A DNA stretch of 64,000 nt, from NCBI GenBank assembly GCA_977020255.1, contig CDROCS010000316.1, positions 62,001 to 126,000 on the forward strand. The letters run 5' to 3'. This document shows, in pieces, positions 1-64,000 of the stretch (position 1 is its first letter; every line of letters starts with the position of its first letter). Origin of the DNA: Obrimoposthia wandeli (Eukaryota). A program made the position numbers and the translations under genes. The notes beneath the pieces are model-generated. The model did not search any database. It worked only from the letters and a program-made list of their open reading frames with translations, and was not told the DNA's origin.

Positions 1-2
1 GG

Positions 3-149
3 ATACCTCCCACCGTGCGGATAATTGTCTAATTGGTCTGATCCGTAACTTGTCGAGAGATCTCTGTTGACAGAGAGTTGCAGCTGTCTGTTCAAAATTG
101 CATCCAGGTAGTCGTCATACTGATCGATTTCTTCCAAATTTGTATCCAT
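3..149 (-). CDS. Possible 5' part of an ORF running off the left window edge (MDTNLEEIDQYDDYLDAILNRQLQ...)
   Basis: 49 open codons from ATG at 149 in a locally GC-richer stretch; no recognisable motif. Confidence 0.2.
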   Translation of the reverse strand, partial: MDTNLEEIDQYDDYLDAILNRQLQLSVNRDLSTSYGSDQLDNYPHGGRY

Positions 150-699
150 TTCTAATTACAGGCTCGCTACTAAACAGAATTTGTGACTAAATTTCTCGTA
201 AAAATATAAAGTCATAGTTATGTAGTATACAAAACAGAAGCCAGAAATATAATACCGAGATAAATTATTTAGAAATCCTATATAAATGAAAAAATCTTAT
301 TTTTGTAGAATTTGACTCCTTTGAATTATGTCTACGAAGGAAAGCAAAACTAATTATCATGCCGAAATAAATGTATGGACAAGAAATCAATCAAGGAAGA
401 ATACTCTCGAGTATCTTCCAAAAGAATATAAAAGGATGTTGCAACCCAAGATCGTGATGCATTTGATTTGTTGTTGTCCGATGAAGCTGCGTTATTATGG
501 AAGGAAACACGTGAAGCAGTAAATTCAGCAAATTTGTAAATGATTTTCTGGTAGATAATTTTAAATTATCTAATTTTCCAATTTTCACGTAAAAATGTTG
601 TAAAACAGTTGTACAAGTAATTTACAACTTTTAAATTTGATGCAAATATTTTTTTTAATTTAATCAGAAAAATTTAGATCGTTTTATCAATAATATTGA

Positions 700-900
700 G
701 AAAATAATTGAAGGTTTTGACTCTTGAAGGTTGACCCTTGAACGTTTGCCCATCATATATAACTTTAACAAGTATAAAAAATATTTTTATCATGGTTTTG
801 ACCTTGAAGGTTAATTCCTCGAAGAACCATATTCTAAGAATCACCTTCAAAGCTATATGGGTAATCCTATAGCGATCCTTACCTTAAAAACCACATGTCT
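700..900. repeat. Relic of a dispersed repeat family with GAAGGTTTTGAC/GGTTGACC motifs, related to 11230-11510 and 44520-45090
   Basis: aaggttttgactcttgaaggttgacccttgaa resembles the reverse complement of about 11260-11300; similar motifs occur in the subterminal repeats after 44333. Confidence 0.35.
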
Positions 901-3900
901 ACTTTAGTAAATGTCAACACATTTCCACGCAGTAGATGTTCATTGGATGAGGAGTCATCATCCGTTATGTCAAGTCATGGATGAGGTCATTGTCCGTCAA
1001 AATGAGTTATATCATAAGAAAAACAAAGGGACCTTCATGTCTCCTGAAAATGGTCATCTCTAATTCACGAGATCATGGAGTCTGTGATTTAGACACGACA
1101 ATTTACGCTACTCGTACAGTATGCTTTGGTAGTATTTGCAGTTTACTGTCCATTACTTTAATGTATCAAAATCAAATCTAATTTCTGATTTTCGTATATA
1201 ACCTTTTGAATATTAATGGAGGGCTTATAAATGAAAACTTATAAAATATAATGCCCTGTATTTATCATTTTGAAATTCTTAAAACTTTATTTTTAGCTTA
1301 AAAAAACCCTACTTAAGATTTTATGGCTAAAGGTTTTGTCCAAATGTTTCATCAAGAGCTGCTTAACGAACTTATTCGAAAATGAATAATTAAAGAGGAA
1401 GCGTGGAAAATATAATCTTTTCAGCCATGGCGAAGAAACCCAAGACCAACTATTCCTTAATCGGTCCCAACAGCTAAGATGACTTTGTTATTAATTGCTT
1501 TTTGTGGTGATGGAAAATTTGCGATTTATTGAAAATCTGAAGATGAGACTGTGTAAATGTAATATCAGTAAAGATAATAAAAGATCATCTCGAGAAACAA
1601 ATTTTGAAATCCAGGAGTTATTGTTTGCATGTCTATGTAGACTGAATGCGGTGTAGACTGAAATATATTCTATGGTCTTCAGTTTAAGTGTCAAATTGTT
1701 CTAGTCGTGCTACTGTATGATTTTTATAATTATTTTTAATATAAGATTTCTTAACAATGTGATTCAGATATTTTCCATACAATTATTCGACAATAGAGTG
1801 CTGAATCAAGTTGGATTATTTCAATAAAAATAAAAGGCCATTATATGCAATTAGGTTTTGTCATCTGCAAAACATTATCGTTCATTATAATCCTTTTCAG
1901 TATCTCTGCCCAGATCAGCTGAGCCAAATCAGAACATAAATAAATGAAATTGACATCCCAGAGTAACAAAGCGCGTTTCGTCCGGAAATTTGCCAATTAT
2001 TGAACTTCGATAATCCTCACTCTCTTCAACTTCGTTTCGTGTTTTCGAGAGGGGTTCCATTTGACAATTATCTCCCCATAGATGATTTATGGCCATCAAG
2101 GACTCTTTTCAGTCAGATGTGACTTCTTTTTTAATCTAAATCACTATGATACAAAATCCATTCAATAATTAAAATTGGCTTTCAATTTCGTTTAGACACA
2201 GAATAAATACAATTTAGAACAATTTAATGGATTTCTAATCTGATTGACTGAGTAACAGTAAAATCTGGATGTGTAAATTTTCTCGCGAATTGCCTCTTTC
2301 TATTGGTCACGGCAGAGGGAAACATAATATTAGCTTTTGATCAACACAGAAATTGACGATTTGGGAAAAACAATATAACATAGCATATCTTTCTTAGCAT
2401 AAGTCATTAGAAATTCCATAAATATCCAGATAGGGTGCCTTTTTAACGGTTCCTTTTTAAAAATTGATCTTAATTTTTTAAAGTAATTGGTGCCTTACCA
2501 TTTAATATAGGAAATATTTATTTTTAATTATTTTGTATCGTCAAGCCGTTTCAAAACGAAGATCAGCAGGTCGTTAATTTTATTACCTGGTTTTCAATTG
2601 TTGCTATTTTTAAACTATTGTCAGGATTTCAAATACTTTCGAAATTCAAATTTTAATTCAAAAAATTCATTATTTCACTTCATTAGGTTTTGAATTACAT
2701 TTTTTGATGTAGTGAAATAATTCAATAGACACTAACTTTTACACGGATTTCAAATAACTAAAACAATTTTCGTATTGAGTTTATTAAAACAAATTCAAAT
2801 ATTTTTTTTCGCTAAATACATTAAAATAAATTCAATGAAGACTAAATTGTGTACTGATCCCAAATAAATTAGTCACATTAACTACACGAGACCTCATTTC
2901 ACATTATATGATGACAATCTCCATCTATGTTTGCATATTTATTTGTTTATAAAGAATAAGATAAAATAGAAAAACATTAATATTTTTAAAAAATTATAAC
3001 ATTATACAATCTTTGATCAGTTTCCCTATTTATTTTAAACTTTCATCATGTTTTGTCTTAAATCCTTGAATCATGATGAAGAGGTTTCATTTTTCATGTT
3101 ATGACCAGCTTTCCATTATAATGCACATATGCGTTCATAAGCTCTAATCAATATTTAATTACTAGAAATGTTATATCCAATTGTTTAAAGATTTCATTCA
3201 GTTGTTTGATATCTTCATGAATAATCTGGATTATGCAATCAAACTTGCTTTTATTCAATTTGACATAATTGGATAAGATATATGTTACTGGAAAATAAAT
3301 GTTGAGTAAAATCCTTAGACTCTTTCTTGCTTATTTTCTTTAATAAAATTGTGTTGACAATTGATTGTAACTATTTTTCTGGGGTATTCTTTGGAGTCAC
3401 CTTTTCGATTTTGATAATTGTCCATTGTAATCAGAAATAATTACTAAAATAAATAGTTAGTTGTTTATAACCAACAAAACTACATCTGATTGGTCAGTGA
3501 TTTGATTGTTTGTTTCGTATGTTGATTGTTGTTGATTGTATTTGATGATTGTTAGTATTTGTTTTGTTTATACAATGTTTTTATGTATATACGTATGTTA
3601 GCATTGAGTTGTTTATATCATATGTGTGCATGTGTATATTTGATTTATAAAATTATTGCGTGAATGTATGTAAATATTCATACATGAAACATTTTTTTAA
3701 TCAATTTGAAATAAAATTATTATTATATACTTTATAAATAATCAATTGTTTTTTCAAATAAATTTAATTTGTTTTTATACATTCAAATGTGAAAATTGAT
3801 TCCATAAAATTAATTGAAATTTATAGATGATTTTAAATATTGATACATATTATATACGTTTGAAACATATTTATATACTCTATTCATGAATTCAATTTTC

Positions 3901-4174
3901 CAAATTATTCTAAAACATCTAATGAGTATAAATAATTAAAAATGTATAATTTCTGACAACTAATGATATGACATTACATTTTGTGTGAATTTTTAAACTA
4001 AATTTTAATCTGAGTTCTTTTAAATTTTCTGTCAAATTTTGATCAGAAATGTTATTTTTCAAATTATTACTATTTATACAATTTTTAATCACATGTATGT
4101 CATCCTGCATTGTGGGGTCACCATCTAAATCTAAGTTTTCATATTGATTTTGTTGATATACATTATAATAACTC

Positions 4175-4308
4175 AATATTATAATAAAATCAATTTATTT
4201 TTAATTTTCTATTTAAATTCATTTCGACCTTTGATTTTAAGATTAAAATATTTTAATATAAATAATTATTTTATTTATCTTATTCAATTTAACTTAGTCT
4301 AACAAATT
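4175..4308. repeat. AT-rich ~135-bp dispersed repeat, copy 1 (copy 2 at 24424-24558)
   Basis: Colinear match, e.g. taaaatcaatttattttt..ctatttaaattcatttcgac..aatataaataattattttattt..cttattcaattt. Confidence 0.75.
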
Positions 4309-4879
4309 TAGTAATATTTTAACCTTGGTTAATTAAAAGATTTCATTGTAGTATATCAAATAAATGATCTACTTATAAATATTAAATAAATCATAAATAA
4401 CTAAGTTTGTTATGGATCCTTGAAGATCTGACATTTGAAGGTGTGAAGGTTAAAGGTCCAATTTCTGGTCAATTTGTGAGTGACGACAGCATTGCAATAC
4501 AACCTTCAGATCAAAACAAATGTATGTTTGAAATTATGTTACTAAAACTATTAGAACAAAAACTATGATTAATCGATGACATCATCGATTACTAATAATT
4601 TCCAAACAGTAAGATCCTGAGTAATACATGAGTAATCTATTTTAAGAACAAAGACATGACTCATCATTAAGGGAGCTTTCACTCTACTATCAATTATACC
4701 TGGGAAAACGAAATGACTACAGTTCCAATTATCAGAGAAACAACTATATTAATAACTTGAAATCCCTACATGGAGTTAAAAATATGACAGTTTGATTTTG
4801 AAATTTGAGACACGTTAAAAATTATAGATATTAAAAAAAACTCTTGTTTTAACAAATCATTTTAATCAACTTATCGATT

Positions 4880-5549
4880 TAACACGTAAAATGGAAAATT
4901 TAAATGAACAACAACGAAGAGATGTAATAATACAATACTACCTATGTCGTCCCGATTAATTATTCAATAAAGTTACCGTATACGTCAATGAGCTCAGAAT
5001 TGCAAGACAAACTGTCTATGATGTGTTTAACCGCTTCAAAAAACGACATTTAACTGAGTGGGCTGAATGATCGGGCAAAGTAGGTATATGAATGATAGAA
5101 AAGTCAAGAAAATGTTGAAAGACATATAGTCAGCGAACAGCTCAAAGCGCGAAGTAGCACCAAAGTATGAAATTTATCATACTTATGTGGCAAATATCTG
5201 CAAAGAACATGGGGTACATGCATTCAAAAAAGAAACTCGTCCTTATACCACTGAAAAGCACAGAGAAGTCCCAAAAGTACGAACCTGTAAACTTTTTACG
5301 CAGCTAAGAAAAGACAAATTCCCTTGCATTATCATAGAGGATTTCTGGGGATTTCTTAAGGATAAGGTGTTTGAAAATGGATGGAAAGCTGAAACTCATC
5401 GGCAACTTAAGCAACGCATAAAACTTTGTTTGGACCAGATTGATATGGAAGTCATTGCAAACATAAAGGTTGGTATTGTTGATGTCTTGGAAAAAAATCA
5501 TGTTGAAAGTCTCTACATTAACTGGATTGCTTTATTTTGTTTGTTATAA
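4880..5549 (+). pseudogene. Tc1/IS630-type transposase relic with the catalytic core deleted
   Basis: N-terminal HTH-like remains plus ORF 5187-5549, where CIII joins directly to EDFWGFLKDKVFENGWKAETHRQLKQRI, the post-catalytic helix of Tc1-like transposases. Confidence 0.65.
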
Positions 5550-5945
5550 CATATTTGCCTTGTATTTAGCAATAAAATCTGTGTTACAAAATATTATTTT
5601 ATTTTATTTAAAAATGTAAGAATTTCAAGTATACACTCGTTACTTAATATTTTTATCAACAGGAAATGTAGACAATTGGCTTAAATCGGTTTGTTCAGTT
5701 TCAAAAACAGGGTATGAACTGAAGGAGAAAATAGAAAATATACTGAATGAATTTCATAACCCATTCGTCAAAACAATGTTCTTTCGGATAGATGCATCTT
5801 ACACCACTATTAGAAAGAATGTAAAATTATAAAAAACTACAAATTTTAAAATGTCTTATATTAATTTTATGATGTTAAAAAAACTTGTTAATATTTTATT
5901 AACTGTTAAAGTTGTATTACTATATAAAATCACCCTGAATTTTTT

Positions 5946-6841
5946 CAATATGTAAAAATGTATGTGTGGAAATTTACTAGGTAATATTGCATATATAATT
6001 CATATGGTGACTATGAAATACCACCTAGGTATTCTGGCCATGCCTATTGCCTGTCTATCTAGCAAATTTGGTCGAAATATAGATGCAATTTAATTTAAAA
6101 CTTTTATCTCTTATAATATAGAATTTCATCTTACCATTAAACTGTTACATTCTGCTATAGAGAAGGTATGTTTCTATAGAATCACTATTGTATGCATATA
6201 TATATATATATATATATATTTATATTCAATATATATCTAATATAGGACTAATTTTAACATATTATTTTTCTATTGACCAGAGGCTGCCAAAGTGGGTTAT
6301 GTGGAACTCTAGGGTTCCTTAGACAAAATCAGGGGTTCTGCTAGCCAAAATTTAATAAAAAGTAACTTAACAAAAATTGGCATTAACGTTACTCGCCTTT
6401 CCCAACCTGGGCATAGACCCACTATAGCTACATAATAAATATTTCATTAGTTTAACTTTATATTTTTGTGATTTTTATGGCTTTTAAGTATTTTTAAATA
6501 TGTAGGAGTTTCAATATTTTTTAAAATAACACCAAAGGGTTCAGCGACCAAAAATGTTTGGGAACCCCTGCTATAGACTAAAGTTTATAACATTAACTTT
6601 TTAATAAATTTAATAACAAAATCAGTATAATATTAAACATACTGGAAAAACATGGTATTAAATCAAATTTCAAGTACCTTTAGATGCCTAACATTTTTAC
6701 TCCTCTACGCACTTTCATAACCTTTAAACGACCTTACATACATGTTGATGAGAACATCATTTATTAAAATAAATAAAATAAAGGGCATTGGTCAAGTCTT
6801 TGATGAAAATCTTAAAATGCAATTTATCTGATAAAAAATAC
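5946..6841 (+). repeat. ~895-bp local duplication, copy A (copy B at 14452-15347)
   Basis: Colinear near-identity at offset 8506, including a (TA)n tract and a MITE. Confidence 0.95.
6278..6570. mobile_element. 293-bp hAT (Charlie/Buster-type) MITE, copy A
   Basis: Termini CAGAGGCTGCCAAA / TTTGGGAACCCCTG; 8-bp TSD ctattgac/ctatagac with one mismatch. Confidence 0.9.
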
Positions 6842-7216
6842 CTTACTACTGAGATAACTGCAAAGCTAACACATGCAATTAATACATAAGGACTTGATTT
6901 TCAAAGTTCTCTACTGGTATTAATTAAATCGTTTACAAAAAATTTAAATACAGCCATCAAAATAATATCCAAATTAAAGAAAAGTGCCACTAAAAGTGAA
7001 TATTTAATGAAGCTCCATTTGCTATCGATCAATGCCAGAATTGAATTCCTGATCTTACATATCATCGAAATATGTATTCTCTCTCAAAAGCCCAAATACA
7101 TATATGAACTTCTCGAAACTAGTTCAGTGAGCATGTATATGCATCTTAGGAGCAACGATGATGACCGCAGAATGGTCAAGAAATTTTCAATTATCAAACA
7201 GAGATGGAATATATGA
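6830..7216 (+). pseudogene. L2/Crack-like LINE 3' ORF2 relic
   Basis: KLHLLSINARIEFLIL..KPKYIYELL resembles the LHWLPIxxRIxFKIL motif; related to 21210-21560. Confidence 0.55.
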
Positions 7217-8179
7217 AATTTCTGTTCTGAATCTTTACAACAATTACCTATATTTTTTTGTCAATTTTTAGAAATTCAGAAGCAATCGAGACTTTACTAT
7301 TCAGAAAATATTACGAAGAATAATGGAAAACAGGAAATGATTTGAAGATTTATTATATAATAACGCTTTATTAAATATATTGTTGGTAGTGCTATTTGGA
7401 GAAACAGTTAATCAAAGTATGGTAAAATTAATGAAATCCAACTAAAGTCGGAACACGTCCATAATCATCAAATAAAATATGCAACTTTAAAGACAACAAA
7501 GTAAAAATATTGAACTATTATTCATTATTAGGAAAGTCAGACATGAACATAACTTTACGCATATTTTCCAGACTTCCAAATTAGATTATAAATAATTGTA
7601 CTATCATTTAGTTTTCTAAATTGTTTTCATAATTTATCAACGCAGCTGCTTTGAAACTTTAGCCAATACCAAAATTAATTAATTATTGTGCAAATATCAA
7701 TATAGAAATTAAACTATATCGTTAATTAAACAAATATCAATTATAAGTAAATGTATTGCGTATGAAATTCTCAGTAATGATCAAATGAAAAAATAGGAAA
7801 ATATCAAATTGTTAATCAGGAACCGCCATTTTCCAACATCATCAGCATCTGACTATTTCTAATTAAACATTAATTTTCACGTATTGTATCATTCATTTTG
7901 TAAATTTCTAAATTCTCACCATATTGATATGCATTTTTTAATATAAATCTTTAAATTTCTGGTTAATTCATTGTCTATAGAAATTTAATTAATCATCCAA
8001 TTTTGTAAATAATTGTTTGAATTCGAATTATTTAGTGGAAATGAATATTTAGCTCTAGAATTCTACTTATACCGGATTAAAAAGGTAAAATATGTATAAA
8101 TTAGTTACGTTGCTTATAACCTAGCTTAAAGTTTATCGTATATTAATACACATTTCATGAAGGGCTAAATAAGATCTGT

Positions 8180-8640
8180 AGAGACCATGAGGTTTATTGG
8201 ACAGTTTTCTCCCGATTAATGGTGATAAGAAAGCCAAGCTTCCTGAGCAGTGGGGTCAGTAGATCTTCGCATTCCACTTGACTGAGTTGACTATTGCCTC
8301 ACTTGCAAAGCTCCAAGTCAACGGAGAACGTTGTCATTATCAAGACTCCTGAGATTGCTGACAGAGACAGTGTTTACAAATACCACCCAGTTTGGGAGAC
8401 AAGACCGAATTTCTGTTGACATGAAAGCGCACCTCGGCTTGTTGTGGCTCTGCCCCATCGCCAAATTAGGGAGGACTTGACTAACAAGGCATGAGATTAG
8501 TGTGGAGTTGAGAATGGACTTTTTCACGTAAAAAGCGCTCTAATTCTGGTATCCAGACTTGCAGAAATTATGAATCGAGTCAGTCGAGCTTGATTGATTG
8601 CACAGAAAAAGACCACCACTTGGGACTCGGTAGAGGAACG
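8180..8640 (-). other. GC-richer decayed coding fragment, possibly DIRS-like RT
   Basis: Minus-strand RKLGFLITINREKTV resembles DIRS/Ngaro RT LGFxINxEKS; many stops. Confidence 0.25.
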
Positions 8641-11040
8641 GTAAGTAACAGTAGCGTATCTATATTACGATATTCAGTGCATATGAATATCATATTCTTC
8701 ACGTAAGTCATCAACTACATGAGTTACCTCTTATGTGGTATAAATAAACGAATGCAGGACGTCTCGAACACGGACGTTTCAGACTTATCAGTGTATTTAT
8801 AGAAAATGGTGTTCTAACTTTTAGGATAGTAGCAGATACAGTTAAAAGAGTACTCCACCGTGCCTATGCTGCTCTACAACCCAAATTTCCTTTGACTATA
8901 CAGCAGCTGACCATTATGTATTATGCACTTCATAACACATTCATCAAGAGTGTACCTTCGGTTAGATCCCAGTTGCACCCCACACCACTATTAGAAAGAA
9001 TTTCTAATTACAAAAAAATATTCATTTTGACTTTTGCTTTTTTGAATTTTATAACACCACAATTATTTTACGATTACTCTACCCTATATTTGATGAATTA
9101 ACTATTTCCATTGATCTCTGATCAAGTGTCACTGAAAAACATAGTACAGTTTCGAGTGTTTGGATAACATTTATAATAAATCCTTATTTCCATTTTAAAT
9201 ATTTAATTTATCATAGAACAGTCGAAATCTACTGGAATTTTCGTATATAAAATTTTCATACCCTTCCCAACAATATTTTATTATTTATTAAATTTTAATA
9301 AAAAATAGTTTTTTTTTAAATATATATATATATACATCTTTTAATTTTTTATTGTTTTGGTAAAACACAAAATGGTTGAAGATTTTAGATACATACTCCA
9401 TTTTACGAATTAATACGAATTGAAGCTGTTTTAAATTGCAATATAAATAATCTATTTGCATTTTTACATTCTTTTTACTAATTATGTGACTGGTATACAT
9501 TTAGGTATATTAAATACATTTAACATAAAATTTTGTTAGTTAGATATAAAATATAATTTCTTCGAAAATATTGAAATAAAAGCTTGCAAATCATTTGCTT
9601 TAATCTAGCATCAAAAACTTGATGCCAACTTTCGGACTTTCTTTTGATAAACGAGACATTTAAAGAAAATGCAACAGTTAAAATATATATTTTGTAAAAA
9701 GTTATTTTCGACATTAAAACTGGTTTTAGATTAATAGAAATTTTACATATGCAAATATTTACGATTTTAGCAGCATTCAAGATTATAATATCAATTTATA
9801 ATATAAGATAAGAAAACTTTATTCATAGTAAACGCATGCAGGCAATTAAATTCTCTATAGCAATACACCGTTAGGACCGATGAATCTCTAAATGAATTGT
9901 TTTACTTATTCTAATCTCAATTAATCAGGACATTATATGTTTAATAGTTTGAACAATTGTTTAGAATCAGAATTTATTAGATTAATATTTAATAAAAACT
10001 TTGTATAAAGTTATTGCAAAATAGCTTTGCACATTAAAAATAGTAATAACAATGTATAAATAATGTAACAAAATTTATTCATAAAAATACGAAATTGAAT
10101 AAATTCATTAATTTACAATACAGGGTTCTTTACCAGATTGGACTACATTTTAAATGTTCAGATACATTACGATAACTTTGTACTATTGTTTGTTTTTATC
10201 AGAAATGACCGTTATTTATAATGAAAATTTAATAAAAGTATAATATAAATATTTTTAACAGAAAAAACCTTTTACTTTAATAAAGCAATACCTGAAATTC
10301 GTTTCAAAAGTAATTGTCAAAAATGAATGTGTTTTTTCTGGGAATATATATAATGAACTTTTTCAATTTATTTGTCATATGATTATTAAAAAATATTGTT
10401 TTATTTAATTTAGGAATAAAATATATTTCCAATAATCTCCACCTAGTTGTTTATTTTAAATTAAATAATGAAAATATAATATGATAAAAAATCCTTTTTT
10501 CAAATATTATGTTAAAAAACAATTAGCACAGTATTTCCATATTCTTTCGCGACCCCTGGTATAAAACTTGTATTAAATGCATATTCATATATTAATAAAA
10601 AATGAAACTTTCAACATTTATCAACAAAATTATCTATCACCAATTATAGTTTTTGTAGTTTTGGATATATAATAAATTTTTATATCAATAAACACCTCTT
10701 GCAAATATTGAAGGTATAATCTATTATTTTTATGAAATATTCATGACAAAAAAGTTGAAGTCCTGAATTGCTTAATTTATTGAGTTAGGGACAATTAATA
10801 ATGAATTTATTCCATAATATTACAAGTTTATTTGAATTATATCGGGATATTGAATCCAAACTACTTACATAAACCTGAAATGCTTATCTCGAGTACGTCA
10901 TTTTCCTGCTCATACATACTATTTTTAGTATGTGTGTGTGTAAGGAAATTTTCTATTGGGTACAGTATTTTTCCCGGTCATTCACGCTATTTCTATGTGT
11001 GTTGATTAATTCAATAAAAATGTACGCTATTTATGCTTAA

Positions 11041-11104
11041 ATTCTGTAGGTGTGTGTGTTCTTCAATTCTGTAGGTGTGTGTGTTCTTCAATTCTGTATG
11101 TGTT
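11041..11104. repeat. 2.5 tandem copies of 25-bp unit attctgtaggtgtgtgtgttcttca
   Basis: Directly visible. Confidence 0.9.
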
Positions 11105-11839
11105 GATCCTTTGTTCTCTAATTCTAACTCATCAATGAGTCAATTGTAAAATATTTTCAAATGTGTATGTGTAATGATCCCAAGCTTGTATTGAATTCTG
11201 TCTTTCACCAATGTATGAGCACAGGTTCCAATTTTCGAGGGTCTGACTTTGGTTTAACCTTTAAGGGTTGACCTACAAGAGTCGAAAACCTTCAATTTTT
11301 TATTTCTACTTGATAAGGCAATCACGTTGCACTTGATCTGAACTAGGTTAGACCTTAGTCAGACCTTCAACAGTCTGGCCTTCAAAGCTCCAAACTCTTC
11401 TAAAAAATTTTTTTTTACTTTTTGGCAATCAAAGGCAATCATAATGCAATGGGTTTCAATTTGAGCATACTTTCGAGGGTTGACCTTCAAGAGTCTAAAA
11501 CCCTCAAAAAATTTACTTTTTTATTAGGATTTTTATACATGCAATTTAACTTTTAAAAAAAATCCAAAATATTTCAACTATTTACAATCAGAAAGGGTTT
11601 TGTAAAAAAAATTTATTGGAATTTTTGTTGTCTGAAAAATATTTGTTTTATTTTATAAAAGGTTTTTCATTAACTACATTTTAATTAGCTAAATGTATTT
11701 AGGTTATCACATTATTTTATTCAAATTTTTATTATATTGTTTATAATATTATAATGCTTTTGTTTAATTGCATCAAATAATTACCCCAAGAACCCTTTAT
11801 AAGAATTATATTACTATCTTTTTGACAGTAGTGCTCTAT

Positions 11840-11930
11840 ATTGGTATGGGGTTTCATATAATCCTTGTATGGAGGCCCCCGACGCTAGTTCTGTAGCAAT
11901 ATGGCTTACAGATTGACGCTACCTACCCAA
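11840..11930. repeat. Structured ~90-bp dispersed repeat, copy 1 (copy 2 at about 23700-23800)
   Basis: Shared aatcct.gtatggaggcccc..acg..agttctgta...ata.ggcttacagat with conserved hairpins. Confidence 0.7.
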
Positions 11931-12879
11931 ATAATTTCTGAATGTGTTTTGTGGTATGTAAATGTGCTATGTGCAATTTAACGGTAATATCCCTAAAACT
12001 ATTGTGATGTAATGTAGGACTGTAACAACGAACCGGTTAGTCCAATAACCTTTTTAAAAAATAGTCTGGTTAAACCAAGACTAAGAAATTTGGAAAACTT
12101 AAACTGGACTTAATCTGTTCTGACTCTAACTTTCCGATAATCAGAATATAAGCCTGGGTCTTCCTGATTATTTCTCGGCATTAAAACCCTATCCCAGTCG
12201 GTCTTAGTCGGAAGTTAAATTGAAATGGCTTGTACGCTTTTAAATTAAAATATGTATTTTATATCGTACAAGATAACTAAGAGTACCTACAAAAACCTTT
12301 TACAATTTCCCAACTGAGTGCGGCAACACCCTAGATTTGTTAGATTTGAACGTCAGATCTAATTCTACTTTGTCCTAAGGTTTCACGAAAGTATCGATTT
12401 TTAGGACCCCTCAAGTTACACTAAGGTTTTGATCATTACAATTCAAGTTTTACATTAATTTTCGAAATGTAAGTTATGCAGTAAGCAACCTCTGCTGAGT
12501 ATTGACGTCCGAAAAAAATTTATCAAGTTGTCAAAATATGGTCCCAAGTTGTCAAAAAAAGTATTCATCTGCCATAAACAACCAGCAACTGCTATATATA
12601 TTCCAACTAGCAGTGTGGCCTGGGCCTGACTTCTGCCTGATACGACTATCCCATCCAAGCAGTAGTCCATACCTGTCAAATGCTCAACTTTTCTAATTGT
12701 TAGTCATGCTGGGAAAAGGTGTTTCTTTGACTTTATCTATGATATTAGTTCGAGCCAAATGGTAGATTAAAACTGATTTTTTACTGAAAAAAACATTCTT
12801 GCGTTTACGTCAAATAGTTTCCAACCAATAAGATGTGACAGCTCTCACATATAAGTTGTGTTTTTATGAATATATAACA

Positions 12880-13436
12880 CCAACATTTACTGTACTTGAA
12901 GTTGTTGATTTTTAGATGCTTTGCTAATTATTACAAATTCTAGTATCGAGACTCTTCTATTTGAATGGCGTGTGGAGATAATACATACCTTCAATTGTGA
13001 CTCGATTTCTGGCCAAAACTCTTTTCGGAACCGTGGACAGGGCTTCTTGGGGGCCATTATTTGTAAAATATTATTTTCTTTTTTCCATCACCGGATATTC
13101 TTCTCGTCTTTTTGAAACTGTTTAGCAGCCACCACATTGCCATATGTTTCAGAGTAATCCACCGCTTCTAGTTTTCGGTAATTGGGATACGACTTTTGAG
13201 ATCTCTTTGTATTCATTTTAAATTTAATTTAATTCGAAAACTTTATTTAGTTAAACAAATAATTATGGCATTAAAAAAGCAATTACATAATTTTTGAAAT
13301 ATAATTTTTAATATTATTTGGCTTATCTATGAGTCCAGCTTATCTAATATAAAATTGTAATTTAAAAATTTGTAAGTTTTTAGGTATCCGGCTTATACAT
13401 GAGTTCGGCTTATCGACAAGAACTTAGGGTAAATAC
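12880..13436 (-). mobile_element. pogo-family (POGK-like) transposon 5' relic
   Basis: From ATG 13216: KLEAVDYSETYGNVVAAKQFQKDEKNIR*WKK..FWPEIESQL (BrkDBD-like HTH then CENP-B-type HTH), stop at 13090-13088; subterminal GGCTTAT repeats at 13320-13436. Confidence 0.7.
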
Positions 13437-14451
13437 ATATTTTAGTTATGCCTGTTGCATGTTTGCATTTCTCAATTAATTAGACATTCCATTGTAATCT
13501 TTTTTATCGAAAGCGCAATGATAATTGATAATATTTTCAGATCTTTGGAGGTTTGTTTCAAGATACTGGAATAAAAATTTAATGACTCGATCTAATAAAC
13601 AATCAAATTGGAAGAAGGAGTCGTAAATAGTAATTATTCATCATGATACCAGATCAAACATGCAAAAATATATTGAAATATGCTTTAGTTATTATATTAT
13701 TATCTGTAACAGACAATAACCTATTTTTCTCCGACACGACATAGCATATTTTTCGTTTCTAGTCTTAGTGTTAGCTTATTCAAAAAATCTATCCTGTTAG
13801 AAAGCACTTTTCTATATACAAAATACCGATTTTATGATCTAAAATTATTTGCGTATTGTGCTGTATGAGCTTTTTAATACGCTTATGTATCTTTAGATGG
13901 GTATGATGTCTGGACGTTTTGTTGCACCTGGCTGTGAAAAACAGATATCCTAAAATGAAGTCTCGAAAATCATATTGAATTGACCCAGATATAACTCTAC
14001 ACTGAAAGTGTCACCCTCGTTACTTCAAAACAAAACCCTCCTCCCTTGGGACACATTAGTTCTTGACAAAGCTCATTCAAGGAGAGACGATATCAGAGGT
14101 TTGGAAACTTTGATATTATTTATAGTGCAACTTCAACGAATATGCGTCAGACGTGGTTTTCTTTAATATTACAAAGTCAAGTCTAGAAAGTCATTGGTGC
14201 AAATAAATTATTTCCAGATTACTGAGATAATCACTCACTTTAGACTTCAATTAAAATATGTGATGTATCCATTTAGTATTCCCTCCCCCCATCGAATCAG
14301 AAGAATATATACTAGTTAAGCACATACAGTCAAACACTGATAATACGTACGTCCAAAAACGCAGCTACATTGTATATATTGTACAGATAAAACAAAGTTC
14401 GCTTCCTTCGAATAATTACATAAATTTCATTTTAAGTATTATAATATTGTG

Positions 14452-14700
14452 CAATATGCAAAAATGTATGTGTGGAAATTTACTAGGTAATATTGCAATA
14501 TAATTCATATGGTGACTATGAAATACCACCTAGGTAGTCTGGTCATGCCTATTGCCTGTCTATCTAGTAAATTTGGTCAAAATATAGATGCAATTTAATT
14601 TAATACTTTGATCTCTTATAATATAGAATTTCATCTTACCATTAAACTGTTACATTCTGCTATAGAGAAGGTATGTTTCTATAGAATCACTATTGTATGC

Positions 14701-14732
<32 letters not shown>

Positions 14733-15347
14733 TCAATATATATCTAATATAAGACTAATTTTAACATTTTTTTTTCTATAGACCAGAGGTTGCCAAAGTG
14801 GGTTATGTGGAACTCTAGGGTTCCTTAGACAAAATCAGGGGTTCTGCTAGCCAAAATTTAATAAAAAGTAACTTTACAAAAATTGGCATTAACGTTACTC
14901 GCCTTTCCCAATCTGGGCATAGACCCACTATAGCTACATAATAAATATTTCATTAGTTTAACTTTACATTTTTGTGATTTTTATGGTTTTTAAGTATTTT
15001 TAAATATGTAAGAGTTTCAATATTTTTTAAAATAATACCAAAGGGTTCCGCGACCAAAAATGTTTGGGAACCCCTGCTATAGACTAAAGTTTATACATTA
15101 ACTTTTTAATAAATTTAATAACACAATCTGTATAATATTAAACATACTGGAAAAAAGATGGAATTAAATCAATTTTCAAGTACCTTTAGATGCTTAACAT
15201 TTTTACTGGTCTACACACTTTCATAACCTTTGCACGGCCCTACAACATGTTGATGAGAACATTATTTATTAAAATAGATAAAATAAAGGGCATTGGTCTA
15301 GTCTTTGATGAAAATCTTAAAATGAAATTTATCTGATTAAAAAATAC
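14452..15347 (+). repeat. ~895-bp local duplication, copy B
   Basis: Matches 5946-6841. Confidence 0.95.
14784..15076. mobile_element. 293-bp hAT MITE, copy B
   Basis: TIR CAGAGGTTGCCAAA / TTTGGGAACCCCTG; perfect 8-bp TSD CTATAGAC at 14776-14783 and 15077-15084. Confidence 0.92.
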
Positions 15348-15349
15348 TT

Positions 15350-16080
15350 TTCTACCGTGAAACGACAGCAGTTGCGAACGAATATAATCTTCGTCACCAC
15401 TTTGAAACTAAACATCCCATTCTCTCCGAAATGAATTAAAATGAAAAGAATATCAAGCTTAAAGACCAATAAGTGGAAAACATCAAATGTCAAAAACATT
15501 ACAACATCAAATAAGAAAGCTACTAAGATAGCTTTCCAGATTTCAAGGGAAAATGCTGCTGCCTAGAAATCTTTTACGTAATTTGAGTTTGTAAAGAAGT
15601 GTATGCTAATAGCTATTTCTGGAAACTGCCAAAAAAATAATTTATTTGAGGATATCAGTTTATCAAGAATGACAAAGCAGAGAAGAATAGCTGACATTTC
15701 CACAAATCTCAGTTATCAATTAAAGCAGAAACTCGAGAATTGCTCTTTTTTATCTGATTTATAAATTTATAAATTACTAAGGAACTTGTTGGCCTGTGCT
15801 CCATGTCAGGATGCAATACAGGAATATAAATCCTCATTGAAGTGAGAGCGTGCGTGACTGAAAAATTGGGGTTTGATTTTTGTCATATTGAAAGAAGAAA
15901 TAATTAATATCCCTGAAAAATAACCACAAAAATTCCATAAGCTCAAAGTAGAAGCGTTGAATTATGATCTATTTTTCTTTCGTAGTATTACATTCTAATT
16001 ATGGTATATATTCTTGCAGATTTCACCATTTTTAATTTTAATTTTTATGGCCCTCGTCACTTTTGAATTGGGTACCTCTG
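15350..16080 (+). mobile_element. hAT (GTF2IRD2/SPIN-Buster-like) relic with 3' terminus
   Basis: ETTAVANEYNLRHHFETKHP, EFVKKCML, ISLSRMT..RRIADISTNL; 3' end ggccctcgtcacttttgaattgggtacctctg is hAT-TIR-like. Confidence 0.75.
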
Positions 16081-19000
16081 TCCATAAATTGCATAATTTA
16101 TTCTACAATATTTTACTTGCATCAAAATTTTCAAGTTTTTTACGATTTCAATAATCACTTCATTATAAATATTTTTTAATTTGCAAAACCATAACAAAAA
16201 CATTATTTCTGTTGGTCTGTCCTTTTATCTTGACCGTTAGAACCAAATCAACTTCAATAGAGTATTTAGAAGATCAAAAAAAGTTATTATGAGTCTTTGG
16301 AAATAAATTTATATTTTAAATATCTGATACATGTTTAAAAGTGAAAATAACAGTTAAATTTGACCCTCTTCTCAAAATTTTTCATAAAGCAGAATTATTT
16401 AATATTTACGAAGATTGAAAACCACAAAAAATATAATTTTATCTCAGTGACCTTTGCATTGATGAACTTTTGTATGATGCTCTTATGAAATTGGAATTAC
16501 ATTGTGACTCCTAACAATATAATCAGAAATTTTTCTATAATCTTCTCCCTTACATTAAGGTAGGAATCCTAAGGCATTTGACTCGTACCTTTTAGTGAAA
16601 AATTTATTTTCTATAAAAAACTTTAAAAATATCACTCGTTTATTTTAAAATTGAAGTGGTTTTAAAATTTCGTAACAGTAAAATTACTGGGATTTTAATC
16701 TTTGAATTAAGAATTATTCACGAATGTTTTTGACTCATGGTTTGTTTAGCACTATTTCTAGTTTATAATAGACAGAACTGAACTTGCTAGAATCAGATAT
16801 TGGTTTGAAATTTTAGATTATATACAATTATATAATATACCAACATGCTAAAATTATGGGAAATAATTAATTTCTGATATTACTGCAATAAAGTATTAAG
16901 TGAAGTTATATGGAAACTGAATGGTTTTATTTAATTACATTACAAGAAGTTGTGAAATTCAGCTGGTACAGCCCAGTATGCATTTTATTTAATATTTCCG
17001 GTAAATTCCTACCAATGCAAAAAAAATCAATTCAAAGGCTTTAAAAAATCAAAGTAATTAATTGATATCATTTTTTTCTCGGTCACGTAATCAGTTGACA
17101 TTGTTAATTCAACTTGAATATTGCAATTTAAGGGCTGTAATAATACTAATATTTATTTCAATTATTTTCGAGGTTTAAGTCAGTTTTACTTATTTTTATG
17201 TTTATCAACTCCCCAATTTCTTTCAGTAAAGATACCAAGCCGGTTACAATAAATTGTGATTAACAGCACTGGTAGCCAGGAACATTAACTCATTGTAGGT
17301 GTAAACCTGAATAAAGAGTGCAAATACGGTCGACGTTGTCACTTAAATGAAACAGCTATTGATAAACATACACTTATTTGTATCCCAAATCGAAAGAAAG
17401 TAAACAGGTTATGAACTAATATTTACTTTCTCTCTCTTTTTCTTTCAGTTTCTTTTCCATTGTTCAACTCTCGTATTCTACACGTCAGCAATATCAGAAA
17501 TTACCTGTAGCTTTTATTTTTGCTTTTGTCTCTGTTAGCACAACCATATACTTCAATAGACCACACTCAACGTGGGCTGCTGTGACATTTTCGGGCTAGC
17601 TTTACTTATGTGTTTTAAGCTTAGATATCGGGGTTATGTCGTGACATTTTGCAACGATTACATATTAGCTTGTTTCATAAATGTGCAACTATTCTATGTA
17701 TAGAACATTTGGATTTTCCAACGCTCTTCCTATTGGATGGATGGATATTAGTTTAGATTCATATTCTTAGCTGATATATAGCATTCCATAGACGAGAGCC
17801 GTAGCATTAGGTGAAAAGAAAATAGTTATTATTTTACCTTAAAGGGAAACAAATGTGTCTGCCCCATGTGTGGAGAGCAATGATCTATGGCTAAAATGGC
17901 CCTAGGATCATGGTAAAAGAATAAATTAATTATAAAATCACTATTTAAAAAGTGTTGAATCCACCCATGAGTTTTTATATTTGACTAGTAGAATCTTTAC
18001 TTTTGAAGAACCGAGGTTGACAAGACTCTCCAATTAAATGAATGAGCAGTTTCATTGTTCCAGAAACGTTTGTACATACATTTAATGTTATGCAGTCTTG
18101 GGACCTCTTTATTTCTCACACAATCTTTGTGAAATGCATTTTAGGTACAATTTGACACGAGACGAAAATATAGCCCTAAATGTAAGACATATAATCAGGG
18201 TTGTTGATTGGTTACAAAATATTCATATATGTTTCATCTGCATTAAAAAACCTGATATTGAGAAAACGCGTCTTCGCACAAGTTCTTCTAGAAAACAATT
18301 CGAAGAAACCACAACAAATGATTACATTTAACCGTCTAGAGGAACAAATTTTATGTCATATCTTTTGAAGAATCATGTAAGGAATCTGGTACTTTTCCTC
18401 TCTTTGTTCAGGATATACTTTTTTAGACAATACCATCTTTTTCGATAACTATTGCTCTACTTGTTGATATATTAGTTTCCCCTACTTGACGTTATGAAAT
18501 GTATAGTGTGAAATAAAAATTTCCCAAGTTAGGGTTTTATAACTTTCAAAGTTTATAAAAATTTTGTCTAGATCTGAAACTTTTTCGATGTATTTATGTT
18601 TTCTATCGTATACATAATTCACAATTTATATTTATACATGTATATATGGGGTATTATAAACAAATAATATCGGTAGAAATTTCCGGTTTCTGAATACATA
18701 ACTGATGCCATTGCATATCTTAAGTTTATCATCGATTGTTAGAACAACTCGTTTTCTTTTGTTGACTGACCTTTTTAACTTATTAAACATATGACTTTCC
18801 ACAGACAAAGATACTACATATAAACAAAAATATGTATTGTATATTTTAATATATGTATAAACTTCAAAAAAATATTTTAAGCATGTTTGGATAAACTGTG
18901 ATTAGGATAACTGGGAGATGGCTACTTGGGAAATTACTGCATTGAAACTGTTTATATCGTAACATATAATGTTTGTTTAATAATAAAGGTTTATATAAGG

Positions 19001-19899
19001 AAAATAATTAAAAAGAAATGTCTAAAACAATCAGAAAGGTTGAGAATAATGAATATCCCGAAATATGTTATCAATTTTTATTAAATACATCCTAAAACGG
19101 TTTTAAAATGTCTTAATGTGCTAAATTATTATGGAAAGTATTTTAATAAGTATGGACGTAAAGAAAGGTTTAGTTAAAGATAAAAACGACATACTGTAAC
19201 CAAAACAAAACAAATAATTCATATGTTAGAAAGATATCAAAAAAATGGATATTTCAGTTAGTAAAGGTTTGCCGATGTTTAAAAACGGTGTAAAAATTGA
19301 AATCTCCAAGTTTGAAAAAAGTTCACAAATAATTAAGGTTAAACTTTCAAAGAAGATAATTTTATCGGGATAAAATAATGTCTACTGACGAAAATAGAAA
19401 GGTCAGATAGAATTAAATATTGTTGACCCTTTAAAATATGAATAAAATTCTAAAACAATACTCCACGAAAGGTGTAAAGACATGATATCAAATTCTGGAT
19501 TTATGGCAATATTATAAGTCGATGAAAATCTAAATAAGGATAACTATGTTATTTTTAATTATATTTATTATTCTTTCAGTTGAAAATTGCAGAAAGTACT
19601 GCCTACGTACTTTGAGAAAACAAATCTCAGATGCATCTGGCCAAATTCCATCAATACTCACAACAGCCACGGTATTTCTGGTTTACTCGATGCCGAGAAC
19701 ATTGAGAAGAAAAATATTCACTAGCTGTGCAAATTTGAAATCAGTCGTACTAAAATTAGAGACTGGATCATAAAAAAAGCATATTTTATAATTAAATTTC
19801 ATCGATGTTAAATCTTTCTTTACAATAAATTTGGCTAATGAATTTTAAATAACATATTTATTAATTAAATGCGATCATAGCTTTTTATTCTGTAATTAT

Positions 19900-20700
19900 T
19901 TATCATGACGGCAACTTAAGATAGCAACACTTTTCTCATTGAAAGTCCTAAATGAAACGACATGAAAGCAGTTGATATCATTTTATATTCGTCAAGTTAT
20001 TCGTCGTGTACAATAAATTGTAAAAGCATTTCGTTTTGATGACATAAAAACTTTGATGTTGTAAGAGGATCAAGTTGTCCAAATAGTAAACACAGAAATA
20101 ATTCTGTTGATCGTGAAGCTGCTGAAATTAATATCATTTTCCCCCTATCCATAGTCTATCGTATGCTCGATGACGAATGGGAAAAGCTTCGGATAAGATC
20201 TCAATGGGTTCCTCACGTAAATACTAAGGATTATCGTCATCAAAAGGGTTGGGCATAAAACATATATGTTTGACAGTTAACAAAATGGTTTCATCGTAAA
20301 ATATACAGGCCCGAAATATTGTTAGTTCGTAAAATTCTGCTGAAGATGTCTGTCGCCAAACAGCAAGACGAATGACAACTGACAATAAAAACATCGCGAA
20401 TATTTCTAAGCGATGTAAACATTTATTCCGTACTGCTGGGGTTTATATTGTCTTTCTTTATATTGCCAACGATAGACCCCACACTTCAAGAGCTAGGCAA
20501 CAAACAGCTGTACAACAGTCAAATGTTCGACTTCTTAAAAAAAGTACTACATGTACCCGACACAAATATTTGCGACTGTTTCATGTTTCCTCGATTGAAA
20601 AAAGATCTTATTTTGCCAACAGGGCTGATCTCAACAATTTAGAGGAGTAACTACCAATATTCACGGTTGAAAGTAAATTATATGTAATTATGATATTTGA
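19900..20700 (+). pseudogene. mariner transposase relic
   Basis: SQWVPHV (WVPH motif), NDRPHTS (HDNARPHT-like) and ICDCFMFPRLKK (PCDF.LFPxLK-like) across frames. Confidence 0.7.
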
Positions 20701-21209
20701 AATTCAATAAATTTGACTATTTAAAAACATAAATTTTTTGGTACATCATATGTATAAAAACTTTGGTAATTACAACATTTATCATTTTAGCAGCTAAAAG
20801 GTTGTCAGTAAGATGTAAGTAATTCAAATCTATAAATCATCTCCTCTTCTTCTTAATTAGGCATATATTATATAAAATTGTCGGTTCATTTCAATTTTAT
20901 CACAGTTGCCAAGCTAATTATATAATTTTTGGAATTTATCTCATTAAATGTTAATTTCCTTATATTGTCATTTTACAATTCTCAAAATATCCCTATTTCT
21001 GCTTGATTTAAACTTTTCACTAATGTTTGATGACCAAACTAAACAAATAATGTTGATAAAAATACAAAGAATGCTAAATATAAAATCAACTTGTAAGTTT
21101 TGGTGAAAATTTAATTAATTTTTAAACTAAAATAGCAAAAATATTACAATGAACAGTCAAATTATTTAAGTGAAAAGAACATGCAACGTTCATATCAAAA
21201 AGCTTTATT

Positions 21210-21560
21210 TAACAACAAAAATACATTACTACTGAGATAACTTCATTCCTAAAACATAAGATTACTTGCAAAAGCTTGATTTTCAAAATATTTTAGAGTT
21301 TAATGTTTCAGGTTAAAAGAAAACCAAAGTTATTTTCAAATAAAATGAAAGTGCCAGTACAAATGAGCATTTATTGAAGCTTCATTGGCTGCCAATCAAT
21401 GCCATAATTAAATTCAATATCCTATTTAATATCAAAATAAATATATTCTCCCACAAAGCTCCAACAGTTATATGATCTTCTCGAGCCTGATGCATTGTAT
21501 GGATACATGTATCTTAGTATCAAAAGTACCAATAAAGACAGGTAACCGAAACATCTTTCC
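21210..21560 (+). pseudogene. L2/Crack-like LINE 3' relic
   Basis: LKLHWLPINAIIKF motif; colinear similarity to 6830-7216. Confidence 0.6.
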
Positions 21561-22273
21561 AGGCATATACAATTCATTCAGAGTTGGTCGGAACTTTTAA
21601 TGTTGCTAATTTTTCTCCTTTAGTGAACGAATGAAACCCGGTGTTTCACATGTGGGCCATGGAAGGTTGGTTGACATATTTGTTTAATGGCTGCAAAATA
21701 TTAGTAAGGCCTTCAGGTTTGACTTCAATAGATAAATGCAATTTTATACTCTTCTTTCCTCGTTCCATGTGCACTATCATAAATATATATGCATCTAAAT
21801 ATAGCGTGTTAATGTAACATCATGAGTTGGTAAAATTTCAATTTGCCATATACAAGCGTTTCTAAATGTATGAATTTTTCAAGGTGCACTTTATGCACAG
21901 TTGTGCATTATATAAGGAATTTAAGGGAATTATGGACAAAAGAAGGATATGATAAAAAGTATATATGAAGAATTTCAGGACAAGTATTTCAGTTGTTTAT
22001 TCTTAGTTTAAATTGTTAACAGATTAAAATTAAGTAATCATTAAATTAAAAAGAATCAAAATGAAAAATGCTTTTTTTTAAAACAATTCTAAACGGATAT
22101 ATTTTCCTAATTTTAGTAAACATTCATTCTAATCTCAATTGAGATAAATTCTTTAGTTATATAAAGTTGTCACGAATTTTGAATATCTTAAAGATGTATC
22201 AAAACTAGATTACCAAACTATAAATGAATTCTTTTGCTTTATTTAAAACTGCCCTTAAACATTTAATGTGCAG

Positions 22274-22797
22274 GTGACGTATATGGACGGCAGCAATCCC
22301 AACTCAAATCGGTGTCTGGAACTGGGCAGCTGGCGCCGAATAGTGCACCCGAACTTCATCAACTGCTACTCGTTCAATCTGCACTCGAACTTCAGCCGCA
22401 CCACCAACACGATCGAGATTTTCCTCTATCTGGACGAGATCACACCGGAGCAGCTCTGTATCGATTGTTTCTCGAGTGACGTCAAGTCCCAGTTATCAGG
22501 GGCGCTTATTCTCGTTCATCCGCGCTTCACCTACCCCAACTTCAACCATGACATCATCAACCTGCAACCGGGCACGCTCACTGAGATAAAGCTGAAGATC
22601 TTCCACAACCTCCACAAGCAGCACCCGTACGGTCGCTGCTCTCGGTCGGCACCAACCACCATGCGCCTCTATAATGATAGCTATCACTACTCCGAGCACG
22701 CATGCAAGCTCCTCACCATTCAACACGATATCAACCGCTCTTGCGGCTGCAATGCCATCGAGTATCCCTTTGACAGCTTCAAGCGTCCATTCTGCAG
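22274..22797 (+). CDS. DEG/ENaC family channel, internal exon (palm/knuckle/thumb region)
   Basis: FINCYSFN, LILVHPRFTYP..PGTLTEIKL, PYGRC..YSEHAC..SCGC motifs; GC-rich codons; acceptor tgtgcag|GTG and donor TGCAG|gtacct (phase 2). Confidence 0.9.
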
Positions 22798-23699
22798 GTA
22801 CCTTCTTTGTATACATTCATTTTACAGGGAGCATCACCCACTTCTGAGAGTTGGTCATACTCCTTGGGTACAACAAGGGGATTGAGGGATATTTGATAAT
22901 TCTTTATTTAAAACTGTGTAGAGATGATGTCAGTTCTACTTGTAATGGAATCATTGTTATGGGTTTATCTGTAATACAATGTTGATGGAGAAGTTGTCTC
23001 ATTTCCAATTTGTTTGTTACTATAATGTTCCCAATTTAGACTCCAAAATGTTTTAGCTCAAATAAACTCAAAACACTCCCTTTTATGGGGATTAAAAGGA
23101 TTTTGTATTGTTTTATTCTTAATAAGCTTTTCGTTTCTTAAGAGATTTACTTTAAATCTAAACATTCACTAAATTTTGGGAAGAAAAGTACATGCTTTCC
23201 GTTGATAATTGTTCTTTGCATTGTTAAATTGAACGGACTAATATGAAGCCAGTGTTTTCCCCGCCAGATTAATCATTCTGACTACAGCTGTAAATGAAAT
23301 TCTTTATAATACTTTTCAATTTTTTTCCTATCTTTTTTGGATTTATCGAGTATTTGTTTCGACAACCGAACTTACAGCTTTCCGAATTAGGGCCAAATGT
23401 GTGAAATGTTTTGGAAAGGTGAATCCTGACTGAGATTGTATATTTATGCTCGGTCGATTTCTCTGCCACACAGCTGAAATAATATCGAACTGTCTAAGAG
23501 TGCTGGACTAACCTAGGTATTAGGCTGGTGTTGAAGGTCGTTAAAAACGTAAAATTATACCAAACAGCAGCAAAAGTCATTTACTATTAAAATCGTAACG
23601 TTGATTTCCTTAACAAGCTTATCAAATCAATACCTAGTAAAAGACAAGCTCTGAAAGGAAACAAAGCATTTATAAGAGCATGCTTCTGTTCATTTAATG

Positions 23700-23800
23700 T
23701 GTTGGGGTTTCTAATTGAAACTCTTCGATTAAATCCTCGTATGGAGGCCCCCAACGTGAGTTCTGTACCGATAGGGCTTACAGATGAAGGTGGCCTACCT
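23700..23800. repeat. Structured dispersed repeat, copy 2
   Basis: Similar to 11840-11930. Confidence 0.7.
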
Positions 23801-24169
23801 GTTAGTTAACTTCCTAAAATTACTACATAATACACAATAGGGTTGACACTTTTCTATGCCTATATTTTTATACGCCTCATGCTATAATTACCCTTCAAAT
23901 TATTCCCTGTGCCTTTCTACACGTATATCTAACTATTTAATTTAATATGTTATTGCCGACTAATTCAATAACGTCTTTTATTCAAAATGTACTTAAAATT
24001 CCATTTGTCTTTACTCAAAAATGTACTTAAAAATTCAATTCATCTTGATTCAAAATATGTACTTTATGTAAGTTGTGTTTTTTCTCACCAGTTCAATTTG
24101 AATATCCGTAGTTCTGATATTTGTCTGGATTAGCCGAAAATTAATTTTTCTTTATATATCAAATTTACT

Positions 24170-24420
24170 CACCTCTAACTTCTCACTTCTCACGGCCTTT
24201 GAAGATGGAAGGTGGCAGCTGCGTCTTGAAGTATTCCTGTCTGAGTGCTTCTTCGCGAACTAATGGATTCCTGTTCTTCCTACTGAATTAATTTTCAACC
24301 TCCTTTCCGAAGTCCACTCATCCTCCCCACTAGATTTATCTTCCTCGGCCCCTTCTCACACTGTTCCACTCATTTCACACACATTTCCCACGACCTCTTC
24401 AAGGTCATAATTTATTTTAA
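24170..24420 (-). pseudogene. Degenerate GC-richer ORF of unknown type (YDLEEVVGNVCEMSGTV*EGAEEDK..EEALRQEYFKTQLPPSIFK)
   Basis: Coding-like composition with several stops, followed by a possible ~49-nt gtgag..ccag intron. Confidence 0.3.
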
Positions 24421-24423
24421 TTC

Positions 24424-24558
24424 AATATTTTATTCTAAAATCAATTTATTTTTAATCTTCTATTTAAATTCATTTCGACTTATGATTTTGAGGTTAATTT
24501 TATTTAATATAAATAATTATTTTATTTCTCTTATTCAATTTTCCTTAATCTAACAAAT
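24424..24558. repeat. AT-rich dispersed repeat, copy 2
   Basis: Matches 4175-4308. Confidence 0.75.
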
Positions 24559-25430
24559 GTATATATTTATATATACATATGTATAGTGTATATATTTCAT
24601 ATTATCACATGTTTACAATTCCAAGTGAATCTTAGTTGAATTAAATACAATAGCTGAATTATTGGATATTTTAAATTTGTCTCTTTTAATTTTGACATGA
24701 CTGTAGTTAAAAAGTAACCTTAATATTCAAATAAAATTGTAAGAGTTTCATGATGGTTTTTACGATCATTTATTAATACTGAACAAAAACTTAATCTGAT
24801 TTTAAAAAGTTCATTCTAGCGTTAGACAAATTAATATAATTATACCAAATATCAACATGAAATAAAAAATAAGAAATAAATTTTTTTCTATTTGTTCAAA
24901 TGAATTATTTTTTTCCTAAATCTAATCAAGACTTAATCTAAATAATCATTTTTAAAATATCTCCTTGAAGGAGTCTAAATGAAATATGTCCTGCAGTCAG
25001 AAATAATATCTCTAGAGAAATATTTCCAGGTGATTAAAGTCATCAATTGCAAGGTTACATTTATCACGGCCTTTCACTGTATTATATATGTAAAATTATA
25101 TGTAAATCATCTACTCATTAATCTTTACCAACAATTTATTATAATACATTAAGTTTTGTTAAAAATATATAAATCTTATTAATCAAATCATAGCATATTT
25201 TATCATGTGACTTAAAAATAAAAGGTTGTTTATTGGTATCATTTACTAGTAAATGATCAATTTCGTTCATAGCTAATTGGATAAAATAGTGAAATAAAAC
25301 ATAATTTATTCTGATGAACATAAAAGTTCATGCGAAATATATGATTATGTTTTCTTCTCCAAAAATGTGACACGAGGAGTGCTGAAAAGGCCACAACTCA
25401 GAAAAATTATAAGTCTGGTCTAATCCATAC

Positions 25431-25798
25431 GTAGATAGAAGGATGGAGTTTAACCCGCTTGATAACACTTATGTGTGCGCATCAACCGGAAGTGAATTTG
25501 TGTAAATCGGAAGTGAAGGCCTGTATACTGAACGTGTGTATGTCGTAACTGATTACGTCATGAGCCCTGTCCTTTAAATCGTGCATAGAGTGAAATTTTG
25601 TGAATGTATGTATGGAAAAATGTTTTGAAAAATTAAATAATTGCATTTTTGTTGGAAAAATAAGCAAAAAGTAGAAAATATTGAAATACTAGGTTCTCAA
25701 TCGCCAAAATGATACTCTTCTGATTTGTCGAAAAAAAGGCTTTAAAACATTTTAAAGAACAGGCCCGTTGTGGTTTAGACCAGACACATCCACCTACT
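25431..25798. mobile_element. Polinton-like terminal relic(s) with two opposing termini
   Basis: 25431 gtagatagaaggatggagt matches 44333; the right end catccacctact is the reverse complement of AGTAGGTGGATG; internal CCGGAAGTG x2 and TTACGTCA motifs; no TSD. Confidence 0.45.
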
Positions 25799-26329
25799 AT
25801 AGATAACGATCAAATATTATACACTCAAAAGGCTTTTCCATGTGAGCTCAAAACAAGTCTGTTTTTGCACAAAAAAATGCTTAAAAGAAATATTTTCAAA
25901 TATGTATATAATAATAAATTATATAATTAGTAAGTTATAAAAAATTTTAAATTAGTAGAAAAAAAATTATATAATTTATTAGAATATCTTGCTTCGTAAA
26001 AATTAAAACAAAATATAGCTTTTTAAGCAAATTTTACTGTTTAACAAATTTCAAATAAAAATTAATTGTTTCTTTTAAAGTATCTAGCTGTTAAAGTTAA
26101 TAATAAAATGAATAAAAATAATATAATGTATGATCACATTCAGCTGATTATCAGTATTAAATATTTAATCGCTATCCTTGCTTGTATAAATACCTAAATA
26201 AACGTAATTATATTCTACATTTTCGCATAATTATCTTTAAGCGAATTTAGGTATTGTTGTTTTAAATGGAAAATTTTAAAATATATTTCTTCAAGTACTT
26301 AATAATGGACTGTTGATTAAAACGTAGGA

Positions 26330-27910
26330 GATGTGAATCTGAATTACTTCAAGACACTGAAGCATGGACTTCGAAAGAAACACCTCGATAGAGATCAAAT
26401 AAAACAATCGTAATTATAAAAACGAGAACTTGTCTTTTGGCTTTACATGTACAGGAAATGATGATAATACGAAACCACTGTTATTTGTTCCGAAACAATA
26501 TCTAATGAGTCTATGAAAGCAGTAAACCGGCGCAGATATTTACTTTCAATACACAAAGATTATGAGGAAAAGACGTTTGAATTTGTACAAAACAAACTTA
26601 AAGATGTTAATTCTCAAACAGAGCCAATATTTAATATTGCAACGAGTAGCAACAATGAAAGGACGTTGTTTGCTTCGTACAAAGTTTTGTTGTTAATGGC
26701 AATAAATGGAAACCCCCAAAATATAGCCGATGAACTTATTCTTCCAGTTGTAAAAGAAATGACATCAGCTATATTGGGAAAAAACCTTCACAAAAGTTAG
26801 ATATTTTTCCCATTATCAAATAACACAGTTAGTCAAAGAATTTAAGAAAATGTAAAGGAACAACTAATGATACTTCCTAATATTTTTCCTACAATTGGAT
26901 GAAGGTTCTGACCTTTACAACTGGGCCAACCTATAAGCTTTTTTCCATATGACAATGCTGATAAAATTCATGTGGAACTGTTAAAAAGTCCTGCTGCAGC
27001 TTTGGCTATATTTACGAAATTGAATAGTTAAATTTAGGGGGCATGCGCAAAGTCGGGACATATTTCTGATTTTTGTGAACAGGTTAAAGCATTTACCTCA
27101 ATAATTATTTGGAATCATTGTGCTATACGCAGACAATCAATAGCTGCTAATAATATGCCAAGAAAAAGAGCTCAATGAAATTGTTAAAGCAGATAATTAC
27201 ATTGAGAGTCGACCTTTAAACACAAAGATCTTCTTTTACACGTAGAAGTAATGTTATAAATTTCGTTATCGAATTACAAAATAAATTATGCTTTTTTCTA
27301 CTTAACAATACAGGTATATTGCGATATCCCTTCATGGAATTTTAGACAATTAGCTAAAGTGTGATGATTAGTCGATATTTACACATATTTAAAATAATAA
27401 AATTGAAAACTGAAAGGTACATCTGTAACATTATGTAATGCTGAGGTTAGCATTGGCACAATTATAAAGATAGTTGAATTAGGGACCCATCGTCTTTCCC
27501 ATAAAGAGCATTCACTTCCTGAGATACTGAGTAACTTTCTCGTTATGATATCATTCAACCTGTACAAGCCCTGAGGAATAATTTCAGAAATATAACCTTC
27601 CTTATGTTTATGATTACGGATGTATAGGGGATGTTGATAAAGAATGTTAAACATGTAACAGCTAGGCTAAAAAGTAGTTTTATCGAACTGAATTTTTACT
27701 ATGTGTTATATTTGAGCGTACAGAAGTAGCAGATATTGCACCAAATATTTTGATTCAATTTCCTACAACTTATTTATCTGAGCAGACATTCTCTGCACTC
27801 TAAAATACTAAATCTAAGTACTTAAATAAATTAAAAATAGTACCAGATTTGAGAGAGCAAGTTAGTAACATGACGCAGAAATTTTAACGCTTGTCATTGA
27901 AAAGTTACAT
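26330..27910 (+). pseudogene. hAT Buster/Charlie (ZBED8/SCAND3-like) transposase relic
   Basis: ASYKVLLLMAINGNPQNIADELILPVVKEM..PLSNNTVSQRI; C-terminal QFPTTYLSEQTFSAL.NTKSKY..LHQPSQ; many stops and frameshifts. Confidence 0.85.
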
Positions 27911-28949
27911 CAACCATCACAATAAACATGAAAAGTAATTTTTAAAAATTTATATAAACGGATGTTTTTTTTTAAGTTTTCTCGATTTTTATGTGTCATG
28001 AAATATAGTATAAAAAGTTATTTAAACTTGCCGTTTTACACTGTGTATGTTAAGGGCCTTAAAAATCAAATTTTATCTTACTCGATTGGGAACTATATAT
28101 TTCTTTCATTGGGGTCTGACAATTTATAATATTTTAAAGAAAGTCCAGGTTGACAACTAAAAATGGAACTAGCTAGTTCTTTGTTGTGCTGTTCTACTTC
28201 CCTATGAAATTATATTTTTGTTTAAGAATAATGCTTCGTTTTCCTCTTTTACTTTTAACATTAGCCATATTTAGAAGATATTTTCTATTTTCATTTTTCT
28301 CGGCACAAAACTATATAATACAAAACTTCCAATAAATCACGTATGACGAAAGATGAAAATGCTTTAAGACTTTACTTTTTATGAGTAGAAACTTTAAATA
28401 AAGCTTTAAAATATGGTATACTTCTTTGTACATGTATCATTTAAAAAATAAATTAATTTCGTTTAATATTGATTATATAAGAAGCCATTTAAATTTATTT
28501 TACTTCAAACTACAAACTTGATAACTGGATAACTTATTCAAATCTTCTTCTTGCTCTTTCGTTTTCTTAGACTTTCATTCTTTTATTTTAGTTTGCATTT
28601 ACGTTTTACTATCTGCTTCTTAAAAGGTATTGTAATTTATTTTTTTTATGTTCTCAGTTTGTTTATAAACAGTTAATCCCATAGAATTAAATTTATATAT
28701 TAAAACACGTAAATCATATTTAAAGTAGCAAGTAGGTTATAAAACCATTTCCCCCACTTTCTAAGACGCAACTATAACTAATATACCATTTTGTTGATCA
28801 TGAAATATAAGTTTATTTAAAACTAATTTATGCATAAATTATGCTAATTAGCACACAACGACTGCCATTTGTAAAAAAACAGGTGACATTTTGGTACAAA
28901 TCATGTGGTAAAACTTACCAACCAATTTCGATCAAAATTATGACAATTT

Positions 28950-30260
28950 AACGCGAAGGCAAATGTTTTCTCATTGCGGTCAGATTATTGGACACTTTCC
29001 CAAAGCTGGATGGTTGAAACCGGCGTGTAGTTATTTTAAAATATTGACAAACGATGCTAATTGGGAAGACAACTTAGAAAGAAAAATCGTTGAAAAGCTG
29101 AACAAAATTGAGGAACGTGTTTCGGAAAAAAAACGTGTCAAGTAAAAACACATGGTCTTGGATCGGCACTAGCGCATATGTGACTGAATCTATTGAAAAC
29201 CATAATAGAATAATGTAAACTAACTGTTCATATCAGGCTAGTAAAGCCAGCAAGAAACAAAGCTGATGAGCTGACCAGAGTGTCCCAAAAGTGGCTTAAT
29301 CGTGCAAGCGTGGCATGCAGTAGCGTAATCGGCAATAAAGCAGAAGTAATGGCAGTACACAACCTGAATCATCTTGGCGTTGACAGAACAACGTATCTTT
29401 TAAAATGTCAGTATCCTGAACTCAATGTGAAACGAGAAGAAGTAGCAGCTGTCGTAGAATGCTCTTTTAAATGTAAAAGTATAGATCCAGCACCAATTCG
29501 CTGGGAACATGGTGAGTTATCAGTTGAAGCGAATTGAAGTCGATTGGCCTGTGATGTAACCCATTATTTAGGGAAGTGTTACTTATCCATTATTGATTGT
29601 AGATCAAGCCGATTCACAATATGGAAGTTACTCAATGATGAGAAACAGTATTCCGTGACTACCGCCATGACCGATGTCTTCAAATAACATGGGTCTCCAA
29701 ATGAGTTGTTGATGGATAATAGCCCAACCTTTAAGTCACAGCCATTTCACAACGCTTGTGGATCATGGAAGGTCAATCGTGTGTTTTGATGTGCTTATCG
29801 ACCATCAGGAAATAAAATAGAGGAACGTGTTCACATAACCATCAAACGAATAGCTGCCAGAAGCAATGCAAATGTCCTCGACATGTGTTTTTGGTATAAT
29901 GTTTCTCTGAAATGTACTAACAAGGACAATTCTGTTCCCGTGCGAGAACTGTTCACATATGAATGGCGATATCCGAATTTTGAACCAAAGTTGACGACAT
30001 TTCAAAACATTACAGGTTACAACATGGATCAGGCTGTATTTCTAAACCTCTCAATGCGCGTTGCACATCAGTTTGGCCTAAGGGAGTAATTACTGGTTTG
30101 AGTGGAGCAACGTAGGTAGAAATCGACGGAGTTCCTCGACACGTATCCGATGTCAGACCGATTCCAATACCACTACCAGAACGGCCAGAGACAATTGCGA
30201 ATGAAGGATAAGAAGAAGTCGCTTCCGAAGGTGTCAGAGATTACCCACAAAGGGCCGTAA
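28950..30260 (+). mobile_element. Ty3/Gypsy LTR retrotransposon pol relic (RT end/RNase H, integrase)
   Basis: WLKPACSYFK; ADELTRV; HNLNHLGVDRT..C..C; LACDVTHY..YLSIIDC; LLMDN..FKS; AYRPSGN..ERVHITIK; C-terminal VEIDGVPRHVSDVR. Confidence 0.85.
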
Positions 30261-30790
30261 AATATATCTTGTTCCAAGCCATGTTGGATTTGCGATTTGA
30301 CCACATAAACATTTTCATACGAGATGCGTCTTTCGAATTCGGCTGAGATCAACTATTTAAAATACTGCAATTTATTTACTCTAATAGCATGTGCTTTTAC
30401 CAATGTCTAAATATTTTCATTCTAGTGAACGTTTTTTATTAATTCAGATAAAATATATTTTATTTTTCCTAAAACAATTAGTCAGCAAGATAGCACAGTT
30501 CATCTCATTATACGACTTTATAGAATTACTCATTTGCAACAACAACAAAACGGATTTGTTTCAAGCTAATCGAAATAAAGATAATATAGATAATCCAAAT
30601 TTCTGAATCTCAACAGGAGCCGTATGTCATGTGGTGCCATCTTGTTGACATCTTTGAGGTGTCTCATCACACATCTTTGAACATAGTTGTGCACATGTCT
30701 TCACTGTATACCACGTGGTTTACTGTCTTCTTCAGTTTCCGAAGATTCAACAGACTTGCTTACTGTTGATGATGAACCCTTTCCGTGCAG

Positions 30791-31583
30791 CCACTTGCCA
30801 CTGTTTATCGCCCTGAAGAAGTGCCACGACCACCTCAACGACCAGCGCTGCATCCGACAGCTGAACACACTGATCAGACGTCTAGACTGCAAGGTCGGCG
30901 TGTCCAAGCAGTATGACCGGGATATTTTCTCTGAGTGCCCACTGTCGTGCGATATCTACTCGTACGAGTCAGACCGCTCCACGAGCGGGTGGCCCACCAA
31001 GACCTGGCAGCTGGAGTGGCTGCAGAGCCGGGCCGCGCGCAAAATCAGGCTGAAGCCGGAGCTCAGTGAGTATCGCCGTGCCTACCAAGAGTACCGTCAC
31101 GGCAATGTATCGGAGACCTTCCGGATCCTGCGACAGCAAAACATTATTGAGCAGCGTCTGCTGGCGGTGATGATCAATCGGCCAAACTACAACATCCACC
31201 TGGTGGAGGAAAAGGAGGTTCTCTCCTTGACTAGCTTCCTCAGCCAAGCCGGCGGTCTCTTCAGCATCTGGATTGGGTTGACCTTAATCAGCGTCGTCGA
31301 GGTACTGGAGATGATCGTCAACTGCGTGACCAGAGTGCGCCTCTCCTCCCACTCCGGCAACTCCAAAAAGGCAGCCGACACTGACCCGGACTCCCCAACT
31401 GCAGCAGAAACGGCAGTGACGAGGAACATATACTACAGTATCGACGACTACCAAGTGAAGCTCGCTCCAACAACAACGACCGTCAACAGCGACCTGCCGC
31501 ACTTTGTCACCAGCAACAACCACATAACTGCGCCCTCAAAGTACACTTGGTACTCACCAGTCACAAGGGAAGATCTGATTTAG
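30791..31583 (+). CDS. DEG/ENaC family channel, last exon (thumb end, beta-ball, TM2, cytoplasmic tail)
   Basis: Acceptor ccgtgcag|C gives AG+C=Ser in frame with the upstream exon; CPLSCDIYSYE..S..WP; TM2 SLTSFLSQAGGLFSIWIGLTLISVVEVLE; stop TAG 31581-31583. Confidence 0.92.
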
Positions 31584-32427
31584 TTCCCCTTATTGTGTAA
31601 GCCATACTCTATAAACCATTTGTCTCATGTCATGTATTTGCTTTCTCAGAAATTTATTTTCATACCCCATGTATCGCTACTCTTATAGCTACTTTCAAAC
31701 AAGTTCCTACCTTATTATCATCCTTGATATTGAAGAAGCTGATAAACCAATATGAAAATTTCACAATGATGAACAAAAATATTCAAATAAAATTGAATCA
31801 TTGTATATCGGTTATAAAAAACCAAATGTAAATTTATTGATCTTGTATTATATGATATATTGTCACTAATATGAAAGCTGTCAAAATCAAATAATACAAT
31901 ATAGACCTCAAAAAAGAAAAAATGATTCTGGAAGACGATGTGATTGGATAAAAGTAGGTGGTTATGTCTAATACACCACCTCCCCCCATAGGGGGCTACT
32001 AATGTCCTTTAAAACCATACATGTGTGTTGAGTGAAATTTCGTACATGTGTGTCCAATCCACCCTCATCCGAAGCGGGAGGTGTACTGCCACCCACCAAT
32101 TTTTATGTGTTACTTGGGATGAAATGTTACAGACAATCTCAAAAGTGATTACAGAAGACCACAGTAATCCAAATTGACCATGTCGACTTATCGCAGACGA
32201 GATTTCAGATAATACATTTATATGAATATATGACTACTATTTTTTAAGGACAAAATAGATTTTAGATTAATAAATTACTACATGTATGTTAATAGGACAA
32301 AATGTCTAGGTCAGATTTATATAATTTATAGGATAAACAAACAAAATAGAAAACAAAATTCATTTCAGTACATTTATTAAAAAATCAAATATTAAACACC
32401 ATAGTCCAAAGAGGCTGTATGTTTTCG

Positions 32428-33340
32428 TCATAAGCATAATATATATTGAGTCATATTTAAAATACTCCATACTTTTTCATCTAAAATTGGAGCAATCACA
32501 TAACCTAGGTCATATCTAAAATCCAGACTAGAATCAGTTTCAAGATGGAAACAATTTACTTCGTATACGTAATCAGGTATGTATAATTCTAAAATATTTT
32601 TCAATTGATCAATATCAGATGTTGTTAAAATTTCAAATATATATTTAGTTTCCACTTTTGATATTTTCACAGGATTCCTAACTCGTATAATGTTATGCCT
32701 CTTTAATATACTACATGGTTATACTTTTGAAATTATTTCCAGTTAATAAAAATTTCCTAAATATCACAGAAAAGGAGCCATTCTAAATAAGAAAAACTGA
32801 TTCAAAAACAAGGTTTATAAAAAAATACATATAAGATATAAATATTATGAAATAAAAATAAATAAACCTGATTACAATAAATTACATGCAAAATGAAAGA
32901 AACATGGTAAGAAAAATAGTTGAAACATAGGGATATAAGCACGTTAAATTTTTCACATAGACAGCTTTGTTCCAATTTTATCTTGCTTGTAACCTTATAG
33001 CCGAATTGTTACAGTCCATTGCTTCTCTTTCGGAAACGCATCAACAACTATATCTCTTCTATATTCATCTAAAAATACTGCATCAGCTCCTTGGATAAAA
33101 AATTCGTTCTTATTTATTGTAAAACTTGGAACTGCCTTTCAACTTTCTGTTAAAGATATTGAAAATCTGGTTTTTGAATATTTGATAGATATTACCTAAA
33201 CTTTCTTTGAATTGTGATAGTATTTACTAAAGCAATCAGTTAAGCCTTCTTCAAGAATCTGACTTTTTATTTGAAATATTATTTCACTTTTTCATACATA
33301 TCCTGGTCCGATTCTTCAAACATTTCTAAATCTTCATCAC
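32428..33340 (-). pseudogene. Unknown accessory ORF relics in the left arm of Polinton 1
   Basis: ORF 32428-32670 plus broken frames 32950-33340 (FFIQGADAVFLDEYRRDIVVDAFPKEKQW); located between the terminus and pPolB. Confidence 0.35.
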
Positions 33341-33352
33341 ATCTTAATATGA

Positions 33353-33463
33353 GACGATCACATGACTGACGAGTACCTCAGAGCTGCGTATTCGAAATGC
33401 AACGTATCAAGGTGACTGAATCGCTCTTTTCCTGTAATTTTTCATACTTTGATGGGTTATGAT
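33353..33463 (+). pseudogene. pPolB remnant, left piece (endonuclease VII-like motif to FHxLxGYD)
   Basis: DDHMTDEYLRAAYSKCNVSR*LNRSFPVIFHTLMGYD matches the element 2 pPolB segment DHDHIIGEYLGAAHAKCNLSRRLNRSF..IFHNLMGYD. Confidence 0.85.
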
Positions 33464-35340
33464 TAGGGCAACCAATATTATGCGCATATTTTTATGCGAA
33501 ATATGCACATTTTTTTCCAAAAATATGCAGAAAAATATGCATTTTTATGCGAAATATGCACATTTTTTTCCAAAAATATGCAGAAAAAATATGCATTTTT
33601 ATGCGAAATATACACACTTTTCTGTATATCTTTGCAAAAAAGTTATGATGTTATTTAAATAAACTATACAAAATAAAAATCTATACAAAAATAAGCCATT
33701 CAACACTAGTTTAATGATGTATTGTAGTACAGCATCATGTACTGTTTAACCGAACTGGCTGAAAATCTCCTATCCTTTGTAATAATTTTTCCAAGAATAG
33801 AGAAGGATCTTTCAACTGCTATTGTTGTTGAGGGGGCTGACAGAAGTTCTGATGCGATACTGATGTTTAAATTTTCGTCTTCATTGATGTAATTATAATC
33901 AAAACGATTCATTTTAGTCAGAATATATTTTTTCAAATTCAAATCATCTTCAGAGAACTGAATATCTGATGCAAGTCTTTTGGCATCATTGATTGAAAAT
34001 GTTGCTGAAATGGTATCGTATATCAATGATGCTAGATGTCCATATTTTCGATGAACTTCTATAAGTTCTTCTCTTAAACCCTCTACGGCAATTGACCTTT
34101 GTGCGTTGGTAAACAGTACACCATCGCCTATCATCTCTTCTACCACCTCCTTGATGTCTTCAAAATTTTCAGCATAAAACAGAGCAGCCAGCAACCAGGT
34201 GCCAAATCTCGTGATTATTGGCTGTGGAATTGTTCCTATTGAGGAAAACATTTGCTTTCTAGTTGGATTTTTATGGACTAACATTTTCATTGCTCCAATC
34301 AGACCATCAAGTTTGGTGTATTTAGACTTAATTTTTAACACACAATTGTGGAGAATGTGTATAAAGCAATTGATGTGTTTCATATTTGAGTAAATTACTT
34401 TCATTCGATCGCCGCAATTCTTCATATAATTAACAGAATCAGTAAGCAATAGACGAAAATTATCCCTTTTTAACCCATAATCTCTGATTGCATCATCTAT
34501 AAATTCAGAAAAAACCTTTCCAGTAACGGATTTCGGCAAGACCTTTACATCAACTAAAAATGCTTCACTCGGATCCTCTAGTTTTCCTATTATCAGATTA
34601 CCATATTTATCTCCATTTATCATACTTTCGTCGGCGATGATATAAAAAGAGCAGTCCTTTAATCTGGTTTTAATACGCTCCATTTGTTCTTTGTGTTTAT
34701 CTTCTATGCCAGCACGAACAGTTGACTCACACGGTATCGAAATATTGAGTTTTTCGAACATTTTGATAACACTTCCATTCCTCAATTTATAAAGTGGGAT
34801 ATTGGCACCCGTGAATCCTTCTAAAATAATATCCTTGACTTCTTTTTTGACGAACTTAAGAGTGGACTGCGACAATTTGGCAGAATCTTTTCTTTTGATG
34901 TGGCCAGAATTTTTTAAATGTTGTTCAACCAAAAATTTATTCGTGGTATTAATGATGGAACCACATGGCCTGCAGACCAACTCACTTCTAACGTTGATCA
35001 TTAAGCTGCTGGGTTCTAAATTCATATATTCTGTAAGCTTCTTACTTGACTTCTTAATCTGTTTTGTGGCTTTCATGGGAGTTGAGAAATTCTAAAAATT
35101 ATCTAATAATGGCTTACATAATTACATAATTCTTACAAAATTTATTAGTAATAAATTATAAAAATTGATGAAACTAATGATTAGTAATGATTACTATCAT
35201 TACAATCATTACTAATGAACCTTAAAAATTATTGCCTTTTATTACTAATAATTTATTTATTTAAACAAAAATATGCAAAATATGCATTTTTTTACCAAAA
35301 CACAGAAAATATGCAATATATGCAAAATATGCATTTTTTT
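33464..35340 (-). mobile_element. hAT-like DNA transposon (DUF659-type) inserted in pPolB
   Basis: Left end TAGGGCAACCAAT; ATGC-rich subterminal repeats at both ends; right TIR missing. Confidence 0.85.
33706..35076 (-). CDS. Intact hAT-superfamily transposase, 456 aa
   Basis: C2H2 (CRPC..HLKNSGH), IIADES, LLLTDSVNYM, CFIHILH (CxxH), TRFGTW, STTIAVERSFS. Confidence 0.9.
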   Translation of the reverse strand: MKATKQIKKSSKKLTEYMNLEPSSLMINVRSELVCRPCGSIINTTNKFLVEQHLKNSGHIKRKDSAKLSQSTLKFVKKEVKDIILEGFTGANIPLYKLRNGSVIKMFEKLNISIPCESTVRAGIEDKHKEQMERIKTRLKDCSFYIIADESMINGDKYGNLIIGKLEDPSEAFLVDVKVLPKSVTGKVFSEFIDDAIRDYGLKRDNFRLLLTDSVNYMKNCGDRMKVIYSNMKHINCFIHILHNCVLKIKSKYTKLDGLIGAMKMLVHKNPTRKQMFSSIGTIPQPIITRFGTWLLAALFYAENFEDIKEVVEEMIGDGVLFTNAQRSIAVEGLREELIEVHRKYGHLASLIYDTISATFSINDAKRLASDIQFSEDDLNLKKYILTKMNRFDYNYINEDENLNISIASELLSAPSTTIAVERSFSILGKIITKDRRFSASSVKQYMMLYYNTSLN

Positions 35341-35348
35341 TTCATAAC

Positions 35349-35415
35349 TTATGATATAAACCATATACTGAAACATGCGCTGAGCAAATTTCCTCATTGG
35401 GACTGTACTGTGATA
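35349..35415 (+). pseudogene. pPolB remnant, right piece
   Basis: YDINHILKHALSKFPHWDCTVI matches YDMHHILKHALCKFPGWNVCVI in element 2. Confidence 0.8.
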
Positions 35416-35521
35416 TTTGTTATGATAAATTTTATTAAGTAAATTTCCACTAAGTAATTATTTTAGTAAATGTTTTATTGATATTTTTATCTATATTTCT
35501 CTTTAGGTCTGACTTTCGCGA

Positions 35522-35780
35522 GTGAGTAGTAATAATAAAAATATTGAATTTTCAAAAAGTTTACCTTATTTCAAAACCTTTATTGACTTATCAAAAACGA
35601 ATAAAATGAAAATGTTGAAATCATTTCCAATTTATGTAGTTGATGATTTAATAAAAATTTTAAATAAAATAATTTATGGTAAATTAAACCTGATACTAAT
35701 ATTTTAAAATATAAAAATTCATTAATAAATTTGGCAAATTCACGCGGTAAAATTAATAAAGAAACATAATTTACAATCAA
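35522..35780 (+). pseudogene. Small Polinton accessory ORF upstream of the integrase
   Basis: ORF 35522-35707 (..KMKMLKSFPIYVVDDLIKILNKIIYGKLNL); its position is typical of small Polinton ORFs. Confidence 0.4.
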
Positions 35781-36039
35781 AACGGTGGTTTCATAATGGC
35801 CATACTTCCCGTATTAGCATATTTAATAGGTGGTCTTTTAAGTTCAAGAAGTTAAACTATGCATCACTTTCGTTTTATACAAACATATAAACAGATTAAA
35901 ATATATTTAACTTATATAAAAATGGAAATAAACAATACAAAGTTGTCTAAATTATTTATAAATTTCAATTTTTCATGCTGTAATGGAACAGATTTGGAAC
36001 AATCCAGAAGATCCAGACGAGTAAACAGGGTTAGAAAAT

Positions 36040-37005
36040 TTGACAAAAAGAGTCAAACAATCAAAAACAAACACACAAAAATGGTTAAGAAATGAATTAT
36101 CATATAGTCTGAATAAACCTTTAAGACGTAAATTCCTTACTAGATCATATAAAACTAATGATATTAATTCGTTATGGCAGATGGATTTAATGGAAATGAT
36201 TCCTCATTCTTCAGTAAATAACGGATTCAAGTTTATTTTAACTTGTATTGATGTATTTAGTCGTTTTGCAAGGGCAGTTGGTGTTAAATAAAAATCAGGT
36301 ATTGATTTATTACATGCAATAGAATTTTTATTCGTTGATGATGTACCAGTAAATATCCAAACTGATGAAGGTAAAGATTTTTTTAATTCACATGTTAAGA
36401 AATTATTCAAAACAGAAAATATCAATCATTATTCAGTATATTCTTAATATAAAGCTGCAGTAGTTGAAAGATTTAATAGAATGTTAAGAGAACGGTTAAA
36501 GAAATATTTTACTAAACAAGGTAATAAGAAATGAGTGAATATATTACCAAAAATTATTAAAGCTTATAATAATTCTAAACATAGAGGTTTATATGGTTTA
36601 AAACCTGCAGAAGTAAATTATAAAAATACATTTGAAATTTGGTTGAAACAAAATCCAAAAGAAAAGAAAGTTAAATTTATATATAAAATTTATGATTATG
36701 TTCAAATATCAAAAATAAGTACAAGTCCATTTATCAAAAATTTTAATCAAAATTGGAGTGTTGAAGTTTTTCAAATTCATAATATTAATTATAAACACAA
36801 TTCAATAATGTATATTTTTAAAGATTGATAACATCATCATCAAAGGAAAATTTATAAACAAAAGTTACAATTAATTGATAAACCTAAACTATATCGAATA
36901 CAAAAAATTTTAGAAACTAAAGGTCGTGGTAAGAATAAACAATATTACGTAAAGTGGCACGGATACTCTGAACCTTCTTGGATATTTGCTTCTCAAATTG
37001 AATGT
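36040..37005 (+). pseudogene. Polinton retroviral-type integrase with C-terminal chromodomain-like region
   Basis: WQMDLMEM, FILTCIDVFSRF, IQTDEGKDF, AAVVERFNR, YNNSKHR, YYVKWHGYSEPSWI; in-frame stops. Confidence 0.92.
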
Positions 37006-38149
37006 CAAAATATATTATTTTAACTAGTAATAGTTGTCAGAGTACTCAACCTAGGAATACAGCCAATCAATTTATTGTAGATTGGGTAAACTCTCTAAAT
37101 TAAGATGGCGAATGGGAGGTTGCCTCGACTGAATTTGTATTTAATTATACTCCTTTAACAATACAAACTAATTCGAAAATACTTTATAAAATAGAGAAAA
37201 TAGAAATGAAAAATTTTGATGTATCTTTTGCAATTTTAAATGGATTAATTTTTTGTAATGTTAATAATGTTTTCAATTTCAAAATTACAAAGGATCAAAA
37301 ATTAGAAATAAGTACAATTAACAGTATTCACCGAATGTTGTTGAAATTCGAAACTTTAGAAGAATCAAAAATTATAGGTTTTAATGAAATACAAAAAATT
37401 TCTAGTCATGTTATAACAAGTGATGAAATTGTGACATAAATAAAAATATTTATGCTAAAATGAGAATTACAATTTATTCTTTAGCTGAATATGAATACGA
37501 AATAAAATTTGATCAAAATTATTTGATACAAGATAGTTCTTCATTATGTAATATTATAGCTAGTAAATGCAAAGAGGTTTTTAAAGGCTGTAATATAGAT
37601 TCAAATGGATTATTTGATATTGCAATAAATAAAAATGTAAAATAAGTTTTATTTGACAAAAACTTGCTTCTTTATTAGGTTTAAATAATGATTTATTTGA
37701 CAAACGAATTAAAGGTTTTCAAGAACCAAAACTTTCTAGCTCATATAATCAGTTATGTTTTCTATCGTAGACATAATTCAAGACTTCGATTGCACAACAC
37801 AATTTATATTATGTTCATTAAATATCAGTTCTTAAACAAATTAATGAAAGTATGATAATTCCGGTTTCTGATTACATAACTTAATGAAACGTATATTTAT
37901 ACTAGTTTAACAGATTCTGTATTAGTAGGATCTGATTATGTTCCACTGTTAAAGTCTATTTGGTTAAAATCATTAAAATATCGATATGGAGATGTAGTAA
38001 ATATTAAAATTGATAATCCAATGTACTTGAAAATTAAAGATTCAAGTATTAATAGAATCGAGGTAAATATACGTGATGATTCTGGTAATTTAATCCCATT
38101 TTCATATGGAGCAAAAACTAGTTTATCTCTTCATTTACGTAAAGTATAA
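37002..38149 (+). pseudogene. Polinton minor capsid (penton-like) protein
   Basis: N-terminus ILTSNS..RNTANQFIVDW..DGEWEVASTEF; C-terminus YIYTSLTDSVLVGSDYVPLLK..IEVNIRDDSGNLIPF..LSLHLRK; homologous to 63247-64000. Confidence 0.85.
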
Positions 38150-38186
38150 ACAAGATAAACAAGATAAATATATTTAAAATATAAAA

Positions 38187-38570
38187 ATGAATACATCAAT
38201 TATAAAATTTTATTGCAAAAGTCAACAGGGCGGCGAACTTCCTTATTTCATTGGTAAACAATATGGCTCTAGTTGGTTATAAACTATTTATAGATTTGCT
38301 ATTCCATTCTTCAAAAATGTTGATTTAGCAGCTGCTAATGTATTTGGCAAAACGGCAGGAACTACGTTAACAAATCAAAAAAACTTAATTTTATCTCTCA
38401 AATAAAGTACAGTCAAAGAAGTCAAAACTTTAATTCCAAAATTAAAAAATAATGCTGTTCAGAGTTTAAATAAAGTCGCAAATTGTGTTGAACAAAATGG
38501 AAAGGGTCTTAAACGTAAAAGAAATAATTGAAATAGTATAAACAAACGTCTTAAAGGTACTATTTTATAA
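38187..38570 (+). pseudogene. Polinton small core-like protein (QxGG/GxG motif)
   Basis: QQGGELPYFIGKQYGSSWL, homologous to RQGGDLPYFVGKQYGLGWL in element 2. Confidence 0.7.
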
Positions 38571-38571
38571 A

Positions 38572-39790
38572 ATGACTAGTGTAAAATCTGAATTGTGTAT
38601 TTTCGATAGACCATTGCCACAAGTAGTGATTGAAAATTCAAGGTTTGAAGAAATATTTCCAATCAATTCAATTAATTGTGGAAATTTGAATGATATATAA
38701 TTTAATATTCATGCATCTGAAGAAGATTATCTGGATTTGAATGATACTTTGCTAAATATTAAATTAAAAGTTGTAAATGAAGATGGTACTGATTTAATGA
38801 AAGATAGCGATGTAACTCCAGAGAATTACATGTTTCAAACTTTGTTTAGAGATGTTATTCTAACACTTAATAATGTAAAGATTGAAGGAGGAAATGGATC
38901 GTATACTCATAAGGCTATATTCGATACTCTTTTGAATTTTAGTAGTGATACCAAGTATACTAACCTTGAATGTTCCGAGTATGATGATGATGCAGAAAGT
39001 CGTAAACAATGGATTAGTGAATCTAAAATATTTTCATTGTGTAATTCAATTAGATTAGATTTCTTTGATCAACAAAATTTTGATTCCAGCGATTTTTGTT
39101 TATTTGAGATTTATGAGAAATCAGCATAATTTTTCGCTCTATCCAGAAACTTCAAAACCAATTATTCAAATTCTAGATGCTAGATTGTATGTTAGACGAG
39201 TAAAAGTTGATTCTTCAGTAATGATTGGACATCAGTTAGGTTTGCAAAGTCAGAATGCAGTTTAATCAATTAGAAAAACTCAGTTAGTAACATATTCAAT
39301 TCCTCAGGGTTCTTTGGAAATTAATAAAGATCAAATATTCGGAGACTATCGTTTACCAAAGTTCATTTTGATTGTTTTCAAAGCTACACATCAGGGTGGT
39401 AAAGAATACAAAGTTACATATTCTACGTTCAATACATTTAATGTTTCAACAATATCATTAGCTAGAAATACAGATTATCAAGAGATTTATAATCTAAATA
39501 ATAACAATTTTTCATTAGCATATATGCTGTCAATTATTCAAAATATTAATATTTTAGATAAAAACTTGAATAATGGTATCAGATTTTCTGATTTTATATC
39601 ATGAAGTTCAATTTTTACTTTTCTATTAGCTCCAGATTTTGATATAAACACTACTCAGATACCTAAAACTGGTAATTTAAGACTTGAAATTAGATTTAAT
39701 TATCCTCTTTCTGTTCCTACCAGAGTTTTGATTTACGGAATATTTGATTCCGAAATTCAGAAATCGAAAAATAAAACTGTGATTGTATGA
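38572..39790 (+). pseudogene. Polinton major capsid protein (double jelly-roll type)
   Basis: MTSVKSELCIFDRPLPQVVIENSRFEEIFP..YLDLNDTLL..LYVRRVKV..RLPKFILIVF..FLLAPD..GNLRLEIRF; stops and frameshifts. Confidence 0.9.
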
Positions 39791-39863
39791 AGTAAGCTTA
39801 TTTTATATTATTTTCTTTATTTAAATTAATACTTTAGAAATGTATAAATCCTGAAAAATATTA

Positions 39864-40163
39864 TTGAATAACAAATTTAATGGAGTATATTCATTGAATA
39901 AAATTCCATCATTAAAACCCGGAGGCTACATTATCAATACTCATACTTCAAATCTACCAGGTGAACATTGGATAGCAATATTCGTTGACAGGTTCGAGAT
40001 TCGAGTGTTTGATCCTTTTGGATTCTATTATCCTCCAAAGTTGGTGTCTAAACTTGAAAAAGAAAACATTCCAGTCTACTATAATCGAGTTAAATGTCAG
40101 AATCTATTAAATAAAAACTGCGGACCTCTGAGTCTTTTTTGGTTGAAACTTCAACCCAAATAA
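39864..40163 (+). CDS. Adenain-like maturation cysteine protease
   Basis: INTHTSNLPGEHWIAIF (His), FDPFG (Asp), CQN..NCG (Gln/Cys); catalytic residues present; 5' end probably damaged. Confidence 0.9.
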   Translation: MNNKFNGVYSLNKIPSLKPGGYIINTHTSNLPGEHWIAIFVDRFEIRVFDPFGFYYPPKLVSKLEKENIPVYYNRVKCQNLLNKNCGPLSLFWLKLQPK

Positions 40164-40220
40164 TTTGGAGTATAAACAAATATTTCGTTGTAGTATTTCA
40201 TTTTATTTTTATTTTTTCAA

Positions 40221-40460
40221 ACGGCTTTTATTGATTTAGAATGTTTTATTGATAATAATTAAGAATATATTCCTAAAGAATTATGTATAATGTTTGCGAC
40301 TGACATGACTTGTCCGTTTCATTATGTGTTTAATAATCAAATACCATGGAGCAGTTTGTCGTTTTCAATTAAAAAACATCTTTATTTAATAAATCATTAT
40401 CATCAGTTATCATGATTTGAAGGTGACAATTTTGATATTCAAATCGATGATGTCAAATAA
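40221..40460 (+). pseudogene. Polinton accessory DxE (DEDD-like) protein, truncated
   Basis: FIDLECFIDNN*EYIPKELCIM..HYVF..PWSSL..HYHQLS*FEGD; homologue at 60711-61215. Confidence 0.7.
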
Positions 40461-40539
40461 AAACGTATATGACCACAGAAAAATTCATGATAGCATGAAT
40501 GAACTGAACATTCCTTTACTTGCACTTGTATTTTATCGA

Positions 40540-40907
40540 CTTTTTGATAGACAAAATAGTTTTATATGCCTTTAATTGTTAATTTCAAGGATTGTGATTC
40601 GGAACAGTTTTCGCTATTAGCAATGAGTATTTCTGTCCCATGTTTAGTACGCTACAATCATACGCTACCAGTGCTGATATATGTTGCATTCCCATGAACA
40701 TTACTAACATCATCATCTTTGTGAACATATTCGGTTGACTATTTCACTCTCTTGAATGGTAGTGTTTATTTTCTCTTTGACGATTCTCATGAATTTGTTC
40801 GTCATCAGCTTCATTTGCTTCCAAAAATATTTACCGTAATCGCTCAGTTTTATCCATCCTCCGTTTTCATCGATACATTGTTGCAATACGTTCTCAATTA
40901 GATACAT
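40540..40907 (-). pseudogene. Unknown ORF, weakly KilA-N-like
   Basis: IDENGGWIKLSDYGKYFWKQ loosely resembles KilA-N NGYINATKLC..GK.F..W. Confidence 0.25.
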
Positions 40908-40990
40908 GGCTCAATTTATTCCTTGTTTGACTTCATTCGGTTGACTTGTCCTTTCTGTCAATTGAAAACATAAATATGTAATTGTTGTAA

Positions 40991-41299
40991 TTAACTTTTA
41001 CTAATGGTCTGATTGCCAAACAATCTCGTTAAAACTTCACCATCGTAGAATCTGTCTAATGATACATGAAATCCTTGATTCGTGACCATTCTTTTTACTG
41101 CTGACATTTGTGATCTAACCGCATTAGTCAAATTTTCTGTTATATCGGTAGTTTCATCTTTGTATATTTTAAACAAATTTGGCTTCACTTGCCTGAGAAT
41201 ACCTGTAATTATTTCCTTGCTACTCGGAACTTCTGAATTCGTATCACCTTTGATATCTTTATTTCGCTCTGCGCTATACTGCTCGAATGACGCTGCCAA
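40991..41299 (-). CDS. Hypothetical 102-aa ORF just downstream (minus strand) of the hammerhead repeat
   Basis: Open frame with coding-like composition; no motif recognised. Confidence 0.35.
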   Translation of the reverse strand: MAASFEQYSAERNKDIKGDTNSEVPSSKEIITGILRQVKPNLFKIYKDETTDITENLTNAVRSQMSAVKRMVTNQGFHVSLDRFYDGEVLTRLFGNQTISKS

Positions 41300-41350
41300 C
41301 TGTCCAGTGCAGTGGTTTATCTCCTCGTCAGTCTGAGGTGCAGTTGTAAT

Positions 41351-41514
41351 TAATTTATGTCAATTTAAATGGACATTTTTACTGAGGTGCCCACAGTCAG
41401 GGAGGTATTCGTTATCATCCTCCGACGGGATAAATCCGTTTTGGCCTGCCTTGGCCTCATCAGGGAGGTGGCTAAAATGTCAGAGATAAGTCTGACAAAA
41501 AAGTAAAGCGGTTT
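41351..41514. repeat. 164-bp direct repeat, copy 1 (copy 2 at 54079-54242)
   Basis: Near-identical at offset 12728; one substitution seen, in the terminal palindrome. Confidence 0.97.
41419..41468 (-). ncRNA. Type I hammerhead ribozyme fold, G12A variant, copy 1
   Basis: Minus strand CCTCC-CTGATGA-GGCC(AAGGCA)GGCC-AAA-ACGG(ATTTATC)CCGT-C^GGAGG: all three helices pair and the cleavage triplet is GUC. Confidence 0.8.
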
Positions 41515-43889
41515 TGACCACCAAAGATTTGCCGCTCAATAGCAGCGGCCTCTCTTCTTCACCTTCCTTCCTCATCATCATTCTTGGTCATCCCAGTCGA
41601 CCGGTGTGTACAGTCATCCTATCATCCAGGCAGGCTTCAAAAAATCCCCGGGTGCACGTGTGTGTATGTCCAGAGCCGGAAATTTATCACTTCGATTCTC
41701 CCAGCGGAATCTTCCTCTCAGACTTCCATGCACCTGCCGACGCCTGCCTCAGTCGCAATCGGATGTAGCGACTTTACACACACACCATCTCTCTGCGAAA
41801 TGGTTAAAAGCACCACTTTAGTAAGTGCTGCCTCACAATTTTTTGATTATTGGAATAACCAAATATTTTGGCTAACACTATTGAAACTTAACAATTTGGA
41901 AAAAAATAAAAAAATTATTTGATCCATTTAGTTTATTGTCTCTTCCAAACAATTCAAAACAAAATATATTTACAAATCATTGGAATTGAAAGAAAGTAAA
42001 TCATAACCAACAATTTGGTGAGCCCAACCAAGGACGACAAAAACTACAGGTCATTTATTTGATTTTGTACAATCATATTTTTTTATAATAATAATTTATT
42101 TAATATTATTCATTTTTTGCATTTTAGTCACTATTTATTTGTTTATAACATTTTACATTAAAAGTTTAGTTTTATTCATTGTAACAATTTATTTAACGTT
42201 GATAATCAAATATTCATTTTATTTTCTCACGTTTAAGCCGCAATTTATATCATTTTTACATTTAGTGTTCATATTTTCTTTTGCCTTTTGTAACATTTTA
42301 ATTTACTTTGATTATTAAACATTCATTTTATTGTATACATAGCATTCTAATTTACAAAATAACTAGAAAAGCCGTTTATTTAGTTTAATTTTATTGTTTT
42401 GGTCTACATTTTTATTACATAGATATAACTTGCTAATTTGAATACATTTAGTATCAGAAGATTTTCTTTGTGTTATTTGAGCTTGTTGGAAGTATTTTAT
42501 TTTAATTTTACAACCTTAAAAAATTACAATTTCAAAGCTAGCAACATTCTATTTTTTGTGAAAAATTTGTGATTAGTGTGAAGTTTTAGGAACTCTTATA
42601 TCATATAACATTGATTAATATTATAAATATAAAATAAAAATACTATAGTTGAGGTGTTTGCAGCTTTGCGCAGAAGCCTCGTAAGATTAAACATAATTTT
42701 TGTTTTCAGAAACATAGTCGAGTTTCATTCTCTGATTTTCTTTTACAATTTGAGTTGTGTAGGTAAATTTAATTGTAATATTAATAGAAAAAATAATTTA
42801 TCGGTTTTTGGAGTTTTGTTCATATAAAGGCTAAACACTAGCTGTTGTAGGATAGAGTTTTGAACACTGACAAATATATGGAAAGGGTAATCAACAGACG
42901 ATGCATAATTCAAATAAAATAAATGTTGAGATAGATTTTAACATTTTTTCTTTAAACTGGTTTACCAATAAAGATTCGTTTTTGAAAAAATATAAATTGG
43001 AGTGGATTTATATATTAAAGACGTAATAATAAATTAAAAAACTAAAAAGATAATAAAAGTTGAAATAATTATATATATTTTTTGAATAAATATAAAACTA
43101 ATCATAAATTTGAATTTTTGTCACGAATTGTCTTGATTCCCAAGTTGCATCGAGTACTATCATATAAAGACTATACACTGGTTGACGTGGGTAGTGCTCA
43201 CATTTTATTTTTTATCACAGTGATAAGGGGCAGAGATTTTCGGGAGAAAATTTTTGAATCTTGATATTTTACTCTAACTTAAAATCAACATAAAATCAAA
43301 AATCAACATAAAACTTCAAATAGATAAATTTTCTCCAGAAATTTTTTGAACGTGTTTTTGATTTTACTAAGATAATTTGATTTTGAAATTAACCAACATT
43401 TTTTACGAATATCACCGAAATCTTTTTAATTCTCGTACGCATTACACATTTTTAATTTGTCCCAATATTTAATTTAGAAACATAAAATAAAGTAATAACA
43501 ACACAAACCCAAATATCACAAAAACAGACCCAAAATAAATAAACAAAAACGTAGCGCTAGTCTTCACTGGATACGCATTCAAACTAGATTAGTAAAAACT
43601 AACGCAAGCAAAACACCACCACAAAAACCTAAATCACAAATAAACTTCAGAACATTTAACGAATTCTTTCCAGAAACCTCCGTACATCAACACATAAATC
43701 AATTAACACCAAACAACTCAGAAAATCAAAACATAACATAAAATTTGGATACAGAAAGTTTATCCTTACTGCAAACATCTGACTCAGACAACTCGTCAGA
43801 AACATTAGAAACAGAGGCAGAACCAGTACCATCTAACCTAGAATTAAATAACGAACAAATAAACGAAGTACCCCAAACCATAGACTAAA

Positions 43890-44332
43890 CATACCACTAG
43901 ACGCATTTAATGGTGATAAATCATCTTTACCAAAATTCTTGAAATATGTGATTCTTTTGCTCAAGCATTCAAATGGACAAACCCAGAAAAACTTAGAATT
44001 TTTTTCAGCATACCTAAAAGGCACTGCCCTAACCATTTATAGAGAACTAACAAATCAACAAAAAGACACATGGGAACATTTAGTTCAACATTTTCAAAAT
44101 AGGATTTTAGGAACACAGTCCGACCAGAACTACTTATATCAATTTAGACAACGAGAACAACATGTAGGAGAACCCACAAATATATTCGCAGTCGAATTAC
44201 GATGACTTGCACTAAAATCTTTTCCCGAAATAGAATAAGAACGCTCAAAAACACCACCAAACTACAATCAAACTCAGAATTTTAATCCAGATACTCCATA
44301 TAATTTTCAAAATCATCAACAATTTAGACCAC
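43890..44332 (+). pseudogene. Ty3/Gypsy gag relic, interrupted at 44333
   Basis: LDAFNGDK..YLKGTALTIYREL..TWEHLVQHFQNR..FRQREQHVGEPTNIFAVELR*LA (Retrotrans_gag-like). Confidence 0.8.
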
Positions 44333-45350
44333 AGTAGGTAGAAGGATGGAGTCTAGACCACTTGACTCCCCCCTTGTGCGCACACAATGTTAAAGGATTT
44401 TTTCAACATAAGGGTGTCACACTATAAGGGTGTCTTGTCACACCATAAGGGTCTGGCTCAGAAATGTTAAGATAGGGGGGGAGGGGGGAAGGGTCAATTG
44501 ATCTAGTCTCCACCCTTCTTTGGTATACCATTAAAGGGTTGTGGTCGTCCATAATTTAAAGGGTCAGGCAGAGTTTTGACTTGAAGGTTTTAAGGTATGG
44601 TCATGACCGTCTATGGTTGACCATCACATCTAAAGGGTTGTAGTCGTCCATAAATCAAAGGGTCAGACTCAGTTTTGACTTGAAACTTTGAAGGTATAAT
44701 TAAGGTCAACTATGGTTGGCCAACACATCTAAAGGGTTGTGGTCGTCCATAAGTCAAAGGGTCGGGCTAAAAACAAAGTTTTTTTTTAAAATATCAAGGT
44801 TTTAATACATGGTTGTAATCATCTTTAGAAGGTGAATTCACCAATAAAGTATGGCCGTCCATAAATCAAAGGGTCGAGCTAAAGACCAAATCAAGTTTTA
44901 AATGTCAAAATTTGAATACATGGTTGTAATCATCTTTAGAAGACGAATTCATCCATATATGTATGGTCGTCCATAGATGAAGGGTTTCAAAAAAGTTGGA
45001 AATTCATAGTTTTAAGTACATGGTTGTATTCGTCAACATATTACGAGTTTAATCATGTAAAAATTTTATGGTCGTTCACAAGTTAAGGGTCAGATTTGGC
45101 ATAAATTAAGAAATTATATAGTATTCAATCAATTATTATATGTGAAAGTTCACTCTTAAAAGTTAAGGAATGTATTACGTAATCACACACACACTATTCT
45201 ATGTGAAAATTTAGTCTAAAGTTCACTCTTATCAGTTAAGGAATGTGGTTTTTAACACACACATTATTCTATGTGAAAATTTAGATCAATGTTTTTTCCT
45301 AGGCTTACACATCTAAAGAATTATGATAAAATTTCTTTAAATAACTTAAA
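44333..45350 (+). mobile_element. Solo Polinton-like terminus with ~99-111-bp subterminal tandem repeats, inserted in the gypsy gag
   Basis: Starts AGTAGGTAGA, identical to the first 10 nt at 56968; aaagggttgt(g/a)gtcgtccataa recurs at about 44533, 44632 and 44731. Confidence 0.55.
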
Positions 45351-45549
45351 TTATATATTAAAATTAAAAAAAAATAATAAGAAAGAAGTTAGAAAATAAT
45401 ACAAAATTAAACATATTTATTATGTAATTTCATAATATCATCTTCAAACTTAATTGAATAACATTTGCAAAGTAAGAAAATCCATTCTTTATAAATTCTT
45501 TCCGATTTAACGACTTAGTTACAGCGGAAAAAACAACATCAACAACACT

Positions 45550-46700
45550 CAGTTTAACGCTATGAATGAAAATTAGTAAAATATTAATTTATTTGAATAT
45601 TTGAATGAAAGTTTGAAAAAATGAGAGTTAGATTGAATGCAAATACGAGCAAGTGAATGTAATTTAAAAAAATAAGAGTGTCGCGAGTATGATTGAATGT
45701 AAGTATAATTTAGACTATAAGTAAATTAAAATCGATTTTCGTAATCAACTATAAGAAGCAGTGATATTGAGTTATGTTAAAAGTTAGAATGACTAAGTTA
45801 CAGCAATATTAATAGAAAACAATACTATGTTTGACAGTATAAGTGAAAATTAGGAAAATATTAATGAATTTGAATGCTACAGAATGATTGTAAGTGAATA
45901 CAAGTATGAATGCTAGTATGAATGTCAATACAAGTAAGTGTCTTAGCAAGTGAATGTAATTTAAAAAATAAGAGTGTCGATAGTTTGATTGAATGCGAGT
46001 GTAATTTAGACTATAAGTAAATTAAAATAGAGTTTTCGTTGAATAAATTATAGTTAGATTGAATGCAAATGAATGCAAGTATGAATGCAAGTGAATGCTA
46101 GTATGAATGTAATTTACAAGTAAGAGTCTTAGCAAGTGAATTTAATTGAAAAAATAAAAATAAGAGTGTCGATAGTTTGATTGAATGCGATTGTAATTTA
46201 GACTATAAGTAAATTAAAATAGAGTTTTCGTATGAATAAAGTAATGTTAAGTTACAGTTAGATTAATAACAAGTAAGCAACTATAAGAAGCAGTGATATT
46301 GAAGTATGTTAAAAATTAGAACGACTAAGTTATGGCAAGATTAATAGAAAACAACACTAAGTTTGAAGATATGAATGAAAATTAGTAAAATATTAATGTA
46401 TTTGAATGTAATTGAATGATAGTTTGAATAAATTACAGTTAGATTGAATGTAAATGAATGCAAGTATGATTGAATGCAGTTACAAGTACAAGTAAGAAAG
46501 AATACGACTGCAAGTACGAATGTCAATTATGAATGAAAATTAGTAAATATATTAATGAATTTGAATGCTAGTTTAAATATATGAGAGTTAGAATGAATGT
46601 AAGTGAATGCAAGTATACATGTAAGTGAATGCAAATATGAATGCAAATACAAGTACGAATCTTTGCAAGTGAATCTTAAACTGCAAGTGAGTACTAGCTA
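45550..46700. repeat. Complex satellite of GAATGCAAGT-like 10-mers with longer repeated blocks
   Basis: ataagagtgtcg..gtaatttagactataagtaaattaaaat recurs at about 45672, 45969 and 46160. Confidence 0.8.
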
Positions 46701-47339
46701 ATTATTAAATTAATACTATCAATCAATGAAGATGATGTTACAACCTGATGAAGTTATAATAATTAAGATGTGAACTTACATATTTTCACATAGTTTACCC
46801 CATGTTAAAGTTAACCTTTCATACACACTCCTGCAATTAAATAATTAAAATGTCTTATCTCGTTTAATAACATTCCTTAATTGAAATATTTTAAAATAAT
46901 TAGATAAATTTAAATTCTTTATTTTTAAATAACTTGATTATAAAATTATATTCGTAAATATAATTGAAATTATCATTATTCGTTTCTCTTTTTAACTATT
47001 CGAAAATATATTTATATACAAATTTAGTAAATTAACTCAACAAACAATTTTTTTTTAATTACTTTATATTTTTGCCATTCTCTTATCAATATAATATGAA
47101 TATTCAATTATTTCTTCAAAAATTATTTTTATATGTTATATAATATTTCTTTACCACATTATTGTGGTATTTTATCAAGTGATTTTAACTTTAAACTATT
47201 AAAAAATATTTTAATTATAAAGTTAGTAGCTGTACCCCACCGACTGCCTATAATATAAATTTCAAATATAAAGTACTATTAAATGTATTCTTTCAAATAG
47301 TAAATGTTCTTTCGAGTTATTTAATTTTGTTTACTAGAC

Positions 47340-48340
47340 ATTCGAAAATTGACTTGTAAACATAATATAATTTCGCATATATTCACTTTAATATGTTGTA
47401 AGTTATTACTTTAATATAATTTACAACCAAAACATCAAGTAATTTACTTAATAATCATAATATTAATAATTTGTACAATAAATCGACTTGTAAACATCAT
47501 ATTTGTTGTTGCATATATTCACTTTAATATGTTGTAAGTTATTACTTTAATATAATTTACAACCAAAACTTCAAGTAATTTACTTAATAATCATAGTATT
47601 AATGATTTGTACGATAAATTGACTTGTAAACATAAAATATTTACAACAAACTTCAAGTAGTTTGCTTATTAATCATAATTTAAGGATTTGTACAATAAAT
47701 TGACTTGTAAACATAATTTATTTTGTATATATTCATTTAATATATTGTAAGTTAATACTGTAATATTCCATTACATAAAAAATTAATTGATATTTTACTG
47801 TCGTTTACTATAAATTTACTTGTAAACATAATATATTTATTCATATATTCACCTTAATATGTTGTAAGTTATTACTTTAATATAATTTTCAACAAAAGCT
47901 TACAGTAGTTTACTTATTAATCATAAGTTTAATGTTTTGTACAATAAATTGATTTGTAAACATAATTTATTTTGGCATATTTTCAATTTAATATATTGTA
48001 AGTTATTACTTTAATATAATTTACAACAAAAACTTCAAGTAATTTACTTGTAAACTACAATATTAATTTGTTGTTGCATATATTCAGTTTAAAATGTTGT
48101 AAGTTATTACTGTAATATAATTTACAACAAAAACTTCATGTAGTTTACTTAATAATCATAATATTAATGATTTGTACAATAAATTGACTTGTAAACATCA
48201 TATTTGTTGTTGCATATATTCACTTTAATATGTTGTAAGTTATTACTTTAATATAATTTACAACCAAAACTTCAAGTAATTTACTTAATAATCATAATAT
48301 TAAGGATTTGTACAATAAATTGACTTGTAAACATAATTTA
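47340..48340. repeat. AT-rich tandem satellite, unit about 134 bp with shorter variants
   Basis: gacttgtaaacat..tattcactttaatatgttgtaagttattactttaatataatttacaac recurs about 7-9 times. Confidence 0.9.
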
Positions 48341-48356
48341 TATAATTATCACTGAG

Positions 48357-49295
48357 ATCTGCAATGTTCCACATTCCGGCTTCTGCATTTACACAGACAA
48401 CATCGACTGTCTTGCATATGCCGATGACCTGGATCTGTTGGCAGTCACACAGGAGAATCTCCAGTCGATGGTGTCACGTGCCACAGAAGTCGCCACTTGG
48501 AGTGGTCTCAAGTTCCGCCCAGCCAAATGTGCCTATCTGTCGTTCCCTGATCACACTGACACTCTTCTCGTCCATGATCAGCCGATCCTACGAGTGTCTC
48601 ACTCCACCTACCGATACCTCGGTGTCGCGTTCGGACACTTCAGCGCCAGGATCCTCATGCTCTGCTCAAAACCGCCCTGTCAGACATGAAGAAGATTCAG
48701 CTTAGCTCCCTTCACCCGTGGCAGAAGATTGATGCATAAAAGACGTTCATACATGGATTCTTCATTTTGATGCTTACGGTCGATCTGAAGCTCTTGAAGT
48801 GACATTGGCTATGATTTGTGCTTGAGCAACATAACCAGATCAGCCATGCACTTGCCTCCTACCAACACAAAGGCGTATCTATACAGTCCCAAGCAGCTCA
48901 CCGGTGTCGGTCTAGTATCTGCTCGCGATGAATACTCTGTCCAATCCGTCACCCAAGCTTTCCGAATGCTCACGATCCCGGACTCTCGTATTTGCATTGT
49001 GGCTCTCAAGGAGCTCTGTGAAGTCAACATCGCTCAAACCCACATCCGCTCATCTGCCTCTGCGATCGCTGACCGATGCTTTGTTAGCTGGCTCAATCAA
49101 GGTTCCGGTGACGAGCAGTTCCCGTCCTGGTGGTCCCGTGTCCGATCCAGCATTTTCTACCTGCGCAAGATCAGTCGTTCTCCTCGACGTCAAGTGCCCC
49201 TACGACGTTGTGGAAAACATCGCCCACAGTCGTGTCCTCAACGTCGAGAAGTACACCGCGCTGGCCAACGAGGTATGCGCCGTTCTCTCGGATTA
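48357..49295 (+). mobile_element. R2/NeSL-type (RLE) non-LTR retrotransposon fragment, internally deleted
   Basis: CLAYADDLDLL, GLKFRPAKC, YRYLGV, HLPPTNTKAYLYSPKQLTGVGL, then LLDVKCPY..EKYTAL (RLE); GC-rich. Confidence 0.85.
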
Positions 49296-50760
49296 GGAGC
49301 AGTTTTAGGACAACAGGAAAATAATGAAAAAGATCAAAATATAGCATATGCAAGCAGAGGTCTTAAAAAATATGAAATAAATTACTTGACAATAGAAAGA
49401 GAATACCTAGCTATTTGTTTTTCTATGGAACATTTTAAACATTACTTATTAGGTCGAAAGGTTTATGTCTTCACAGATCAAAGACCATTACAATGGCTTT
49501 TAAATCATAAGGATACAATATCTAGATTAATGAGATGAGCATTAATTTTCCAAAAATATGACATTGAAATAAAATATAGAAAATGAAAATCTAACGCCAA
49601 TGCAGATTGTCTATCACGAATAAGAGAATAAATAAACGAAATAACTTCAAACGATATCGAATTAAATCTTTTTACAATAATTCAAGCTAAATATGATGAA
49701 AAAGTAATTACTAAACTTCAAAGCAAAGATAATGAAATTCAGCAAATGACTAAATACATTAGTACAAATGAAGTACCAACAGATGAAAGATTAAGAAAAC
49801 ATTTAAAAATTCACGAATCACGATACAAATATAGTAACGAAATATTATATTATTTAAATGACAAAAATTTATATTCACTAGTAATTCTCAAGGAAATTCA
49901 ATATCATTTACTTCTTCGATATCATAATGGAGCCCTAGGACACTTATAATCAAAAAAGACACATTCACGATTAAATTTAAAATACTATTGGATCGATATG
50001 AAAGAAGATGTAAAAATTGGTGTAAAACATGTGAAATATGTCTTAAACGGAAAAATACTTTACGTACGACAAAATTACTATTAAAACCGATACCTTATCC
50101 ATCAGCCCCCATGGAAATTATTAACTGACAAAGGTCCTGAGTTCATAAATAACGTACTAGCGTCAATAGCCGAAATTTTTCACATACAAAATATCAATAC
50201 AACACCATATCACCTCAAACTAACGGATTAGTAGAACGATTTAATAGAACCCTTGAAGATATGATGGCATCATATACAAACAACAACCAAACAGATTGGG
50301 ATTTACATATACCTCCATGCCTTTTTGCATATAGAACATCAGTACATGCATCCACAGGAGAAACACCTTTTTATCTTATGTTCCTCAGAGATCCTCAAAT
50401 ACTTATTGACCTAACATTTGAACAACCTACTACACAATACTTAGAAATAACTGAATATAAAATAGAAATTAGAGAAAGAATAAAACTAGCATTTGAAAAA
50501 GCTAAATTATTTGTAAAAAACATACTAGAAAATTACAAAGAATATTATAATAGAAGAACTAATCCATCAAATATAAAAAATACAGAAGTAAAGTGATGAT
50601 TCACAATCCACAAATTAATGTAGGATTGTCACGCAAACTATCAACACCATACAAAGGACCATATACAGTCATTAGCACCAAAGGAACTAACATAACAGCC
50701 AAACTTGACAATGAACTAAAATCAAAATAAATAAGAACACATATAAACAGATGTCGAGAA
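49290..50760 (+). mobile_element. Ty3/Gypsy pol relic: RNase H and integrase
   Basis: GLGAVL..IAYASRGL..EREYLAI..HYLLG..TDQRPL; NADCLSR; HNGALGHL..YYWIDM..C..C; TDKGPEF; TNGLVERFNRTL; TPFYLMFLRDP; PYKGPY. Confidence 0.92.
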
Positions 50761-50899
50761 ATACCGAAAATACCAAAAGTAAAAAGTCACAAATATAACT
50801 TAAGCTCAACTAGCGATAATACTGTTCTACAAATGTTAACAATAAAAACTCACAAAAACAAAACAAGACTATTTGAGTCATCAAACTAGAAATACAATA

Positions 50900-52200
50900 A
50901 AAATGTCAATAAAAGAAATGTGTAAAATAATGATGTTATTGGTAATATATTTTACAATAAAAAGTAACCTACTGAAAGTAAACGCAATAAACCTGAATGA
51001 AAATCAATTAATAGTAAAACAAAAAACAAATAAATACGACTAATCAACACATCTCATAAAATATATTTGGATTAATTACAATAATACCTGAAATCACATC
51101 AATAAAGTTAAAAATATCACTCTTTACAACAAAATTAGGAAGAATTCAGATAATACAATCTGAAAAAAATCAAATCATAAATATTTACAAAATTGAATCA
51201 AAAAATTATATAATACAATTTTTAAGAACAGAAACACAATACAAAATAAGAGTTAAGTCGAATTTAAAAAATATAGCACTTTATGAAAGAATTGTAGGAA
51301 CGCATATATATTTAGCTTCAATATTAAAAACGACAGCAAATTATATAACAAAACATCAATCATGATAAAATGAGAATTTCAACTTAAAATAGATAACTTA
51401 GATAAAGCCCTCATTAGAATTAGATATATAGGACATAATGCTCATTTGTGAAAAGACACAGATAAACAATTAAAAAAATCACAAATCAGAACAAATCTAA
51501 CTATAAAAATATAAGATATTCAGAAAAAATAATTATGGATAATAGAGAATGTGTAATCACTAATAAACCAATGATGTACAATGGGGACAAAAGTTTGATA
51601 TTTGTAGAAATCTAACAAACTAATTGATTTTAGGAAATAAAATATCCAAATTATATCAACCTACTATTTTTTGTGGCCATTAGTCAGTAATTACAATTAA
51701 GAAATATATCAAAGAAACAACCATAAAACAAATACATCATACTACAACATTCAAAACAAAGACTTATGAAATCACAAATCAAATTAATATTACAGAAAAT
51801 ACAAAAAATTAAAACTACAGAAACAATACCATATAAATCATTTAATGGAAGTCTAAAATACACTATGGTAAACAAAAATACTCAAAAATATAAATAACAA
51901 AGAAATTTTAGTAACAATCATAATAATTAAAATATTTACATTAATCATAAAATAACATGGAAAGTCATTAAAGTAAAAAATAACACAATTTTCAAAAAAC
52001 ATTATCGAACTAAATATTTTGAACCTCCTGGCGCATTTATAACATCTATCATACCAAGCTCTTCAAACTCATCTAACGTATCAATAAAAACAATAATTGA
52101 AAACAATAAACAGAAAAGAAAAAAATCTTTATAAAATTTTCACACAGAAAAAACATGTATTAACGTACTAAAATAAAAATTATTCATAAATAAAGTAATT
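50900..52200 (+). pseudogene. Possible decayed third (env-like) ORF of the gypsy element
   Basis: Hydrophobic start MCKIMMLLVIYFTI after the integrase, and late hydrophobic ILVTIIIIKIFTLII; same A-rich strand bias; heavily broken. Confidence 0.3.
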
Positions 52201-52287
52201 ATAATGTAGATAAATGAAAGTGCGTATGTGTTTAATTTAAATTGAAAATAGTAAAAGTAAACTTAAAACTTATTAAAATTTTAGAAA

Positions 52288-52596
52288 TGAAAAATTCAAA
52301 AATAGTACAGAATAACCTAAGAAGATATAAGAAGACAGAAGAAATGGGAAAAGAAATTGTTGATAAAAAATATAAATCTGAGATCGCATCTGAAAGACAA
52401 GGAAATGGAATGTGAGCGAGAGAATAATGCTTTTGGCGTTGCAATCGAAAGATTAGAACATAGCCAAACAAACAAGGAATTATTAGTACGACGACTCAGA
52501 GAAGCTTTAAACTCTCTTGTATCATTGAGATCAGTAATAAATCGATTAATGGGATTTCAACCTGGAGAAAGCGATGATTCCGGGTGTGAAAATTAG
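52288..52596 (+). pseudogene. Coiled-coil ORF with one frameshift
   Basis: KEMECERENNAFGVAIERLEHSQTNKELLVRRLREALNSLVSLRSVINRL heptad-like pattern. Confidence 0.4.
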
Positions 52597-53072
52597 TAAA
52601 ATTCCCAGTGAGTAAACTAAAATATAAATTAAAAGAAAATTGATAATGATTTTGAGCTCATGACTTGGAAAGAAAATATATTTAAAAATATGTATTAAAA
52701 ACAAATAAAACGAATATATTTATATAAATATGTATATATTGATATTGATAATAAAAGTAACAAGAATATGTCGTAAAGAATGAAAAATTTATATATTATT
52801 TATGTACCTGTTTGATTAAGCGTGTTACATCGAAAAACTAAAAAGATTTATAGACTTCTGATAAACAAATAGAGACAAATAAACTGACACGAACATTTCA
52901 TTTATATAACATTTGACAATTTTTATATTTGCATTTAAAATCAACATAATTTTTACTATATCTGTATACCCTACAGATGTAACCCACAAGTACAAATTCT
53001 CATTTGAACTGGCAGGTTGTGCCGCGGGGTAAGAGAGAAAAGCCAGTATAATTAACAGAACAACTTCCGGAA

Positions 53073-53971
53073 ATGGCAAAAATGGCTAAGTTTCTTTATG
53101 GAAAAATAAGGCAGTTTGAAACAAGGTATTTCCATAACCATTACGGAATAAAGATTTTTGAAAATCATACCCAGCTCCCAAATAACATCAAATTAAGAGA
53201 CACCCTTAGACAGAGTGTAATTCTCAACAAAATTGCAAAAAACCAACAGAACAAAGACTGTTTGAAGTGATGAGATTCTTGCCAACATACATTGACATTG
53301 AGATTCACGTAGCAAAATACCGTGGAATTTTAAAGCACAAGAGAAGCAAGCATTTCTTAGTCCTTTTCCTACAAAACCACTCTTACTGGTTGATGAGACA
53401 TCAAATAACACCCGATTTGATGATTCGTTTATCAGGTGGACATAATATATTATTCATAGAACAAAATGTGCGACATAGTCTTGTTCAAGTCTGCCATTTG
53501 AATATCACCGCCAACAATCCTCAAATATTCTTTGTCGATTGTGAAATGGTAGTAAAAATGAATAAATAACCAACCCTTGCCAGCATTACTATAATGAACG
53601 AAAGCGGACAAATCGTTATGGATACAAAATGCAATAGCGGAGACAAAATCAGGAATTATGTGACAAGAATAATGGACCTCAACGAACGTAAGTTAAGAAA
53701 CCAACCTGATTCTGTCGAGGTATTACCACAAGTTCAGTCCTTACTAAGAGGCAACATTTTCTTAGGAACGGGGATAACTAACAACCTCAAGGTATTAGGA
53801 CTACAGAAAACCGATTTTTCGTACACGGTGGACCTAGGAGCAACACAGACCATTCGGTTAGAGATGAATTGTAGAGAACAAGCTGGACTCACTCGAATGG
53901 TCTCGTGGTATTTCAATAAGGAAATACAAAAAGATACCCACTCTAGCCTCGTGGACACACAATGGACCTGA
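53073..53971 (+). pseudogene. REX4/REXO1/ISG20-like DEDDh 3'-5' exonuclease, intronless, with a frameshift near 53250 and a stop at 53567-53569
   Basis: FFVDCEMV (Exo I), LASITIMNESGQIVMD, IRNYVTRI, QVQSLLRGNIFLGTGITNNLKVLGL (Exo II-like), FNKEIQKDTHSSLVD (Exo III). Confidence 0.85.
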
Positions 53972-54078
53972 CACGTTTTCCTCCATATAGAGCAAGAACT
54001 TATAGAATAATTATTTTTATTAACGTCCGAGATCTGACTTAATTTACCCCTATAGGATTGTTGGGCTTTTAAATTAAC

Positions 54079-54242
54079 TAATTTATGTCAATTTAAATTG
54101 ACATTTTTACTGAGGTGCCCACAGTCAGGGAGGTATTCGTTATCATCCTCCGACGGGATAAATCCGTTTTGGCCTGCCTTGGCCTCATCAGGGAGGTGGC
54201 TAAAATGTCAGAGATAAGTCTGACAAAAAAGTAAAGCGGTTT
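54079..54242. repeat. 164-bp direct repeat, copy 2
   Basis: Matches 41351-41514; contains the perfect 20-bp palindrome ATGTCAATTTAAATTGACAT (54085-54104) and hairpin TGTCAGA-gataag-TCTGACA. Confidence 0.97.
54147..54196 (-). ncRNA. Type I hammerhead ribozyme fold, G12A variant, copy 2
   Basis: Identical to 41419-41468. Confidence 0.8.
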
Positions 54243-55091
54243 GGTTATCAGGTACGATTTTACGATATTTAAAGTATTCAACCTCAATTTAGGAAAAGAT
54301 TTTTTTAAAGTCTTATACTTTTTGCATCCATTTCATCTAAAACATAAAAAATTCCATTTTCAATATCAAAATTAGATGTTATTGTATCGAAAATATGTAT
54401 TTCACAAAAAGCCTTATGTCCTTCTTTCCATTTTAATAAATGAAAATAATTAGTTAGATATAAATTAGTAAATTTTTTCTTATAATCTAAACTCCTAAAC
54501 GGGATATATATTTAAAATATGAAATGCAGTGGATGAAAAACGTCGCATACATCCATAATACATAATTATTTTATAATATAATCACCATTTTTGTTAATGA
54601 AAGCCTCAAAATCGATTTATTCCAGCATAATTATCTAAATTTGCAGCAAATCCCGTTGTTTATAACGAAAATAATCATTAATCAAAAATTTATTAAAATA
54701 ACAAAGTACTCAGTCTTTCATGTTAAGATTGGTATATATTGTCAATTCTCCTATGAATATTAAAATAAATTATATTAAATGTAAACATACCTAAATATTT
54801 CGAAATTAAATTACATAATTTATATCCAACAATTTCCTCAGTATCATTTTCTGAAAAGTAATTTTTTTTATAATCTTCCATTAAATCTGGAGATAATTTT
54901 ATGTATAATTTATTCCAATTTTTATTATCTATTTTACAAAAACATTATATATAAAATTGTTTATATTTAGTATGTTTATGTAAAATATTTAGACAATTAT
55001 GTAACCTAATCAATAAAGACAAAATAATAATCAAAAAATTAATTTCCAATTTAATCTGGAGGATTCTTTTTCTTGCTGCTCGCCGAATATC

Positions 55092-55340
55092 CTACATCTC
55101 TTCTCTTCTCTTTTCATCCACCTTCCTTTTTTCCAATTCGATCTTCTTATTCCACTCCACGATTCGACGTCGTTCTGCTAGCCTCCTATCTTGTATCTCC
55201 ACCCGACGATTCCACTCGGTCGCGACAGCAGTATACAGATTCTGATTGAGGACCCTCTTTCTTAAGTCCCATTTCTTCTCATTTATTCTGATGTTTGCTT
55301 CAATCTTCGTTACCAAACTTTGCAATTTAATGAATTCCAT
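55092..55340 (-). CDS. 82-aa highly charged coiled-coil ORF
   Basis: TEWNRRVEIQDRRLAERRRIVEWNKKIELEKRKVDEKRREEM; locally GC-richer than its flanks. Confidence 0.5.
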   Translation of the reverse strand: MEFIKLQSLVTKIEANIRINEKKWDLRKRVLNQNLYTAVATEWNRRVEIQDRRLAERRRIVEWNKKIELEKRKVDEKRREEM

Positions 55341-55503
55341 TTTTTAATTATGAAGAGGTTAATAAATTTGAACCTATATATATAAATTTAGGACATTTTT
55401 AATCCAATCACAGTCGAATAAATTAACTAATTTGTTTCATCTTGATATTTTAATAAATTTAAAGATGGTATTTAAATAAATATTAACAAGAAAACATATT
55501 AAA

Positions 55504-56769
55504 CTAATTTTTATAAATTATATTCTTAAACATCTTTACGAAGTCATCATTGGGATCATCCGGATCGAAATCCCTCCGACTAAGTATTAATGAAGAAAGC
55601 GGTACTGGTTCCTTCTTTGGCCAGCCCGGTTTCTTTTTCGGCTTCACCGATTGCTTTGTAGCAATTATCCTTCCCTCAGGTTTTGGCAATAGTTGCCGCA
55701 ACATTTTGGGAGGAGGTGCAGCCGATGTTGAGGGCCCCGACATAGAAGTCCTCTTCCGTGGGGCTTTCTTCTGTTTCTCCTTCTTCTCACGCTGAAGCTG
55801 GCGTGAGATGGCATCCTGTTGCCCTCGCAGATCTGGAAACATTGCCGGTGTATCCAGTTCCGCCAGTTCATCCAATCCAGCTTCATCCCAGGCCCTCTTC
55901 AAGTTCTGGCTGGTTGTTGGAGATGCAGTCTCCCAAGCCCTGGCCAAATTTGATGTCTCCTGTAGGCGTCGTTGACTTGACGGTGGACTAATCTTGACCG
56001 GTGAGACTGGAATCCTCTCGTATAGAATTGGCCCGTCGTCCATTGGAGATGGGAGAATCTCCTACCGTCCAATCACGGCCTCAGAATAATGGCCAATTGA
56101 GGTGCTACATTTTCTCGAGCGCTTCGTCTTCTTCACCTCTGCTCGCTTCGTCCGTTTCTTAGGAAAAGGAGTAATTTCTCCCCATTTCTCCTCAATTATC
56201 TGGACGGGTTCCTGCAAAATATTAATAAAATTTAAACATATAAATATTTTACCTCAATGACGGGCAGGTTAGCCTGTTTCACCAACTTGGCCTTCTTCAG
56301 AGTGTGGGTTTTGACCCGATGGCGTTGCGGTTTCTTAACTGCCGCTTGCTTCCTATCCACCGGTTGAATAGGCGTCGCCTCTTCGAGAAAGTTCTCCATC
56401 TATGTGAATTATTAAATTTAATATCTAAATAATTTACCTTAAAATTATCTGGAGACGCTAGGTATCGGAGCTGACTCCTTGGCAGCTCCTGGCCGCAATG
56501 ACTCGCCAAGTACTGCGGTTCTATGAGCCTATCCGCCATGGACACTGATGGTGCCAAATCAAGTTGAAGTTTCTGAAAATGAAATTAAAAAACATTTAAA
56601 ATAAATGATGTCTAACCTCATTCGTCGCTTTTATTCTCCTAACAGGAGATTTCGGCCTTTTGAATGGTTCAGGCGTTGTATTATCCGCTTTCGGAGTAGC
56701 AGAGGGAGTGAGACCATCCCAATCGTCGGTGAACAGGTGCCACTTGTCCTCGTCCAATTCTGCCACCAT
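55504..56769 (-). CDS. Spliced 4-exon basic Pro/Lys/Arg-rich protein of about 380 aa with one in-frame TAG
   Basis: Exons 56769-56617, 56572-56438, 56399-56253 and 56211-55504; GT-AG introns of 44, 38 and 41 nt, all phase 0, keep the frame; TAG at 56064-56062. Confidence 0.75.
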
Positions 56770-56967
56770 CTTACAAGATTAGTTATATTATCCAACATTA
56801 CAAGAATTACAGTCTTACAAAATAAGTAATATTATCCAACTTTACATTAGGATAAAGAAAATTAAAAAAGTTAATTAAATTTAAATAGCATCAAAAAAAG
56901 TATCAATGATGCATTAATTTAGTAATTATTAATTAAGGTAAAATCAAAAGATTTAGCATACATTGTC

Positions 56968-57460
56968 AGTAGGTAGATGTGGCACTTCTGGAACTAAGCC
57001 CCCCCTAGCAAAAACTCAATTTTTTTTTTGAAATTTGCGCGAAATTTTGAAAATGTAGATCAACATTTTTAAAATTTGCGCAAAATTTAAAAAATGTAGG
57101 TCAAATTTTTTGAAATTTGCGCGACATTTTTTGAATTTTACACGAAAACTTTTTGAAATTCGCGCGAAAATTTTTGAAATTTAAGCGAAATTTCAAAAAT
57201 ATATATATATAAATTTATTATTTTTTATGTCAGATGTAGGTCAAGGTCAAATTTCTGCAGAGTACACATGATTTTTTTTAAGGTCAAGGTCATGACGTCA
57301 TAAGACAATGTATTTATTTAAACTAAATTATCTACTTATAAAATTAAGTATTATAAAATTTGATAAATATGTTTAAACTAAATTAAATTAAACTAAATTA
57401 AACTATCTACTTATAAAATAAAGTAGTATATAATTTGATAATCATGTTTAAACATTCGTG
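56968..57460 (+). repeat. Terminal (TIR) region of Polinton 2
   Basis: 5'-AGTAGG start; repeated aaatttgcgc(g/a) units; AGGTCAAGGTCA repeats; TGACGTCA palindrome near 57294. Confidence 0.7.
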
Positions 57461-57624
57461 TATCTATCTAACAAAGACAGTCACGTACTGCATTTATATT
57501 GCAAAAAACCTGCAACTTTATGTAAATACCAATAATCATAAAATAAAGACAAGAATTTCTGAGACATATATTCCTTAAAATCACAAAGGAGAGTAAAAAT
57601 ATATACAAACACATATAAAAAAGT

Positions 57625-60560
57625 TTATACAACATCGTGCGGGTATAAAAATTGACCATAGGCGACTGATTGGTTTTTCTCCACCCACTTGCGTTTATCA
57701 TCGCTACTGCTTAAGGCAATTTTACTTAACCTTACAGTAAAAAGTTGATGATTTAGCGAGCTTATACGTTGTTGTTGTACACACTCGCTAACGTCACTCT
57801 CATATATGGCTAAGTAAATAGAGTGCCTAATACTTGTCTGCCGGAGACTAATACCTTTGGCTCTCATCTGAGATTAACCTTCTGTAGTCTCTAGGCTATA
57901 TGATTTTGGACGTAGAAAAATCCCTTGCCTATAGCTAAATAATCCCTTGCTCTCATCTTTAAATTTTCCTATCGCTGTATTAAGCGTCGTATAAAGCGGA
58001 TGGGTTTTTGGAAATTTCGAGGTATCCAACAGTCCATCAGCAATCATAGCAATCATTCAGATTCTTGAACATTTACATTATTACACTTCAAGAAAAAGCT
58101 ATCAGTGTCACCCGCTATAATTCTAATGTCGCATTTAAATTGAACTCGATATTTCTCCAACTTCTCATATTGTAGCTCATACATACGAAGTTTGCTTAAA
58201 TCTAATACTGCCTGGCCCATATAACTAGGACGATCCAAAACAATATTTTCCTTATCCAGTAGAACTGCAATAAGGTCCGTATCGATTTCGATTGTACTAA
58301 GAAAGTGGGCTTTACTGCAATAGGTAACCAGCTTCTGTGGAGTATTACAAATCCGGAGGTTAATTCTTTTCATCAGATTCTCAATGAGTTTTCCAAATAA
58401 AGAATTCATCAGATGATGCAGGAAGACCGAATGTGTTAGAGGAGTCACACCCAGGTTTTCCACAAGTTTTTCAAGTCCGCTGTTCAAAAATTGAAGGGAA
58501 TCTATAAAGCGTATACAGACTCCTCCAATATACACCACCATAGCCTGAATTTTCTCTGTTGATTAAGGTATAACACATACATTCCAGCCAGGAAACTTGC
58601 AAAGTGCGTGTTTCAATATGTGATGCATGTCATAACCCATCAGATTATGAAAAATGACGGGAAAAAGATCGATTAAGTCTCCTTGATAAGTTGCATTTTG
58701 CATGTGCTGCTCCCAGGTATTCGCCAATAATGTGATCATGATCTCGAACTTTCTTTGTGAGTTTCTTCTTACACAGGTAACAGATTCTTGCGGCATTGAA
58801 ACTCGATTGTGTACCCTGTCGTAGCTGCAACGGGAGACATGAGCATACCGGCCGAGATTGGAAGCTGAATCTGATGGTGGATTCCATGCGGCGGTAGCAC
58901 AGTCTCAAAGTCCGCATAAACAGCAAAAGGCGCAGAAATTGTTTTTGAAAAGTCCTTAAACTCAATATGCTTTTCTGTAGGCATTGAATAAAGTGTTGTA
59001 TGATCTAAATTCATCCTACAGAGCGGAACGTGTTTGGCGTAACTTATTGGACTCCGGAACCCATGAAGACACTTATGACACCAAGTACACTGGATGCGAT
59101 TAGATACACCTTTGTTCCTATAATTAAGCAGCCTATTGAGTTTAGGAATAGCGACATAATGAAAATTATCATTATTTTGTAAAAGGAGAAGATTGATTGC
59201 CTTAGCGTCCGGGTTTGTGGTTCTGTAAATGATATCCACATAGGAATTTTTGAAGATATTCCTATCTGTTTGCACATTAGAGAACCTATTGAATGTAAAT
59301 ACGTTGATTGAGAGAAATGGATTCTCTCTCTCAAATCGCGGTATATTACATAGACGCATCGGCATCTCATTCTCATCAAAAACTAATTGACTCAAAAGGG
59401 CATCATATTGCTTAACACGCTGAGGATTAGTGCGAAATACTTCACGGAAAGGTATAGATAAGATACTATAAAGGAAGCAAAAAGTGTAAGAGTTCTGCAC
59501 ATTGATAACGCAATGTGAGAGTGCTAACTCAGATGGAGTAGGTATATAACTACTCCCCTGGAGATAGTTCATTGTTGTTGTTTTAGTCACAACAAACGAA
59601 ATCTCCAGGAAGCGGTTCATTACCCAATTACTGCTACTTTGGGAATAATTTTCAATCTTCTTGTTGATTCCATCTACTCCCGCATCTATAAACCCCTCAT
59701 CTATGGGGAGCCCTCTATTGAAAAAATTCCAAGCGCATGTTTCTCCAATATTGGAAAATTCAACATGCACGCTGAATTGAACCTTGCAAGTCGCAAACTT
59801 GCTGACAGTGTCCCTTAAGCTAGTCAAAAGTGATACAGGAACTTGTAAATCGATGACATTGTCATTAGAAACATATAATGACAATGTCTCAATCGTGCCC
59901 TGAAGACTAGTCTTACGCTTAACAGCATTAACCCTGGACAACTTCGCAACAGAGCTACCTGAAGTGGGCATAACACTTCTCTTGTGGGTAGAAGCTGGTA
60001 ACGATGCAGGGATCATACCAACTGGAGGAGGCATAACTTGAAGCATAGTAGAGGGTGCAGCAGATGATGGAGAAGCAATTGGCGCAGCAATTGGAGAAGT
60101 AATTGATGCAGCAACTGTGGCAGCAGCAATTGGAGTAGATAATGGAGCAGTAACTGGTGCAGCAATTGGGGCAGTAACTGGGGACGAAGCAGTAACTAGC
60201 GAAGAAGCAACAACTGGTGAAGCAACTGGAGCAGCAACCCGATCTTGAGAAATAGTAGCAGGAGAAGCAGTCATGTGAGATCTATCCTGGAAGATGGCCT
60301 TCTTGCCACGTTGCTGGAAATGGCGAAGATGGACACGATGAGGCGCTACAAACTCTACCCAATCAATCTCCTCCGCGGAGAGACATACTTGACATACGTA
60401 GAATTGATGTCCATTGAACTTCTGTCCAAAATAGCTCTTCATTTTCCAGTCACATTTCTTGTGACTCTCATCGAAACATTCATATGCAATTATTCAATTA
60501 TTCATATTGCAATTCTACAAAGAAAAATAATGAATATAGAAATAACAAGAAACTTACCAT
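57625..60560 (-). pseudogene. polB: Protein-primed family B DNA polymerase with N-terminal extension; frameshifted and internally deleted
   Basis: GSSYIPTP..VINVQN..CFLYSIL; YADFETVL; CYLC..RDHDH..GAAHAKCN; FHNLMGYD; FIDSLQF; LMNSLFGK; AGDTDS; GKFKDE; LRPKSY; AKGI; DDKR. Confidence 0.93.
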
Positions 60561-60710
60561 TTTCAATTTCGTTTATAATTGAGAGTTATTTGTAGATTGA
60601 TGCTTGCTTATATACTATTTTCGAGCTAGTATTAAGCCAATCAGATTCATTCCTTATTTAAACTAATCTGATTCATTTATTATTTAAAACAAATCAGAAT
60701 AGAAAATAGT

Positions 60711-61215
60711 TTACTGAAAGATGTGAGTAGTTGATTTTTCATTAATATTTAAATAATCCAAACTAGCTGCAAAGCATTTCTTGTATGCATAATGCTCTCC
60801 ATGTTTAATATATAAACAATTGATATTTGATGGATTTAATTGTTTTAATGTTTTCGAGTAATTTATCACTCTAAATTCAGGAAAATATTTATTGATTGTC
60901 TTTATTTTAGCTCCATTATACTCATCCAAAACAAAGAAAATTGATTTGGATACATCACAACAACGTTTAATTTCCTCAGTTATTTCTTGTATCTTGAAAT
61001 AACTATTACCATCAACTAGTTTTAGTCGATGGTAATGCTTAATGAGATATATATTTTTCTTGATTTTCTATTCATCATACTCCATATAGTTTGCATTTTA
61101 AAAACATAATGTTTAGGATAGAAGATTGCATCCAGATTCATTATACATAGTTCTTTTATTACAAATTCAGTATTATTATCAATAAAAGTTTCAAAATCAA
61201 TAAAATAAACATACG
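60711..61215 (-). pseudogene. Polinton accessory DxE (DEDD-like) protein
   Basis: YFIDFETFIDNNTEFVIKELCIM..HYVFK..HYHRLKLVDG..C-terminal NCLYIKH..KKCFAA; frameshift. Confidence 0.7.
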
Positions 61216-61249
61216 TTTTTTATAGCAATAATTTTATTTGATATTGTTT

Positions 61250-61560
61250 ATATATATTGTTTATGCTTTAACCAAAGCAGACAGAGTTGTCCACATGACT
61301 ATGTTAAAACATTTTGATAATGTTTCTTACTAAAATGTACTTTCTTTCCAGAGTCAAGTACTGTAGATACTAATTTAGAAGGGTAATATATCCCAAAGGG
61401 GTCAAAAACAAAGATTTCATTTTCTTTAACATGTATTGCAATCCAATGTTCACCACGCAAATTAGATGAATGTGTATTGATTACATATCCACCTAAACGA
61501 GTCAAAGAAGGGATGTGATCAAGACTGTAGACTCCATTGAAACGCGAACCGAGTAGTTTT
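61250..61560 (-). pseudogene. Adenain-like protease with a stop just before the catalytic Cys
   Basis: FNGVYSLDHIPSL..INTHSSNLRGEHWIAI..FDPFG..YQNVLT*SCG. Confidence 0.9.
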
Positions 61561-61660
61561 CTTCCATTTTTTTATCTCGTCCGAACTAGAATATATATAT
61601 TAATTAATAAATTCAAACTGACTTACTTCATTTATATCTTCTTTATTGTTTTCATTCTGT

Positions 61661-62890
61661 TTATAATAGTACTGTTCCTCCCTTGATAATTTGAACCTCA
61701 GAATCGAATACTCCATAGATTATAATATTAGTAGGATGTTCAAGTGCTTTTGAAAACTTGATTTCTACTTTCAAATTTCCCTGTTTAGGGATTTGAGCTT
61801 GATTAATATCGAAATCAGGAGAGAGAACAAATGTGAACAGTGTATACTTGTCCTTGAAATCAGTCATTGAAATTCCAATATTAGCATCCTTATCCAAATG
61901 ACCAATATTTATAATTAAAGATTGCACATAAGAAAACACATAATCATGGTTTTCAAAGTCATTCGTATAAGATTCTTGACAATCAATATTTCGTGCAAGT
62001 TTAATTGAGCTCACATTCATGTGTCCAAATTGAGAAACCTCATTTTTAGACTCAACTCCATATGTAGAAGTGTTTTGGAAAGCAATTAAAACAAAGTTTG
62101 GAAGTTGCATATCACCAAATATCTAATCCTTGTAATAAGATAGTACTCCCGTAGGGATAACATGAGAAACAAGATTAGGTTTTCTAATAGGATAACATGC
62201 ATTTTGCTTCTCCAACCCTATTCAATGTGCAATAAGTACAGATGGTTCCACCTTTACTCTTCGAACCAACAGTTTTGCTTCCGTAATCTCAATTGCAGCT
62301 TTAATAGTATCGGCGCAAACAACACTAAAACCTACTGGATTTCTCTTCATTCGAATATGTGCACTTACACCGGGTAAAAGATACTTTGGTTGCTTAAAGA
62401 AATCCAAATGAAGACTCCCACAAAGTGACAATACTTTAGATTTCGCAATCGAAGCAGTTCTTCTTTTTTCATCATCATCAAACCCAATTACATCAAGATT
62501 AATCAATTTCGTATCATTACCGTAATTCAGTAATGTTTCAATCATTGCTTTATGGGTGTAGCTAGTATTATTTCCCTCAACTTTCACATTATTGAGACTG
62601 AGAATCACATCCTTGAAAAGAGTATGCAACATGTAATTAGCTGATTTGATATCCAAATCATCATCCAAATCACCTACTCCTTCCTTTGTAACTTTCAATT
62701 TAACGAGAAATAAACTATCGTTCAAATCAAGATATTGAGTATTGGATCCATTTATATTGAATTCTAAATCCGGAGAAGATGTCCCGTTAACCGTATTTGT
62801 CGGAAATATTTCTTCAAAACTAGCACTATCAACCACAACTTGAGGTATAGGTTTATCGAATATACACAATTCAGTTTTAGCACAACTCAT
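61661..62890 (-). pseudogene. Polinton major capsid protein, frameshifted
   Basis: ORFs 62222-62890 (KTELCIFDKPIPQVVV..YLDLNDSL..LLVRRVKV) and 61661-62110 (QLPNFVLIAF..FVLSPD..GNLKVEIKF). Confidence 0.92.
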
Positions 62891-63250
62891 TACTTAAAAA
62901 TTGTTCCCCCTAGTTTCAAACGTTTGTTTATACCCGATGCTTTAGATGTTTTCTTACGTTTATAACAACTTCCCTTTTGAATTTTCTTTTTCAAAAATTC
63001 AGCTATACTTGGTGAAATTTCTCACCTGATCCAAGGCTGCATCCTTTAGTGTGGGAAGAAATTTCTCATCACCAGACAAGTATTTTGATCCAACATTAGC
63101 AATAAATTTTTCGAGTTGCTTGAGTAGTGGGAAAGCAAAGCGACCAAAAACCTTCAGCCATCCTAATCCATACTGTTTTCCCACAAAATAAGGCAAATCA
63201 CCTCCTTGCCTCGGTTTACTATACGCATCGATTATACTTGAATCAATCAT
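62891..63250 (-). pseudogene. Polinton small core-like protein
   Basis: RQGGDLPYFVGKQYGLGWLKVFGRFAFP; frameshift near 63000. Confidence 0.7.
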
Positions 63251-64000
63251 AATTTACGAAAATGAACCGTTAAACTTGTTTTAGCTCTGTAAGCAAATGT
63301 AATTAATCTTCCAGAATCATTACGTATATTAACTTCAATATTGTTTATAGAAGAAGAACTCACTGGAATATACATTGGATTTTCAATTGGAATATGTATA
63401 ACATCACCATACTTGTGCTTTTCCTGTTGAACCCAAATTGCTTTAATTAAGGGAAGTTTCCTTCCTCCTACGAATATTGGTTCAGTAATACTCGTGTAGA
63501 TATAAATCTTATTATATGCATTAGTCATTTTAGGAATAATCTTTGCTTTGAAAACCTCATTTTTATTTTCAAATTCATTTTCATCAAAACCGATAATTGA
63601 GGCTAATGATTTTTCCATGACAACCTTTTCAATATTGGATTTCAATTTGAAATGAATCAATTTATTAACTAGTTTAAAGTTTTCAAATACATTTGGTAAC
63701 ACTGTTTTAAAATGTTTACACATGCTTTCACTATCGGGAAAAAAAAATCATTGGGAACTGAATATATTTTCCTCTCGCGTATAGTGAATCTGCTTTTTAT
63801 CTTGAATGTAATTATCGGATACTTGACATGATTATCCATAATTCCCGAACCCACATGCTTTCCTTTTTCAACGTTAGACAGAAATTCATATTGTTCTGCA
63901 ACAATTTCATAATTAAAAACTATTTCAAAATTATCCCCTTTTTCTGTAATTTGAATTCGATTCTCTTTATTTAAAAAGATTGTGAAATAATCGCCTGACT
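63247..64000 (-). pseudogene. Polinton minor capsid (penton-like) protein, C-terminal part
   Basis: IYIYTSITEPIFVGGRKLPLIK..ENPMYIPV..IEVNIRNDSGRLITF..SLTVHFRK. Confidence 0.88.

What the first reader, a model, noticed from the sequence alone, without database searches (positions are those of the whole stretch)
41351..54242. Hammerhead ribozyme inside a 164-bp direct repeat present twice, 12.7 kb apart
Minus strand: helix I CCTCC/GGAGG, core CUGAUGA, helix II GGCC/GGCC with an AAGGCA loop, helix III ACGG/CCGU, and a GUC cleavage site. This is a full type I hammerhead except G12 is A (AAAAC instead of GAAAC) in both copies. G12 is the general base in canonical hammerheads, so these may be inactive or a natural variant. 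Type I hammerheads in animals are known from Penelope-like pLTRs and retrozymes, and the unit length fits that range.
Basis: partly seen in the sequence, partly recalled or inferred. Interest (0 to 1): 0.85.

Follow-up and report, generated by a model that had tools for sequence, protein, structure and literature searches.

The report
Crippled antisense hammerhead in retrotransposon LTRs
The two repeats are the end pieces (LTRs) of one broken virus-like Gypsy retrotransposon that carries a self-cutting hammerhead RNA motif on the strand opposite its genes; this copy's motif has lost a key catalytic base, while related copies keep it.

Summary
Two 168-nt copies, 99% identical, lie at 41347-41514 and 54075-54242. 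Each has a complete type I hammerhead layout on the minus strand, with A instead of G at position 12.

The interpretation (Penelope pLTR or retrozyme, possible natural variant) does not hold. The repeat is the outer part of the LTR of a plus-strand Ty3/Gypsy-like element:
- The LTR has TGTTGG...CCAACA termini.
- A TGG-starting primer-binding-like site follows the left LTR.
- gag, RT, RNase H, integrase and exonuclease remnants lie between the repeats on the plus strand.
- The right LTR is cut off after 184 nt.

The hammerhead is therefore antisense to the element's genes.

Across this 1.35-Gb animal genome the LTR family has thousands of candidate copies, and most keep G12 (85 G, 14 A, 1 C in 100 listed). 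Diverged LTR families keep the motif with compensatory changes in all three helices, so the family ribozyme looks selected.

The window pair shares private changes (A12, a broken helix III pair, a broken helix I pair). It is therefore a decayed lineage that integrated with an almost dead ribozyme.

No RNA data were available and cleavage is untested. The scan had already noted antisense LTR hammerheads elsewhere in this genome.

The parts
41343..42012 (+). Left (5') LTR of the plus-strand element, about 670 nt. It starts GTTG (11 nt missing compared with the right copy) and ends CCAACA.
   Evidence: Family homology has sharp ends at both sides. The termini TGTTGG...CCAACA form an inverted repeat.
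41347..41514 (.). Direct repeat, copy 1 (inside the left LTR)
   Evidence: the repeat finder family D4, 168 nt
41417..41469 (-). Hammerhead type I motif, copy 1. A at position 12 = 41442; C17 = 41424 (predicted cut between 41424 and 41423); helix III outer pair broken at 41435; helix I sixth pair broken at 41418.
   Evidence: Rfam alignment at 16.9 bits; sequence; comparison with 28 other copies; fold
42016..42033 (+). Primer-binding-site-like motif starting TGG, 3 nt after the LTR end
   Evidence: Sequence. The same junction (LTR end, 2-3 nt, TGGTGAGC...) occurs in two other LTR families, L010 and L014. The motif has 98 genomic hits against 2 for the control.
43852..44202 (+). gag-like remnant
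   Evidence: Pfam Retrotrans_gag, E 7e-5, just under cut-off
44532..48344 (.). Block of several tandem or short dispersed repeat families where protease and the first part of RT would be expected
   Evidence: the repeat finder families D1-D11
48324..48686 (+). Reverse transcriptase fragment (YADD region)
   Evidence: Pfam RVT_1, 30.1 bits
48798..49535 (+). RNase H domain remnant
   Evidence: Pfam RT_RNaseH, E 1.6e-24
50153..50593 (+). Integrase core remnant
   Evidence: Pfam rve_3, E 1e-4, weak. The stretch 49293-50593 belongs to a very abundant family.
51550..54011 (+). 3' module of the element, with an exonuclease ORF remnant at 53570-53968
   Evidence: Pfam RNase_T, E 8.5e-5. The module is shared at 87-92% identity with 29 other genomic loci.
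54059..54242 (+). Right (3') LTR, starting TGTTGGG and cut off after 184 nt
   Evidence: Sequence. No second copy of 41515-42012 exists anywhere in the window. The junction with the exonuclease module recurs in 24 of 30 loci.
54145..54197 (-). Hammerhead type I motif, copy 2. A at position 12 = 54170; C17 = 54152.
   Evidence: Sequence. Identical to copy 1 over the motif.

Best explanation
The two repeats are the left LTR and the truncated right LTR of one defective plus-strand Ty3/Gypsy-like (virus-like) retrotransposon of about 12.9 kb. About 80-130 nt from its outer edge, by position in U3, the LTR carries a type I hammerhead on the strand opposite the element's genes.

Shown:
- LTR ends, the primer-binding-like site, the gene order and the antisense orientation.
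- Recurrence of the same arrangement across the genome.
- Conservation of the motif, with compensatory changes, between diverged LTR families.

Inferred:
- In intact family members the ribozyme cuts antisense RNA that runs through the LTR. Such RNA could be read-in from flanking DNA, piRNA-cluster-type precursors, or transcripts from an antisense or bidirectional LTR promoter. Cutting would separate the capped upstream part from the antisense copy of the element body.
- The window copy is an almost dead version. A12 removes the general base, and two further lineage-specific changes open the outer pairs of helix III and helix I. Both LTRs share these changes and no other genomic copy does, so the changes were in the template RNA (or arose in that round of reverse transcription) before integration. 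The element therefore integrated at least once without a working antisense ribozyme.
For: - Repeat and motif.
- Plus-strand gag, RVT_1, RT_RNaseH, rve_3 and RNase_T hits between the repeats, with nothing comparable on the minus strand.
- LTR termini TGTTGG...CCAACA and the TGG-starting site 3 nt after the left LTR.
- The same LTR-PBS junction in L010 and L014; leader homology in L010 and L021; leader joined to the exonuclease module in L051.
- The family's outer end is sharp (...CCCAACA) in nearly all of 30 copies.
- The exonuclease module is followed by the hammerhead repeat in 24 of 30 loci, and every repeat hit is antisense to the module.
- Only the two window copies carry the private pair of changes.
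- Position 12 counts are 87 G against 11 A, and 85 G / 14 A / 1 C.
- Covariation: 96.6% of cells paired, 7 of 16 pairs with changes on both sides, 0 of 500 shuffles as high, slid controls 50% or less.
- Natural G12 copies fold into the exact three-way junction as the minimum-energy structure, while the window copy does not form helix III properly.
- The G12A rate loss is taken from PMC2553840.
Against: - No polypurine tract is visible just before the right LTR, and target-site duplications could not be resolved.
- The right LTR is truncated, so a full LTR pair is not seen in this window.
- The interior is a mosaic. A tandem-repeat block replaces part of pol, and the integrase stretch belongs to a different, very abundant family. 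The link between these LTRs and the gag-pol remnants therefore rests on order and strand, not on shared copies.
- No hammerhead here or in the relatives reaches Rfam's gathering score.
- No RNA run was listed, so antisense transcription and cleavage are untested. The proposed role is inference only.
Confidence: 0.75

Rival explanations
1. One reading: the repeat is a Penelope-like element pLTR, or a non-LTR retrozyme unit, whose sense-strand hammerhead processes the element's own RNA.
For: Type I hammerheads in animals are so far described in Penelope-like elements and non-LTR retrozymes (PMC7229834; PMC8557442). At first sight many copies look 5'-truncated on the hammerhead strand.
Against: No minus-strand coding capacity lies between or beside the repeats. 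The RT-type hits are on the other strand and come with RNase H and integrase. The family has two defined ends with TG...CA inverted termini and a length of 670-950 nt, followed by a TGG-starting site. Copies are dispersed singly, not in short tandem arrays. The apparent truncation is divergence of the inner LTR part between LTR families. Helix III has 4-5 pairs, unlike the minimal variants reported for Penelope-like elements.
Confidence: 0.04
2. The LTR family belongs to an LTR-type retrozyme-like, non-autonomous element whose own sense strand is the hammerhead strand. The plus-strand genes between the repeats would then be unrelated insertions. RNA between the two hammerheads would be released and perhaps circularised, as in plant retrozymes.
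For: Both LTRs carry the motif in the same direction, so a minus-strand transcript spanning the element would be cut at both ends. Short derivatives of about 3.6 kb flanked by two hammerhead repeats exist, L049 and L050. No polypurine tract is seen for the plus-strand reading.
Against: On the hammerhead strand the position after the upstream LTR has no TGG-starting site, and the position before the downstream LTR is not purine-rich. On the plus strand a TGG site sits 2-3 nt from the LTR in three LTR families. The exonuclease module and the leader are joined to the LTRs in many independent copies, always with the hammerhead antisense. The hammerhead is type I rather than type III, and the interior is coding.
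Confidence: 0.12
3. The motif is a passenger relic: a hammerhead from some older element was captured once in an ancestral LTR and persists without any function.
For: U3 regions tolerate insertions. After insertion, copies lose G12 at about the rate of other CpG sites. The window element integrated with a nearly dead motif.
Against: LTR families that have diverged beyond recognition over most of their length keep the core invariant and change helix pairs in a compensatory way in helices I, II and III.
Confidence: 0.09

Closest known systems
Plant LTR retrozymes (hammerheads in both LTRs; Cervera et al. 2016, PMC4918200)
   Same: A hammerhead sits in each LTR of an LTR-type retroelement with a primer-binding site, and the elements are related to or mobilised by Ty3/Gypsy machinery.
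   Different: Plant retrozymes have type III hammerheads on the element's own sense strand, a short non-coding interior (about 600-1000 nt) and circular RNA intermediates. Here the hammerhead is type I, the host is an animal, the motif is antisense to the primer-binding site and genes, and the interior is of the coding gag-pol type.
Animal non-LTR retrozymes and Penelope-like element pLTR hammerheads (PMC7229834; PMC8557442; bioRxiv 10.64898/2026.07.22.740005)
   Same: Type I hammerhead in an abundant animal retroelement repeat; stable helices like those of the invertebrate retrozyme ribozymes.
   Different: Those elements lack LTRs, a primer-binding site and a polypurine tract. They occur as short tandem units or pseudo-LTR partial tandems, and the ribozyme is in sense. 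Here the copies are dispersed LTRs with TG...CA ends and a primer-binding-like site, and the ribozyme is antisense.
G12A hammerhead (sTRSV crystal-structure variant, PMC2553840)
   Same: The same single substitution of the general base, in an otherwise complete core.
   Different: That variant was engineered to slow cleavage. Here the substitution is a natural G-to-A transition at a CpG site in a decaying copy, and it comes with further stem defects.

Membership tests
Hammerhead ribozyme, type I (Rfam RF00163) | Core C3-U4-G5-A6-N7-G8-A9 | tested here: met
   CUGAUGA at 41463-41457 and at the matching place in copy 2
Hammerhead ribozyme, type I (Rfam RF00163) | Core G12-A13-A14 | tested here: not met
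   Both window copies have A12 (41442, 54170). Most family copies have G12: 87 against 11, and 85/14/1.
Hammerhead ribozyme, type I (Rfam RF00163) | A15.1-U16.1 pair and cleavage triplet GUH | tested here: met
   ACGG...CCGU followed by C17 (GUC)
Hammerhead ribozyme, type I (Rfam RF00163) | Three helices around the core with helix I open, supported by covariation | tested here: met
   96.6% of cells paired and 7 of 16 pairs compensatory, spread over all three helices. Caveat: the seed copies were picked for an intact core and at least 4 of 5 inner helix I pairs.
Hammerhead ribozyme, type I (Rfam RF00163) | Score at or above Rfam's gathering threshold (34 bits) | tested here: not met
   Window copy 16.9 bits. 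Best natural relatives 32.1, 30.1 and 29.3 bits. Other hammerheads in this genome do pass, up to 38.5 bits.
Hammerhead ribozyme, type I (Rfam RF00163) | Self-cleavage at C17 | not testable with these tools
LTR of a Ty3/Gypsy-type LTR retrotransposon | Direct terminal repeats flanking an interior with gag, RT, RNase H and integrase on one strand | tested here: met
   The repeats flank plus-strand gag, RVT_1, RT_RNaseH and rve_3 remnants in that order. The right LTR is truncated to 184 nt and pol is broken.
LTR of a Ty3/Gypsy-type LTR retrotransposon | TG...CA ends with short terminal inverted repeat | tested here: met
   TGTTGG...CCAACA
LTR of a Ty3/Gypsy-type LTR retrotransposon | Primer-binding site starting TGG a few nt after the 5' LTR | tested here: met
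   42016-42033. The same junction occurs in L010 and L014. The matching tRNA was not identified.
LTR of a Ty3/Gypsy-type LTR retrotransposon | Polypurine tract just before the 3' LTR | tested here: not met
   The plus-strand text before 54059 is not purine-rich in the window or in relatives.
LTR of a Ty3/Gypsy-type LTR retrotransposon | Short target-site duplication | tested here: inconclusive
   The right LTR end is missing in the window, and the few solo copies with both ends show no clear duplication.
Penelope-like element pLTR | RT plus GIY-YIG ORF on the hammerhead strand, in partial tandem arrangement | tested here: not met
   No minus-strand ORF or RT hit between the repeats. The longest family members are 670-950 nt and non-coding.
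Animal non-LTR retrozyme | Short (170-400 nt) tandem units, each with a hammerhead, without LTR or PBS features (PMC7229834) | tested here: not met
   Copies are single and dispersed, with LTR termini and a PBS-like site.

The most novel reading that the evidence does not exclude
A lineage of animal Ty3/Gypsy-like, virus-like retrotransposons keeps a working type I hammerhead on the antisense strand of U3 in both LTRs. Its role would be to cut antisense RNA that enters or leaves the provirus (host read-through, piRNA-cluster precursors, or antisense LTR transcripts). That would make it a ribozyme-based shield against antisense or double-stranded RNA silencing, or an insulator. The window copy would be a lineage that lost it.
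Probability: 0.25. Interest if true: 0.8.

Novelty: new variant of a known kind. Interest (0 to 1): 0.5.

Why it matters
Hammerheads in animal genomes are so far tied to Penelope-like elements, non-LTR retrozymes and a few host genes, and LTR-borne hammerheads are known from plant retrozymes only. I found no paper in the searchable library that describes an antisense, covarying hammerhead in the LTRs of coding-type Gypsy-like elements of an animal. Such a motif would add a new ribozyme-retroelement partnership and suggest a role in handling antisense transcripts.

This particular locus matters less in itself, because its ribozyme is a near-dead copy. It does offer a natural comparison, though: an element that integrated without a working antisense ribozyme.

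Tried and rejected
- Rfam at gathering threshold on the whole window found nothing. A 13.6-kb E-value scan gave only a chance snoRNA-like hit.
- I first read the family as a 5'-truncating non-LTR or Penelope-type 3' tail. I dropped that reading once both ends proved defined, with TG...CA termini and a PBS-like site.
- A 4.6-kb tandem array on contig C4172 looked like a possible Penelope tandem. It is a segmental array with an Xrn1-like ORF and a degraded LTR piece that lacks the hammerhead core.
- RNA evidence: no RNA run was listed for the element or its flank. Only four runs of unknown kind from one sample hold it, kept as contigs.
- A search with the RNase H-integrase stretch gave an abundant family on other contigs that overlapped none of the exonuclease or LTR hits, so it did not link pol to these LTRs.
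- The primer tRNA was not found. The window has no tRNA gene, and the genome motif search cannot separate tRNA genes from PBS copies.
- The target-site duplication check was inconclusive.
Full report
**Observation.** The repeat finder returns one two-copy family of 168 nt at 41347-41514 and 54075-54242, 99% identical and 12,728 nt apart.
- helix I CCUCC/GGAGG;
- core CUGAUGA;
- helix II GGCC/GGCC with loop AAGGCA;
- A where G12 is expected (41442 and 54170);
- helix III ACGG/CCGU;
- GUC with C17 at 41424 and 54152.

Rfam gives no hit at gathering threshold for the window. When only 141 nt are scanned, Hammerhead_1 aligns end to end at 16.9 bits (cut-off 34, E 0.11). On its own this copy would not be convincing.

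**The family.** The window comes from a 1.35-Gb, AT-rich animal genome (30% G+C in the window).
- A search with the 168 nt gave 2,394 first-look candidates, and the best 40 are 89-96% identical.
- In an alignment of 30 copies the majority state at position 12 is G and at position 7 is C.
- Exact-context pattern counts give 87 G against 11 A. With a shorter context, the first 100 of 117 places give 85 G, 14 A, 1 C and 0 T.
- G12 is the G of a CpG. In the 30 copies, transitions at CpG positions are about twice as frequent as at other C/G positions (8.1% against 4.2%), and CpG is mildly depleted in the window (observed/expected 0.84).
- A12 is therefore the commonest kind of decay at this site.
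- G12 is the general base. G12A lowers the rate more than 500-fold in minimal hammerheads and about a million-fold in full-length ones (PMC2553840).

**What the repeat is.** I first read the family as the 3' tail of a 5'-truncating non-LTR or Penelope-type element, because copies share the last 200-300 nt and differ upstream. That reading failed on four counts.
- The longest relatives are only 670-950 nt and non-coding, and they have a defined far end.
- Both ends form an inverted repeat, TGTTGG...CCAACA on the plus strand. Nearly all of 30 copies stop sharply at ...CCCAACA on the hammerhead strand.
- In the window, the left repeat unit ends at 42012. Three nucleotides later comes TGGTGAGCCCAACCAAGG, placed as a primer-binding site would be.
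- The same junction (LTR end, 2-3 nt, TGGTGAGC...) is present in two other LTR families, L010 and L014. The motif has 98 genomic matches against 2 for the reversed control.

**The interior.**
- Between the two repeats the plus strand carries a gag-like remnant (43852-44202), an RT fragment (48324-48686), RNase H (48798-49535), an integrase core (50153-50593) and an RNase_T-type exonuclease (53570-53968).
- The minus strand carries nothing comparable.
- The stretch 51550-54011 is shared at 87-92% identity with 29 other loci.
- In 24 of 30 loci this stretch is followed within about 250-350 nt by the hammerhead repeat. Every repeat hit is in the opposite orientation to the exonuclease.
- Leader sequence after the left LTR is shared with L010 and L021 at matching distances. 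In L051 the leader sits directly in front of the exonuclease module.

Taken together, 41343-42012 is the left LTR and 54059-54242 is the first 184 nt of the right LTR. The rest of the right LTR is missing from the whole window. The 12.9-kb span is one defective Ty3/Gypsy-like element on the plus strand. The hammerhead lies 80-130 nt from the outer LTR edge (by position U3) and is antisense to the element.

**Weak points of this reading.**
- No polypurine tract is visible before the right LTR, in the window or in relatives.
- Target-site duplications could not be resolved.
- The interior is a mosaic. A block of tandem repeats at 44.5-48.3 kb sits where protease and most of RT should be. The integrase stretch matches a different, very abundant family, whose best 40 scored copies are on contigs that do not coincide with the exonuclease or LTR hits.

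**Why both copies share A12.**
- Against the other 28 aligned copies, the two window copies share T7, A12, a G-to-A change that opens the outer pair of helix III (41435), and a T-to-A change that opens the sixth pair of helix I (41418).
- A genome-wide pattern search for the two private changes, allowing one mismatch, returns only these two places.
- Both LTRs of an insertion are copied from a single U3. The simplest account is that the template already carried these changes, or acquired them in that round of reverse transcription. Gene conversion between the LTRs is the alternative.
- Position 7 is free in hammerheads, so three of the four lineage changes weaken the ribozyme.
- The minimum-energy fold of the window copy no longer forms helix III properly. 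The natural G12 copies L012 and L031 fold into the exact three-way junction.
- This element therefore integrated at least once with an almost dead antisense ribozyme.

**Is the family ribozyme real?**
- Natural G12 copies score 26.8-32.1 bits against Hammerhead_1, E down to 5e-4 in 66 kb. That is close to, but under, the cut-off of 34. Other hammerheads in this genome do pass it.
- More telling, other LTR families share only the outer ~130-190 nt with the window LTR, yet they keep the invariant core while changing the stems. Helix II changes from GGCC/GGCC to GCCU/AGGC or GCCC/GGGC. Helix I positions change from U-A to C-G and from A-U to G-C. One helix III pair changes from G-C to C-G, and the loops differ.
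- On 25 variants the named structure has 96.6% paired cells, against 27-50% when the partners are slid. Seven of 16 pairs have changes on both sides, and no shuffle of 500 reaches the observed covariation score.
- Caveat: the variants were picked by a pattern that requires an intact core and at least 4 of 5 inner helix I pairs. Helix II, helix III and the outer helix I pairs were not selected for.

**Mechanism (inferred).** Sense RNA of the element contains only the complement of the motif, so the ribozyme can act only in antisense RNA crossing an LTR.
- Antisense RNA entering from the right flank would be cut just before it reaches the element body.
- Antisense RNA leaving through the left LTR would be cut just before the host flank.
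- Either way the capped upstream part is severed from what follows, leaving a 5'-OH fragment.
- This could limit double-stranded or antisense RNA against the element, or insulate neighbouring host DNA.
- A transcript crossing both LTRs would be cut at both ends, as in retrozymes, which keeps the retrozyme-like rival alive.
- None of this is shown. No RNA run was listed for this organism.

**Comparison with what is known.** The papers I could search place animal type I hammerheads in Penelope-like elements, Terminons, non-LTR retrozymes and a few conserved host loci. They state that the animal repeats lack LTR, PBS and PPT features (PMC7229834; PMC8557442; bioRxiv 10.64898/2026.07.22.740005). 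LTR-borne hammerheads are described for plant retrozymes, where they are type III, in sense and non-coding (PMC7761336). Three further searches found no report of hammerheads in LTRs of animal Gypsy-like elements. That is absence from this library, not proof of novelty.

**Earlier notes of this scan.** Notes on other pieces of the same genome describe antisense hammerheads in Gypsy LTRs and an exonuclease-bearing Gypsy lineage. Those notes led me to test the LTR reading. The tests reported above are my own.

**Verdict.** The Penelope/retrozyme reading and the 'natural variant' idea are not supported. The locus is a decayed member of an LTR family whose antisense hammerhead is unusual and probably functional at the family level.

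Noticed in passing
window 41353-41378 and 54083-54108 (minus strand text ...ATGTCAATTTAAATTGACAT...): An 18-nt perfect palindrome, TGTCAATTTAAATTGACA, lies about 30 nt from the outer LTR end. This segment is the best conserved part of the LTR across families (96-97% column identity) and is even kept in copies that lost the hammerhead. In window copy 1 it carries one mismatch.
   Followed up: partly
window 41391-41423 minus strand; same place in L012, L062, L057: The 3' cleavage product would start GGAGG, and about 11-12 nt later comes a second ACCUCCCUGAC, a partial copy of the ribozyme's 5' side. The two could pair and sequester the new 5' end after cutting. The arrangement is conserved in types A, B and E, but no covariation is available to test it.
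   Followed up: no
window 41475-41494 minus strand; L031, L052, L054 upstream of their hammerheads: A hairpin sits directly 5' of helix I in all variants: GUCAGA...UCUGAC in types A and B, and a much longer perfect hairpin containing the same words in types C and D. It may be part of an extended ribozyme fold.
   Followed up: no
L049 and L050 (167-291 and about 3712-3838); L051: There are short derivatives. A unit of about 3.6 kb holds the exonuclease module flanked by two antisense hammerhead repeats, and in L051 the leader is joined directly to the exonuclease module. These look like internally deleted, non-autonomous relatives.
   Followed up: partly
L052:3188-3247, L054:290-347, L031:1925-1980: Further hammerhead variants (types C and D) occur in a different sequence context, next to truncated exonuclease modules. 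I could not establish whether they also sit in LTRs.
   Followed up: no
window 44532-48344: A block of several tandem and short dispersed repeat families (units of about 99, 111, 136 and 281 nt) lies inside the element where protease and RT should be.
   Followed up: no
L031+L032 (contig C4172, 41000-60999): A tandem array with a 4,614-nt unit at 99.7-99.8% identity. Each unit holds a 405-aa ORF with an Xrn1 helical domain (Pfam E 9e-66) and a degraded LTR piece in which the hammerhead core is deleted.
   Followed up: partly
L045:2871-2956: A near-perfect 86-nt hairpin gives sub-threshold hits to several miRNA precursor families on both strands. It is probably an inverted repeat rather than a miRNA.
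   Followed up: no
window 49293-50593: The integrase stretch belongs to a family with 3,419 first-look candidates at about 93% identity. The relatives carry about 180 nt that the window copy lacks.
   Followed up: no
window 53980-54011 versus relatives: The window copy lacks about 190-280 nt that other copies have between the exonuclease module and the last 60 nt before the right LTR.
   Followed up: no
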